64,000 nucleotides of DNA from an uncultured bacterium. GTDB taxonomy: Bacteria > UBP14 > UBA6098 > B30-G16. Made by a program: the position numbers and the translations under genes. The stretch covers positions 8,240 to 72,239 of the forward strand of contig CBEVQY010000009.1 of the NCBI GenBank assembly GCA_965552135.1. Direction: 5' to 3'. Within the stretch, counting starts at the first letter, position 1; the number at the start of each line of letters is the position of its first letter. The notes below the pieces were generated by a model. That model searched no databases. It saw only the letters and a list, made by a program, of their open reading frames with translations, and had not been told where the DNA came from. Of this stretch, positions 1 through 64,000 are shown piece by piece.

Positions 1-2836
<2,836 letters not shown>

Positions 2837-2911
2837 CTTGCCTCCTTGGGCTCGACCCGTAACTTATGAATGTGGCGGAGCAATATAGAGTGGGGGAGCC
2901 TTCGTGTCAAC

Positions 2912-2931
2912 GGTGTTCCGAATTGCACACC
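2912..2931. promoter_or_regulatory. Imperfect inverted repeat GGTGTTC-N6-GCACACC, candidate upstream activator site
   Basis: The 7-bp arms match 6/7 as reverse complements. The repeat lies about 80 bp upstream of the -24 element at 3002-3003, the usual distance for a bacterial enhancer-binding protein site. Confidence 0.3.
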
Positions 2932-3000
2932 TTGTTCCTAAAGGGACGGGTTGTGCGTCCTTGCGCAGATGTTTTTCAATGACTTACGCGTCCTTTGAAC

Positions 3001-3016
3001 TGGCACGGAGGCTGCA
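3001..3016 (+). promoter_or_regulatory. Sigma-54 (-24/-12) promoter candidate
   Basis: cTGGCACGgaggCTGCA compared with consensus YTGGCACG-N4-TTGCW has exact GG-N10-GC spacing and one mismatch. It sits 37 nt upstream of the ATG at 3053. Confidence 0.6.
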
Positions 3017-3052
3017 ACACATATGATGGGAAGCCACAGTGGGGGCGCGGAG

Positions 3053-4240
3053 ATGAGATGGAGAGCCTTTACGATATTGGTTTTGGTTGGGGCGCTTTGG
3101 GCACAGCATCACACCACGAGCGCCACGAGCCCGGGCAGGGTTGAGCATCAACTCAGGCTCACCGACGAGAAGCTTTCGCAGGTTGAGGCTTTGGTTGATG
3201 AGTGCGCGCCGCTTGAGGCTCGGCAGCTTATCCAGCAGGCGAGGGCGCTCCAGCAGCAGGCGTGGGAGGAGTTTGAGGGTGGAAACCTCGTTCAGGCAAG
3301 GCTTCTTACCGAGCGGGTTCGCACCCTTCTGCAGAGCGCGAAGGCGGCGCTTGTGCGCAAGGCAACATCCGCCGAAAAGCGCGTTTGGCGCTTGCTTGAG
3401 CGCACCCGCCGCCTGGCTGAGCGACTCGGACCGAGGATCACCTCCTCCGGCGACGAGGAGGCGCGCGAAATCCTCGACAGAGCCCTCAGGCTCTGCAGCG
3501 ACGCCGAAGAGCGGCTCAACGCAGGCGACATAATAGTCGCCGGCAGATTCGCTCGTCAGGCGCAGGCGATGCTCAAAAAGCTTGCCGCCGTCGCGGTCGA
3601 CTCCGCCGACGAGGCTAAGGTCGCGGCGCTTATGGAGAGGGTGGAGGGGATGCTCGATAAAGTTCGGCGCGTAAACCCCGCCGCTCCCACCGACGCAGCT
3701 GAAAGCCTTCTGGAGGACGCCGAGAAAGCCTTCGAGAGAGGCGACTACAGGCTTTGCGCAAAACTTGCTCTGCAGGCTAAGCGGGCGCTTCAGAGTGCGC
3801 TTGGCTCTTCGGGCGCGGCAGGCGAGGATATCAGACGCCAGATAGAGCGCCTGCGGACAAGGCTCGACGGACTTTCGTCGAAGGATGCGGAAGCCGCCTC
3901 GCAGGTGGAGGCGTGGTTGTCCGACGCCGAGGCAGCCCTTGAGCGCGGCGACGTTGCGCAGGCAAAGGCGCTCCTTTCGAGCGCAAAGGACGCTGTGGCG
4001 CAGCTTGTGGGGTCATCCGAAGGTGGGCTTTCGCGCGAAGCCGTCGAGCGGGCGCTCGCGATGACCGACCGCCTCATCGAAAAGACCCATCCCAAAACCG
4101 ACGCGGGCAAAAAGCTTTTGCAGAAGGCGCAGAAGCTCCAGGAGGCGGCGAGGGAGGATCTTGAGGGCGGCAACCTCGCCGATGCGCTCGACAAAACCCG
4201 CGTCGCCCGCGAGCTCGCCAAAAGCGCAGCCGAAAAGTAA
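3053..4240 (+). CDS. Secreted alpha-helical repeat protein, function unknown
   Basis: Track ORF is 3023-4240. The start was moved to ATG 3053, which begins a signal-peptide-like MRWRAFTILVLVGALWA and lies downstream of the predicted sigma-54 transcription start. There are five modules of about 70-80 aa, each containing an E-x-G-[DN] turn: EGGN, NAGD, ERGD, ERGD, EGGN. Confidence 0.75.
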   Translation: MRWRAFTILVLVGALWAQHHTTSATSPGRVEHQLRLTDEKLSQVEALVDECAPLEARQLIQQARALQQQAWEEFEGGNLVQARLLTERVRTLLQSAKAALVRKATSAEKRVWRLLERTRRLAERLGPRITSSGDEEAREILDRALRLCSDAEERLNAGDIIVAGRFARQAQAMLKKLAAVAVDSADEAKVAALMERVEGMLDKVRRVNPAAPTDAAESLLEDAEKAFERGDYRLCAKLALQAKRALQSALGSSGAAGEDIRRQIERLRTRLDGLSSKDAEAASQVEAWLSDAEAALERGDVAQAKALLSSAKDAVAQLVGSSEGGLSREAVERALAMTDRLIEKTHPKTDAGKKLLQKAQKLQEAAREDLEGGNLADALDKTRVARELAKSAAEK

Positions 4241-4485
4241 CCGACAAAACCCCCGACGCAAGCGCGGTGCAGCGTGATAGGCTTGGCACGGATGCCTGTG
4301 CAGCGTATTTTGACGGTCCGCTGCAGAGCATCTCGGACTTGATTTGACGCCCCTGCGGCTGACGGATTGGCGCTCTCCACGTCGTTCGGCAGGCGAGTGC
4401 ACCGCTTGTCTCTTCGCCACCAACATCCCCCTTCGGCGCCAAGGCGGTCGGGGTAAAGGCGGCGCCAGGGGTTTTTCGTCGCGCG

Positions 4486-4501
4486 TGGCAATTTTTGTGC
4501 C
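4486..4501 (+). promoter_or_regulatory. Weaker sigma-54-like element TGGCAA-ttttt-GTGCC upstream of rpoN
   Basis: GG-N10-GC spacing is correct, but there are three departures from the TGGCAC-N5-TTGCA consensus. It overlaps the recurrent GGCAATTTTTG motif. Confidence 0.3.
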
Positions 4502-4508
4502 GAAGGGC

Positions 4509-4537
4509 TTGAAGTCCGCCGCATATGTCGATATAAT
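4509..4537 (+). promoter_or_regulatory. Sigma-70-type promoter candidate TTGAAG-N17-TATAAT
   Basis: The -10 is a perfect TATAAT at 4532-4537 and the -35 is TTGAAG at 4509-4514, with a 17-nt spacer. The -10 ends 7 nt before the rpoN ATG (4545), which would make the mRNA leaderless. Confidence 0.4.
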
Positions 4538-4544
4538 AAACTTG

Positions 4545-5939
4545 ATGGTTGAGCTCAGGCTCATACAGCGCCCCGAGCTGCGGCAGATCCTCACGCCGAA
4601 GCTTATCCAAACCCTAAAGCTTTTGCTTTTGCCCAAGGTTGAGCTTGAGGCGCAGCTTCAGCAGGAGCTTATGGAGAACCCGATGCTCGAGGTTACCAGT
4701 CGCGAGCAGGAGCAGAATCCCGCCGAGGTTGAGGAGGGCATACGCGAGTGGCGCAAGCTTTTGGACGGCTTGCGGCTCACGTCGGTTCAGCTTGAGGAGC
4801 GCGAGCCCGACGCCGAACACCCGGATCCGCTCACCTTCACGCGGTACGAGAAAACCCTCTACGAAAGCCTGAGCGAACAGCTTGCTGTAGCTGCACCCAA
4901 CGAACGGATAAAGGCGATAGGCGATTTCATAATAGGCAGCCTCGACGACAGGGGATTTTTGCCCCTAAGCGTTGAGGAGATAGCCAGGGAGCTTGCCCGC
5001 CTCGGCGAGATAGACCCTCCCCCTTCGCCCGAGGAGGTGGAGAAGGCACTTAGGGTCGTGCAGTCCCTTTCGCCCCCTGGGATAGCGGCGCGGGACATAA
5101 GGGAGTCGTTCCTCATCCAGCTCAGGGACCTTGGGCTTGAGGACAGCCTGGCTTACATCATAGTTCGCGACCATTTTTCAAACCTCCTGCGCAAAAACGT
5201 AATCCAGCTTGCCGACAGCCTCGGCGTTTCGGAGGAGGAGGTGGAGCACGCCTTAGAGGTCCTCTCGCACCTAACGCTTTTCCCCGCCGAGGGGCGCGGA
5301 GTGACCGCAACCGCCGTCGAGCCAGACCTCATAGTCTACAAGGACGAGAGCGGCAGGTGGCAGATCATCTACAACGACGAAAACATCCCCGAGCTTACGA
5401 TAAACAAGCATTACCTAAAGCTTTTGCGCAGCTCCGAGGACCTCAATCCCGAGGCGAAGAAGTTTTTGCTCCAAAAGCTTGAGTCGGCGCGCTGGTGGAT
5501 AGACGCGCTGAGGCAAAGGCGCGAGACGCTTGTGGCGACTATGCGGGCGATACTCAAGTTTCAGCGCGACTTCTTCGAGGAAGGACCCGAAAATATAAAG
5601 CCCCTCACGATGGAGACCGTTGCCAACGAGGTCGGCGTTCATCCCGCCACCATATCCCGCGTCGTCAGGGATAAATACGTCCTCACGCCCTACGGCACCT
5701 TCCCGATGAGGCGGTTCTTCACCACGGGTATCGCCGCCAAGGGGGGCGGTCAGGTCGCGACCGAAGCCGTGAAGCGCCGCATAAGGGAGATAATCGACTC
5801 CGAGGACAAGTCGAAGCCCTACTCTGATCAGAAGATAGCCGAAATCCTCCAAAGCGAAGGGATTCAAATAGCCCGCCGCACGGTGGCGAAATACCGCGAG
5901 CAGATGGGAATACTTCCCGCAAGGAGGCGCAAGAGGTGA
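4545..5939 (+). CDS. rpoN: RNA polymerase sigma-54 factor
   Basis: Region I is MVELRLIQRPELRQILTPKLIQTLKLLLLP and the C-terminal RpoN box is ARRTVAKYRE. The track start (TTG 4344) adds a 67-aa R/G-rich extension not expected in sigma-54, so the start was moved to ATG 4545. Confidence 0.93.
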   Translation: MVELRLIQRPELRQILTPKLIQTLKLLLLPKVELEAQLQQELMENPMLEVTSREQEQNPAEVEEGIREWRKLLDGLRLTSVQLEEREPDAEHPDPLTFTRYEKTLYESLSEQLAVAAPNERIKAIGDFIIGSLDDRGFLPLSVEEIARELARLGEIDPPPSPEEVEKALRVVQSLSPPGIAARDIRESFLIQLRDLGLEDSLAYIIVRDHFSNLLRKNVIQLADSLGVSEEEVEHALEVLSHLTLFPAEGRGVTATAVEPDLIVYKDESGRWQIIYNDENIPELTINKHYLKLLRSSEDLNPEAKKFLLQKLESARWWIDALRQRRETLVATMRAILKFQRDFFEEGPENIKPLTMETVANEVGVHPATISRVVRDKYVLTPYGTFPMRRFFTTGIAAKGGGQVATEAVKRRIREIIDSEDKSKPYSDQKIAEILQSEGIQIARRTVAKYREQMGILPARRRKR

Positions 5940-6484
5940 CAGAGCTTAGCCTGCCCGTCCAGCACGAAGGAAGCTTTGTCGTCGTCTATCCCGAAAGGCT
6001 TTCGAGGGAGGTCGCGAAGCTTAAAAGGATCGTCTTCGGCACCGTGTTCGTCATACCGCTTGTGGTGCTTGGCGTGGTCGTTGTTCTGGTGCCCTTCCAG
6101 AGCAAAAGCCTCGCCCTTAGGATCGTACTTTTCATCCTGGCTTCGGATGTCCTGGCTGCGGTTATGATCACGCAGGTTATGTGGTGGTTTTTCCCCGTGG
6201 CGTTCGACCCCGTGGGTAAAAGGCAGATCATGCTTGTTCCCGTTTTCCGCCGCCGCAGGGACCTCGCCCAACTGAGGGATGTTTTCGTCTGCGAGCGCGA
6301 GGTTCGAACGCGCAACGGCATCGAGCGCTTCCTCGAACTCGGAGGAAGGCTCCCCAGCGGAAAGGAGATCACGCTCCTTCGCCTGCCCACGTCGACCGAC
6401 AGGAAGCTCTTTGTGTCGGTTGCCCGTCAGGTCGCAGGCGAAATGGGCTGGAGGCTTTCGGATAAGCTTGTGCAGCCCCAATAG
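5936..6484 (+). CDS. Hypothetical membrane protein
   Basis: 182-aa ORF. Its GTG start overlaps the rpoN stop (GTGA). There are two or three hydrophobic helices (IVFGTVFVIPLVVLGVVVVLVPF, LRIVLFILASDVLAAVMITQVMWWFF). I recognise no family. Confidence 0.6.
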   Translation: MTELSLPVQHEGSFVVVYPERLSREVAKLKRIVFGTVFVIPLVVLGVVVVLVPFQSKSLALRIVLFILASDVLAAVMITQVMWWFFPVAFDPVGKRQIMLVPVFRRRRDLAQLRDVFVCEREVRTRNGIERFLELGGRLPSGKEITLLRLPTSTDRKLFVSVARQVAGEMGWRLSDKLVQPQ

Positions 6485-6640
6485 GCTTTGGGCGGGGTTG
6501 CCTTTGTCGGTCGATGGGCGCCCACGGGTCTTTCGAAAGAGCCGCCCCTCCCCGGGCTGTGGCGAGCGCAAGGGTGAGAGCCAGCTCCTGCGGTCAGCTC
6601 TTGAGAGATTTCAAGCTCAAAAGCCAGGACCCCCCACAGG

Positions 6641-8326
6641 TCAGGTTTCGTCGATCTGGCGCACGGTGAGGGACCTCATCCTGTTTATGGCAGCGGCAAG
6701 CTCGAACCTTCTGAACTGCGCCCAGTCCGGCGGGACGACGCCCCCTGTGGCAAGAACCGAAAGCCCCCCTTCGGATACAGCGTCATCGACAGCGTCCAGA
6801 AGCTGCGAAAGCGACTTCCTCCCAACAAGCCGGGACATATACGCCATAGCCTTCCCTATGGCGCGCATCTGCGCCGGAAGGATGATCTGCTCAACGCCCC
6901 AAAGCTCTATCTCCTGCCTGCCGAAGATAAGGGTTTTGTCGCGGACCTTTATGTTTTCTTTCCCAGGAGCTTTTTCGGGCGAGAACCCTTTGGGCAGGAC
7001 TATCCTTTGGCGCGGTGGTCTCATAGGCGGCGGAACCCTTGACCTGTGCGATGGGTACTTCGCCACGACCTCGCGGGCGCGCGCAGTCGCGTCGACGGGA
7101 ACGTAGTTCTCCATAAGGATCACCGTATCAGCCACGTCGAGGTACTCGCCTGCGCCGCCAACGGCTATGACAACCGAGACGCCGAACCTCTCCCTAAGCT
7201 CCCTGACCCTGTCGACGAGGGGGACGATGGGCTCCTTCGCGATAAGCTCGACCATTCGGTCGTCCTTTATCATGAAATTTGTTGCCGTTGTGTCCTCGTC
7301 GAATAGGAGGACTTTAGCCCCTGCCTCGAGCGCTTCGGCGAGCGACGCCGCCACCGAAGTGGAGCCCGAGGCGTTTTCGGTGGAGAAGTCGGCTGTGTCC
7401 TTCTGCGACGGCAGGTCGGAGATAAAGGCGGATATGTCCACGCTGCGGGCGCTGCGACCGTCCTCGGAGCGGATCTTCACCGCATCCGCGCGCGTTATGA
7501 CCCACTCGCGACCGTCGCCGGGAATGTGATTGTACACGCCGAACTGGAGCGCTTCAAGCAGAGTCGTCTTCCCGTGGTACCCGCCGCCGACTATAAGCGT
7601 CGTCCCCTCGGGGATGCCCATGCCCGAAAGCCTCCGCCCCGAAGGAAGGGTGACTTCGACCTTAAGCGTTTCGGGCGATTTAAACGGCACGCCGCCCTCG
7701 AGGGGTTTGTCGGATACGCCTGATCTGCGCGGAAGCATCGCTCCGTCGGCAACGAAGGCGATAAGTCCACGCGAAGGCAGCATGCGGCGAAGGGCGTTTT
7801 GATCTCGGTAGAGGGCGATGAAGTCGCGAACCTCCTCCAGCCGCATCGCCTTCGCGAAAAGGGACGAGCGAGCCAGGGCGGGGATGTCCATAAAGAACAT
7901 CTCGTACGCTGCGTGTCCGTCTATCGTTCTTCCCTGTGCCGGCAGCCCGACGAAGAGCCTGGCGGTGATCCTCCCGCCGTCGACCTCGACCGCGGTCCGC
8001 ATCAGGATTACCTGCCCGGGGTTTGGGACGCTGATTTCGCCGCTGTGCCCCGTGCCCCTGTGGCGGCTGTGCCTCCTCGCCTGAGCCCACACGCAGCGCG
8101 CAAGGTAGTCGCAAAGCGCAACACTGCTTTCCCCCTCAAGCCACTCCGGCGGGAAACCGTGTTCCGAAACGACCAGGCGCACAACCGAGGGCGACGCAAA
8201 GGGATCGCCCTGTACGCGGTCGACGTAAAGCTCGAAGTCGGGGAAGACGTATCGCCCCCTAAGCTCCTTGTACGCCTTGTAGCCCCGCCTGTCTAAGCGC
8301 TCAAGCTTTTGGCGCAGGGTGTTCAT
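6641..8326 (-). CDS. ABC-class ATPase of unknown function (ABC_ATPase family)
   Basis: Sequence MNTLRQKLERLDRRGYKAYKELRGRYVFPDFELYVDRVQGDPFASPS with P-loop GGGYHGKTTLL matches my memory of the 'predicted ATPase of the ABC class' family. The start was moved from 8491 to ATG 8326. Confidence 0.8.
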   Translation of the reverse strand: MNTLRQKLERLDRRGYKAYKELRGRYVFPDFELYVDRVQGDPFASPSVVRLVVSEHGFPPEWLEGESSVALCDYLARCVWAQARRHSRHRGTGHSGEISVPNPGQVILMRTAVEVDGGRITARLFVGLPAQGRTIDGHAAYEMFFMDIPALARSSLFAKAMRLEEVRDFIALYRDQNALRRMLPSRGLIAFVADGAMLPRRSGVSDKPLEGGVPFKSPETLKVEVTLPSGRRLSGMGIPEGTTLIVGGGYHGKTTLLEALQFGVYNHIPGDGREWVITRADAVKIRSEDGRSARSVDISAFISDLPSQKDTADFSTENASGSTSVAASLAEALEAGAKVLLFDEDTTATNFMIKDDRMVELIAKEPIVPLVDRVRELRERFGVSVVIAVGGAGEYLDVADTVILMENYVPVDATARAREVVAKYPSHRSRVPPPMRPPRQRIVLPKGFSPEKAPGKENIKVRDKTLIFGRQEIELWGVEQIILPAQMRAIGKAMAYMSRLVGRKSLSQLLDAVDDAVSEGGLSVLATGGVVPPDWAQFRRFELAAAINRMRSLTVRQIDET

Positions 8327-8424
8327 CGCCTCAAAAGATTTCGAATTAGGCTTGTGCGCGCAAGGGGGTTTTCGGAGATTTTCGCTTGTCTTGCCAGGCG
8401 GCGGTTGTTGCTTATCATAAGGCG

Positions 8425-11400
8425 ATGCCGCGTTTTGCGCTAAAAGCCCTGATCCTATTCTTCTGTGCGTCTTCGCTTTCTGCCGAGCCAATAAGGCTTT
8501 TGCACGCCGACCATCTGGAGAGCATTTCGGGCGGTCGGGTCGTTTTGCTTTCGGGGTCGGTTCGGTTGAAGCACCGCGGGAGGCTCCTGGAGAGCAGCTT
8601 TGCGAGGTGGGACAGGCGCACGGGGGTCGTGACGTTCGAGGGCGACGTGGTGATAATCGACACCTCTTACGTCATCTCCGCCGACGTCGTCGTCTACTTT
8701 CGCCGCGACGAGCGGGCAAGGGCGCGGGGGAACATAGAGTTTGTCGCCGCAGACAGCCTGCTGCGCGTTTGGGGCGGGGTTGGCTTCTACGACGCGAAGG
8801 ATGGGGTCGTTGTCGTCGGCGACGAACCACGCCTCGAGAAGATCGACACAGCCGGCGCCAAGCTCGAGCTTGAGGCTGTGAGACTCGTCCACAGGATAGA
8901 TGAGGGTGTGTCGTTCGCGGTGGATTCTGTGTCGGCAACGCTTTACCCCGCCGAGCCGTCCGGAGCGCCCATCAAGCTCTTTTGCGACTCCCTCGAGTAC
9001 CACCGCGAAGGCGACTACATCGTAGCCTACGGCGACGTCGTTCTCGTGCAGGATTCGCTTGTCCTCAGGGCTCCCTTGGGCGTGCTTTGGCGTTCGCGCG
9101 GCGAAGCCCTGCTGCGCGGAGGAGTCGTCGTGTCCGATCCTCACTGGACGCTTTGGTCCGACTCCCTTTGGGTCAAGCTTTCGGGCGGCGAGGTCACCGA
9201 GGCGACTGCGCTGGGCGAACCCCGCGGCAGATGGCACGACCCCGCAGATTCACTCCGCCTCACGCAGGACAGCCGATTCGCCGCCGACAGGATGGTGTTC
9301 AGGTTCTCCGGTGGGCGCGTTGTCAGAGCTGATCTTGTGGGGCAGGCGATCGTCGACTACTTCCCCGCGCCCGCGGATACGTCAACCCTGGAGTACCACC
9401 ACACAAGCGGCGACTCCGTGGTCGCGTTCCTTTCGGAGGGCAGAATCGATTCTGTGGAGGTCTGGGGTGGCGTTTTGGGGAGGTCGTATCGGACGGAGCG
9501 CGGGAGGCGCGACTCGATCATCTACAGCGGCGAGGTTATGGGCATAGCCGCGGCAAAGCGCGTCCACCTGTGCCAGAACGGCTACGTCCGCTACGGAACG
9601 CTGGAGCTTTGGGCGGGCAGGATAGATTTCGACGGCGAAAGGAAGGTGCTTTTTGCCCAGCCCATCGCCTCCGCCGACACCGTTCGGGAGCTACCCTTCC
9701 TCCGCGACGGGAAGGACTCCCTCCGCGCTCAGGCGCTGCAGTACAACATCGAAAGCAAAAGGGGAAGGCTCTTCTACGGGCAGACCGCGGCGGAGAAAGG
9801 TTTTTTCTCCGGAGAGAGGGTCACTAAAGCGCGGGGCGATACGTTCTACATACAGAACGCCAGCTTCACGACCTGCGACAGAAAGCCGCCACACTATCGC
9901 TTCTTCACGCCAAAGCTGAAGCTTATCCCACACGATAAGGCTATAGTTCGCCCGATGTGGCTTCTGGTGGGCAGGGTCCCCGTCTTTTGGCTGCCGTTTT
10001 TTGTCTTTTCCGTGAAGAAGGAGCGCCATTCCGGGTTGCTCTCGGTGGACGTCGGAAAGTTCCAGAAGGGGGAACGATTTATAAGGAACCTCGGCTACTA
10101 CTGGGCGCCCAACGACTACTTCGACATCTACGCCGCCCTCGATATAGACGAGGGCGAGGGGGTTTACATAAAGGGGGAGGCGAGGTATGCGCTCAGGTAT
10201 TACCTGAGCGGGAGCATCTACGGCTCGTACAAGCTTTCCAGCAGGCGGGACTGGGATGAGGGTGTTTCGGTGGCTCGGCGCTGGGAGGTGAGGGGCAGCC
10301 ACAACCAAAACCTCGGCGAGAGGGCAAAGCTTTCGGCAAACGTGTCTTTAGTAAGCGACGCCGATTACCTCGCCGAAACCTATGAGGAGCCCGAAAAGCG
10401 CATGGACCGCAAGCTCCGCTCCTGGGCAGCCTTCTCGCAGGGGTTCGACTGGGGAAGTTTTAACCTGTCGGTTGACAGAACCGACGATCTCGATCAAAAA
10501 ACGGTGACCGTGTATATGCCCAAGCTCTCGCTGCGGAAGAACTCCGGAAAGCTGTTCGGAGAGGGGGAGAGATGGTATAACAAGATTTACCTCTCCTTTT
10601 CGTCCGATGGGGTGGGTTATACATATATCGATTCGCTTGATTCGGTGGATCGTCACAGCGGCGTTGATTTCGACGCAAGGCTTTCCCTTTCGCACAGCAT
10701 AGGGGATTACGTCACCCTTTCGCCCGCGCTTTCCGTTTCGGGGATAGTGCTCGACCGCGGCACGGACGGCTCAAAGTTCCCCGCTATGGGGACTTATTCC
10801 GTCTCGGCGGGCGCGGCAACGGACCTGTACGGGAACATCCCCCTGGGCGTGTTCGGCGTTAGGTACCTTCATCATATAGTCTCCCCGTCGCTTAGCTTTT
10901 CGTACAGCCCCGAGGCGCGCGGGAGAGAGCGGTTTTACTCCGTAAGCGGTCTTTCGGTGCCCTCCGGAAGGAGGAGCGCCTCGCTGCGCATCGCCGTAGA
11001 TCAACAGTTCGGGCTCAAGATCGCCGACAGCTTGGGCAACATCACCAAGGTCCATCTCTTCAGCCTGAGCACAGGCTTTTCGTACGATTTCGTTGCGGAG
11101 GGCAGAAGTTTTTCCGACATAACCACGACGCTGCGCGCAAAGCCGGCAAGCTGGCTCGAGACCACAGGCAGCATGACACACACGCTCTACAGCGGCTCCG
11201 AGAACACACCCTCGGGATTGTACTTAGCCTCTGTGCAGCTTAGCGCATCGGCGCGACACAGGTTCTCGATCCCCTTCCCGAACGACCCCCGAGAGGCGGA
11301 AATCGCGGTGAAATACTATATTTCACAGAATATAAAAAGCGGCTCGCTTACACACTGGCTCCGCACGGCAATTAAGGGCTATGCAACCCCCAAATGGCGC

Positions 11401-11604
11401 ATCGAATACGATATATACTACGACCTTAGGAGGGGCAAGAAAGTGTCGGACGAGGTCCGCATTTGGAGGGATCTGCACTGCTGGGAAATGACCTTCGTCT
11501 GGGTGCCCTCCGGCATCAGAGCGGGGTACTACTTCCGACTCAACATAAAACAGCTTCCAGAAATCAAGATACAGCGCAGCGAAGGCGGCGTTCGCTGGCG
11601 GTGA
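8425..11604 (+). CDS. lptD: LPS-assembly outer-membrane protein LptD/OstA family
   Basis: Signal peptide MPRFALKALILFFCASSLSA, then an N-terminal OstA-like region, the hallmark FTTCDRKPPHYRF...VPVFWLPFFVFSVKKERHSGLL, and a large C-terminal beta-barrel-like region. Confidence 0.8.
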   Translation: MPRFALKALILFFCASSLSAEPIRLLHADHLESISGGRVVLLSGSVRLKHRGRLLESSFARWDRRTGVVTFEGDVVIIDTSYVISADVVVYFRRDERARARGNIEFVAADSLLRVWGGVGFYDAKDGVVVVGDEPRLEKIDTAGAKLELEAVRLVHRIDEGVSFAVDSVSATLYPAEPSGAPIKLFCDSLEYHREGDYIVAYGDVVLVQDSLVLRAPLGVLWRSRGEALLRGGVVVSDPHWTLWSDSLWVKLSGGEVTEATALGEPRGRWHDPADSLRLTQDSRFAADRMVFRFSGGRVVRADLVGQAIVDYFPAPADTSTLEYHHTSGDSVVAFLSEGRIDSVEVWGGVLGRSYRTERGRRDSIIYSGEVMGIAAAKRVHLCQNGYVRYGTLELWAGRIDFDGERKVLFAQPIASADTVRELPFLRDGKDSLRAQALQYNIESKRGRLFYGQTAAEKGFFSGERVTKARGDTFYIQNASFTTCDRKPPHYRFFTPKLKLIPHDKAIVRPMWLLVGRVPVFWLPFFVFSVKKERHSGLLSVDVGKFQKGERFIRNLGYYWAPNDYFDIYAALDIDEGEGVYIKGEARYALRYYLSGSIYGSYKLSSRRDWDEGVSVARRWEVRGSHNQNLGERAKLSANVSLVSDADYLAETYEEPEKRMDRKLRSWAAFSQGFDWGSFNLSVDRTDDLDQKTVTVYMPKLSLRKNSGKLFGEGERWYNKIYLSFSSDGVGYTYIDSLDSVDRHSGVDFDARLSLSHSIGDYVTLSPALSVSGIVLDRGTDGSKFPAMGTYSVSAGAATDLYGNIPLGVFGVRYLHHIVSPSLSFSYSPEARGRERFYSVSGLSVPSGRRSASLRIAVDQQFGLKIADSLGNITKVHLFSLSTGFSYDFVAEGRSFSDITTTLRAKPASWLETTGSMTHTLYSGSENTPSGLYLASVQLSASARHRFSIPFPNDPREAEIAVKYYISQNIKSGSLTHWLRTAIKGYATPKWRIEYDIYYDLRRGKKVSDEVRIWRDLHCWEMTFVWVPSGIRAGYYFRLNIKQLPEIKIQRSEGGVRWR

Positions 11605-11631
11605 GCGAAAAATTTTTGCAGTAAAATTTGC

Positions 11632-11664
11632 GAGTTAATTTGTTGTTGCGCAACAAGTTAACTC
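11632..11664. repeat. 33-bp nested palindrome GAGTTAA-tttg-TTGTTGCGCAACAA-g-TTAACTC
   Basis: The outer 7-bp arms and the inner 14-bp perfect palindrome were verified base by base. It lies in the AT-rich lptD/hup intergenic region with no U-tract after it. Confidence 0.6.
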
Positions 11665-11727
11665 TTAGCCCTGCTGCAAAGTATACTAATTTTTGCGAAT
11701 GAAGTGGGTTTTTTCTGAAAAAAGTGC

Positions 11728-11755
11728 TTGACAAATCCGCGGAGCGGCTTAAACT
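11728..11755 (+). promoter_or_regulatory. Sigma-70-type promoter candidate for hup (TTGACA-N16-TAAACT)
   Basis: Consensus -35 at 11728-11733 and -10 at 11750-11755. The extended -35 string CTTGACAAATCC is repeated upstream of tRNA-Trp. Confidence 0.5.
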
Positions 11756-11812
11756 GCGGGTAGGCAGGGGGTGGTCCCCTGGGGAGAACCTTAAAACAAG
11801 GAGGGTGTGGAG

Positions 11813-12103
11813 ATGGCGAATGTGACGAAGGAGGAACTGGTCACGCGCGTGGCGCGGGCGACGAACGTGCCGAAGACGCAGGTCAACACGGTGCTTAAGG
11901 CAACGCTTGAGGAGATCACCAAAGCCCTCAAGAAGGGCGACAAGGTGAGCCTCATAGGCTTCGGCACCTTCCTCGCTGCCAAGAGGGCTGCTCGCAAGGG
12001 CAGAAACCCCCAGACCGGCGAGGAGATCCGCATTCCCGCCACCACCGTGCCGAAGTTCCGTCCCGGTAAGGCGCTCAAGGAGGCGGTGGCGAAGAAGAGG
12101 TAA
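11813..12103 (+). CDS. hup: Nucleoid protein HU (DNA-binding protein HU/IHF family)
   Basis: Sequence is MANVTKEELVTRVARATNVPKTQVNTVLKATLEEITKALKKGDKVSLIGFGTF...RNPQTGEEIRIPATTVPKFRPGKALKEAV. AAGGAGGG lies 8 nt upstream of ATG 11813. Confidence 0.93.
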   Translation: MANVTKEELVTRVARATNVPKTQVNTVLKATLEEITKALKKGDKVSLIGFGTFLAAKRAARKGRNPQTGEEIRIPATTVPKFRPGKALKEAVAKKR

Positions 12104-12130
12104 TACCCTCCTTCGGTCGAAAGCGGAAGA

Positions 12131-12166
12131 GAAAGCCCTCCCCCCGGGGAGGGCTTTCTTTGTTGT
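12131..12166. terminator. Rho-independent terminator between convergent hup and the RND gene
   Basis: GC-rich hairpin GAAAGCCCTCCCC/GGGGAGGGCTTTC (12131-12158) is followed by CTTTGTTGTT. Confidence 0.7.
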
Positions 12167-12178
12167 TGTGGGGAAGCT

Positions 12179-15100
12179 TTATTCTTCGTCCACTCCAAGC
12201 AGGCGCTTTGTGCCCTTCACCGCCTTCTCCGAGACGCGCTCGAAGATCGAGTAGACGACGGGAATGACCAAAAGGGTCAGGAAGGTTGCCGTTGCAAGCC
12301 CGCCAATTACGGCGATCGCCATGGGGGACCTCATCTCGGAGCCCTGGCTGCGCGAAAGCGCCATAGGCAGCATGCCGAATATCGTCGTCAGCGCCGTTAT
12401 GAGGACCGGGCGCATCCTGAGCCTTCCAGCCTCAAGGAGCGCCTCGCGAATCCCGTAGCCCTTCTCCCTGCGGAGCTGATTGACGAAGTCGACCAGAACG
12501 ATCCCGTTGTTGACCACGATGCCGGCTAAGATCACAACCCCCATAAACGACGGAAGCGAAAGCGTTTTGCCCGTTATAAGCAGCGCCCACATAACGCCTA
12601 TTATACAGAGGGGCTCGGTGAACATTATAACGAACGGGTGCAGGAACGACTCGAACTGCGACGCCATAACCATATAGACCAGAAGGAGCGCCACAACGAT
12701 GGCGATCGTCATCCACTTGAAGAGGTCCTTCATCTGTTTTGCCTGTCCGCCTATCTCGAAGACGTACCCCTCCTCCCACGCTGGCGAGTTGTAGAGCGCA
12801 AGCATAGCCTTCTTGACCTTGGCTGTCGTTCTCCTCAGGTCGTAGCCCTCCCTGACGGTGATGCCCAGCGATACTTTGCGCTTTTGGTCCTCGCGCTGTA
12901 TCTCGACGGGACCTATTACCCTCACTGTATCGGCCACCTGCGATAGCGGGACGACCGCGCCGGTGGGCGAAACCACAGGCAGCGACATTATCTGCGATAT
13001 CTTCGACCGCTCGGCCTCATCGAGCTTGACCACGATATCGATCTGACCCGACGGGTCGTTGAATCGCCCTGCGAATGCGCCGAGGGTGTAGGTTTTTATG
13101 GCGTTTGCCACCTGCGCCGCCGAAAGACCAAGACGGGCGCACTTTTCCTTGTTCGGAATTATCCTGAGCTCGGGCAGACCCTCCCTGTACGATAGCTGGA
13201 TGCTGCCGACGCCCTCTATCTTTTTGATCCGTTCCAACGCTGTGTTCGCGAGGCGCCGCAGGACCGAAAGGTCCTGCCCGAAGATCTTGACCTCGATATC
13301 CCCGCTTATTGCCCCGCCGAACATCTGGGACGACATATCCACAACCACGAACCTCGAGTCCCTAAGCTTAGGGAAGACCCTGCGGAGCTCCTCCGTTATC
13401 TGGTAGGATGTCTTTTTCCTGTTCTCCTTGAACTTCAGGCGCATGAACACGGCGCCTTCGTTGACGTTCGTTGGTGTTCCCTGTGAGCCTGCGCCCAGGT
13501 CGAACTCGCTGCCCTGGATCCTTCCCACTATCATTCCCGAAAAGAGCACGTCGGGCTCAGCCTCTGCCACGCTTGCGAGCTCGTGGGCAATGTCGATCGT
13601 CTGCTCTATAGGCGTTCCGCGCGGGAGGGAGAAGAACACCTGCGTAAACGGTGGGTCGAATTTCGGGATGAACTCACCGCCCACAAGAGGGTAAAGGGCG
13701 ATCGAAGCCAAAAAGAGGAACGCCACCGCGGCGAGGGTTGCCGCTTTGTGGTCGAGGCACCATGCCAGAAGCCTCACGTATTTTTCGCGCAGCACCTCGA
13801 ACCACTTTGCCCCTCGCATCGACGATGCGCCCTCGCGCTTGAATATCTGCGCCGCGATGACGGGGACGATCGTGAGCGCCACGAAAAGCGACGAAAGCAG
13901 CGCAAACGCTATGGTGAGCGCAAAACCCTTCGAAAGCTGTCCCGTGATGCCGGGCACAAAAAGCACCGGGAAGAAGACTGCGATGGTGGTAAGCGTCGAT
14001 GCGGTGATCGCCATTCCCACCTGTGCGGCGCCCTTGCCCGCTGCGACTATGCGGTTATGTCCCTCTTCGATCAAGCGGTAGATGTTCTCTATAACCACAA
14101 CCGCGTTGTCCACAAGCATCCCCACGCCGAGCATAAGCCCCACCATAGTCATCAGGTTCAGCGTGTATCCCGCAGCCCAGATGGCTATGAACGTCGCGAT
14201 GATGGAGAGGGGTATAGCGAGGCTTATCGCCACGGTCGGTCTTATCGAGCGCAGGAAGATGAAGATGAAAAGCATTGCCAAAAGCGCGCCCACAATGCCG
14301 TTGTCCCTGGTGCGGGCTATGACGCGACGAATGAGCTCCGACATGTCGAACATCTTGTAGAGCTTGGTGTTTTTGGGGAGGATCTCCTTGATCTCATCCA
14401 CCTCTTTGAGGACCTTTCGCATGACGTTTACGGTGTTTGCGCCGCTTTCCTTGGAGATCATGATCCAGAGTCCCTCGCGTCCCGACACCTCGGCTCTGCC
14501 GCGCACCTCCTTGTTGCTGAAGCGTATCTCCGCAACGTCGCGGAGATGGACCGGCTTGTAGTCTTTCGTCATCCCGACGACGACGTCCCCCACCTCGTCA
14601 AGCGACCTGAACTCGCCGTATGTCCGGAGGAGATACTCCTTGTTTCTGTCGACCACGTATCCCGCGGGCATGTTGACGTTGTTGAACATGAGAGCCATTC
14701 TGATGTTTTGGGGGTCGATTCCCATTGCCGTTATCTTGGCTGGGTCGAGCAGGACCTGAACCTCTCGGTCCCTCCACCCCCAAACCGATACCGCGGCAAC
14801 GCCTTCTATACGCTCAAGGCGCGCTTTTATCACGTCCTCGGCGATGTCGTGCAGTCTGTTGAAGTCGATGTCGCCCGTGTAGGCGTAAGCGGCTATGGGC
14901 ATAAGCGAGACGTCGAACTTGAGGACCAGCGGGTCCTCAGCTCCCTCGGGCAAAAGGTGCTTGAAGGTGCTTATCTGATCCCTTATGTCCTGCGCCGCGA
15001 AGTCGAGGTTCGTACCCCACTCAAACTCCACAATTATGACCGACATCCCCTCCCTCGAGAAGGACTTGATGCCTTTGACGCCGCTTATGAGGGCAAGCAT

Positions 15101-15313
15101 CTCCTCGAGGGGCTGGGTGAGTTGGCGCTCGACATCCTCCGGCGCGGCGCCCTCCCACCTCGTCAGAACCGAAACCGACGGGTACGATATATCGGGCAAA
15201 AGATCAAGCCCCAGGTTGAGCAGTGAATAAACCCCCAAAACGACAACGATGCCTATAAGCATCGTCACCGTCACGGGGCGTTTGACCGAAAACTCAGGAA
15301 TCGACACAGCCAA
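12179..15313 (-). CDS. RND efflux transporter permease (AcrB/AcrD/AcrF family)
   Basis: 1044 aa. It starts MAVSIPEFSVKRPVTVTMLIGIVVVLG and has the typical 12-TM, two-large-loop architecture. Confidence 0.92.
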   Translation of the reverse strand: MAVSIPEFSVKRPVTVTMLIGIVVVLGVYSLLNLGLDLLPDISYPSVSVLTRWEGAAPEDVERQLTQPLEEMLALISGVKGIKSFSREGMSVIIVEFEWGTNLDFAAQDIRDQISTFKHLLPEGAEDPLVLKFDVSLMPIAAYAYTGDIDFNRLHDIAEDVIKARLERIEGVAAVSVWGWRDREVQVLLDPAKITAMGIDPQNIRMALMFNNVNMPAGYVVDRNKEYLLRTYGEFRSLDEVGDVVVGMTKDYKPVHLRDVAEIRFSNKEVRGRAEVSGREGLWIMISKESGANTVNVMRKVLKEVDEIKEILPKNTKLYKMFDMSELIRRVIARTRDNGIVGALLAMLFIFIFLRSIRPTVAISLAIPLSIIATFIAIWAAGYTLNLMTMVGLMLGVGMLVDNAVVVIENIYRLIEEGHNRIVAAGKGAAQVGMAITASTLTTIAVFFPVLFVPGITGQLSKGFALTIAFALLSSLFVALTIVPVIAAQIFKREGASSMRGAKWFEVLREKYVRLLAWCLDHKAATLAAVAFLFLASIALYPLVGGEFIPKFDPPFTQVFFSLPRGTPIEQTIDIAHELASVAEAEPDVLFSGMIVGRIQGSEFDLGAGSQGTPTNVNEGAVFMRLKFKENRKKTSYQITEELRRVFPKLRDSRFVVVDMSSQMFGGAISGDIEVKIFGQDLSVLRRLANTALERIKKIEGVGSIQLSYREGLPELRIIPNKEKCARLGLSAAQVANAIKTYTLGAFAGRFNDPSGQIDIVVKLDEAERSKISQIMSLPVVSPTGAVVPLSQVADTVRVIGPVEIQREDQKRKVSLGITVREGYDLRRTTAKVKKAMLALYNSPAWEEGYVFEIGGQAKQMKDLFKWMTIAIVVALLLVYMVMASQFESFLHPFVIMFTEPLCIIGVMWALLITGKTLSLPSFMGVVILAGIVVNNGIVLVDFVNQLRREKGYGIREALLEAGRLRMRPVLITALTTIFGMLPMALSRSQGSEMRSPMAIAVIGGLATATFLTLLVIPVVYSIFERVSEKAVKGTKRLLGVDEE

Positions 15314-15481
15314 CCCCCTTTTCTGACTAATTGTTTATAAAATGACTGCTTGGTCAGATATAAGCCCGGATGGTCGCTTTGTCAAGGCAAAAATTGCCGG
15401 GTGCGCCGCAGGTGGCAATTGGGCTTGATTTTCGGCGAAGCTCCGCCGATATTTCGAAAGTCATCGAGACCGGAGGGAGCG

Positions 15482-16927
15482 ATGAGGGAGCTTGCCTATC
15501 ACGCCATCGATGTTGTTCGCCTGGCGGGCGCAACCTACGGCGACATAAGGATAATAGACGACCTCCGCGAGGAGATAAGCGTTAGAAACGGAGTGCCGTC
15601 GGTGAGGCGCAGCGAGGGTTTGGGCTTTGGGGTGCGCGTCATCGCCGACGGCGCGTGGGGGTTCGCCGCATCGCCAAAGCTTTCGAAGGACGAGGTTGAG
15701 CGCGTCGCAAGGCTCGCCGTCGAGGTCGCAAAGGCAAGCGCAAGGCTCAAAAAGGCGGACGTCAGGCTCGCGCCAGAGCCGCCCCATAAAGACAAATGGA
15801 GCTCAACCTACATTATCGACCCCTTCTCGGTGCCGCTTGAGAGGAAGCTTGAGCTCCTTATGAAGGTTGACGAGATCTTGCGGCGGGACAAGCGGATAGT
15901 CGCCTCCTTCGGCGTCCTTTCGTTCTGGCGTGAGCATCAGCTTTTCGTCTCAACCGAGGGCGCGGAGATCGAGCAGACCATCCTTCGCTCCGGCGGAGGC
16001 TTCAACGCCACTGCCTTCGACACCCAAAGCGGCGAAATCCAAACGCGCAGCTACCCAGGCGTCCAGACGAGCCAATATATGCAGCTTGGGTGGGAGGTTA
16101 TAGAAAGCTACGACTTTTTGGGCAACGCCGAGCGCGTGCGGGACGAAGCGATAGCTCTCCTTTCGGCACAGGAGTGCCCGCACGGTGAGTTTGATCTTAT
16201 AATCGACGGGAATCAGCTCGCCCTGCAGATACACGAATCCCTCGGGCACCCCTCGGAGCTTGACAGGGTTTTGGGCATGGAGGCGAACTACGCCGGCACA
16301 AGCTTCCTCACCACCGAAAAGCTCGGGACGTTCCGCTACGGCTCGGAGATCGTAAACATAGTCGCCGACGGGACGGTTCCCGGCGGTCTTGCCACCGTGG
16401 GATACGACGACGACGGCGTTCGCTCCCAGAGGTGGTACCTCGTCAGGGACGGAATCTTCTGCGGCTACCTCACCAACCGCGAGCTCGCCCACGCCATCGG
16501 CGAGGAGCGCTCGAGAGGGGCTAACCGCGCCGACGGATGGTGGTCGCTGCCTATGATCAGAATGACGAACATATCGCTTCTGCCGGGCGAGTGGGACCTT
16601 GAGGACCTCATAGCCGACACACAGAAGGGGCTTTTCGTAACGTCCAACAAAAGCTGGTCCATCGACCAGAGGCGGCTTAATTTCCAGTTCACGATGGAGG
16701 TGGGCTGGCTCATCGAGAACGGGAAGCTCACCAAGATGGTCAAAAACCCGACCTATCAGGGCATAACGCCCGATTTCTGGTCGAGGTGTGACGCCATCTG
16801 CAACGAGCGGCACTGGGTTTTATGGGGCGTTCCGAACTGCGGCAAAGGTCAGCCCCCTCAGCGCGCCGAGATGTCCCACGGCGCCGCGCCGGCGAGGTTC
16901 AGGAAGGTCAGGGTCGGCTTGGGGTGA
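15482..16927 (+). CDS. tldD: TldD/PmbA-family metalloprotease
   Basis: Motif IHESLGHPSELDRVLG, family-typical GGLATVGYDDDG, and C-terminal GAAPARF. The start was moved from 15350 to ATG 15482. Confidence 0.88.
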   Translation: MRELAYHAIDVVRLAGATYGDIRIIDDLREEISVRNGVPSVRRSEGLGFGVRVIADGAWGFAASPKLSKDEVERVARLAVEVAKASARLKKADVRLAPEPPHKDKWSSTYIIDPFSVPLERKLELLMKVDEILRRDKRIVASFGVLSFWREHQLFVSTEGAEIEQTILRSGGGFNATAFDTQSGEIQTRSYPGVQTSQYMQLGWEVIESYDFLGNAERVRDEAIALLSAQECPHGEFDLIIDGNQLALQIHESLGHPSELDRVLGMEANYAGTSFLTTEKLGTFRYGSEIVNIVADGTVPGGLATVGYDDDGVRSQRWYLVRDGIFCGYLTNRELAHAIGEERSRGANRADGWWSLPMIRMTNISLLPGEWDLEDLIADTQKGLFVTSNKSWSIDQRRLNFQFTMEVGWLIENGKLTKMVKNPTYQGITPDFWSRCDAICNERHWVLWGVPNCGKGQPPQRAEMSHGAAPARFRKVRVGLG

Positions 16928-16932
16928 TGCCA

Positions 16933-17724
16933 CTAAAGCGACGCGAAGACGTAGATCGCTCCGCCGCCTAAGATCGCCGTCGCCGAAAGCGCAAGCCAGT
17001 CTGCGCGGCCGAGCTTTACCGGATAAAGCTTCGTTCGGGGGGCGTGGGAGTCATATCCCCTGAGCTCGAGCGCTAAGGCGAGCTTGTCGGCTCTGCGAAA
17101 GGCGGAGACGAAAAGCGGAACGACCATCGGAATCACGCCCTTCACCTTCTTCACCAACCCCCCGCTCACGTTGCCGCCGCGGGCAAGCTGCGCCCACCTG
17201 ATCCTCGTTGCGTCGTCCATCATCGTCGGGACGAAGCGCATAGCCAAAAGCACGACGGTCGATATATCCCTTGGTGGCAGCCCGAGCGGCTTTGTGAAGA
17301 AGAAGAGCTTTTCCAGCGCGTCGGCGAGGGCTATGGGCGACGTCGTCCATCCGAAAAGCGCCGCCGACCACATCAAAAGCGCCATCCGAGCCGAAAACAA
17401 AAGCCCGTTTCCAACGCCCGCAACGCTTACGTGGAAAATCCCCCAGTCGAAGCCAGGTCGACCGGGCGTGAAAAGAAGATGCACCGCAAACGTTATGGCG
17501 AGGAAAATCCTGAACGCCCAAAGCGTTCGCAGCGGCTTTGAGATCTCTATCTTTGCTGCGCGGGTTGCGGCGATAAGTATCGCAAGTGCGAGGGCGTGGT
17601 TTTCGGGACGCGAGCGCACAAGGACCATCGCCACGAAAACCGCAAGCGCAAAAAGCTTCGTCCGCGGGTCGAGAAGGTGCAGGGGCGACCTTCGGTGCAG
17701 GTATTGACCCAAACCCGATATCAT
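16933..17724 (-). CDS. ecfT: Energy-coupling-factor transporter transmembrane subunit EcfT/CbiQ
   Basis: 263 aa. It starts MISGLGQYLHRRSPLHLLDPRTKLFALAVFVAMVLV and has a conserved ARG-containing cytoplasmic loop (WAQLARGG). Confidence 0.85.
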   Translation of the reverse strand: MISGLGQYLHRRSPLHLLDPRTKLFALAVFVAMVLVRSRPENHALALAILIAATRAAKIEISKPLRTLWAFRIFLAITFAVHLLFTPGRPGFDWGIFHVSVAGVGNGLLFSARMALLMWSAALFGWTTSPIALADALEKLFFFTKPLGLPPRDISTVVLLAMRFVPTMMDDATRIRWAQLARGGNVSGGLVKKVKGVIPMVVPLFVSAFRRADKLALALELRGYDSHAPRTKLYPVKLGRADWLALSATAILGGGAIYVFASL

Positions 17725-18812
17725 CAGGGCTTCTCAAAGAGCCTGTGGTGGAACTCGTTGGTGGCGATTCCGATCACGGCGCAGATGATAAACGACGCAA
17801 CGCCCACTTTGGCCGCGGTGTCGAGGAAGTGGGTTGAGAGGAAGTTGACGGCAAACATAAGCAGGGCGAACACGAGGGCGATTGCGATCTGCACGGCTGC
17901 AGTCCACGGGTAGTCGATGATCCACTGTCCGATGACGGCTGCGACCGCGCCTATCCCCGCGCCGACGATCACAAGTCCCCCCGCCGTCACAAGCGCCTGA
18001 AGGATGCTTGGGAAGGCTGGCAGAGGCGACCACAGACCGACGGCAACGACTGCAGCCGTAAGCAGACCTCCGACAAGCCCGCCCAAAAGCCCGGCGGTTG
18101 TTCCGTGGAGGATAGCCGTTGCCGCGGTCTCCTCGCGCAAAAGCTCCTTCAGACCGCTTCCGGGCGCGGCTGTCCTGCCCTCGAAGAGGGGTAAAAGCTC
18201 GGGCATCCTGTCGGCGCGGTGGAATCTGTTCTCGTCGACCTTGGAGACCAGCGCATCGCGAGGGATCATCCCGCTCCGCGCCCAGTCCTCGAGCACATTG
18301 AACGAAACGGGTCCAAGCTCAGCGCCCGCAACCTTGACGATGAACTGCGCCGTGAAACGCTCCTTCTCCGAAAGCGGCGGAAGCATGCCCTCCTCCGCAA
18401 GCTCAGCCGCAGCGACCTCCTCCCCGGTCGCCACGAGGCGCGACTCAAGCTCCTGCAGACCCTCCGCGGGGATCTCCTGCTCGGTTATAAGCTCCACAGA
18501 AGGCTGTGGCTCCTGCGTGCCGGCGAGCCTGAAGATGCCCTCGCACGACGGGCACGACCAAAGCGCCGAGGTCGCGACAAGCTCCGGCTTGGTGGGAAAG
18601 GTTTCGCTGCAGTGTGGGCATGTGACCAAAAGCTCGTCGCCGCGGGTTTCGCATTTCGCCTTCGGCACCTGCGATGCCGTTATCGTGACCTCGAACGACG
18701 CAAAGCACTTCTCGCACCTGAGGAGAACCCTCCCCGGCGGAACCTTGGAGAAGTCGACGTCGTCTTTGGCGCCGCATTTGGGGCAAACGACGTTCATTAC
18801 GCCTCCCTGCAC
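17724..18812 (-). CDS. Membrane protein with two zinc ribbons and a GYF-like domain
   Basis: Two zinc ribbons: CPKCGAK...RCEKCFASF and CPHCSETF...CPSCEGIF. A GYF_2-like segment follows (FIVKVAGAELGPVSFNVLEDWARSGMIPRDALVSKVDENRF), then about four Gly-rich TM helices. The stop overlaps the ecfT start by 1 nt. Confidence 0.7.
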   Translation of the reverse strand: MQGGVMNVVCPKCGAKDDVDFSKVPPGRVLLRCEKCFASFEVTITASQVPKAKCETRGDELLVTCPHCSETFPTKPELVATSALWSCPSCEGIFRLAGTQEPQPSVELITEQEIPAEGLQELESRLVATGEEVAAAELAEEGMLPPLSEKERFTAQFIVKVAGAELGPVSFNVLEDWARSGMIPRDALVSKVDENRFHRADRMPELLPLFEGRTAAPGSGLKELLREETAATAILHGTTAGLLGGLVGGLLTAAVVAVGLWSPLPAFPSILQALVTAGGLVIVGAGIGAVAAVIGQWIIDYPWTAAVQIAIALVFALLMFAVNFLSTHFLDTAAKVGVASFIICAVIGIATNEFHHRLFEKP

Positions 18813-18827
18813 CCAAGCCGACCCGGA

Positions 18828-19745
18828 TCAGACATAGTGCAGCCAGCCGTAGGGGTCGTTTCCGTTCTGGACGATGTCGAAGAAGCGCTCCTGGAGACGC
18901 TTCGTTATAGGTCCTCTTTTGCCCGCGCCCACTGGTATCTTGTCCACCGACGCGATCGGGGTTATCTCCGCAGCCGAGCCCGTGAAGAAGGCTTCGTCGG
19001 CTGTGTAGAGGAACTCGCGCGGAATAAGCGTCTCGATGACGGGGATCCCCTCCTCCTGCGCAAGCTTTATCACCGAGTCCCTCGTTATCCCCGCAAGTAT
19101 CGATGCGCCAAGCGGAGGGGTGTAAAGCTTCCCGTCCATGACCACGAACAGGTTTTCGCCCGAGCCTTCGGACACGTAGCCGTTCACGTCGAGGGCGATT
19201 CCTTCGGCGTAGCCCTCGAGGATAGCCTCCATTTTGATGAGCTGGGAGTTCATGTAGTTTGCGCCCGCCTTTGCCGTTGCGGGGAACGTGTTGGGCGCCA
19301 TGCGGCTCCACGTGGAAACCTTCACGTCCACCCCCTTCTCGAGCGCCTCGGGACCCAGATACTTTCCCCACCGCCATACGGCTATCGCAACCTCCACAGG
19401 GCACGGGAACGGGTTTACGCCAAGGCTTTCGTATCCGCGGTAGACCACGGGGCGAATGTAGCACTCGTCAAGACCGTTTTTGCGGATCGTCTCCTTTATA
19501 GCCTCGTTTATCTCCTCCTGGGTGAAAGGTATCTCCATCCTGTAGATCTTCGCCGAGTTGAACAGGCGCTTCGTGTGCTCCGGAAGCCTGAATACGGCTG
19601 TGCCTTTGGGCGTTTTGTAGGCGCGTATTCCCTCGAAGACCGATGTGCCGTAGTGAACCACGTGCGAAAGCACGTGAATCTTTGCCTCCTTCCACGGCAC
19701 GAACTCGCCGTTCATCCAGATGTAATCGGCTTCCTCAAACGGCAT
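18828..19745 (-). CDS. ilvE: Branched-chain amino acid aminotransferase
   Basis: 305 aa. Sequence [43 protein letters not shown] has the class IV aminotransferase pattern. Confidence 0.93.
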
Positions 19746-19857
19746 CTTCTACCTCCGGCTTTATCTTAACCTGTAGCTTTCGCAGAAGTTGGGCAAAGCC
19801 CCCCTCTCCGCTTCGTTTGGCTTCCTCTTCCGCCGCTTTTGCTTGTGCGGCTGAGCC

Positions 19858-20748
19858 TTAGGTCTCGTCTTCGGGCAAAAGCCCAGCCTTTCTCGCAAGC
19901 TTGAGGATCCTCTGCGCCCTTGCGACTATGGGAGTGTCGATCATCTTGCGACCGAGCGCCACAACGCCCAGGCGCTTGGCTTTAGCCTCCTCGTATGCCG
20001 CAACGACCTTCTTGGCGTATTCGATCTCCTCGGAGGTCGGGTTGTAGACCTCGTGGATCACCTCGATCTGAGACGGGTGTATCGCTCCCTTTCCGTCGAA
20101 GCCGAGGCTTTTGCCGAACTCGGTTGATCTGCGCAGACCCTCGACGTCGTCGATGTCGCTCCAGACGGTGTCGGACGCCTGAACTCCCGCGGCTTTTGCG
20201 CCCATCACCACAAGGCTTCGGACGACCAGAGTCTCCCAGCCCTCCTTCGTTGGCTTTGCGCCTATGTCGCGGGTGTAGTCCTCTGCGCCGAAAGCAAGCG
20301 ACGCGACAAGCTTTGAGGCAGAGGCGATGTCGTACGCGTTCCAGCCGCCCTTCGCGCTCTCGATGACGGGCATAAAGTAAATCTCCTTTTCTATTCCGTG
20401 CTTGTGCTTCACCTCCTCGACGAGCTCCTCCACAAGCTTCACGTCCTGGGCGGATTCAGCCTTGGGTATGAGGATGAGGTCGGGCTCTGCGGGGACGACC
20501 TCCTCGATATCGGCTCGTCCGAACGGGGTGGAAAGCGGGTTTATCCTCACAGCCTTCTCGGATTCGCCGAAGTCGACGTTTTTAAGCACGTTTCTGACGA
20601 GTATCCTTGCGGCGAACTTTTCTGAGGGCGGCACGGAGTCCTCGAGGTCGAGGATTATGCAGTCGGCGCCGAAGACGAAGGCGTTTTGCGATAGGTAGGG
20701 GTTGTTTCCGGGCATGTATAGCCTGCTTCGCCTGAGGCGGTCCTTCAT
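19858..20748 (-). CDS. citE: Citrate lyase beta subunit-like (citryl-CoA lyase/HpcH family)
   Basis: Sequence is RRSRLYMPGNNPYLSQNAFVFGADCIILDLEDSV...KAVRINPL. There is a 4-nt ATGA overlap with the upstream citD-like gene. Confidence 0.85.
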   Translation of the reverse strand: MKDRLRRSRLYMPGNNPYLSQNAFVFGADCIILDLEDSVPPSEKFAARILVRNVLKNVDFGESEKAVRINPLSTPFGRADIEEVVPAEPDLILIPKAESAQDVKLVEELVEEVKHKHGIEKEIYFMPVIESAKGGWNAYDIASASKLVASLAFGAEDYTRDIGAKPTKEGWETLVVRSLVVMGAKAAGVQASDTVWSDIDDVEGLRRSTEFGKSLGFDGKGAIHPSQIEVIHEVYNPTSEEIEYAKKVVAAYEEAKAKRLGVVALGRKMIDTPIVARAQRILKLARKAGLLPEDET

Positions 20749-21011
20749 TTTTGGCTCTCCTTCGCAAGTCTTACGGCAGCTTCGACGCGCGCCTGGATGA
20801 CGTAGGGCAGGGCGCCGTCGTCGACTGCCTTTATGCGGCAGTCGGTTACGCCAAGCGCCTTTAGGGTTTCCATTATCTCGCGCCGGACCTTCTCGCCGTA
20901 CAGGCGCTCGACGCTCGTCTCAAGCTCAAGCTCTATCCCCGAGCCCGGCGGAAGCGGCTCGAAGGTGACCTCGATATCCCCCCTGTCGCGCCTGCCCGCG
21001 ACGTAAGCCAT
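20745..21011 (-). CDS. citD: Citrate lyase acyl-carrier (gamma subunit)-like protein, atypical
   Basis: MAYVAGRRDRGDIEVTFEPLPPGSGIELELETSVERLYGEKVRREIMETLKALGVTDCRIKAVDDGALPYVIQARVEAAV aligns along its whole length with CitD as I remember it. The start was moved to ATG 21011. Confidence 0.8.
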   Translation of the reverse strand: MAYVAGRRDRGDIEVTFEPLPPGSGIELELETSVERLYGEKVRREIMETLKALGVTDCRIKAVDDGALPYVIQARVEAAVRLAKESQK

Positions 21012-21163
21012 AGGGCACCCCCCTCGCAGCTTGCAGATGAAATTTAGTTTCTTTGCTGACGGGCGCAACGAATTTTTGCCTTGCAGGGTCCCGAACAATT
21101 GGGGAACTTTTCCGCAGGGTTTATTGGGTGGATTTTACGGTTTTCCAATGTTATCATAAATCG

Positions 21164-22111
21164 ATGACGGCAGAGGAGCGCTCGAAAGTTGGGGTTTATG
21201 GCACCAGGGTTCTTGAGAGTGGCGACGCCGACATCGCCGTAAGCTACCTCGAGGAAGCTTGCCGCCTCGCCCCCGACGACTGGAAGCTTTGGGTTAGCCT
21301 CGGCAAGTGCTACCTCATATTAAAGCGCTTCGACGAAGCCGAAGAGGCTTTGGAGAAAGCGGCAAAGCTTAAGCCCAACGAGTTTTTGCCCTGGTTGCTT
21401 TTGGAGGTCCTGTACGACCTCACCGATCGCAGGGAGAGGTCGCTTGAGTGCTTTGAGAAGGCGGAGGGGCTTTGTCGGAGCCAGGCGAAGCTTTTTGCCG
21501 AGCTGGGCAGGCTCTATATTTCGATGGGTCTTTTCGAGCAGGCTCAGGAGAACCTGAACCGTGCCCTCGCGCTTGCGCCGAACGAGGCCGGGGTATGGAA
21601 CCTTTTGGGCGTGCTCGAGCACCGACGCGGCAACTACGCACCCGCCGAAAAGTACCTGCTTAAAGCCATCCAGCTCGACCCCGATAATAAGTCGTACTGG
21701 TTCAACTTGGCGAATATTCTTTTGACGCAGGGTCGTGATCTTGCAAGGGCTGAGCGTTGCTACAAAACCGCCATCGAGCTTGATCCCGAGGACTTCTGCG
21801 CGATGAACAACCTCGGCACCCTGTATCTTCAACAGGGCAGGTACAGCGAGGCACGGGATGTTTTGCTCAGGGCGACTGAGGTCGCGCCGATGCACTACAG
21901 GCTCTACTACAACCTCGCCTGCGCCTTCTCCATCGAGGGGGAGCTCGTCCGGGCTTTGGAGTACCTCGAGAAGGCGTATTCCCTTGCGCCCGAGCGCGTT
22001 TGCAAAAACGCACCGCAGGACCCTGATCTGCGGAACCTGTGGAACGACCCAAGGTTCATCCATATGTTCGTCAAGTACTGCGGCGAAGAGGGGAAAGGCA
22101 ACGGGGAGTAG
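21164..22111 (+). CDS. Tetratricopeptide-repeat protein
   Basis: Repeated 34-aa TPR signatures (W..LG..Y....F.EA...L.KA..L.P). The start was moved from 21053 to ATG 21164. Confidence 0.8.
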   Translation: MTAEERSKVGVYGTRVLESGDADIAVSYLEEACRLAPDDWKLWVSLGKCYLILKRFDEAEEALEKAAKLKPNEFLPWLLLEVLYDLTDRRERSLECFEKAEGLCRSQAKLFAELGRLYISMGLFEQAQENLNRALALAPNEAGVWNLLGVLEHRRGNYAPAEKYLLKAIQLDPDNKSYWFNLANILLTQGRDLARAERCYKTAIELDPEDFCAMNNLGTLYLQQGRYSEARDVLLRATEVAPMHYRLYYNLACAFSIEGELVRALEYLEKAYSLAPERVCKNAPQDPDLRNLWNDPRFIHMFVKYCGEEGKGNGE

Positions 22112-22115
22112 CACG

Positions 22116-23774
<1,659 letters not shown>

Positions 23775-23782
23775 CTAAAGAT

Positions 23783-23811
23783 AAAATAGACCATCCCGCC
23801 CGTTTTCGCAA
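23783..23811 (-). promoter_or_regulatory. Promoter candidate for tRNA-Leu (TTGCGA-N17-TATTTT on the minus strand)
   Basis: The -10 ends 8 nt before the tRNA 5' end. Confidence 0.45.
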
Positions 23812-23873
23812 CACTTTTTGGGGCGACGAAAAATTTGTTTTTCTCTCACAAAAAAATCTTGACAAATCCCCGT

Positions 23874-23902
23874 TTGTTCGTTTTTTAAATAAACTGTATA
23901 GT
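23874..23902 (+). promoter_or_regulatory. Promoter candidate for the tRNA-Trp/secE operon (TTGTTC-N17-TATAGT)
   Basis: The -10 TATAGT at 23897-23902 ends 11 nt before the tRNA. An additional CTTGACAAATCC lies at 23858-23869. Confidence 0.5.
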
Positions 23903-23913
23903 CGCGGCGGAGA

Positions 23914-23986
23914 AGGCCCGTAGCTCAAGTGGTAGAGCATCGGTCTCCAAAACCGAGGGCTGGGGGTTCGAGTCCCTCCGGGCCTG
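23914..23986 (+). tRNA. tRNA-Trp (anticodon CCA), CCA end not encoded
   Basis: Acceptor AGGCCCG/CGGGCCT plus G, anticodon stem-loop TCGGT-CTCCAAA-ACCGA, T-loop GGTTCGAGTCC. This is the conserved position upstream of secE. Confidence 0.95.
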
Positions 23987-24020
23987 CTTTTGTGTTTCTT
24001 GAAGCCGAAAGGAGCAGTGG

Positions 24021-24203
24021 TTGAGAAAGGTAAGGCAATTTATCAAGGAGTCGTGGATCGAGTTTAAGAAGGTCAGGTGGCCTTCGCGCAAGGAGCTTTG
24101 GGGGCTTACTGTGGCGGTCATAACCGCCTCGATAATCTTGGCGATCTTCGTGGGGATCATCGATTCGATCTTCTACAGGTTGGTTCACCTTTTGCTTCCG
24201 TGA
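24021..24203 (+). CDS. secE: Preprotein translocase subunit SecE
   Basis: 60 aa with a TTG start after AAAGGAG. It has a single TM (LTVAVITASIILAIFVGIIDSIF) and the conserved tRNA-Trp/nusG context. Confidence 0.88.
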   Translation: MRKVRQFIKESWIEFKKVRWPSRKELWGLTVAVITASIILAIFVGIIDSIFYRLVHLLLP

Positions 24204-24263
24204 AAACCGGAAAATTCGGGGGCAATGCAGGGGACAATCATAGAGTAGGGGGATTTCTGTTCG

Positions 24264-24869
24264 ATGGTGGTCGATGAGAGGGAAAACGGTGCACAGTCCG
24301 GGGTTGAGGAGAAGGCGCGTCCGCGCACTCATCCGGACGCAAAGTGGTACGTCGTCCACACGCTTACCGGACACGAGCTTAAGGTGCAGCGATACATCGA
24401 AAACACCCTCCCCGAAAAGGGGCTTGAGGACCTGATCCTGCGCATCGTCGTCCCTATGGAGGACGTTGTCGAGATGAGGCGCGGCAAAAAGCGCGTTGTG
24501 CAGAAGAAGTTCTTCCCGGGCTACATACTGCTTTATATGGTGCTCACGAAGGAGACCGAGGCTTACATCCGCAGCGTTCCCGGAGTGACGGGCTTCGTCA
24601 GCGCGGGCGGCGTGCCTGTCCCGCTCACCGACGAGGAAGTCGAAAACCTGATGCACAAAATCGAAAAGGAGAAGGCGGCAAGAAGGACCGAGATACCGTT
24701 TTCGGAGGGGGATCTTGTCAGGGTTATAGACGGTCCCTTCAAGGACTTTTCCGGCGTCGTGAGCGAGATCAACAGGGAGCGGGGCAAGGTCAAGGTAATG
24801 GTCTCTATATTCGGGCGGCTTACGCCCGTTGAGGTCGACTTCCTTCAGCTTAAGGAGGAGAAAAAGTAG
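24264..24869 (+). CDS. nusG: Transcription termination/antitermination factor NusG
   Basis: KWYVVHTLTGHELKV...FPGYILL and a KOW motif (GDLVRVIDGPFKDFSGVV). Confidence 0.95.
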   Translation: MVVDERENGAQSGVEEKARPRTHPDAKWYVVHTLTGHELKVQRYIENTLPEKGLEDLILRIVVPMEDVVEMRRGKKRVVQKKFFPGYILLYMVLTKETEAYIRSVPGVTGFVSAGGVPVPLTDEEVENLMHKIEKEKAARRTEIPFSEGDLVRVIDGPFKDFSGVVSEINRERGKVKVMVSIFGRLTPVEVDFLQLKEEKK

Positions 24870-24881
24870 CGAGGTGTCGAT

Positions 24882-25310
24882 ATGGCCAAGAAGAAGGTTG
24901 TGGCGAAGATAAAGCTTCAGATACCCGCGGGCAAGGCGACGCCTGCGCCGCCTGTGGGACCTGCGCTCGGACAGGCGGGGGTCAACATAGCCGAGTTCTG
25001 CAAGCAGTTCAACGCCAGAACGTCGAACATGGGGGACTACCTCATCCCCGTCGTCATAACGGTTTACGCCGACCGCAGCTTCGAGTTCATAACCAAAACT
25101 CCGCCGGCTTCTGATCTTTTGCGCAAAGCTGCGGGCATCGAAAAGGGCTCGGGAGAGCCCAACAGGGTCAAGGTCGCCAAGATAAGCCGCGAGAAGATAA
25201 AGGAGATAGCGAAGCTCAAGATGCCCGACCTCAACGCCTACGACCTCGAGAGCGCTATGAAGATCATAGAGGGCACCGCCCGTCAGATGGGCATAGAGGT
25301 CGTCGATTAG
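24882..25310 (+). CDS. rplK: 50S ribosomal protein L11
   Basis: Sequence [36 protein letters not shown]. Confidence 0.97.
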
Positions 25311-25330
25311 CCGCTGAGAATGGAGGAACG

Positions 25331-26029
25331 ATGGCAAAAAGGGGCAAGAAATACAGGGCAGCTGCCGAAAGCTACGAGAAGCTCAAGCCCTATCCGCTTC
25401 GCGAGGCGTTGGAGCTTGTGAAGAAGATGGCTTACGCCAACTTCGACGAAAGCGTTGAGGTGGCGGTTCGCCTCAACGTCGATCCTCGCCACGCGGACCA
25501 GATGGTCCGCGGGACCGTCGTGCTGCCACACGGAACGGGCAAGGACGTTAAGGTTCTGGTCTTCGCCAAGGGCGAACAGGAGAAGGAGGCTATCGAAGCC
25601 GGCGCCGACTACGTTGGCGCAGAAGACCTTATCGAGAAGATAAAGGGCGGCTGGTTCGACTTCGACGTCGCCGTTGCGACCCCCGAGATGATGCCCCAGG
25701 TGGGTCGCCTCGGAAAGCTTTTGGGACCTAGGGGTCTTATGCCCAACCCCAAAACCGGAACGGTCACAAACGACGTGGCAAAAGCCGTAAGGGAGCTTAA
25801 GGCGGGGAAGATCCAGTACAAAGTCGACCGCGGCGGCAACGTCCACGCCATAGTGGGCAAGGTCTCCTTCGACGTCGATAAGCTCGAGGAGAACACGAGG
25901 GCGTTACTTGCTTCGATAATAAAGGCTCGCCCCGCGGCGGTGAAGGGGCAGTACATAAAGAACATAACGGTCTCCTCGACGATGGGACCCGGCGTTCGGG
26001 TCGACATAGCCGACGCCACAAAGAGCTGA
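25331..26029 (+). CDS. rplA: 50S ribosomal protein L1
   Basis: Sequence [17 protein letters not shown]...[13 protein letters not shown]. Confidence 0.97.
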
Positions 26030-26043
26030 AAGGAGCTTGAGAT

Positions 26044-26568
26044 ATGCTTCGCCGCGAGAAGGAAAAGATACTCGCCACCCTGGTGGAGGACCTGCGCCGA
26101 TACGATGTGCTTTTCCTCGTCGATTTCCAGGGGCTGAATGTTGCGCAGATGACGGAGCTGCGCAGAAAGCTCCGCGAGGCTGGCGCTAAGTTCCGGGTGG
26201 CTAAAAACACGCTGATAAAGCTTGCAAAAGCCTCCGCTCAGCGCAACGCCATCCCCGACGAGCTCCTCGTCGGAAGTTCCGCCCTGGTTATGGCGGAAAA
26301 CGACCCGGTAAGCCCAGCGAAGGTTATCAAGGAGTTTTTCGACGAGTTCGGCAAGCCCAAGGTCAAAGCCATAACCATAGGCAACACATGCTACGACGCC
26401 GCCAAGGCGGAGGAGTTTGCGTCTCTTCCCGGGGTGGATGAGCTTCGCGCCAAGGTTGTGGGCGCAGTGGTTGCCCCGCTGCAGGCGCTCGTCTTCACCC
26501 TCTCAGGGCTTATTCGAACGCTTGTTACGCAGATCGATGCCCTCGCCAAAAAGAAGGCGCAGACGTGA
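26044..26568 (+). CDS. rplJ: 50S ribosomal protein L10
   Basis: 174 aa in the conserved position between rplA and rplL. Sequence includes [19 protein letters not shown]. Confidence 0.93.
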
Positions 26569-26595
26569 AAACACACAAATTAAGGAGGACCGAAG

Positions 26596-26994
26596 ATGGC
26601 AGAAAGCCCGAACGTTCAAACCATTGTGGAGCAGATAGAGAAGCTCACGGTTCTGGAGCTCGCCGAGCTTGTGAAGGAGCTTGAGGAGAAATTTGGGGTT
26701 TCGGCGGCACCGGTCGCCGTTGCTGCCGCTGGCGCCGCTCCCGCACCCGCCGAGGCTCAGGCACCCGCTGCCGAGGAGAAAACCTCCTTCACCGTTCTCC
26801 TCACCGCCATAGGCGACAAGAAGCTGCAGGTCATAAAGGAGGTGCGGGCGATCGCGGGGCTCGGACTTAAGGAAGCGAAGGCTTTCGTCGAAGGCGAGCT
26901 CCCCAAGCCTGTAAAGGAGAACGTCTCGAAGGAAGAAGCTGAACAGATCAAGGCTAAGCTCGAGGCTGTCGGCGCATCTGTGGAGATCAAGTAA
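26596..26994 (+). CDS. rplL: 50S ribosomal protein L7/L12
   Basis: Ala-rich hinge and C-terminal KEAKAFVEG...[33 protein letters not shown] is present. Confidence 0.97.
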
Positions 26995-27063
26995 GTGCTT
27001 TGGGGCGCAGATGTCGCCGAGCCTTGAGAAAAATAAGTCCGGCTTCAACGCAGGCTCCCTGCG

Positions 27064-27099
27064 AAAGGCGGGGTTATACCCCGTCCTTTCCCCTTTTTT
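27064..27099 (+). terminator. Hairpin plus T-tract between rplL and rpoB (attenuator-type terminator)
   Basis: AAAGGCGGGG-ttat-ACCCCGTCCTTT with one bulge, followed by CCCCTTTTTT. This is the same position as the known partial terminator in the rplJL-rpoBC operon of E. coli. Confidence 0.65.
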
Positions 27100-27131
27100 G
27101 CGAAAAACTAAAAAAAACAGGGTGAGCCGAT

Positions 27132-30100
27132 ATGAAGGTGATACCCATCATAAAGCGTCGTAGCTTCGCCAAGGTCAAGTCGATAATCGAGATGCCCAAC
27201 TTTCTCGAGGTTCAGCTCAAGTCGTACGAACGCTTCCTGCAGAAGGACGTTCCGCCTGAGGAGAGGAGGCGGGTTGGACTTCAGGCAGCCTTCCTCGATA
27301 CCTTCCCCATCGAGGACATCTACGGCAAATACGAGCTTCAGTTTGTGTCGTACAGGGTTGGTCAGCCTCGGTTCACCATAGAGGAATGTCGCGCCCGCAA
27401 CCTCACCTACGCCGTTCCGCTGCACGCAAAGCTCAGGCTGGTCGAGTACGAAAAGGACGGCGACGAGCGCAAGGTCAAGGAGATCAGAGAGGGGGAGGTC
27501 TTCTTGGGCGACCTGCCTTATATGACCCCCCAGGGGACGTTCATCATAAACGGCTCGGAGAGGGTTGTTGTCACGCAGCTGCATCGCTCGCCGGGCGTCT
27601 TCTTCGACGAGACGATCCACGCCAACGGAAAGCACCTCTACTCCGCAAGGCTCATACCGCTCCACGGCTCGTGGATGGAGCTTAGGATGGACGTGCGCGA
27701 TGTGATGCACGTTGTCATCTCGGCGAGGAAGAAGGTTCCGCTCACAACGCTCCTTCGCGCGCTCGGGAAGGAGACCGACAGGGAGATAATCGAGCTTTTC
27801 CACGAGGTGGTCGAGGTAAAGCTTTCGGGCAAGGATGCACAGAAAGCCTTCGGCGCATACTGCGCCGAGGAGATCGTGGACAAGGAGACGGGCGAGGTTT
27901 TGCTTGAGGTTGGCGCAAAGCTTACGGAAAGGACGGTGGAGCAGCTCAGGAAGAAGGGCGTCGAAAAGGTCGCCGTCGTGATCCCCGACTCGCCGAGGAT
28001 GATACCGATAATCTTCAACACCCTAAAGGCGGATAAGACGAGGACCCGTCTTGAGGCTGTTCAGGAGGTATACTCCGGCATCCGCCCCGGCAGCATCGTC
28101 GAAGAGGGGCAGGAGGACGAGATCATAAACGAATACATCTACAACCCCAAGCGATTTGACCTCGGCGAGGTTGGTCGCTTCAAGATAAATCAGCGTCTTC
28201 GCCTCAACATCCCCGTCACGCAGCGCACGATAACCCTCGAGGACTTCGTCGCGGTGGCGAAGTACATAATCGGTCTTTGCCACGGCAAAGGCTTTATAGA
28301 CGATATAGATCACCTGGGGGTTCGCCGCGCGAGGGCTGTGGGCGAGCTTTTGGAGAACCAGTTCCGCGTGGGTTTGGCAAGGCTTGCCAGGAACGTCAGG
28401 GAGCGGATGCGCACAAGCGAATCCGAGAAGATGAACCCCTCCGACCTCATAAACACGCGGACCGTCGCGGCGGTTATAAACTCGTTTTTCGGCTCGTCCC
28501 AGCTTTCGCAGTTTATGGATCAGCCCAATCCCCTCGCCGAGCTGACCCACAAGCGCAGGCTTTCGGCGCTTGGTCCCGGCGGGCTTTCGCGCGAACGCGC
28601 TGGCTTCGAAGTCCGCGACGTGCACTACACACACTACGGAAGAATGTGCCCCATCGAAACACCCGAGGGGCAAAACATAGGGCTTATAACCTCCCTTACG
28701 ACGTACGCGAGGATAAACGAGTACGGCTTCATCGAGACACCGTACCGCGTCGTCAAAAACCGTGTTGCCACCGACGAGGTCGTTTACATCACAGCCGACG
28801 AGGAGGACTACCACATCATAGTTCCCGCCTCGACGCCGCTTGACAAAGACGGCAGGATCATCCCCGATCGCGTGGTTGCCCGCAGGCGCGGCGATGTGGT
28901 CGAGGTTCCCGCGGAGGAGGTCACCCTGATGGACGTCTCTCCCGCGCAGCTTGTGAGCGTTTCGGCTGCGCTTATCCCCTTCCTCGAGCACGACGACGCA
29001 AGCCGCGCCCTTATGGGCTCGAACATGCAGCGCCAAGCAGTGCCGCTCCTCTTCCCCGAAGCGCCACTTGTGGGAACCGGACTTGAGCTCAAAACCGCTG
29101 TCGACTCCGGCGCCGTATGCGTCGCAAAAAGGGACGGAATCGTAACCAAAGTCGACTCCACCGTTATCGAGATAACCCCAACAACCGAAAGCGCTGACAC
29201 CCTCATAGAGGACAAGGACGTGTACCCCTTGGTGAAGTTCAGGCGGTCCAACCAGAACACCACCATAAACCAGCGCCCGTTGGTCAAGAAGGGAGAGCGC
29301 GTGAAGGCGGGACAGATCATCGCCGACGGACCCGCAACAGACCGCGGAGAACTCGCGCTGGGGAGGAACGTCCTTGTGGCGTATATGTCCTGGCACGGCT
29401 ACAACTTCGAGGACGCCATAATCATCTCCGAAAGGCTTGTGAAGGAGGATATCTTCACCTCGCTTCACATAGAGGAATTCGAGGCGATGGTCCGCGAGAC
29501 GAAGCTTGGTCCTGAGGAGCTTACGCGCGAGATACCCAACGTCTCGGAGGACGCCGTCAAGGACCTCGACGAGACGGGCATAGTTCGCATAGGCGCGCAC
29601 GTCCGCTCCGGGGATATCCTCGTCGGCAAGGTGACCCCTAAGGGCGAGACGGAGCTTACCCCCGAGATGCGGCTTTTGAAGGCTATCTTCGGCGAAAAAG
29701 CCGGCGACGTTAAGGATTCGTCGCTGCGGGTTCCGCCAGGGATAAAGGGCGTCGTCATAAACCGAACGCTGCTTACCCGCCGCGGATACGGCAAAGAGAG
29801 CAAGAAGGAAAAGGAGCTTGTGAAACAGCTCGAGCAGAAATACCGCGCCGAGATCGAGAAGATAAAGAAGCGCCGGGACAAGAAGATCCGCGAGCTTATC
29901 GTGGACAAGCGCGCGCAGGACATAATATCCCTGAAAAACGGCGAACCCATCTTCGAGCCCGGGACGAAGATAACGAAAAGCAAAGCCGCCAAGCTCAACA
30001 TAGACGATGTATCGCCCGACTCTACGTGGACCGACGACGCCGAGACGAACCTCAGGATCCAAAAGCTCCTTCGCCAAGCCGACGAGCTTGTGGAGACCCT

Positions 30101-30905
30101 AACCCAAAGGCTTGCCATCGAGAGGCAGAAGATTCTGCGGGGTGAGGAGCTCAAGCCCGGCGTGATCCAGCTTGCCAAGGTCGACGTTGCGATAAAGCGG
30201 AGGATCTCGGTCGGCGACAAGATGGCAGGTCGCCACGGAAACAAGGGCGTGATCTCAATCATCGTTCCCGAGGAGGACATGCCCTACCTCGAGGACGGCA
30301 CGCCCGTGGACATCATCCTAAACCCCTTAGGCGTTCCCTCGCGAATGAACATCGGTCAAATCCTTGAAACCCACCTCGGCTGGGCGATGAAGAAGAAGGG
30401 GGAGTACTGCGCCTGCGAGGTCTTCAACGGCGCCACGATAGACGAGATAAAAGCTGAGCTTCGAAGCGTTGGTCTGCCGGAGTCGGGCAAAGTCAAGCTC
30501 TACGACGGCAGGACCGGCGAGCCTTTCGCGGAGGAGGTCACGGTAGGATACATCTATATGATGAAGCTCATCCACCTTGCCGACGACAAGATCCACGCGC
30601 GCTCGATAGGTCCCTACAGCCTCGTCACCCAGCAGCCTTTGGGCGGCAAGGCGCAGTTTGGCGGACAGCGCTTCGGCGAGATGGAGGTTTGGGCGCTTGA
30701 GGCGTACGGCGCAGCGTACACGCTCCAGGAAATGCTCACCGTAAAGTCCGATGACATCCAGGGGAGAAGCAAGATCTACGAGGCTATAGTCAAGGGCGAA
30801 AACCCGCCCGAGCCGGGTATTCCCGAGTCCTTCAACGTCCTCGTCAAGGAACTTCAGGCCCTTTGCATAGATGTGCAGCTTATAAGCGAAGAGGAGGAGT
30901 CTTAA
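27132..30905 (+). CDS. rpoB: DNA-directed RNA polymerase subunit beta
   Basis: 1257 aa with [25 protein letters not shown] and [13 protein letters not shown] motifs. Confidence 0.98.
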
Positions 30906-30935
30906 GCTCGAAAAAAACAAGAGAGGTGATGCGAT

Positions 30936-35300
<4,365 letters not shown>

Positions 35301-35307
35301 TTTTCCC

Positions 35308-35335
35308 TTGACTGCGTTGGCGGCAGAGATATCAT
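35308..35335 (+). promoter_or_regulatory. Promoter candidate for rpsL (TTGACT-N16-TATCAT)
   Basis: Located in the 71-nt rpoC-rpsL gap, 36 nt upstream of the rpsL ATG. Confidence 0.5.
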
Positions 35336-35371
35336 TTAGCCAGTGAACCGAGGGTTGGAGGTGACGAGGAT

Positions 35372-35746
<375 letters not shown>

Positions 35747-35766
35747 CGCCAACCAAGGGGGCGACT

Positions 35767-36462
35767 ATGCGATATCGGCTGGCTTTTGTCGTTTTGTTTT
35801 CCGTGCTTTTCCTTGCGGGCTGCGCCCTGCAGCGCCTGCCCGAGGATGAATACGCCCGCCGCGCTGTCGATGCACTCCGACAGGGAAGGCTCAACGACGC
35901 ATGGGCGTACTACAGACTCCTTTTGGCATACTACCCCCAAAGCCCGAAGGCTTGGCAGTACAAAAGCCAGCTTGCCGAGGTCCTGACGAAGCTCGTTCAG
36001 CAAAAGCCCGAGCACATCGCAAACGGCTACCTTTGGGAGCTTAGGTCGCTCGGCGAGGTGACCGATACCGTCCTTGCGTGGGTGACCTTCCAGAAGGCTT
36101 GCAGGGAGAGCTCTGCAAAAAGGTCCGAGGCGATTCTCTCCCAGATGAGCTACCGCGACTTTATGCTTGCGGCGCAGTACGCAATAAACAGGATGCGCTT
36201 CAAAGATGCCCTCAGCGCCTACGAACAGGCTATCGACCGGTTCCCGCAAAACCCGCAGGTTTACAAGGCGATGTTCCTTGCGGGCTTTGTTTGCTCCGAG
36301 TATCTGAAGGACTTCGACAAGGCGCGCATGTTCTACAAAGCCGTCGTCGAGAAGTTTCCAAACTGCGACCTCGCCGACGACGCCCAGTGGATGCTGGAGA
36401 ACATGGGCAAGCCCCCCGAGGAGATGACCTTCATAGCGCCCGATACGTCGTCAGCCCGGTAG
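35767..36462 (+). CDS. TPR-like lipoprotein (BamD/YbgF-like)
   Basis: Lipobox LFLAGC in MRYRLAFVVLFSVLFLAGCALQ, and TPR-like helices (DALSAYEQAIDRFPQNPQ...ARMFYKAVVEKFPNCDLADDAQ). Confidence 0.7.
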   Translation: MRYRLAFVVLFSVLFLAGCALQRLPEDEYARRAVDALRQGRLNDAWAYYRLLLAYYPQSPKAWQYKSQLAEVLTKLVQQKPEHIANGYLWELRSLGEVTDTVLAWVTFQKACRESSAKRSEAILSQMSYRDFMLAAQYAINRMRFKDALSAYEQAIDRFPQNPQVYKAMFLAGFVCSEYLKDFDKARMFYKAVVEKFPNCDLADDAQWMLENMGKPPEEMTFIAPDTSSAR

Positions 36463-36480
36463 GGTCGTCGGGCTCTTTTT
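36453..36480 (+). terminator. Weak terminator overlapping the stop codon of the lipoprotein gene
   Basis: AGCCCG-N10-CGGGCT followed by CTTTTT. Confidence 0.45.
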
Positions 36481-36776
36481 GGGGTGCGTTTGGCGCGGAC
36501 AATTTGGAAGGGGCGTTTGTAGCGTTCCTGGAACGGGGCGCCCCTGACGGAGGAAATGGGGCATTGAGCGGGACGGCATTTGGTTGCAGGTGCGCTCAGC
36601 TGGAACGAGGGCGCGTTTGAACGGCTGGAAGGAAGCGCGTCTGATCAGCAAAGGAGCGCGTTTGATCAGCTGGGGGCGCGTTCGAGCGGAGGGGAGGGGT
36701 GCGTTTGAGCAGTCAGAAGGGGCACGTTCGGTAGGTGCCCGTTGTGTTTGAGCGAAAGGTGGGCGCGTCAGGCGCC
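36481..36776 (+). repeat. Array of about 13 degenerate ~22-bp tandem repeats (core GCGTTTGA)
   Basis: Cores start at 36486, 36513, 36561, 36576, 36592, 36613, 36637, 36658, 36678, 36701, 36724, 36744 and 36765. Spacing is mostly 20-24 bp. All three plus-strand frames contain stops. Confidence 0.8.
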
Positions 36777-37850
36777 TTTTTCTTCGTCCAGCAGGGCGTT
36801 GAGTTCCTCGACGAGGGCGTCGACTATCTCGGATTTGGGAACCTTCCTTATCGCCTTTCCCTTGCGGAAGATGAGCGCTTGTCCCCTTCCGCACGCGACG
36901 CCGACATCGGCGTGCGATGCCTCTCCGGGGCCGTTGACGACGCAGCCCATCACGGCGACGGTGACGTCGGCGTCTACGTCCTTTATGCGCTCCCAGACCT
37001 CCCTTGCCACGCGTTGCACGTCGACCTCGCAGCGGGCGCAAGTGGGGCAGCTTAGAAGCCTTATGCCGTATCGCCTGAGTCCGAGGCTTCGCAGCACCTC
37101 CCTCGCAACGCGGACCTCCTGCTCGGGCGGCTCGGTGAGCGAAACCCGAACGGTGTCGCCAAGCCCCGCCGCCAGGAGAATCGAAAGCCCGCAGGCGGAA
37201 GCCACAACCCCCTGGAGGCCGAACCCCGCCTCCGTCACGCCGACGTGCAGCGGATAGTCGAACCGCTCTGCGAAGATTGAGTTCGCCTCGAGCGTGTCCC
37301 TCGGCGAGGACGACTTAAGCGAAACCACGATGTCGCTGAACCCAGTCTCCTCGAGGATGCGGCACTGACGCTCGGCGGCTTCGACGAGTGCCTGTGGCGT
37401 TGGTCCGCCGTGGCGCAGGAGGATATCTTTGGGCAGCGAGCCCGCGTTGACGCCAACGCGTATCGGTATGCCCCTCTGTGCGGCTGCAGCGGCTATCTGC
37501 CGAACGCGATCCGCGGAGCCTATGTTGCCGGGGTTTATGCGGAGCTTGTGCGCTCCAGCCTCGATGGCAGCGAGGGCGAGCCTGTAGTCGAAGTGTATGT
37601 CGGCGATGATGGGCAGCGGTGCCCGCTTTACGATTTCACGCAGCGCTTTCGCCGAAGCTTCGTCGGGCACGGCAACGCGGAAAAGATCACCGCCGGCGCG
37701 CGCAACAGCCTCGCACTGCCTCAAAACGGCGGCAACGTCCGTCGTCGCGACCTTTGCCATCGATTGAACCGCTATGGGCTCCCCACCGCCTATCGCAACG
37801 TCGCCTATCCTCACGCGGCGGCTCCTGCGCCTGCGGAAAAACTCACTCAT
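36768..37850 (-). CDS. ispG: 4-hydroxy-3-methylbut-2-en-1-yl diphosphate synthase
   Basis: Sequence is MSEFFRRRRSRRVRIGDVAIGGGEPIAVQSM...INPGNIG...SCPTCARC...MGCVVNGPGEA. The start was moved from 38153 to ATG 37850. Confidence 0.93.
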   Translation of the reverse strand: MSEFFRRRRSRRVRIGDVAIGGGEPIAVQSMAKVATTDVAAVLRQCEAVARAGGDLFRVAVPDEASAKALREIVKRAPLPIIADIHFDYRLALAAIEAGAHKLRINPGNIGSADRVRQIAAAAAQRGIPIRVGVNAGSLPKDILLRHGGPTPQALVEAAERQCRILEETGFSDIVVSLKSSSPRDTLEANSIFAERFDYPLHVGVTEAGFGLQGVVASACGLSILLAAGLGDTVRVSLTEPPEQEVRVAREVLRSLGLRRYGIRLLSCPTCARCEVDVQRVAREVWERIKDVDADVTVAVMGCVVNGPGEASHADVGVACGRGQALIFRKGKAIRKVPKSEIVDALVEELNALLDEEKGA

Positions 37851-38781
37851 CCGAATCCCCCCTCCGCCAGATTCCGATGATCTCCTCTGCGATCTCCTCG
37901 GTTTTACGCCCCGTTGCGTCCACCCAGACGAGGTTGGGTTCGCGTCTGAACCACACAAGCTGCCTGCGGGCGTAGCGCTTCGTGTCGCGGGTGATTCGGC
38001 GAAACATCTCCTCCCACTCAAGCTCGCCCCGAAGGTACGACACGACGGTTCTGTATCCGATTGACGAAAGCGCCGGCGCATCCGGCTCGATGCCGCTTTC
38101 CAAAAGCCTTTTGACCTCGTCGACCCAGCCCGCCTCAAGCATCCGAAGCACACGCTCCTCTATGCGCCTGTAAAGAAGCGTTCTTTCCATTGTGATGCAA
38201 ATCTTTGTGAACCTCCATCCTTCAGGCGGCTTGGTTTTCGTTCTCCACCAGTACGATATGGGCTTTCCCGAGACGATGTATACCTCCAGGGCGCGCTCTA
38301 TGCGGACGTAGTTTTTGGGATCGATCCTTTTTGCCGCCTCCGGGTCGACGGATGCGAGCCACGAGTATAGGTCTTCGCCGCTTTCGTACCGTTTTCTGAG
38401 GCTGCGGCGCACCTCGGGGTCCCTGAACTCGCCGGGGAAGATACCCACCGTAAGCGCGCGTATGTAAAGCCCCGTTCCGCCGACGACTATCGGGACCTTG
38501 CTGCGCGAGGTGATCTCCTCCATCGCCTCGACGGCGTCGCGCACGAAGCGCGCTGCGTCGTAGCGCTCGCGGGGATCGAGTATGTCCACAAGCCAGTGTC
38601 GAACGCGCGGGCTTTTGGGCTTGGCTGTGCCGATATCGAGTCCGCGGTAGATTTGCCTCGAGTCGGCTGAGATGATCTCCCCGCCGAGCGCAAGCGCAAC
38701 CTCCTCGCCCACGGCGCTTTTGCCAACCGCCGTCGGACCGCAGATGACAAGACAGCACCTCAGATCCTTCCGAGCCGCCAT
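37843..38781 (-). CDS. miaA: tRNA dimethylallyltransferase
   Basis: P-loop ICGPTAVGKS, plus SADSRQIYRGLDIGTAKP. The start was moved from 39090 to ATG 38781. There is an 8-nt overlap with ispG. Confidence 0.92.
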   Translation of the reverse strand: MAARKDLRCCLVICGPTAVGKSAVGEEVALALGGEIISADSRQIYRGLDIGTAKPKSPRVRHWLVDILDPRERYDAARFVRDAVEAMEEITSRSKVPIVVGGTGLYIRALTVGIFPGEFRDPEVRRSLRKRYESGEDLYSWLASVDPEAAKRIDPKNYVRIERALEVYIVSGKPISYWWRTKTKPPEGWRFTKICITMERTLLYRRIEERVLRMLEAGWVDEVKRLLESGIEPDAPALSSIGYRTVVSYLRGELEWEEMFRRITRDTKRYARRQLVWFRREPNLVWVDATGRKTEEIAEEIIGIWRRGDSDE

Positions 38782-38875
38782 CGTCAAAAAATAGCCCGAA
38801 TCCGCGCCGCCGAAAACCGATTTCGCCTTGGAGTGAACACAGGAGAGGTTATCTTTCGAAGGCTGGAGGTGGGTT

Positions 38876-39754
38876 ATGTTAGGTTTTCGCAGGCTTTTTG
38901 GTTTTGGCAGGCGTTGGGGCTTGGCGCTTGGTGCAGGCGGTGCGAGAGGTCTTGCCCACCTGGGCGTCCTCAGGGCGCTGGCGGAGCAAGGGATCGAGGT
39001 GGGCTTTATCGCCGGCGCGAGCATGGGCGCAATAGTGGGAGCTATGTTCGCGCTTTCGCCCGACCACGAGAAGGTTTCGGAGCGCATCATAGGCTACCTC
39101 GAGGCGAACAGGGATAAGCTCCGCCACTTCAGCCTGTTCCACAGGCTCGGGAGAAGGAGGCGGGGGAGCTTTGGGAGCATAAGGAGCACCCTTTTGCGCT
39201 TCTTTTTCTGCACGATCTTGGCGCGAAGGACCTACATCCTCGGCGGGGAGCTTTTGGAGGACTTCATCTGCGCGATGTTGCCGGACGCCGACATAAGAGA
39301 GACGAAGATCCCCTTTGCCGCAGTTGCCTATGATCTTTCCAGCGCGGAGGAGGTTGTCCTTGTGGAGGGCTCCATAAGGCGCGCGGTTATGGCGAGCAGC
39401 TCGATCCCTGGCGTTTTCCCGCCCGTTGACTGGTTCGGCAGGCCCCTTGTGGACGGCGGCGGGATATCGCCCGTTCCGGTGAGCGCCGTAAGGCGCCTTG
39501 GCGCAAGGAGGGTTTTGGCGGTGGATGTCTCGCCACTTCCGAAGCGGCGCACGCCCATCGAAAGCGGGCTTGAGATAATACTGCGCGCCGAAGACGGCGA
39601 AGCCGAAAAGCTCAAACGCCTCGAGCTTGAGGAGGCTGATCTTGTCGTCTGCCCGCCGCTTGGGTCGGTGCAGTGGTGGAGGTTCGAGTACTACGCCAGA
39701 ATAATCGAGCGCGGCTACAGAACAGCCCGCCGAGTGCTTCGGGAAAAGCTTTAG
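38876..39754 (+). CDS. Patatin-like phospholipase
   Basis: Oxyanion motif GAGGARG, nucleophile elbow GASMG, and a DGG dyad motif. Confidence 0.88.
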   Translation: MLGFRRLFGFGRRWGLALGAGGARGLAHLGVLRALAEQGIEVGFIAGASMGAIVGAMFALSPDHEKVSERIIGYLEANRDKLRHFSLFHRLGRRRRGSFGSIRSTLLRFFFCTILARRTYILGGELLEDFICAMLPDADIRETKIPFAAVAYDLSSAEEVVLVEGSIRRAVMASSSIPGVFPPVDWFGRPLVDGGGISPVPVSAVRRLGARRVLAVDVSPLPKRRTPIESGLEIILRAEDGEAEKLKRLELEEADLVVCPPLGSVQWWRFEYYARIIERGYRTARRVLREKL

Positions 39755-41091
39755 TCGTTGGGTTTCATCGACCTGAGCATCTCAAGCAGCTTTTCGCGTT
39801 CGTTGAGTGTTGGGTCGTCGATGACGGCGGCAAGGAGCTTTCCGAGCGCCTTTCCGACGTCCGGACCCGGCGGAATGCCCAGAACGTTCATAACGTCATA
39901 TCCGTCGACGGCAAGATCACGCACAGAAAGCGGCGGCTTTTGCTCAAGCACACTTCGGACGCGGCGGCAGTACTCCATCTCCGCGTCGATGTCGCCGCCA
40001 AGCCCCTGTGCCTTCGTATCGGCGAAGCGAAGCTCAAAAAGCGGCTCAACAAGCTCCTCGCCGACGCGGCGTATGAAGCGCCTTATGCCCTTTTCGGTCG
40101 TGGCGTGTGTGAACATGTGGTGTTTCACAAGCTGAGCCACCGCCGAGGCAAACCGCTTCGAGAACGCATGCTCCTCAAGCCAATCCTTCGCAAGCTTTGC
40201 CGCTGTGGTCTGGTGTCCGTAGAAGCGCGCTCTGCCGTCCTCGCCGACGAAGCGGTGGGCAGGCTTTGTGATGTCGTGGAACAGCGCCGCAAACCTAACC
40301 AGAGGCTTGGGGGGCGACTCGTCGACGGTGCGCAGGATGTGATCGAACACGTCGAACGCGTGCATTCCGCCGGGCTGCGTGACGCCAACGCACGCGGCAA
40401 GCTCGGGAAGGACAACGTCAAGCGCGCCAACCTCAAGCAAGCACCTCAAAGCCGATGATGGCTTGCTCAAAAGCATTATCTTCCTAAACTCCTCGCCGAT
40501 CCTTTCCTTCGCCACGTCGGAGAGCCTTTTCGCAAATCTCCTCGCCGAGGCGGAGGTCTCGGCGTCTACGTCGAAGCCGAGTTTTGCCTTAAGCCTGCAG
40601 AGGCGCAGCACCCTTATAGGATCCGACTGGAAGGCAGAGGGTGAGGTTTGCTTAAGCAGCCTTCGCTCGATGTCCCGCAGCCCGCCCGTGGGATCCACAA
40701 GCGCCCGATTTAGGATATCGTATGCGATTGCGTTTACGGTGAAGTCGCGCTGCCTTAGGTCCTCCTCGAGGGACATGTTCGGCGCGGGAACGCTGCCTGT
40801 GGGCGTCCTGAGCGAGGGGACTGAGAAATCGTAGGTCCTTCCGCCCCTGCGGAACTTTATCACACCAAACGATTTTCCCACAAGCTCCGCCTTGCCGAAG
40901 CGAGAGAGAACGTCCAGAAGCTCCCTTGGCGTCGCGCCGACGACGAGGATGTCTTGGTCGACCTCCTCCGACGCGCCCACAAGGACGTCGCGCACATACC
41001 CGCCCACAAAGTAAACCCGCCAACGCTCCGAGAGCATATCCAAAAGCTCTCCCGGAAGATGCCACTCAAACTTTCCGCAATGCGCCGCCAT
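39751..41091 (-). CDS. cca: CCA-adding tRNA nucleotidyltransferase with HD domain
   Basis: VGGYVRDVL head-domain motif and an HD domain (FHDITKP). 446 aa. Confidence 0.85.
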   Translation of the reverse strand: MAAHCGKFEWHLPGELLDMLSERWRVYFVGGYVRDVLVGASEEVDQDILVVGATPRELLDVLSRFGKAELVGKSFGVIKFRRGGRTYDFSVPSLRTPTGSVPAPNMSLEEDLRQRDFTVNAIAYDILNRALVDPTGGLRDIERRLLKQTSPSAFQSDPIRVLRLCRLKAKLGFDVDAETSASARRFAKRLSDVAKERIGEEFRKIMLLSKPSSALRCLLEVGALDVVLPELAACVGVTQPGGMHAFDVFDHILRTVDESPPKPLVRFAALFHDITKPAHRFVGEDGRARFYGHQTTAAKLAKDWLEEHAFSKRFASAVAQLVKHHMFTHATTEKGIRRFIRRVGEELVEPLFELRFADTKAQGLGGDIDAEMEYCRRVRSVLEQKPPLSVRDLAVDGYDVMNVLGIPPGPDVGKALGKLLAAVIDDPTLNEREKLLEMLRSMKPND

Positions 41092-41152
41092 TTGGATATG
41101 AAATCTAAAATGGACAGGACCTTTTTGAAAGCCTTAAGTCGGACGAAATCGC

Positions 41153-41189
41153 TTGCCTTCGCCGAAGATATTCTTTATTTTTTCGCCGA
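41153..41189 (+). promoter_or_regulatory. Promoter candidate TTGCCT-N17-TATTTT bracketed by direct repeats TTCGCCGA
   Basis: -35 at 41153-41158 and -10 at 41176-41181. Copies of TTCGCCGA lie at 41158-41165 and 41182-41189. Confidence 0.4.
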
Positions 41190-41212
41190 GTGTTTTTTCC
41201 AAGGGGGGAGCT

Positions 41213-41992
41213 ATGGAGTTCAGGTACCTTAAGAAAGAAGTTCGCGACGGCGTTGCGGTGGTGACGATAAGTCGTCCTGAGAGCCTCAACGCCCTCAACT
41301 CGGAGCTTTTGGACGAGATCTACGAGATGTTCACCCAGCTTGGTCGGGACGAGGGGGTTCGCGTTGTGATCCTTACAGGCGAGGGTCGGGCTTTTGTGGC
41401 TGGTGCGGACATAGCGGAGATGGTCAACTACAACGCTGCGCAGGGCAAGGACTACAGCAAGCGCGGCATGAGAGCCTTCAGGGCGATTATGAACTGCCCC
41501 AAGCCCGTTATCGCCGCCATAAACGGCTACGCCCTTGGCGGCGGCTGCGAGCTTGCTATGTCGTGCGACATCCGGATCGCCTCGTCGAAGGCTAAGCTCG
41601 GACAGCCCGAGGTCAACCTCGGCGTAACGCCGGGCTTCGGCGGTACGCAAAAGCTCCCCAGGCTCGTGGGACCTGCAAGGGCTAAGGAGCTTCTGTTCAC
41701 AGGCAGAATGATAACCGCAGAGGAGGCATGCCGCATAGGTCTGGTGAACAAGGTCGTTGAGCCCGAAGAGCTGATGGACGCCGCCATGGAGCTTGCCAAC
41801 GAAATCAAAAAGAAGGCGCCGCTCGCCCTGAGGTACATAAAGGAGGCGGTCAACCAAAGCCAGGAGGTTTCGCTTGCGGCGGGCGAGGCTTACGAAAGCG
41901 AAGTCTTCGGGATATGCTTCTCCACGCACGACCTCAAGGAGGGAATGAGCGCTTTCCTCGAGAAGCGCGAGCCAAAGTTTAAGGGGGAGTAA
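41213..41992 (+). CDS. Enoyl-CoA hydratase (crotonase family)
   Basis: VAVVTISRPESLNALN...VVILTGEGRAFVAGADI...GGGCELAMSCD. The start was moved to ATG 41213 after AAGGGGGGAG. Confidence 0.92.
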   Translation: MEFRYLKKEVRDGVAVVTISRPESLNALNSELLDEIYEMFTQLGRDEGVRVVILTGEGRAFVAGADIAEMVNYNAAQGKDYSKRGMRAFRAIMNCPKPVIAAINGYALGGGCELAMSCDIRIASSKAKLGQPEVNLGVTPGFGGTQKLPRLVGPARAKELLFTGRMITAEEACRIGLVNKVVEPEELMDAAMELANEIKKKAPLALRYIKEAVNQSQEVSLAAGEAYESEVFGICFSTHDLKEGMSAFLEKREPKFKGE

Positions 41993-42010
41993 CGCCCGGG
42001 GGTTTGTGGT

Positions 42011-42862
42011 ATGGTGGCTAAGGGCACCTGTTTTTTCTGGGTTGATGCCTCGTTTGATCCAGACAGTTCCCTGGGAACGTACGGAATATCCATCGATTTT
42101 GAAGGCTCGAGGTGGAATCTATCTGGGGTTATTGGGCGTGCTCCGACGTCACATTGGTGTGAATGGCGAAGCATCGGTATCCTGCTCGAAAAACTGCCCA
42201 AACTGAAAAAGACCTATTCGATTAACACGCCTTACATCACGATAAACATCGACGATCAGTCAATATACGAAGCGATACTTTCCTTAATTCCTCCCCCCCA
42301 CGATCCCCGCGAAGCCAAGCAACTGGCAACAATACAAAACGCTTTGTCAGAGCTTAAGAAGAAAATGCACATAAACTTCGCTTTAGTTTCATCGAGCAAG
42401 AACAGAGCTCATGCGCTTGCTGTTGAGCACCTCAGGCTTCTGACAGGTCGTTACAAGAAGGCGACAAAAACGCCTTCCATTAAGGTGAGCTTGGGCGATT
42501 TTGTTAAGAATAAGCTTTCTCGTTTCTTGGGCTCTGTCTCTTCGACGGCAAGTCGTTCTGAGGGTTGCTCTGAACCGGCTGAGCAAATCGACAGCGGGAA
42601 GAAGGATGCCTTTACCGACCTTCTTGCGTTGCTGCAAAAGATTTATGAAGACAATGGAGTGGGTGAGGCTGAGTTTGCTGAAGTTAAATTGAACTTTCAT
42701 CGCAATGCCGAAGAAGTATATTGGAACTGCAAGATAGTGGTCAGCAGCAAGCCGGGTTCCTTGTCTGTGCCCAGCGATGTTAGTGTTTCTGGGTACAGGG
42801 TTATTGAGATGAGCAGCAAGAGAAAAAGCTTGGAGGTTTCGACAGAGGAGGTATCGCCATGA
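42011..42862 (+). CDS. Hypothetical protein with N-terminal RNase H-like fold, low-GC gene
   Basis: 283 aa with a D-E-D pattern (FWVDASF, HWCEWRSIGILLE, ITINIDDQSIYEAI) and SSKNRAHALA. The C-terminal ~130 aa are unrecognised. It overlaps the next gene by ATGA. Confidence 0.6.
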   Translation: MVAKGTCFFWVDASFDPDSSLGTYGISIDFEGSRWNLSGVIGRAPTSHWCEWRSIGILLEKLPKLKKTYSINTPYITINIDDQSIYEAILSLIPPPHDPREAKQLATIQNALSELKKKMHINFALVSSSKNRAHALAVEHLRLLTGRYKKATKTPSIKVSLGDFVKNKLSRFLGSVSSTASRSEGCSEPAEQIDSGKKDAFTDLLALLQKIYEDNGVGEAEFAEVKLNFHRNAEEVYWNCKIVVSSKPGSLSVPSDVSVSGYRVIEMSSKRKSLEVSTEEVSP

Positions 42863-44187
42863 CGCTTGACGAAAGGCTCGAGAACGTCTCCGTCGTTGGT
42901 GCTGCGGGCAAAATGGGAAGCGGCATATCCACGCTCATCGCCGCCGAAATAGCAAAGCTTAAAGCAAAAAATCCCCAAAAGCTTTTCTGCCTGAACCTGA
43001 TAGACGTAAGCCCCGAGCGGCTTGCGGGGCTTCAGTCGTACGTTAAGGCGCAGGTTACAAAAATAGCCGAAAAAAGCATAAACGAACTAAGGGAGCTTTA
43101 CGCCGAAAGGCAGGATCTGGTGGAAAACTGGGAGATGATCCAGAACTTCGTCTTCGACGCGATGACCGTTTGCAACTTCACCACCGACCTCGACGCCGCC
43201 AAAAACTCACACCTCGTCTTCGAGGCGATAATCGAAAACGTCGACGCGAAGGTGAAGGTCCTTTCGCACTTGAACGAAATCTGCAGCAAAGACACCTTCT
43301 TCCTCACCAACACCTCCTCCATCCCGATAAAGCTTCTCGACGAGCGCGCCGGGCTTGGCGGAAGGATAATCGGCTATCACTTCTACAACCCGCCCGTGAT
43401 ACAAAAGCTTGTGGAGGTCATAACCAACGAGAACACGAACAAGGAGCTTGTCTCACTTGGCGAGGAGCTGGGCAGAAGGCTTCGCAAAAAACTTGTGCCG
43501 GCAAACGATATCTCCGGCTTCATAGGCAACGGTCACTTCACCCGCGATGGTCTGCACGCCCTCGAGAAGGTGGAGGAGCTTGTGCGGCAGGGCTTCTCCA
43601 TGCCCGAGGCGATATACATAATGAACACGGTGAGCCAGAACTTCCTCGTGCGACCCATGGGCATATTCCAGCTTATAGACTACGTCGGGATCGACGTCTT
43701 CAAGGCTATCTTCGACGTCATGAGGGAGCATGTGCCCGACCCCTCCCTTAGGCACCACCTTTTGGACAAGATGCTCGAGCTTGGCGTAAAGGGTGGTCAG
43801 CGCTCCGACGGCAGCCAGGTCGACGGCTTCCTGAAGTACGAAAAGAACCGACCCGTAGGCGTCTTCGACCCCGACAAAGGAGAATATGTCCCCATAAGCG
43901 AGCTTGAGGAGAAACTTTCGAACAGGATCGGACCACTCCCCGAGGGGTTTGCTCCCTGGAAGGCTTTACTTGCTGATCCGAAGCGTGAGGAGAAGCTGCG
44001 GAACCACTTCTCGGCGCTTCGGAGGATGGACACGCTCGGCGCAAAGCTTGCTATCGAATACCTTGAGAAATCGAAGCAGATAGGCGAAAAGCTCGTCGAC
44101 GACGGGGTTGCCAACTCGCCCGAGGACGTCAACGCTGTGCTGCTCAACGGATTTTACCACCTCTACGGCCCCATAAACGATTACTGA
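42859..44187 (+). CDS. 3-hydroxyacyl-CoA dehydrogenase family protein (long form)
   Basis: NAD fold VSVVGAAGKMGSGI, plus LVFEAIIENVDAKVKV, TNTSSI and GYHFYNPP. 442 aa. Confidence 0.85.
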   Translation: MTLDERLENVSVVGAAGKMGSGISTLIAAEIAKLKAKNPQKLFCLNLIDVSPERLAGLQSYVKAQVTKIAEKSINELRELYAERQDLVENWEMIQNFVFDAMTVCNFTTDLDAAKNSHLVFEAIIENVDAKVKVLSHLNEICSKDTFFLTNTSSIPIKLLDERAGLGGRIIGYHFYNPPVIQKLVEVITNENTNKELVSLGEELGRRLRKKLVPANDISGFIGNGHFTRDGLHALEKVEELVRQGFSMPEAIYIMNTVSQNFLVRPMGIFQLIDYVGIDVFKAIFDVMREHVPDPSLRHHLLDKMLELGVKGGQRSDGSQVDGFLKYEKNRPVGVFDPDKGEYVPISELEEKLSNRIGPLPEGFAPWKALLADPKREEKLRNHFSALRRMDTLGAKLAIEYLEKSKQIGEKLVDDGVANSPEDVNAVLLNGFYHLYGPINDY

Positions 44188-44201
44188 CGGAGCGCGGGCG
44201 T

Positions 44202-45761
44202 ATGGTGTGCCTTGCGGTTCTTCTGTGGCTTTCGCTCGGATTTTGCGCCACCTACTACGTTTCGCCGTCGGGGTCCGACGATGGGCTGGGCAGCGAATCC
44301 GATCCCTGGCTCACAATCCAGCACGCCGCAGACGAAGCTATGCCAGGTGATACGGTCCTCGTGCGGGAAGGGGTGTACAGCGAACAGGTCTTCACCGTGC
44401 GAAGCGGGGAGGAGGACGCATACATAGTTTTCGCCTCCTATCCGGGCGAAACCCCCGTTGTGGACGGCACAGGCGTGGTAACCGGGGATAACGGGGTCGT
44501 GATCTCCCATTCGTACATAAAGTTCGAGGGCTTCGTCGTCAGGAACTGGGGCGGCAACGGCTTCTGGGTGACCGGTGCATCCTTCGTCGAGATATCCGAC
44601 TGCGAGGTTTACAACGTCACCTTCGGCGTTGGCTTTGCCGACGGCGCGCACGACTTCACCGTATCCGGTGTCGTTGCCCATCACTTCGACCTCTACGGCT
44701 TCGACGCCTCCCCCTCGGGCGGAGATCCCTGTTACAACGGCGCGTTCGTCGATTGCGTTGCACACACGGGGCGTGACCCAACCCAAAACGTCGATGGCTT
44801 TGCCCTGGGTCACGGAGAGCAACACGACTTCCAGTTCATTCGCTGCACCACCTACGACGTCTTCGACGGCTTCGACATAAGCGCCAGAAGGACCACCCTC
44901 TCCCGCTGCCTCGCCCACGATTGCTGGAACGGCTGCTACAAGCTCTGGCAGGACAGCGTCTCACTTGTGAACTGCATAGGCTACGGCGGAGGCATAACCG
45001 TTGCGGAGCTCGACTGGACAGGCTCCCCCACCACCACGTTCATCACAAACTGCACCTTCTTCGATGCGGGCACGTTCGTCCTCTGGATCGAAAACGCGGC
45101 GGACACGCTCAGGATGTACAACACCATAATCTCCGGCGGCGACAACATAGGGCTTGCCTTCGAGATGCGGAGCGCAGCAAACTACTTCGGCGACTACAAC
45201 GTCTTCCACGATGACGACGGGGAACGCACCATAGCCGTGGGCTACACCGACGAGTTCAGCACGGCGGACGTTTCATCGGGCACCTGGACGAGCTACTCCG
45301 GTCAGGACAGCCACTCCGTTGCCGTTTTTGACCTTGGAAGTCTTTTCGTCGACGCTGGTGGCGGCGACCTTCATCTTTTTGATGGGAGCGTGGGTGTTGA
45401 TGCTGGGACGGCTTTGGGTGCGCCGCCCGAGGACTTCGACGGCAATCCCCGCCCCACGGGCGCAGCCGTCGACATCGGTGCGTACGAGTATCAGCCCACA
45501 GGCGTCGTGGCGAGCAAATCCGAGCCTGGACGGCGCCAAAGCGTCCTCGTCGCGCCAAACCCCACAACGTCTCGGTGCGTTATCCTCGCTCCCGCCGATG
45601 CCGCCGTGATGATCTTTGACCCTGCCGGCAGGGTTGTGACGAGGCTTCCCGGAGGGAGGCATTTCTGGTCGCCGCCGAATGCGCCCAATTCGGTGTACTT
45701 TGTGCGGTGCATCGGCGGATATGGCACCCAGAGGACAGCTAAGATCGTGGTTCAACGGTAA
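44202..45761 (+). CDS. Secreted right-handed beta-helix protein with T9SS-type C-terminal sorting domain
   Basis: Signal peptide, then YYVSPSGSDDGLGSESDPWLTIQHAADEAMPGDTVLVREGVY (DUF1565/pectate-lyase-like). The C-terminal ~75 aa, VLVAPNPTTSRCVILAP...VMIFDPAGRVVTRL...SVYFVRC...AKIVVQR, resemble a Por/T9SS tail. Confidence 0.75.
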   Translation: MVCLAVLLWLSLGFCATYYVSPSGSDDGLGSESDPWLTIQHAADEAMPGDTVLVREGVYSEQVFTVRSGEEDAYIVFASYPGETPVVDGTGVVTGDNGVVISHSYIKFEGFVVRNWGGNGFWVTGASFVEISDCEVYNVTFGVGFADGAHDFTVSGVVAHHFDLYGFDASPSGGDPCYNGAFVDCVAHTGRDPTQNVDGFALGHGEQHDFQFIRCTTYDVFDGFDISARRTTLSRCLAHDCWNGCYKLWQDSVSLVNCIGYGGGITVAELDWTGSPTTTFITNCTFFDAGTFVLWIENAADTLRMYNTIISGGDNIGLAFEMRSAANYFGDYNVFHDDDGERTIAVGYTDEFSTADVSSGTWTSYSGQDSHSVAVFDLGSLFVDAGGGDLHLFDGSVGVDAGTALGAPPEDFDGNPRPTGAAVDIGAYEYQPTGVVASKSEPGRRQSVLVAPNPTTSRCVILAPADAAVMIFDPAGRVVTRLPGGRHFWSPPNAPNSVYFVRCIGGYGTQRTAKIVVQR

Positions 45762-45798
45762 AGCGGAAAGCGAAGGGGTTTAAGAAAGGAGGTATTCG

Positions 45799-47049
45799 AT
45801 GCCGAAGATCACAAAGCCGCTTTACGTGACGGCTGGCAACTACACCGTTTCGCTGGGCAGCGGGCGCAAGGAGTTTCATCCCAAAAAGCCCCGCCCTGGG
45901 CTCGAGCACTACATAAAGGAGGCGGTTTCGGGGAGCCTGGAGCAGGTCAAAAACCCCGACGCCATAGAGGAGGGTGTTTTGGCAAGCTTTATGATGTCGC
46001 GCTACTGTCGCCAGGGCAACAGACCGGGCTTTATCCCCTTTGCGCACCCTGCGCTTGAGAAGAAGCCCTGCACGGGCGTTGAGGGCGCCTGCTGCTCTGG
46101 TGGGCTGGCGCTTACGGTTGCGGCGAAAACCATCCTCGCGGGGATGGCGGACGCGGTTCTCACCGTTGGCGTCGAGGTGCAGAACACCGTCAAAGCCGTC
46201 TACGGCGCCGATTACCTCGCAGGCGCGGGATATTATGCGGGCGAGAGGAAGCAGGGACACGCCCACTTCTTCCCCGACAAGTTCTCGCAGCGCGCAGGAG
46301 CGTACTTCGAGAAGTACGGCAGGGACGCGGCAAGAGAGGCTATGGCGCTTTGGTACGTCAACGCCATCGAGAACGCCCGAAGGAACCCCAAGGCGCAGGA
46401 GTACCACAACTCCGTCGAGGACCTCTTCGCCCTTGCTATGACGCCGCCCAACCCGAAGGTCTTCTGCGAGCACATAAACGTCTACGACTGCTCGAAAGTC
46501 TCCGACGCCGGCGCCGCCATCATATTTGCCTCGGAGGAGGGTCTTGCCAGGCTCGGTGTCGAAAAGCGAGACGCCGCGCAGGTGATAAGCTACGGGCACG
46601 CGGTCAGGGACATAACCAAACCCCCAGAGGATCCGACGGTGCTTTCGACGACGAAGGCGGCGGTGGAACAAGCCCTCGCCGACGCAGGCATATCGATACA
46701 CGACATCGGCGTCTTCGAGTTCCACGACTGCTTCACCATAAGTGGTCTTTTGGCGCTTGAGGCGGTTGGTCTGTGCGAGCCGGGCAAGGCGCCCGAGTAC
46801 GTCAAGTCGGGCAAGATAAAGCTTTCCGGCGAAACGCCCATAAACACCTCCGGCGGGCTCATAGGCTACGGTCATCCCGTTGGCGCGTCGGGGGTCCGTC
46901 AGGCGGTCGATATCTGGCGCCAGCTTGTCGGGAAAGCCGACGACTTCCAGGTCGAAATCGACCCCAAAAGACCTTACGGCATGCTCATAAGTATGGGCGG
47001 AAACGACGTGACCGTTGTAGCGATGATCATGAAGAAGCTCGAACCGTAA
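45799..47049 (+). CDS. Thiolase-domain protein (SCP-x/archaeal-type acetyl-CoA C-acyltransferase)
   Basis: Active-site region GVEGACCSGGLAL and C-terminal NTSGGLIGYGHPVGASG. AAAGGAGG RBS is present. Confidence 0.85.
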   Translation: MPKITKPLYVTAGNYTVSLGSGRKEFHPKKPRPGLEHYIKEAVSGSLEQVKNPDAIEEGVLASFMMSRYCRQGNRPGFIPFAHPALEKKPCTGVEGACCSGGLALTVAAKTILAGMADAVLTVGVEVQNTVKAVYGADYLAGAGYYAGERKQGHAHFFPDKFSQRAGAYFEKYGRDAAREAMALWYVNAIENARRNPKAQEYHNSVEDLFALAMTPPNPKVFCEHINVYDCSKVSDAGAAIIFASEEGLARLGVEKRDAAQVISYGHAVRDITKPPEDPTVLSTTKAAVEQALADAGISIHDIGVFEFHDCFTISGLLALEAVGLCEPGKAPEYVKSGKIKLSGETPINTSGGLIGYGHPVGASGVRQAVDIWRQLVGKADDFQVEIDPKRPYGMLISMGGNDVTVVAMIMKKLEP

Positions 47050-47059
47050 GGGGGCAGCT

Positions 47060-47638
47060 ATGGACTTCGAGGAGGTTGTTCGCACGCGCCGCAGCATAAG
47101 GAAGTTCAAGCCCGACCCCGTTCCGCGGGAGCTTTTGGAGAAGGTTCTGGAGCTTGCGGTCTGGGCGCCGTCGGCGATGAACCAGCAGAACTGGCGGTTC
47201 GTCGTCGTGCGCGGCGAAAAGGTCGACAAAATAAGAGAGATAAGCTCCCGCGCCTTCCGCGAATACGTCAAGCACGACCTCGAAAAGGTCTTCGCAAAAT
47301 ACCCTTGTGTGATAAAGGCTACGGGGAGGTTCTTCGACGATCTCGGCGGTGCGCCTGTGGTCGTCTGCGTGTACCGCAAAAGCACCATCGAGGGCGAGGT
47401 ATCCGACATCCAGTCTGTTGCCGCTGCAACGCAGAACCTCGTCCTTGCGGCGCACTACTACGGGCTTGGCGCCTGCTGGATGACGGGAATCCTGCCCCTC
47501 GCGCGTGAAATCAACGAAGTCGTAGGCGATGTGGAGGGGGAGCTTCAGGCTATAGTTCCCATAGGTTTCCCTGATCAAACTCCAAAGCCTCCGCCGCGCA
47601 AGCCCAACAGGGTCTTTTGGGTCGGCTGGGACGAGTAA
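47060..47638 (+). CDS. Nitroreductase-family protein
   Basis: Sequence VRTRRSIRKFKPDPVPRELLEKVLELAVWAPSAMNQQNWRFVVV. Confidence 0.88.
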   Translation: MDFEEVVRTRRSIRKFKPDPVPRELLEKVLELAVWAPSAMNQQNWRFVVVRGEKVDKIREISSRAFREYVKHDLEKVFAKYPCVIKATGRFFDDLGGAPVVVCVYRKSTIEGEVSDIQSVAAATQNLVLAAHYYGLGACWMTGILPLAREINEVVGDVEGELQAIVPIGFPDQTPKPPPRKPNRVFWVGWDE

Positions 47639-47655
47639 GCATCGGAGGACGCGCG

Positions 47656-48774
47656 ATGTTCGAGCTTAGCGAGGATCAGCGTTTGGTTCGGGACATGGTG
47701 CGCGAGTTTGCGCAGAAGGAGCTTTCGGAGCTTGCTCCTCAGCTCGACGCCGAGGCAGCCTTCCCCAAAGATATCTTCGGCAAGATGGCGCAGCTTGGGC
47801 TTTTGGGGCTGCGGGTGCCGGAGGAGTACGGCGGCGGTCAGATGGACCTCCTCGCCGCCGTCTTGGCTGCCGAAGAGCTTGGGAAGGTCTGCGCGTCGAC
47901 GGCAACGGCGTTCGCCGTCCACAGCATCGTCGTCGCAGGCGCCATAAAGCTTGCCGGAACGGAAGAACAGAAAAAGAAGTACCTCCCGCTCATTGCCTCT
48001 GGGAGGCTTTTGTGCTCGATGAGCCTGTCGGAGCCCGACACGACCTCCGGCGTGCCCGACATCGAGCTTGGCGTCTCACGCAACGGCGCTGGCTACCGCC
48101 TTTCGGGGCAAAAGCGCTCCGTTTTGTGCGGACCCAACGCCGGTGCGCTTTTGCTTCTCGCCGCAGACGGCGACGATGTCTACGCGTTTATCGTCGAGGG
48201 CAGCGCCGCGGGGATTTCGTTCGAGAGGGAGGAGGCACCCGGTCTTTGCGCCGCGGGGCTTTACGTCGCCCGGCTCGATGACTGCGACCTTGAGGAGGGC
48301 TTTGTTCTCGGCGGGGCGCCTCTTTCGTCCGAAGTGCTCGAGGCTATAGCCTGTTTGGGCAAGCTTTCGGCTGCCTCCGTCGCCATCGGCGTCGCTCAGA
48401 CTGCGCTTGAGGCAAGCATCGAGCACAGCAAGCAGAGGAAGCAGTTCGGGCAGTACATCTGCGAGTTCGAGGGCTTGCGGTGGATGCTTGCGGATATGTT
48501 CGTCGACGTTGCCTGCGCGCGCGAAAGCCTCTATGCCCTCGCGGCTCGGGCGGAGAAGGGAGACTTCGACCCCAAGGAGTTCGCCAGAGCGAAGCTTGTT
48601 GCGTCAAAGGTGGCGACGAAAGCCGCTGTCGACGCCATCCAGATCCGCGGCGGGTATGGATACATGCGCGACTACCCCATCGAGCGCCTCCTGCGCGACG
48701 CAAAGGCGTTCGAGTTCGCCTTCGGCGCACTGCCGAAGCAAAAGGACATAATCGCAAGAGAGCTCCTGAAATAG
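47656..48774 (+). CDS. Acyl-CoA dehydrogenase
   Basis: [23 protein letters not shown]... and C-terminal [23 protein letters not shown]. The start was moved to ATG 47656. Confidence 0.9.
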
Positions 48775-48805
48775 CCGGAAAACAACCCATGCCAGGAGGT
48801 CTGTC

Positions 48806-49948
48806 ATGAACTTTTCGCTGACCGAGGAGCAAAAGCTTTTGCAGGAGACGGTTCGGGAGTTTGCGGAGAAGGAGCTTAAGGAGAAGGCTGCGGAGATCGA
48901 CGAGTCGCGCGAGTTCCCCCACGACACCCTCAAGAAGATGGCGCCGCTCGGGCTTTTGGGCATGATCGTCCCCGAGGAGTACGGCGGCGTTGGGATGGAC
49001 TTCGTCTCGCTGGCGATAGCGATAGAGGAGATCTCCCGCGCCTGCGCATCGACCGGCGTCATCGTGGCTGTACAGAACTCGCTTGTGGAGTACCCGATAG
49101 CCGAGTTCGGCACAGAGGAGCAAAAGAAAAAGTACCTGCCTGATCTTGCCAGCGGGAAGAAGATAGGCTGCTTCTGCCTCACCGAGCCGAACGCAGGCTC
49201 GGATGTCGCAAGCCTCGAAACGGTCGCGGAAGAGAAGGGGGATCACTTCGTCCTGAACGGCACCAAGCGCTTCATCACAAACGGCACCGAGGCGGATATC
49301 ATGATCGTCTTCGCCTACACCGACCGCGAGAAGCGCCACCACGGCATGAGCTGCTTCATAGTCGAAAAGGACTTCCCCGGCGTCTCGAAGGGCAAGCACG
49401 AGAACCTCATGGGCATCCGCGCAACCGGAAACTGCGAGATATACTTCGAGGACTGCATAGTTCCCAAGGAGAACCTGCTTGGCGTCAAGAACGAGGGCTT
49501 TAAGCTTGCGATGAAGGTTTTGGACGTAAGCCGCATCGATATAGGCGCACAGGCAGTCGGCATAGCGCAGTCTGCTCTGGACGAGGCGCTCAGGTACTCG
49601 AAGGAGCGCGTTCAGTTCGGTCAGCCCATCTGCGAGCTCCAGCAAATCCAGGACATGCTCGCGCAGATGGCGACGAAGATCGAGGCTGCGCGGCTGCTTG
49701 TGCGTCAGGCGGCGTATATGAAGGACGCGGGCATCCCCAGGTTCTCGCTCTACTCGTCTATGGCGAAGTACTTCGCCTCCGAGGTCGCCGTCGAGTGCGC
49801 CAGAATGGGCGTCCAGATACACGGCGGATACGGATACACAAAAGACTACCCCATCGAGCGCATCTACCGCGATGCGAAGATCCTCGAGATCTACGAGGGA
49901 ACGAGCCAGATCCAGAAGATCGTCATAGCCCGCGAGCTTTTGCGATAG
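48806..49948 (+). CDS. Acyl-CoA dehydrogenase (short/butyryl-type)
   Basis: 380 aa with [10 protein letters not shown] and [34 protein letters not shown]. Confidence 0.92.
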
Positions 49949-49951
49949 GCG

Positions 49952-50959
49952 ATGTGCGACCAGTACGAAGACGTTCTCTCCCGCTTTTGGTCAGGCGACG
50001 TTGTTGCGCTTGCTAAGCTCATAAGCGCAGTCGAAGATCGCCGGGACGGCTACGAGTGCATCCTCACAAAGCTTTTCCCGAAAAGCGGTGGAGCCTACAG
50101 GGTGGGGGTAACGGGTCCACCTGGGGCTGGCAAAAGCACCATCGTCGACAAGCTGACCTTGGCTCTGGCGGGCTCTGGCAGCAGGGTTGGGATAGTCGCC
50201 GTCGACCCAACAAGCCCGTTTACCGGCGGCGCGCTTCTGGGCGACCGCGTGCGAATGCGCGACCTCGCAGTGCTCGACAACGTCTTCATCCGGAGCATGG
50301 CGACCCGGGGATCGCTGGGGGGGCTTGCCCAGGCAACCAAAGACGTCCTCGTCGTGCTCGATGCCTTCGGAAAGGACTACATCCTCGTCGAAACCGTAGG
50401 CGTTGGTCAGGTTGAGCTCGACGTTGTCGATGCGTGCGATACGGTCGTCGTCGTCCTCACGCCCGAGGCGGGAGACTCGGTCCAGGCGATGAAGGCAGGG
50501 CTCGTGGAGATAGCAGATATCTTCGTCGTCAACAAAGCCGACCGACAGGGCGCAGACATCTTCATCTACGAGCTCCAATCTATGCTCGAGATAAAGGAGG
50601 AGTTCGAGAGGGGCGGCGAGGGACCGCGCTGGAAGGTGCCCATAGTCCCGACGGTGGCAACGAAATCGGAGGGCATAGAGGAGCTTTTGGAGAAGATCCA
50701 AAGCCACAGGCGCTTCCTGCGCGAAAGCGGCTTTTGGGAAAGGAAGCGCAAGCTCCAGATCGAACACAAGGTAAGGCAGCTTTTGGAGGAGCACGTAAGG
50801 GGGATTGTTGAGCGCGATATACTTTCGCGCGTCGACGTCGACGAGATAGTTGGGGCGATCTACGACGGTCGCACCGATCCCTACACCGCAGCAAAGATGC
50901 TTTTGTCGAAAGCGAGGCTTGAGGGGTATGGGGAGGCGGATAAAGATACTTCTGGCTAA
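49952..50959 (+). CDS. meaB: Methylmalonyl-CoA mutase-associated G-protein chaperone (MeaB/ArgK)
   Basis: P-loop [12 protein letters not shown], plus [10 protein letters not shown] and VVNKAD. Confidence 0.9.
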
Positions 50960-51326
50960 GGGCGGTCTCGACGGTCACAGCCGCGGGATAAAGGTCGTTG
51001 CCCGCGCACTGAGGGATGCGGGGTATGAGGTCATCTACACCGGCCTGCACCAAAGCCCCGAGATGATAGTCAGCGCCGCGGTGCAGGAGGACGTGGACCT
51101 TATCGGCATAAGCATCCTTTCGGGGGCGCATATGCCGATATTCTCCAAGGTCTTAGAGCTTCTTCGGCAGCGCGGGCGCGGCGATATCCCAGTCTTCGGC
51201 GGAGGCATTATCCCGCCCGACGACGCGAAAAAGCTCGAACAGATGGGGGTGAAGAAAATATTCGGTCCGGGCACACCGACATCGGAGATAGTCCGGTGGG
51301 TGAAGGAGAACGTCGCTGGGCGCTAA
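50928..51326 (+). CDS. B12-binding small subunit/domain of an acyl-CoA mutase
   Basis: Sequence is [37 protein letters not shown], containing the DxHxxG motif. The start was moved to ATG 50928. There is a 32-nt overlap with meaB. Confidence 0.88.
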
Positions 51327-52351
51327 CGCCCCCTGCGCCTCAAAAGCGCCTTCACGTGCTCTATAGCTCTGTGGTGCTCCTGAACCGTCTTTGAGAATAT
51401 GTGGGTGCCGTCGCGGCGGGAGACGAAGTAGAGGTACTCGGTGGTATCGGGGTAAAGCGCAGCCACGATGGCGTCCTCGCCCGGATTGCATATGGGTCCC
51501 GGCGGCAGCCCAAAGTGCCTGTAGGTGTTGTAGGGGGAGTCGCTGTCGAGGTCCGCCAGGGTCAGGGGCTTGTCGAACTTGCGCAGACCGTAGATGGTGG
51601 TCGGGTCCGCCTGGAGCATCATACCGAGCCTGAGCCTGTTGTGGTAAACCGACGAGATGATTCTCTGCTCCCTCTTGACGTGCGCCTCCGCCTCTATGAT
51701 GGACGCCAGCGTAACCACATCGAGCACAGACATCCCAAGCGATTCCGCCCTTGCGGAGTACTGCGGCTTCCACCTGCGGCGAAACTCCCCGAACATTATG
51801 GCGATGACGCTTTCGGGCGAAACGCCCTTTGGGATCATATAGGTTTCGGGGAAGAGGAAGCCTTCCGCCGTTGGTCCGGGTATGCCGAGTCGCCCAAGGA
51901 GCGCCGTGTCGCAGCACGCAGCAACAAAAGCCACAGAGTCGATCCCCAAGCTCCTTTGAAGGAGCCCGGCTATCTCGAATATCGTGAACCCCTCGGGGAT
52001 CGTTACCTGGATGTCGAAGCTTCCGCCGCGGGACAGCCGCTTGATAAGCCCCCAAACCGACTCCGGCGCGTCGAACCTGAACCTTCCGGCGCGAAGCCTT
52101 CTGTCGAACCCCATAAGCCTTGCCGCAATGCAAAAGAGCTTCGGGTGGCGCAAAAGCCCCGCGCCGACCAGCGCCTTTGCAACATCGCGCGTGCTCATAC
52201 CCGCCGAGATCTCCACGTACACGGGCTCCCGCAGCGCAGTCGACGTATCGACGGCGAAAAGCATGTAGCACACCCAGAGGACGCAGCAGGCTAAAGCAAA
52301 TCCGACAATCCCGCCCGCTACCCAAAGCTTTTCGCTCGCGTTAACCCTCAT
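51323..52351 (-). CDS. mltG: Endolytic murein transglycosylase MltG (YceG-like)
   Basis: N-terminal TM helix and YceG core (LRAGRFRF...EGFLFPETY...ASIIEAE). The start was moved to ATG 52351. Confidence 0.88.
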
Positions 52352-52760
52352 TCCTTTTGGCGTCGATGTAGCTTTGGAGTATGATGGCTGCGGCGACTCT
52401 GTCGACGGCGGCTTTGTTCCGCGATGGCTTTGCGCCTGCCTCCCGCAAAACCCGCTCCGCTTCAACGCTTGTCAGCCTCTCGTCCCAGAGGACGACGCGA
52501 ACACCCAGAAGCTTTTCAACCCTTCTTGCGAACCGCCTAGCACGCCGGCTTATCTCCGACTCCTCGCACGAAAGCGTAAGCGGCAAACCCAAAACCACAA
52601 GCTCCACGTCGTATTGCCGGGCGATGTCCGAAACGGCGGCGAGGAAAGCCTCCTCGTCGCCTTCAACCGTAAGCTTCGGAAAGGCGATTTTTCCGCCTTC
52701 GTCCGATATTGCCACGCCGAGCCTGCGCTCGCCGTAATCTATCCCCAAAAGCCTGCCCAC
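52341..52760 (-). CDS. ruvX: Putative pre-16S rRNA nuclease / Holliday-junction-resolvase-like YqgF
   Basis: (M)GRLLGIDYGERRLGVAISDE is the typical YqgF N-terminus if GTG 52760 is the start. The track ORF extends to 52799. Confidence 0.85.
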   Translation of the reverse strand: MGRLLGIDYGERRLGVAISDEGGKIAFPKLTVEGDEEAFLAAVSDIARQYDVELVVLGLPLTLSCEESEISRRARRFARRVEKLLGVRVVLWDERLTSVEAERVLREAGAKPSRNKAAVDRVAAAIILQSYIDAKRNEG

Positions 52761-52841
52761 AGGAAGTAAGATATTTCGCCCGCGGCAACTTTCAACCAAA
52801 TCCCATTGTCGTGCGGTGTTTTTCTGCGTAAATTAAGCGTC

Positions 52842-54578
52842 GTGGGCAAGGTCATAAAACTTCCCGAGGAGGTTGCCAACAGGATAGCTGCGGGCGAGGT
52901 TGTGGAGAGACCCGCGTCGGTGGTGAAGGAGCTTTTGGAGAACTCTCTCGACGCCGGGGCTAACTACATCGAGATCTTCCTTCTGCGCGGCGGCAAGGAG
53001 CTTGTGCAGGTTGTGGACGACGGAGAGGGTATGTCGCCCGAAGATGCCCTGCTCGCCCTGCAGCGGCACGCAACGAGCAAGATAACCTCCGCCGCCGACC
53101 TCGAGGCTATAACGACCTTCGGCTTCCGCGGCGAAGCCCTGCCGTCGATCGCGGCGGTATCCGTTCTGGAGCTCGTTACGCGAAAGCGCGGCAGCAGCGC
53201 CGCCTTCAGAGTCGTTGTGGACAACGGCGAGGTCGTCGAGGAGGTCGAAACCAACGCCCCGCCGGGAACCTCAGTCTCGGTCAGGGAGCTTTTCGCAAAG
53301 CTTCCCGCAAGGCGTAGGTTCCTCAAATCGGATCAGACCGAGCACTCGCAGTGCCTCCAGTGGATTACGCGTCTTGCTCTGGCATCGCCGCAGGTGACCT
53401 TCCGCGTCGAAGCCGATGGAAGGGAGTGCCTTTACCTTCCCGCCGTTTCCGACTACGCGTCCCGGATAGGGCAGCTTTTCGGCGACGAGCTCCTCGAAAG
53501 GCTTTTGGAGATCTCGCACGAGGAGGGGGATTACTCCGTTTTCGGTTTTGTGGGTGAGCGCACGCTGCACAGGTCCCGCACCTCGGACGAGTACTTCTTC
53601 CTCAACGGTCGCCCGGTGCGCAGCTCGCTTTTGACCGGCGCGCTGCACAAAGCTTTCGCGGGCTTGCTCCCTCCAAGGCGTTATCCTGTGGCATTTGTTT
53701 TCGTCGATGCGCCGCCCGAGCTTGTGGACGTAAACGTTCATCCCGCCAAGCTTGAGGTCCGCTTCAGGCGCGAGGAGGCTGTTTTCGGCGCGGTTTACAG
53801 AGCCATCGCCAAAGCCGTTGGCGAGCGTCCACTGCCCGCGGCAAAGCCAAAGCCCTCCGTTTTGGTTCCGCCGCCTTCGGCGCAGATGCTTCGGCTTGAT
53901 CTGCCGCAGAGTGTTCGCCCGCCGCGCCAGAGTGCGCCCGGCATCGAGCGGGAGATCGCCGACCTTGTGAGCCGCATCGCAAGCGACGTCGAGGTCGAGC
54001 CGAGGCAGGCGGAGCCGCAGTTCCTGCAGATACACGAAGCATACATCGTCGTTCAGTCGCGCGACGGAATGCTTGTGATAGATCAGCACGCTGCCCACGA
54101 GCGGATTCTCTACGAGCGCACGCTGCGCGCCCTCGAGGAAAGCGCAAAGCAGGGTCAAAGGCTCCTCTTCCCCGTCGAAGTCCACATAGCTCCCCACTGG
54201 GCGCCTGTGCTGACGAAGCTTTTGCCAAAGCTTGCCGCCGTGGGCTTCGAGATCGAGATAGTCGACCAAAACACCGCCCGACTGCTCTCTGTGCCGTCGT
54301 TCGTCCACAACGCCGACTACGCTGAGCTTGTGCGCGATGTGCTCGAGGAGCTGTCGGAGTACAACCCCGAAAGCCCAGGGATCGTGCGGCGCCTTGCGGC
54401 AAGCATCGCCTGCCACGCGGCAATAAAGGCGGGGCAAAAGCTCTCTCAGGACGAGATGGGCGCGCTCTTCGATGCACTCTTCGAGTGCGAAGACCCCTAT
54501 CACTGCCCTCACGGCAGACCGACCGTCGTCAAGTTCACAGTCGCCGAGCTTGAGAGGATGTTCGGAAGGAGGGACTGA
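52842..54578 (+). CDS. mutL: DNA mismatch repair protein MutL
   Basis: (M)GKVIKLPEEVANRIAAGEVVERPASVVKELLENSLDAG and C-terminal HCPHGRPT. Likely GTG start at 52842 (track: TTG 52806). Confidence 0.93.
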   Translation: MGKVIKLPEEVANRIAAGEVVERPASVVKELLENSLDAGANYIEIFLLRGGKELVQVVDDGEGMSPEDALLALQRHATSKITSAADLEAITTFGFRGEALPSIAAVSVLELVTRKRGSSAAFRVVVDNGEVVEEVETNAPPGTSVSVRELFAKLPARRRFLKSDQTEHSQCLQWITRLALASPQVTFRVEADGRECLYLPAVSDYASRIGQLFGDELLERLLEISHEEGDYSVFGFVGERTLHRSRTSDEYFFLNGRPVRSSLLTGALHKAFAGLLPPRRYPVAFVFVDAPPELVDVNVHPAKLEVRFRREEAVFGAVYRAIAKAVGERPLPAAKPKPSVLVPPPSAQMLRLDLPQSVRPPRQSAPGIEREIADLVSRIASDVEVEPRQAEPQFLQIHEAYIVVQSRDGMLVIDQHAAHERILYERTLRALEESAKQGQRLLFPVEVHIAPHWAPVLTKLLPKLAAVGFEIEIVDQNTARLLSVPSFVHNADYAELVRDVLEELSEYNPESPGIVRRLAASIACHAAIKAGQKLSQDEMGALFDALFECEDPYHCPHGRPTVVKFTVAELERMFGRRD

Positions 54579-54584
54579 AGCCCT

Positions 54585-55166
54585 ATGGGCGAGATCGCGG
54601 CGGTTTTGGGCTTGGGCAATCCGGGTGCAGACTACGCCGAAACGAAGCATAACCTCGGGTATATGGTCGTCGACAGGCTTTTGGGGCTTTTCGGCGGCGT
54701 GTGGCGCGCGGGGAGGGGGGAGTTCGTCTACGCGCCCGTGAGGATAGCCGAAAGGGACGTTTTCCTCCTGCGCTCAACGACCTTTATGAACGCAAGCGGC
54801 GTTGGCGCCAGGGACGCGCTGGAGTCGCTGGGCATACCGCCCGAGGGGCTTCTTGTCGTGCTCGACGATTTCGCAATCCCCTTCGGCGAACTCAGGCTGC
54901 GCAGATCAGGCTCGGACGGCGGGCACAACGGGCTTGCGTCGATCATCTTCCACCTGGGGACAGAGCGCATCCCGCGCCTTAGGGTTGGCATAGGTCCGCT
55001 GCCCGACGGAGGTGATGCCGTGGAGTTTGTGTTAAGCGAGTTCCCGCCTGAGCAGAGGCGCAAGCTGCCCGTGGTCATCGACTTCGCGTGCAGCGCCGTG
55101 GAGACCGCGGTCGCCCTCGGGATCGAAGCCGCAATGAACCAGTTCAACCGCAGGCGCGCAGACTAA
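54585..55166 (+). CDS. pth: Peptidyl-tRNA hydrolase
   Basis: VLGLGNPGADYAETKHNLGYMVVD...GGHNGL. Confidence 0.93.
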   Translation: MGEIAAVLGLGNPGADYAETKHNLGYMVVDRLLGLFGGVWRAGRGEFVYAPVRIAERDVFLLRSTTFMNASGVGARDALESLGIPPEGLLVVLDDFAIPFGELRLRRSGSDGGHNGLASIIFHLGTERIPRLRVGIGPLPDGGDAVEFVLSEFPPEQRRKLPVVIDFACSAVETAVALGIEAAMNQFNRRRAD

Positions 55167-55213
55167 TTTCCCCTTTCGGAGCAAAGGGAGCGGATTTATC
55201 TTTTGGAAAAGCT

Positions 55214-55675
55214 ATGCTCTGGGCGTCGGTGGGAATAGGTCTTGTTGTGAGCCTGCTTTTTGCCGAGTGGCTTGGTCTTGCGGCAGGCGGACTCGTCGTG
55301 CCGGGGTATGTCGCCCTCTTCTGGCACAAGCCGCTGCAGATAGTCGGGACGTCCGTGGCGGCTGCGCTCGCACTCGCAACGCTTAAGATCATCTCTACAA
55401 AAGCCTTCATCTACGGAAGGCGAAGGCTTGTGCTCACCATACTCCTCGGGTTCATCTTCGGGTCGCTTATGAGGTACGTTGCATCCCGGAGCGGGCTTGC
55501 GCCCTACCTCTCGTTCGACCCGATAGGGTACGTCATCCCGGGCCTTATGGCCTACTGGATGGAGAAGCAGGGGGTCGTTGAGACGGCGTCGGCGCTCGTT
55601 GTGGCGAGCATCATAGTTAGGCTCGTCGTCATCCTCATAAACGGCGGGTCCCCCATACACGAGGTTTGGTTCTGA
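55214..55675 (+). CDS. pgsC: Poly-gamma-glutamate biosynthesis membrane protein PgsC/CapC
   Basis: MLWASVGIGLVVSLLFAEWLGLAAGGLVVPGYVALF...IGYVIPGLMAYWMEKQG closely parallels B. subtilis PgsC as I remember it (AGLVVPGYLAL, IGVIVPGLIANTIQRQG). The start was moved to ATG 55214. Confidence 0.85.
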   Translation: MLWASVGIGLVVSLLFAEWLGLAAGGLVVPGYVALFWHKPLQIVGTSVAAALALATLKIISTKAFIYGRRRLVLTILLGFIFGSLMRYVASRSGLAPYLSFDPIGYVIPGLMAYWMEKQGVVETASALVVASIIVRLVVILINGGSPIHEVWF

Positions 55676-56784
55676 TGTTCTGGCGCACGACACGTGTAGG
55701 CAAAGGGGCGCTTGTTTTCCTTGCCTTGGTTGGGCTTGCACTCATCGCCGTCGTCGAGGGCACGCTTCATGTGGTAAAGCTTCCGTGGTTCGAGCAGAAG
55801 CTTTCGGCAGCAAAGCTTGCCGCAAGGGCGCAGGAGGTGATACGCTCCGCGGTCGCCGAAAGGCGCATCGTCGTCGACCCCATAACCGACCCCAACGAGA
55901 CGGGCCTTATAGGCGAGCAGTTCACCCTGATAACCACCGACCAGGGCGACCTGGAGGCGAAGCTCACCACCACAGATCCCAACTGGGCGGCGGTCGTTGT
56001 GCACATGCTCAAGCTTGCGGGTGTTGAGCGCGGCGACTACGTCGCGGTATCGTGGACGGGATCGATGCCGGGAATGAATATTGCCGTTCTCGCCGCCTGC
56101 GAGGCTGTTGGGGCAAAGCCCGTGATAATATCGTCCGTCGGCGCGTCGATGTGGGGGGCGAACAATCCCGACTTCGCCTGGCTCGATATGGAGAGGGTCC
56201 TTTACGAGCGCGGGGTTTTCCACCACAGGAGCGTTGCCGCTTCGATAGGCGGTCGCGGCGACAGGGGCGGAAACCTCTCGCCCGAGGGACGAAGGCTTTG
56301 CCGCGAAATCGTCAAACGAAACGGAATACCCCTCATCGAGGAGCAGACCCTCGATGATGCGATAAAAAAGCGCTACGAGACCTTCATGAGCCATCTGCCG
56401 CCGGGCAAGCGATACAAAGCCTACGTCAACGTCGGCGGTGGGCTCGCATCCATCGGCTCCTTCTACAACCTCGAGATAATCCCCGCGGGGCTTGTGAAAA
56501 CACTCCCCCGAAGGAACTACCCCGTTCGCGGAACGATGATCCTCTTCGGCGAGAAGGGCGTTCCCATAATATGCTTGACCAACATAAAGGCGCTTGCGCA
56601 CAGGTACGGCATGCCCATTGCGCCGCATCCGCTGCCTGAGCCCCCGGCCGGCGGAATATTCTTCGAAAAGCACTACAGAACTGATCTTGTCACGGCTATG
56701 CTTGCCTTCTACGCCGCACTCACGTTCTTTGTGATACGGATAGACGTCAGGGAGTACCTTCGTCGCAGGCGGAGGAGGTCGTGA
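55675..56784 (+). CDS. Poly-gamma-glutamate system protein (PgsC-associated family)
   Basis: N-terminal TM helix, then GLIGEQFTLITTDQGDLEAKLTTTDPNWAAVVVHML...SWTGSMPGMNIA. This resembles the family usually found next to pgsB/pgsC (from memory). The start overlaps the pgsC stop (TGATG). Confidence 0.7.
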   Translation: MFWRTTRVGKGALVFLALVGLALIAVVEGTLHVVKLPWFEQKLSAAKLAARAQEVIRSAVAERRIVVDPITDPNETGLIGEQFTLITTDQGDLEAKLTTTDPNWAAVVVHMLKLAGVERGDYVAVSWTGSMPGMNIAVLAACEAVGAKPVIISSVGASMWGANNPDFAWLDMERVLYERGVFHHRSVAASIGGRGDRGGNLSPEGRRLCREIVKRNGIPLIEEQTLDDAIKKRYETFMSHLPPGKRYKAYVNVGGGLASIGSFYNLEIIPAGLVKTLPRRNYPVRGTMILFGEKGVPIICLTNIKALAHRYGMPIAPHPLPEPPAGGIFFEKHYRTDLVTAMLAFYAALTFFVIRIDVREYLRRRRRRS

Positions 56785-57329
56785 TGGCGCGAGCCTGGGT
56801 GGCAACCCTCGCTGTGTGTGCCGTTCTTTTTGCCGGCGCGGCTCTGTACGTGGTCGATTCGGCGAGGTGCATAGGTTGCCGGCAGTGCGTGGCGGTTTGC
56901 CCTGTGGGCGCCATCCAGGTGGTCGGCGGCAAGGCGGTGATAGACCCCCAAAAGTGCATAGGCTGCGGCAAGTGCGCCCTCGTTTGCCCAACGAAGGCAA
57001 TCTCCAAGGTGGCTCCAGCCGGCACGACGGCGGTCGAAGTCCGGGAGACCACAGCAACCGCCACAGTGGCCGACTCTGCCGAAACCCTTTCTGTCGACAC
57101 CCTCGCCGTGCGAAGGGCTTTCGTCGACACCTCGCGCTGCGTGGGGTGCAAGCTGTGCCTTCGGGCGTGCCCTGTGGGCGCAATAGAGATAATAAAGGGC
57201 AAGGCGGTGATAGATCCCGAAAAGTGCATAGGCTGCGGCAAGTGCGTCTCCGTGTGTCCTGTCAAGGCTATATCGTGGGTCGGCGATGAAGGTGGTGGTG
57301 GGGACATCGAACAGGGACAAGTTCGCTGA
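56784..57329 (+). CDS. Membrane-anchored tandem 2x[4Fe-4S] ferredoxin-domain protein
   Basis: N-terminal hydrophobic segment and four CxxCxxCxxxCP motifs in two duplicated halves. The start overlaps the upstream stop. The 3' end overlaps rdgB by 44 nt. Confidence 0.8.
   Translation: MARAWVATLAVCAVLFAGAALYVVDSARCIGCRQCVAVCPVGAIQVVGGKAVIDPQKCIGCGKCALVCPTKAISKVAPAGTTAVEVRETTATATVADSAETLSVDTLAVRRAFVDTSRCVGCKLCLRACPVGAIEIIKGKAVIDPEKCIGCGKCVSVCPVKAISWVGDEGGGGDIEQGQVR
56928..56976 (+). repeat. Intragenic direct repeat, copy 1
   Basis: GGCAAGGCGGTGATAGACCCCCAAAAGTGCATAGGCTGCGGCAAGTGCG. It differs at 2 positions from the copy at 57198-57246. Confidence 0.9.
57198..57246 (+). repeat. Intragenic direct repeat, copy 2
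   Basis: GGCAAGGCGGTGATAGATCCCGAAAAGTGCATAGGCTGCGGCAAGTGCG, offset 270 bp from copy 1. Confidence 0.9.
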
Positions 57330-57963
57330 GATAGTGGAGATTTTGCGTCCCGATGAGCTTGGCGTTGAGCTTGTCTTCGGCGGTGATCTGGTGGATTCAC
57401 CGCCCCCCGAGACCGGTTCTGACTTTCTGGAGAACGCGACGCTTAAGGCGAGGTTTTACAGCGAGGCGAGCGGTCTGCCCGCCATCGCCGACGACTCCGG
57501 GCTTGTTGTGGATGCGCTTGGCGGCGCGCCGGGCGTTATGTCGGCGCGATATGCCGGCGAGGGCTGCTCGTACGAAGAGAACAACAGAAAGCTTTTGCGC
57601 AAGCTTTCGGGCGTGCGGGGGGAGGACCGCAGGGCGCGCTTCGTATGCGTTGCCGTGCTGTGGATGCCCGACGGGAAAAGCTTCTCCACCGCCGGAACGC
57701 TCGAGGGCAGAATAGCCGAAAGCCCGCGCGGAAGCGGCGGCTTCGGATACGACCCAATATTCGAGCTCCCCGACGGAAGGACAGTCGCACAGCTCTCCCG
57801 TGCCGAGAAAAACAGAATAAGTCACCGCGCCAAGGCGTTCGTGCAGATGCGCGGAGTGCTGGCCGTCGTGGCTAAGATGTGGAAAAGCCTACATACTGAA
57901 GGGGACGGGCGTAAAGGTGAGGACGAAGATGGCGAGGCAGATGTATCCAACAGCCGTTCGTGA
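57286..57963 (+). CDS. rdgB: dITP/XTP pyrophosphatase RdgB/HAM1 family
   Basis: MKVVVGTSNRDKFAEI...ADDSGLVVDALGGAPGV...GFGYDPIF...RISHRAKA. The ~30-aa acidic tail overlaps the convergent S2P gene by 75 nt. Confidence 0.9.
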   Translation: MKVVVGTSNRDKFAEIVEILRPDELGVELVFGGDLVDSPPPETGSDFLENATLKARFYSEASGLPAIADDSGLVVDALGGAPGVMSARYAGEGCSYEENNRKLLRKLSGVRGEDRRARFVCVAVLWMPDGKSFSTAGTLEGRIAESPRGSGGFGYDPIFELPDGRTVAQLSRAEKNRISHRAKAFVQMRGVLAVVAKMWKSLHTEGDGRKGEDEDGEADVSNSRS

Positions 57964-58782
57964 TGCGCCAAGGGGTGCGTCGGGGTTGATGAGCGGGGGA
58001 TGCCGCACGCCGAGGATGAACATCACCAAAAGCGCCCAGAAAAGCCATCCAAGCCAGAAGAAGCCGAGGGGGATAAGCCCCAAAAGGACGATGCGGTAGA
58101 TCCTGTATGCTCTCTCTCCCCACAGGGCGTATGCGATGTGCCCTCCGTCGAGCTGACCTATGGGCAGCAGGTTGAGCGACGTGACGAAAAGCCCAAGCCA
58201 TGCCGCAAAAGCCATAGGCGAAAGGTAAAGCTCCATCTGCGGCGGCGGTGAGCCGTGGATGAGGTATACGACGAGTTTGAGTATAAGTGAGCTTCCCAGG
58301 CGAATCCCCGCCACAACTTCCTTCGTCGGAACGAACTTCGACGTATATACGCCGTAGACGAGCACAGGGATCGCGACTATGAACCCTGCCAGCGGTCCTG
58401 ATGCGCCGATGTCCATGAGGGCGCGCCTGTCGACTATGCGCTCGCGTATCCTTATGAACGCGCCGAACGTCCCCACAAGCGTGGGCGCCGGAATGAAGTA
58501 TGGCAGCGTTGCGCGGATGTTGTGGAACCTCGAGGCGAAGTAATGCCCCATCTCGTGCACGCCGAGGATGAAAAGGAGCGGCACGGAGAAGCGAAGCCCG
58601 GAAAGAACTCTCCGCAGGTCAAAGCCCTCCCCCTCCGACATAAGCGCCCCGGCGAGGGTCGTCGTGCACACGGTCGCAAAAAGGAGAAGCACGTTCACCC
58701 ACCACCTGTCCCTCGGTTGCGGTGGGCGAAGATGCTCGAACGAAACGAACTTCCCCTGCGGAAAATGGCTCAGTTCACTCAT
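57889..58782 (-). CDS. Site-2 protease family (M50) membrane metalloprotease
   Basis: HEMGHYFASRFH (HExxH) within a polytopic membrane protein, plus the LPIGQLDGGH motif. Confidence 0.88.
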   Translation of the reverse strand: MSELSHFPQGKFVSFEHLRPPQPRDRWWVNVLLLFATVCTTTLAGALMSEGEGFDLRRVLSGLRFSVPLLFILGVHEMGHYFASRFHNIRATLPYFIPAPTLVGTFGAFIRIRERIVDRRALMDIGASGPLAGFIVAIPVLVYGVYTSKFVPTKEVVAGIRLGSSLILKLVVYLIHGSPPPQMELYLSPMAFAAWLGLFVTSLNLLPIGQLDGGHIAYALWGERAYRIYRIVLLGLIPLGFFWLGWLFWALLVMFILGVRHPPLINPDAPLGASRTAVGYICLAIFVLTFTPVPFSM

Positions 58783-59734
58783 CCCCCCTGTAGCCGGAAA
58801 GGTATATGAATCTCCCCAAAAGCTTCACGTATTCCGAGAATTCGCCCTTTGTGGGCAGGTCCCTTTCGATTATGTGCTGGACGCCGCCTGCCTGGGCGTC
58901 GAGCATGTCGGCGTGGTGGAGCACGATCGCCTCGAGGGTCTTCGGAACCACAGGTGAACCCGCCTCAAGCTCGCCGTGGTGGGAGAGCACAAGGTGCAAA
59001 AGCTCGTCCCTGAGCCTTTCGGGGAACTCCCCAAGCTTGCGGATCGCCTCGTCGACCATCATCGCGCCCAAAACGACGTGCCCCAAAAGCCTGCCCCGGG
59101 GCGTGTAGTCGAAAAAGCCGTGGATCGATATCTCCTCGACTTTGCCGATATCGTGCAGGAGGGCGCCGGCAACCAGAAGATCCCTGCGGGCGCTCGGGTA
59201 GAAGCTGCTTGCCGTGTCGCAAATCCTTGCGACCTTTAGAGTGTGCTCGATAAGCCCGCCAACGTAAGCGCCGTGCCAAAGTTTGGCGGCAGGATACGTG
59301 GAAAACCTTTCGGCAAAATCGCTTTCGGGAACAAATATGCTGCGCAAAAGCTTTCCAAGGTGCTCGTCCTCAACCGTGTCGACCACTTCCTCCAGTCTGC
59401 GCCAGAGCGCGGCGGGCGTATACCTCCCCTTCGGCAAAAGCTCCAAAAGCGATACCTCGCCGGGCTGCGCCCTCCTGACGCTCTCTATCGAAAGCCACCT
59501 CTGACCCTTGTACTCCGTCCCCCGCCCCCTGATCCTGACGGCATCGCCTTCCGAAAGCTCCTCCGCCAGCGCTACGGCGTCCTCGCCCCAGTAGCTGCCC
59601 CTGATCCTGCCGCGAGAACACCCAAGCTCCATCACCAAAAATGGCTTGCCCTCGTGGTGACGAAGCTCAAGCCACCTTATGGCGAAAAACTCATCCACAA
59701 CCTCACCAAGACCTATGTTGCGTATGTGGCTCAT
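58775..59734 (-). CDS. OB-fold plus HD-domain phosphohydrolase (YhaM-like 3'-5' exoribonuclease)
   Basis: N-terminal OB-like region and an HD domain (GGLIEHTLKV...LLHDIGK...SHHG). Confidence 0.75.
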   Translation of the reverse strand: MSHIRNIGLGEVVDEFFAIRWLELRHHEGKPFLVMELGCSRGRIRGSYWGEDAVALAEELSEGDAVRIRGRGTEYKGQRWLSIESVRRAQPGEVSLLELLPKGRYTPAALWRRLEEVVDTVEDEHLGKLLRSIFVPESDFAERFSTYPAAKLWHGAYVGGLIEHTLKVARICDTASSFYPSARRDLLVAGALLHDIGKVEEISIHGFFDYTPRGRLLGHVVLGAMMVDEAIRKLGEFPERLRDELLHLVLSHHGELEAGSPVVPKTLEAIVLHHADMLDAQAGGVQHIIERDLPTKGEFSEYVKLLGRFIYLSGYRGDE

Positions 59735-60573
59735 CTTTTGGAGATGCGTCTTATGACCTGTGTGTCGATTTCGACTTTTGCCGCGGCGCGAAGCGAGTCG
59801 ACGAGGTTGCGCAAAGCCTCCCCAAAGCGCTCTTCGAAGATGCGCTGTCGTATCTTTTCGTAAACCTCCCCAAGCGAGCGGACCGTGCCCGCGGGCTTCT
59901 TGTCCACAACGAAGAAGAAGTGGTATCCGTTCTGCGTCCTAAGTGGACCGACCACCTCGCCAACTCCCGCCCTAAAGACCGGTCGCACAAGCGAGGGGAG
60001 TATATCGGCTTTGCCGAACCAGCCGATGTCGCAGCTGTCTTTTTCCGAAAACTCCCTCGAGAATCGCCTTGCCACCTGGCAGAACGGCTCGCCTGCGGCA
60101 AGCAGCTTCTTCACCGTGTCGGCGGTGGCTTTATCGGGCACGATTATGTGCAGGGCGTGGACTTCGTCGTGCTCGCGGACGAAGTCGCCCTGGTGGCTGC
60201 GGTAGTAGAGCTCCACGTCGCGCTCGCTCACCTTTATCGTCGGCGCAACCAGCTTCTGCCGCAGGAACTCCACGAGGATCTTTCGCCTTGCGGCAGCGAG
60301 CTTCCGCGCCGTCTCGGGGTCATCCTCCGCGCCGCGGGAGAGGGCGTAGTTGGCAAGCAGAACGTCGTCCACCCACTCGCCCACGATCGAAAGCCACTGC
60401 TCGAGGGTCACGTCGCCCCTGAACTCCGGCGGAACGTACTCCACAAGCTCGTCTGTGGTGAGGATTTCGCCGTCGACGGCGGCGACGGCGTTGTGTGGCT
60501 TCTCCTCGTGGCCGCAGCCCTGAATGCAAAAAGCCGCCACTGCGAGCAGAAGATGTGGCAGGACCCTGTTCAT
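59731..60573 (-). CDS. Parvulin-type peptidyl-prolyl isomerase lipoprotein (PrsA/SurA-like)
   Basis: Lipobox AFCIQGC and parvulin core HALHIIV...GWFGKADILP...GPLRTQNGYHFFFV. The start was moved to ATG 60573. Confidence 0.85.
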   Translation of the reverse strand: MNRVLPHLLLAVAAFCIQGCGHEEKPHNAVAAVDGEILTTDELVEYVPPEFRGDVTLEQWLSIVGEWVDDVLLANYALSRGAEDDPETARKLAAARRKILVEFLRQKLVAPTIKVSERDVELYYRSHQGDFVREHDEVHALHIIVPDKATADTVKKLLAAGEPFCQVARRFSREFSEKDSCDIGWFGKADILPSLVRPVFRAGVGEVVGPLRTQNGYHFFFVVDKKPAGTVRSLGEVYEKIRQRIFEERFGEALRNLVDSLRAAAKVEIDTQVIRRISKR

Positions 60574-60619
60574 GGGGGTGTTGGCGGGGTCGCAACCGCG
60601 CGACCCCGCACGCAAACGG

Positions 60620-62308
60620 CTATCTCCTCGCGTGTTGCGCCTCGCCGTAGCGAGACTTGTCTATCGTCTTCTCGATCTCGGATTCGTAAATCTTGACGCC
60701 GTACTTCGCCTTCGCTTGCTCCACCCACTGCTTGTACCTCTCCTGCCGCATCTTGTTGCGCAGGCGCGACTTGATGATGCGCTTGACCGACTCAAACGGC
60801 TTCACCTGCGGCGGACGAACCTCAACAAGCTTTATAACCGAATACTTCCCCTGGAACGGTATGGGCTGCGGGTAGATCTCACCGGGCTTTATGGTCTTTG
60901 CGGCTTTGAAGAGCTCGGGGTACCGCCTTTCGGAGAAGAACCCCAGGTCACCCCCTTTGTCCTTAGTGTAGGCGCGCAGGGAGTGCTTCTTCGCGAGGGA
61001 GGCGAAGTCGGCTCCCTTCTTAAGCTTTGCGATTAGGTCTTCGGCTTCCTTGCGCGTCGCAACCTGGATCTCGAGGACGTGGACCTTCTCGGGGTCCATG
61101 AAGGAGTCGGGGTGGGCGTCGTAGAAGGCGCGGATCTGCTCCTCGGTTGGCTCAACGCCCTTGTAGAGGTAGTTCTTGCGGAAGGCGTTTATCATAAGCC
61201 GCTCGAGCTGCTCGGTGTAAAGCTTTTTGTAGACGTCGGTCTGCTCGATGTTAAGCTCGTCCGCCTTCTTTTGGAGAAGGTCGGTCTGCAGCATGTTCTT
61301 GACGAACTCCCTGAGTCCGTCGGCGTCGGTTATCTTCGGCTTCCTGAAGGGTGGGAGTGTTCGGTACGCCGAGTCGAGCGAGGCTATCGTCCACTTCCCG
61401 TACTTCCAGGTGCAAAGCTCCATCGAAAGCTTCTCCGGCGAGAAGGATGGTTCGCCGCCTTCCTGCGAGCTCTTCTGGAACGCGTCCAGAACGACCTTGA
61501 CCGCGTCGTCGTTGAACTTGAAGCCCGCATCGTTGAAGACGTCCTCTATGATCTTGCGGGCAAGCTCGACCCGCTTGCGCCTCATAAGGCTTTTCGTTAT
61601 GCGCTCCTTCTCCTCCTCGTAGGGTTTGACGCGGTCGTTGGGCTTTCTGTCCACAAGCTTTATTATGTGCCAGCCGAAGCGGGTCTTCACGGGCTTTGAG
61701 AGCTCGCCGGGTTTGAGGGCGTATGCGGCGTCCTCGAAGGGCGCAACCATGGTGAGGGCAGTGAACTCCCCAAGGTCGCCGCCCCTGTCCTTGTTCGAGC
61801 GATCCTCGGAGTAGATCTTTGCCAGCGAATCGAAGTCGGCGCCGTTCTGGAGCATGGCGTATATGGAATCGGCAAGTGCCTTGCTCTTGACGAGAATGTG
61901 CTTCGCGTGCAGCTTCACCTTCATCCGCTCGTAGACCGCTTTGATCTCCTGCTCAGGTATATCCTGCACCTTCTGTTCGACCTCAAGCTTATAGAGCGCG
62001 TTGAGGCGGATGTTCTTCTTCCTGCCCTCCATCTGCTTTAGGATTTCGGGGTCTTTGTCGAGTCCGGCGTCGTATGCGCCCAGGACGAGGAGCTTGTCCT
62101 CGACGAGCGATTCAACTCGTCTTTTGCGCGCTTCAAGCTCGTCCTCGAAGCTCTTGAACCGCGCGGGACCCATCGCCTTGTTGAGGTCGTCGGCGGTTAT
62201 GGTGTATTTCCCGACCTTCGCCACCACACCGGGCTGTGGTCCAGCGCAGCCGCCCAAAAGCAAAGCCACTGCCAAAGCGGCGAAGAAGGCTGCAGAAGTC
62301 CTCGTCAT
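60620..62308 (-). CDS. SurA/PpiD-like periplasmic chaperone with two parvulin domains
   Basis: Lipoprotein signal LLLGGCAG and two PPIase cores (HAKHILV...KTRFGWHIIKL and VHVLEIQV...). Confidence 0.85.
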   Translation of the reverse strand: MTRTSAAFFAALAVALLLGGCAGPQPGVVAKVGKYTITADDLNKAMGPARFKSFEDELEARKRRVESLVEDKLLVLGAYDAGLDKDPEILKQMEGRKKNIRLNALYKLEVEQKVQDIPEQEIKAVYERMKVKLHAKHILVKSKALADSIYAMLQNGADFDSLAKIYSEDRSNKDRGGDLGEFTALTMVAPFEDAAYALKPGELSKPVKTRFGWHIIKLVDRKPNDRVKPYEEEKERITKSLMRRKRVELARKIIEDVFNDAGFKFNDDAVKVVLDAFQKSSQEGGEPSFSPEKLSMELCTWKYGKWTIASLDSAYRTLPPFRKPKITDADGLREFVKNMLQTDLLQKKADELNIEQTDVYKKLYTEQLERLMINAFRKNYLYKGVEPTEEQIRAFYDAHPDSFMDPEKVHVLEIQVATRKEAEDLIAKLKKGADFASLAKKHSLRAYTKDKGGDLGFFSERRYPELFKAAKTIKPGEIYPQPIPFQGKYSVIKLVEVRPPQVKPFESVKRIIKSRLRNKMRQERYKQWVEQAKAKYGVKIYESEIEKTIDKSRYGEAQHARR

Positions 62309-62319
62309 TTCTCACCTCC

Positions 62320-64000
62320 TCAGTTTGGATTCTCCCCTTTCATTCCCCAAAGCTGCTGTCTGAGGACCTCGAGGCGTTCGGAAAGATCCCTCTCCTTGCG
62401 GCGTTCCTGCTCCACGACGTTCCGCGGAGCCTTCGAGAGGAACTGCTCGTTCGAAAGCTTCGACCTCGTTGCGGAAAGCGCCTTCTCGAGCCTCGAGACC
62501 TCCCGCTCCAGCCGCGCTATCTCCTTGTCTATGTCGACTATGCCTTCAAGCGGCAGGTACACCTCGCCCTTTGCGGTTGCCGCGACTCCGCAGGGGGATT
62601 TCGGTTTGCCGTCGGCGACGACGAAGTCGTCGATGCGGGCGAGGAACTTCACAAGCTCCGCGTGCGAGACCACCGAAGCGGCGGAGTCGTCGCGGGGAAC
62701 GAAGTGAACCTCGCCAACCCTCTTCGTCCCGATGCCAACGGCGGCTTTGATGCCTCTTATCGCCACAACCGCCTCCTGCAGCGCCGAGAACTCCTCCTCA
62801 GCCGCGAGATCAAGCCAGTCCTCGAACTCCTCGGGCTGCGGGTAGGGGGCGATCATTATGCTTTTGACCTCGTCCGTAACGAGCCCTTCCACGACCGTGC
62901 CGAGCCTGTGCCAAAGCTCCTCGGTGAGGTAGGGCAGGACGGGGTGCATAAGTCGCAGAAGTGGTTCGAACACAGCAAGCGCCACCACCTTTTCGTCCCT
63001 GTCGACCGGCAGACGGAGCTTTGCCCCCTCGAGGAACCAGTCGCAGAACTCCCGCCAGAAGAACCTGTGAAGCGCCGAGACGGCTTCGTCGAGGCGAAAG
63101 CTCTCGAAAGCCTCGTTGACCTCGCGGACGGCGCGGGCAAAGCGAGAGCAAATCCACCTGTCCAGAAGAGAGCTGGGCTTTGGCGACGAAAGCTCGTCCT
63201 TGCTTATGCGGTCGTCGCCGATGTTGAGGAAGAGGAGTCGGCTTGCGTTCCACACCTTGTTCGCGAAGTTGCGACCCACCTCAAACGACTTCATCTCCAA
63301 AAACAGGTCCTGCCCTGCGGCAGCCTGGGAGATGAGCGTGTACCTGAGGGCGTCGCGACCGTAGAGCCTGACGACATCGAGCGGGTCGATGCCGTTGCCA
63401 AGCGACTTCGACATCTTCCTGCCCAGGGCATCCCTCACCGTGCCGTGGATGTATACGGTGTGGAACGGCTTTTCGCCCATAAAGTGCAGCCCGGCCATGA
63501 TCATCCGCGCAACCCAGAAGAATATTATCTCCGAAGCCGTCACGAGGACGTCGGTGGGGTAGAAGCGCTTGATGTCTTCGGTCTGTTCGGGCCATCCGAG
63601 GGTGGAGAAGGGCCAAAGCCACGACGAAAACCACGTATCGAGCACGTCGGGGTCCTGCCTGAGGGGGACATCTTTGCCGTAGTGGTCCTTCGCGAGGCGG
63701 CGGGCTTCCTCCTCTTCGACCGCAACGAACTCCGCGCCGTCGGGACCATACCAAACGGGTATCCTGTGTCCCCACCAAAGCTGCCGCGAAATGCACCAGT
63801 CCCTTATGTTCTCGAGCCAGTTGAAGTACACGCCCTCCCATCTTTTTGGCAAAAACCGCACCTCGCCGCGCTTGACTACGTCGATGGCGGGTTTTGCCAA
63901 AGGCTTCATCCGAACGAACCACTGGGTCGAAAGGTAAGGCTCAACGACGGTGCCGCACCTGTAGCAGTGACCTATCGCGTGGGTGTGCTTCTCGACCTTG
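62320..64000 (-). CDS. valS: Valine--tRNA ligase, C-terminal ~560 codons (gene continues past window end)
   Basis: The frame stays open upstream of the track Met (hand translation ...HAIGHCYRCGTVVEPYLSTQWFVRMKPLAKP). It has the KMSKS motif and a C-terminal coiled coil. Confidence 0.95.
   Translation of the reverse strand, partial: KVEKHTHAIGHCYRCGTVVEPYLSTQWFVRMKPLAKPAIDVVKRGEVRFLPKRWEGVYFNWLENIRDWCISRQLWWGHRIPVWYGPDGAEFVAVEEEEARRLAKDHYGKDVPLRQDPDVLDTWFSSWLWPFSTLGWPEQTEDIKRFYPTDVLVTASEIIFFWVARMIMAGLHFMGEKPFHTVYIHGTVRDALGRKMSKSLGNGIDPLDVVRLYGRDALRYTLISQAAAGQDLFLEMKSFEVGRNFANKVWNASRLLFLNIGDDRISKDELSSPKPSSLLDRWICSRFARAVREVNEAFESFRLDEAVSALHRFFWREFCDWFLEGAKLRLPVDRDEKVVALAVFEPLLRLMHPVLPYLTEELWHRLGTVVEGLVTDEVKSIMIAPYPQPEEFEDWLDLAAEEEFSALQEAVVAIRGIKAAVGIGTKRVGEVHFVPRDDSAASVVSHAELVKFLARIDDFVVADGKPKSPCGVAATAKGEVYLPLEGIVDIDKEIARLEREVSRLEKALSATRSKLSNEQFLSKAPRNVVEQERRKERDLSERLEVLRQQLWGMKGENPN

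Follow-up and report, generated by a model that had tools for sequence, protein, structure and literature searches.

The gap of about 300 bp that separates a lipoprotein gene from ispG (positions 36481-36785) is occupied by a decaying tandem repeat with a unit of about 22 bp, which on balance is probably a slippage-born, lineage-specific and non-coding minisatellite lying at a synteny breakpoint. The window, that is, the whole 64-kb stretch of DNA analysed, carries genes for a TPR lipoprotein, IspG, MiaA, a patatin and a CCA-adding enzyme around this locus. The left border of the gap is the plus-strand TPR lipoprotein gene (35767-36462; 231 aa, lipobox LAGC), recognised in the ORF list and by Pfam TPR_14, TPR_6 and YfiO-like matches, and it is the last gene of an rpoC-rpsL-TPR block. 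The right border is the convergent minus-strand ispG (gcpE; 36768-37850; 360 aa; Pfam GcpE, E=1.7e-139), whose true start, with the support of homologue alignment, is 37850 and not the start of a 461-aa ORF. An earlier note on this DNA had offered three candidate explanations: a sponge RNA of the CsrB/Rsm type, an array of DNA-binding sites phased on one helix face, and a decayed minisatellite or repeat-protein gene. Of the three, the third candidate, in its minisatellite half, agrees best with the evidence, and the array most likely has no sequence-specific partner.

The units are arranged head-to-tail, abut without spacers and resemble one another beyond chance self-similarity. Same-strand pairs of 12-mers with at most two mismatches number 73 within 36481-36785, compared with 7.0±4.8 (maximum 26) in 300 dinucleotide-preserving shuffles, and the interval ranks first of all 305-bp tiles in the window for internal repetition. 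The lags between paired 12-mers cluster at 20-25, 43-46, 64-66 and 88. This pair count was used in place of a fixed-lag periodicity test; no single-lag autocorrelation of the array is significant, because unit spacing varies, the distances between the good units being 24, 21, 20, 23 and 23 bp. The repeat described in the earlier note as 13 units of 22 bp is real, and the count proves generous: clear likeness is limited to five to six units (36609-36741), which share the core GGGCGCGTTTGA, and the 5' half is badly eroded. The 8-nt cores do lie where they had been placed, at 36486 (GCGTTTGG), 36513 (GCGTTTGT), 36561 (GCATTGAG), 36576 (GCATTTGG), 36592 (GCGCTCAG), 36613, 36658 and 36701 (GCGTTTGA), 36637 (GCGTCTGA), 36678 (GCGTTCGA), 36724 (ACGTTCGG), 36744 (GTGTTTGA) and 36765 (GCGTCAGG).

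The well-preserved units 7-12 (36609-36741, plus strand) begin at 36609, 36633, 36654, 36674, 36697 and 36720 and follow the consensus GGGCGCGTTTGA(N)C(R)G, after which comes a purine-rich spacer varying in sequence and length. They were delimited by repeat families D1 and D2, by a weight matrix and by Tandem Repeats Finder, which reports just two copies (36629-36670). The 16-nt matrix was seeded with the first five of these units; the sixth, at 36720, scores 6.4 bits against the seed matrix and 17.2 bits once folded into the re-estimated one. Scores of the well-preserved units range from 17 to 25 bits, and no other site in the window exceeds 11 bits. Unit 12 also forms a hairpin of its own (GGGCAC-gttcggtag-GTGCCC, 36719-36741, plus strand; inverted repeat I2), predicted by per-unit folding at about -12.6 kcal/mol as RNA. 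The eroded units 1-6 (36481-36608, plus strand), 15-28 bp in length, have the cores GTGCGTTTGG, GGGCGTTTGT, GGGGCGCCCC, GGCATTGAG, GGCATTTGG and GCGCTCAG, and were assigned from the sequence, from alignment A1 and from below-threshold matrix scores. With the degenerate unit 13 (36742-36760, plus strand; core GTGTTTGAGC; repeat family D9 and alignment A1) they have in common only a short G(C/T)G..TTTG-like core. The array thus decays in one direction, with good units beside ispG and eroded units towards the TPR gene. Units 8 and 9, the most similar pair at 90% identity, are adjacent, as expected of recent slippage.

Hairpins followed by T runs bound the array on both sides, in agreement with the earlier description. 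The first (T1, 36453-36484, plus strand; hairpin 36453-36474) consists of AGCCCGGT-AGGGTC-GTCGGGCT followed by CTTTTT and overlaps the TPR stop codon; the array begins after this terminator-like element of the lipoprotein gene. The second (T2, 36761-36785, plus strand; hairpin 36761-36777; -10.9 kcal/mol) has the form GGGCGCGT-CAG-GCGCC followed by TTTTTCTTC; it overlaps the ispG stop codon (36768-36770) and the last ispG codons, and its T run, read on the opposite strand, gives the codons for E-E-K at the IspG C-terminus. T2 can also be counted as unit 14, its left arm being a match to the initial 8 nt of the unit; of the five plus-strand occurrences of GGGCGCGT in the window, three belong to the array (36609, 36674 and 36761). 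Both hairpins were found by a terminator scan, the matches of which occur near chance density in this genome (29 versus 21.7±4.5 per 20 kb), so that the argument from T1 rests on its position and not on the match.

These features can be accommodated by a model in which replication slippage or unequal recombination multiplied a unit of some 22 bp, made up of GGGCGCGTTTGAnCrG and a purine-rich tail. The probable seed is the left arm of T2, itself the last unit. Amplification would have taken place in a convergent gap made when a rearrangement put ispG beside the rpoC-rpsL-TPR block, and the older copies on the TPR side would since have decayed through substitutions and small indels. Gene order in the closest relatives (54-65% protein identity) is consistent with such a history: they keep rpoC-rpsL-TPR and miaA-ispG, never joined. 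After the best TPR homologues (54-57% identity) come genes of RNase T type or others, never ispG; the best IspG homologues (62-65% identity) retain miaA-ispG, and a 16S rRNA gene comes after ispG in the four relatives L338, L339, L341 and L342. Neither of these two places in the relatives contains a tandem repeat, and the array is not common to them at the orthologous place. Since no relative exceeds 65% protein identity in any collection searched, this absence of conservation is not evidence of neutrality.

Minisatellites and VNTRs of bacteria are tandem repeats of 10-100 bp generated by slippage. The array resembles the intergenic members of this class in its head-to-tail units of about 22 bp, in the adjacency of its most similar copies, in its decay towards one end, and in being lineage-specific, non-coding and intergenic. 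It differs in being far more degenerate than the VNTRs used for typing, and in the much stronger conservation of its core relative to its spacer: across units 7-11 the core has 3 mismatches in 50 positions, whereas the spacers differ in sequence and length. Better preservation of core than of spacer is the pattern expected from constraint on a binding motif, and is partly an ascertainment effect, the units having been aligned on their best-matching part.

That the array encodes no protein is indicated by several observations. As had been noted, the plus-strand frames are stopped (TAG 36520, TGA 36545 and TGA 36618, in three different frames), and the one open minus-strand frame has neither a start codon nor a ribosome-binding site. 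A Pfam search of the array in every reading frame gave no match at E-values up to 10, and the C-terminus of IspG is of normal length in comparison with eight homologues. These findings bear out the view that the array is not part of a neighbouring gene, and a coding remnant or an IspG extension was rejected. The other half of the third candidate, a decayed repeat-protein gene, likewise finds no support. In its most concrete form it would be the remnant of a heptad-repeat protein gene whose frame was lost by indels, its peptide reading GAFEQLE if encoded by the plus strand and FQLLKRAP if by the minus strand. In its favour, a repeat of about 21 bp would correspond to seven codons, one minus frame is open, and the plus-frame peptides show a GAFxxLEG-like periodicity. 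Yet units of 20, 21, 23 and 24 bp put every frame out of register and the relatives have no gene at this place, which, with the stops, the missing initiation signals, the empty Pfam search and the intact IspG, makes this origin hardly credible.

The unit appears to be confined to this locus. The weight matrix detected no other copy within the 64-kb window. A complete scan of genome contigs with a two-unit, 14-nt-core pattern returned 11 matches, all of them unrelated perfect duplications of 2-5 copies. Among the matches listed from the two-unit genome-contig and three-unit metagenome-contig scans, only generic tandem repeats were present, neither flanked by IspG or TPR nor similar in any other respect. 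Pattern scans of viral contigs gave 0 matches, and BLAST against plasmids and phages gave none. The lack of a second copy in the window agrees with the earlier exclusion of a REP-type palindrome family. A CRISPR array consists of identical repeats of 23-50 bp with unique spacers of similar length; the units described here abut, lack spacers and are degenerate, and a CRISPR-like nature was rightly discounted.

Two likenesses to ribosomal RNA loci were also examined. A remnant of a 16S gene or its leader was considered, given the 16S genes that follow ispG in relatives and the GTTTGATC and GCTCAG of the units, which are reminiscent of the 5' end of 16S; when both strands were aligned locally with three leader-plus-16S sequences, the scores fell below the shuffle means, and the candidate was rejected. 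The rrn leaders of the relatives have in common CTTTGA(G/C/A)AA(C/T)GGAACAGT. Likeness of the array to boxA-like antitermination repeats is limited to TTTGA..ACGG, on the wrong strand relative to ispG, and was attributed to chance.

Two points leave a plus-strand RNA reading of the array open, namely the plus-strand terminator-like hairpins that flank it and the G·U-palindromic core. The core is palindromic as plus-strand RNA only, forming a 10-nt palindrome by means of G·U pairs, and adjacent cores can pair at 10 of 10 positions (units 7·8 and 9·10) or at 9 of 10 (units 11·12). The eight substitutions seen in the cores of units 7-12 are all transitions, and each leaves neighbouring cores able to form G·U or Watson-Crick pairs, which hints at constraint at the level of plus-strand RNA. 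A G-rich small RNA of about 300 nt that ends at T2 and acts as a protein sponge is accordingly worth stating as an alternative, though an unlikely one. It would arise by read-through of T1 from the strongly expressed rpoBC-rpsL-TPR operon or from an unrecognised promoter. Neighbouring GGGCGCGUUU cores would fold into a row of 10-bp hairpins, and either the purine-rich loops and linkers (some with GGA) or the cores would be shown to a multimeric RNA-binding protein; the level of the sponge would track the operon. T2 faces the plus direction, which is sensible only if plus-strand transcription crosses the array, and its U-tract is encoded by an IspG C-terminal tail that is free to vary. The fold z-score of -3.1 for the plus strand, versus -2.1 for the minus strand, points the same way, although such scores are inflated for direct repeats with a palindromic core. 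There is a precedent in RrA, RrB and RrF, Escherichia coli small RNAs produced by read-through between dual rrn terminators that bind CsrA and Hfq (PMC8144298). The array resembles them in lying between two co-directional terminators, 3' of a strongly expressed, growth-rate-linked operon; in contrast, those RNAs are short, non-repetitive and conserved across Enterobacterales (PMC8144298), whereas the array is not conserved and its RNA is putative.

Other observations speak against such an RNA. No sigma-70 promoter precedes the array, the 310 bp examined containing one 7/12 match where about two are expected; elsewhere in this genome, canonical promoters are more frequent than in shuffles (11 versus 4.2±2.0). 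T1 is a reasonable terminator, and the near-chance density of terminator-like matches weakens the case built on the flanking hairpins. No homologue is available, and hence no covariation to draw on, and the eroded 5' half is unexpected for a selected multi-site RNA. Rfam gave no match at E-values up to 10 for 36300-36950, and none at gathering score in a search of the whole window. Sigma-54 promoters, suggested by TGGAAC-N-GCGC in the units, were rejected by eye, the GG-to-GC spacing being off by at least 1 in every unit.

A sponge of the CsrB/Rsm type in particular was not upheld. The 12 GGA triplets that had been counted are present, between 36497 and 36693, and they are not in excess because the G-rich composition predicts them: dinucleotide shuffles contain 8.8±2.1, 109 of 1000 reach 12, and some coding tiles of the window contain 13-15. 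Within the unit, conservation is lowest where the GGA triplets lie, and it is GGGCGCGTTTGA that is conserved. In the global fold ensemble the GGA triplets are mostly paired, with a mean unpaired probability of 0.45 versus 0.35 overall, and local core-to-core hairpins are predicted to expose some of them. Neither csrA (by tblastn) nor hfq was found in the 64-kb window. The array is like CsrB, CsrC and RsmX/Y/Z in being about 300 nt long and non-coding, in carrying about a dozen GGA triplets, in ending in a hairpin and U-run, and in cores that can form a hairpin row with purine-rich loops and linkers. It is unlike them in its conserved element, GGGCGCGUUUGA rather than A(N)GGA, in its unenriched GGA, and in lacking a recognisable sigma-70 promoter, an Rfam match and a csrA gene in the window. 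Protein-sponge small RNAs are known mainly from Proteobacteria, and this organism lies outside the lineages where RNAs of the CsrB type are known. More doubtful still is the specific proposal that at least six GGGCGCGUUU cores zip into a G·U hairpin row that titrates an RNA-binding protein by recognition other than of GGA, tying this regulator to how the machineries of transcription and translation are expressed. If true, a sponge fed by read-through and built on a repeat other than GGA would, in an uncultured lineage, represent a new class of regulator, a claim of which the evidence falls short. Nor does the locus resemble a ToxI-like type III toxin-antitoxin system: the next gene is the convergent ispG and not a co-directional toxin (ToxN/AbiQ-like), and the units are degenerate and about 22 nt long, unlike the near-identical 34-45-nt repeats of ToxI.

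The second candidate, a set of DNA sites sharing one helix face, was weakened by the analysis. In an array of this kind (an iteron, a plasmid centromere or a loading site for a nucleoid protein) one monomer or dimer would bind at each GGGCGCGTTTGA core, at intervals of roughly two helical turns. The conserved 12-14-bp core of five to six direct repeats and their mean spacing of about 22 bp agree with it, a direct-repeat spacing of about 22 bp being the geometry of plasmid iterons. However, the spacing jitters between 20 and 24 bp, which would turn the sites about the helix axis by as much as some 70 degrees in place of constant helical phasing, and between convergent genes there is no promoter to regulate. 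The neighbourhood contains no rep, par or regulator gene; neither an AT-rich unwinding element (GC 0.61-0.63) nor a GC-skew switch accompanies the array, and the absence of another copy in 64 kb and of plasmid or phage similarity also counts against it. The array is thus like plasmid iterons and type I/II centromere repeats in having direct repeats of about 20 bp some two helical turns apart, and differs from them in its irregular spacing and its position amid chromosomal housekeeping genes. We regard a binding-site function as very improbable. With neither a GC-skew switch nor an AT-rich region, a replication origin or terminus was rejected as well.

Nowhere else in the window are 300 nt as skewed towards G over C as in the array, where the ratio is 2.3. 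G-runs in it are about 20 nt apart, too far for a canonical G4, and a G-quadruplex was rejected. Because of the skew, an ispG transcript entering the array would be C-rich and G-poor, like a Rho loading site. The gap, viewed as a 3' extension of that transcript (36463-36767, minus strand), contains no minus-strand intrinsic terminator according to the terminator scan. The RhoTermPredict rule asks for a 78-nt window with C/G > 1 and regularly spaced C, then a pause hairpin (PMC6407284). On the minus strand of the gap 228 of 228 windows of 78 nt pass, with C/G of 1.6-3.45, which is weak evidence since the rule is permissive and about 30% of all 78-nt windows pass it. Windows with C/G of at least 2 number 2853 in the whole window, and 173 of them lie in this 305 bp. 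The minus-strand RNA is also predicted to fold weakly, at -80 versus -130 kcal/mol.

It could be supposed from these values that the tract is a selected zone of Rho-dependent termination, or insulator, in which the G-rich plus strand is kept because the ispG transcript would need, for Rho to load, the long, C-rich, G-poor and weakly structured tail that it provides. The zone would stop antisense transcription into rpsL-rpoC, the repeat being merely how the tract was built. In addition to the composition, the weak folding and the missing intrinsic terminator, the GC-rich T1 palindrome downstream could act as a pause hairpin, and one relative, L339, encodes Rho. The predicted tail shares with rut regions a length of more than 80 nt, a C-rich and G-poor composition, weak structure and a gene without an intrinsic terminator. 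Against selection, the composition follows automatically from that of the unit, the relatives need no such tract after ispG, and YC dimers are not enriched (75 observed versus 80 expected). Rut sites are not repeat arrays, Rho sites are not known to depend on repeats, and the evidence here is one of composition. A selected Rho zone is accordingly decidedly improbable.

A minisatellite would have a probable effect that is generic, that of keeping two convergent transcription units apart. It would do so in the plus direction as a segment between two hairpin-plus-T-run terminators, and in the minus direction by giving the ispG transcript a C-rich, G-poor tail of about 300 nt, of a composition suited to Rho loading. 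As a minisatellite the array is of little importance in itself; it marks a lineage-specific rearrangement, with ispG next to 16S in relatives and next to the rpoC-rpsL block here, and could serve as a strain marker.

The gap between the stop codons of the TPR lipoprotein gene (35767-36462, plus strand) and the convergent ispG (36768-37850, minus strand) measures 305 bp and is filled by some 14 segments of 15-28 bp arranged head to tail, each opening with a G-rich core; the 8-nt core positions listed in the earlier note were confirmed on the sequence. Five segments, starting at 36609, 36633, 36654, 36674 and 36697, share GGGCGCGTTTGA(N)C(R)G and score 20-25 bits on a 16-nt weight matrix built from them; the highest score outside the array, on both strands of the 64 kb, is 11 bits. 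A sixth segment (36720) scored 6.4 bits against this seed matrix and 17.2 bits after inclusion in a re-estimated one, and segment 13 and the six segments on the TPR side retain no more than core fragments. The repetition is far above chance: the array holds 73 same-strand 12-mer pairs with at most two mismatches, compared with 7.0±4.8 in dinucleotide-preserving shuffles, and by this count no other 305-bp tile of the window ranks higher. The pairs fall at lags of 20-25, 43-46, 64-66 and 88. A plain autocorrelation of the array reaches significance at no single lag, because unit spacing varies (24, 21, 20, 23 and 23 bp). Tandem Repeats Finder called two copies only (36629-36670), its sole tandem repeat in the whole window.

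The neighbours of the array are housekeeping genes: rpoB, rpoC and rpsL precede the TPR gene on the plus strand, ispG and miaA occupy the minus strand, and genes for patatin, a CCA-adding enzyme and fatty-acid oxidation enzymes lie farther out. No close relative of the source organism was found in any collection searched. The nearest TPR homologues (54-57% identity) keep the order rpoC-rpsL-TPR and are followed, after gaps of 28-100 bp, by an RNase T-type exonuclease gene or other genes. The nearest IspG homologues (62-65% identity) keep miaA-ispG, and in four loci (L338, 5286-6862; L339, 4770-6355; L341, 4800-5800; L342, 4800-5377) a co-directional 16S rRNA gene lies 180-710 bp downstream of ispG, with a canonical TTGACA-17-TATAAT promoter in between and no tandem repeat after ispG. 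Since the TPR and ispG junctions of these relatives differ and no repeat follows their ispG, the array, which has no orthologue among them, is placed by gene order exactly at a lineage-specific synteny breakpoint. The window contains no rRNA gene, and ispG would therefore have been separated from the rrn operon in this lineage. A remnant of the 16S gene or its leader was rejected, as neither shows similarity to the array.

The array is real but most probably ordinary. With moderate confidence, we interpret it as an orphan, decaying minisatellite: a rearrangement would have created the gap between the TPR gene and ispG, a minisatellite would have grown inside this new gap from the hairpin at the ispG stop codon, and it would then have begun to decay, its role being at most the generic one of separating two convergent transcription units.

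The two border hairpins reported previously were recovered by a terminator scan. Both are terminator-like on the plus strand, one at each end of the array: T1 (36453-36474 plus CTTTTT) shares sequence with the stop of the TPR gene and T2 (36761-36777 plus TTTTTCTTC) with that of ispG. The left arm of T2, GGGCGCGT, coincides with the start of the repeat unit, an 8-mer that the plus strand of the window contains five times, three of them within the array; T2 thus effectively forms the final unit. The T-run of T2 is the reverse complement of the E-E-K codons of the IspG tail, which varies freely among homologues. Terminator-like matches occur near chance density in this genome (29 versus 21.7±4.5 per 20 kb), so that reading T1 and T2 as terminators calls for some caution. 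The scan found no minus-strand site within the gap, and neither the array nor the sequence before it shows a sigma-70-like promoter (310 bp contain a single 7/12 match, about two being expected); canonical promoters are clearly enriched elsewhere in the window (11 versus 4.2±2.0 in shuffles) and in the rrn leaders of relatives. A very strong hairpin with a 15-bp stem, AGAGAAAGCCCTCCCC-CCGG-GGAGGGCTTTCTTT, lies at 12128-12161, near the ends that a crude ORF call gives for two minus-strand ORFs, 11791-12198 and 12179-15313; as a terminator candidate it far surpasses T1 and T2, and it exemplifies a strong hairpin in this genome.

Only in plus-strand RNA does the core GGGCGCGUUU form a 10-nt palindrome, owing to G·U pairing between GGG and UUU. 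Among the well-preserved units 7-12 (36609-36741, numbered from the TPR side), neighbouring cores pair 10/10 for units 7·8 and 9·10 and 9/10 for units 11·12. All eight core substitutions in these units are transitions that preserve pairing; if about two thirds of substitutions are transitions, chance alone would give this in about 4% of cases. Folding energies are −130 kcal/mol for the plus strand (z = −3.1) and −80 kcal/mol for the minus strand (z = −2.1). In its setting, between two co-directional terminator-like hairpins and after a strongly expressed operon, the array resembles the E. coli RrA/B/F sRNAs, read-through products between dual rrn terminators that bind CsrA and Hfq in vitro (PMC8144298). 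Together these features, suggestive but post hoc, keep alive a read-through-fed plus-strand repeat sRNA, which we consider unlikely. The CsrB/Rsm-type sponge suggested in the earlier note fared poorly. The 12 GGA triplets, confirmed by count, are the yield expected of a 42%-G sequence (8.8±2.1 in shuffles, 109 of 1000 reaching 12), and counts of 13-15 occur in several coding tiles of the window. The Boltzmann ensemble gives GGA no clear preference for unpaired positions (unpaired probability 0.45 versus 0.35 overall), and conservation within the unit is lowest in the segment that bears GGA, the opposite of the pattern in CsrB and RsmZ. The array has no Rfam match at E-values up to 10, and neither csrA nor hfq lies within the 64-kb window.

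The array is also the most G-over-C-skewed 300 nt of the window (ratio 2.3); an ispG mRNA running on through it would be rich in C and poor in G there. The RUT rule of RhoTermPredict (PMC6407284) is satisfied by all 228 of its 78-nt windows, with C/G of 1.6-3.45, and the gap holds 173 of the 2853 windows with C/G of at least 2 on both strands of the 64 kb. Because ispG lacks an intrinsic terminator of its own, Rho-dependent termination of its transcript within the array is plausible. That the tract was selected for Rho loading appears improbable, however: the rule is permissive, with some 30% of all windows passing, and the skew is a direct consequence of the composition of the repeat unit.

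Phasing on one helix face, suggested previously for an array of DNA-binding sites, is argued against by the 20-24-bp jitter, the convergent genes and the lack of a nearby rep, par or regulator gene, AT-rich region or skew switch, and a DNA-site array is very improbable. The earlier note also offered a decayed minisatellite or repeat-protein gene. The former is the most probable reading; the latter is scarcely credible, as no frame of the array has a Pfam match and no reading frame survives the changing unit lengths. The stop codons that interrupt each plus frame and the open minus frame were verified, and the normal length of the IspG C-terminus speaks against coding readings. The mechanical ORFs of ispG (461 aa, 36768-38153) and miaA (415 aa, 37843-39090) are spuriously extended by a long stretch at the N-terminus; homology places the start of ispG at 37850 (MSEFF...), which gives an 8-nt overlap with the miaA stop at 37843. 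Within the fatty-acid oxidation cluster, a 283-aa ORF without Pfam match (42011-42862; third-position GC 0.53 versus about 0.73 in neighbours) lies in a 2-kb stretch of GC 0.515 and may be foreign or miscalled.

Among the matches listed from scans with a two-unit pattern (genome contigs) and a three-unit pattern (metagenome contigs), nothing was related: all were tandem repeats whose unit happens to contain GCGCGTYYGA, none adjoining IspG or TPR homologues or showing further similarity. Viral contigs (pattern scan) and plasmids and phages (BLAST) likewise yielded nothing related. A stricter pattern, the 14-nt core twice, scanned completely through 185,579 species genomes, matched at 11 sites; each is a perfect duplication, with 2-5 copies, and the GC-rich genomes that carry them are unrelated. 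In several unrelated GC-rich genomes with such perfect duplications (L346, 7254-7330; L351, minus strand, about 4586-4720; L352; L349; L137) the duplicated unit comprises the last codons and TGA stop of a gene (...GCGCGTCTGA plus about 12-14 nt); these duplications resemble products of slippage at the 3' ends of genes, with a stop codon in each copy.

Other features were observed in relatives. A boxA-like stretch, CTTTGA(G/C/A)AA(C/T)GGAACAGT, is common to the rrn leaders of three (L339, 4655-4680; L341, 4693-4715; L338, 5183-5205) and is probably the NusB/NusE antitermination box of the lineage. One relative carries a two-gene cassette between rpsL and the TPR gene (L096, 2878-4679; L097, 2758-4559), encoding an AAA_15/AAA_21 ATPase of 400 aa and a DUF4276 protein of 201 aa; in L096 a 993-aa SMC_N/Rad50-like gene follows the TPR gene, and L097 ends shortly past it. 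These insertions in a housekeeping operon look defence-type. Downstream of the closest GTDB TPR homologue (L001, 4680-5100) lie about 2.5 copies of a roughly 180-bp segment that contains GTGCCAGTTGGCACTTTTGTCAGCGGCTA and a terminator-like hairpin; the last copy reaches the 3' end of a convergent gene of 844 aa and runs into it.
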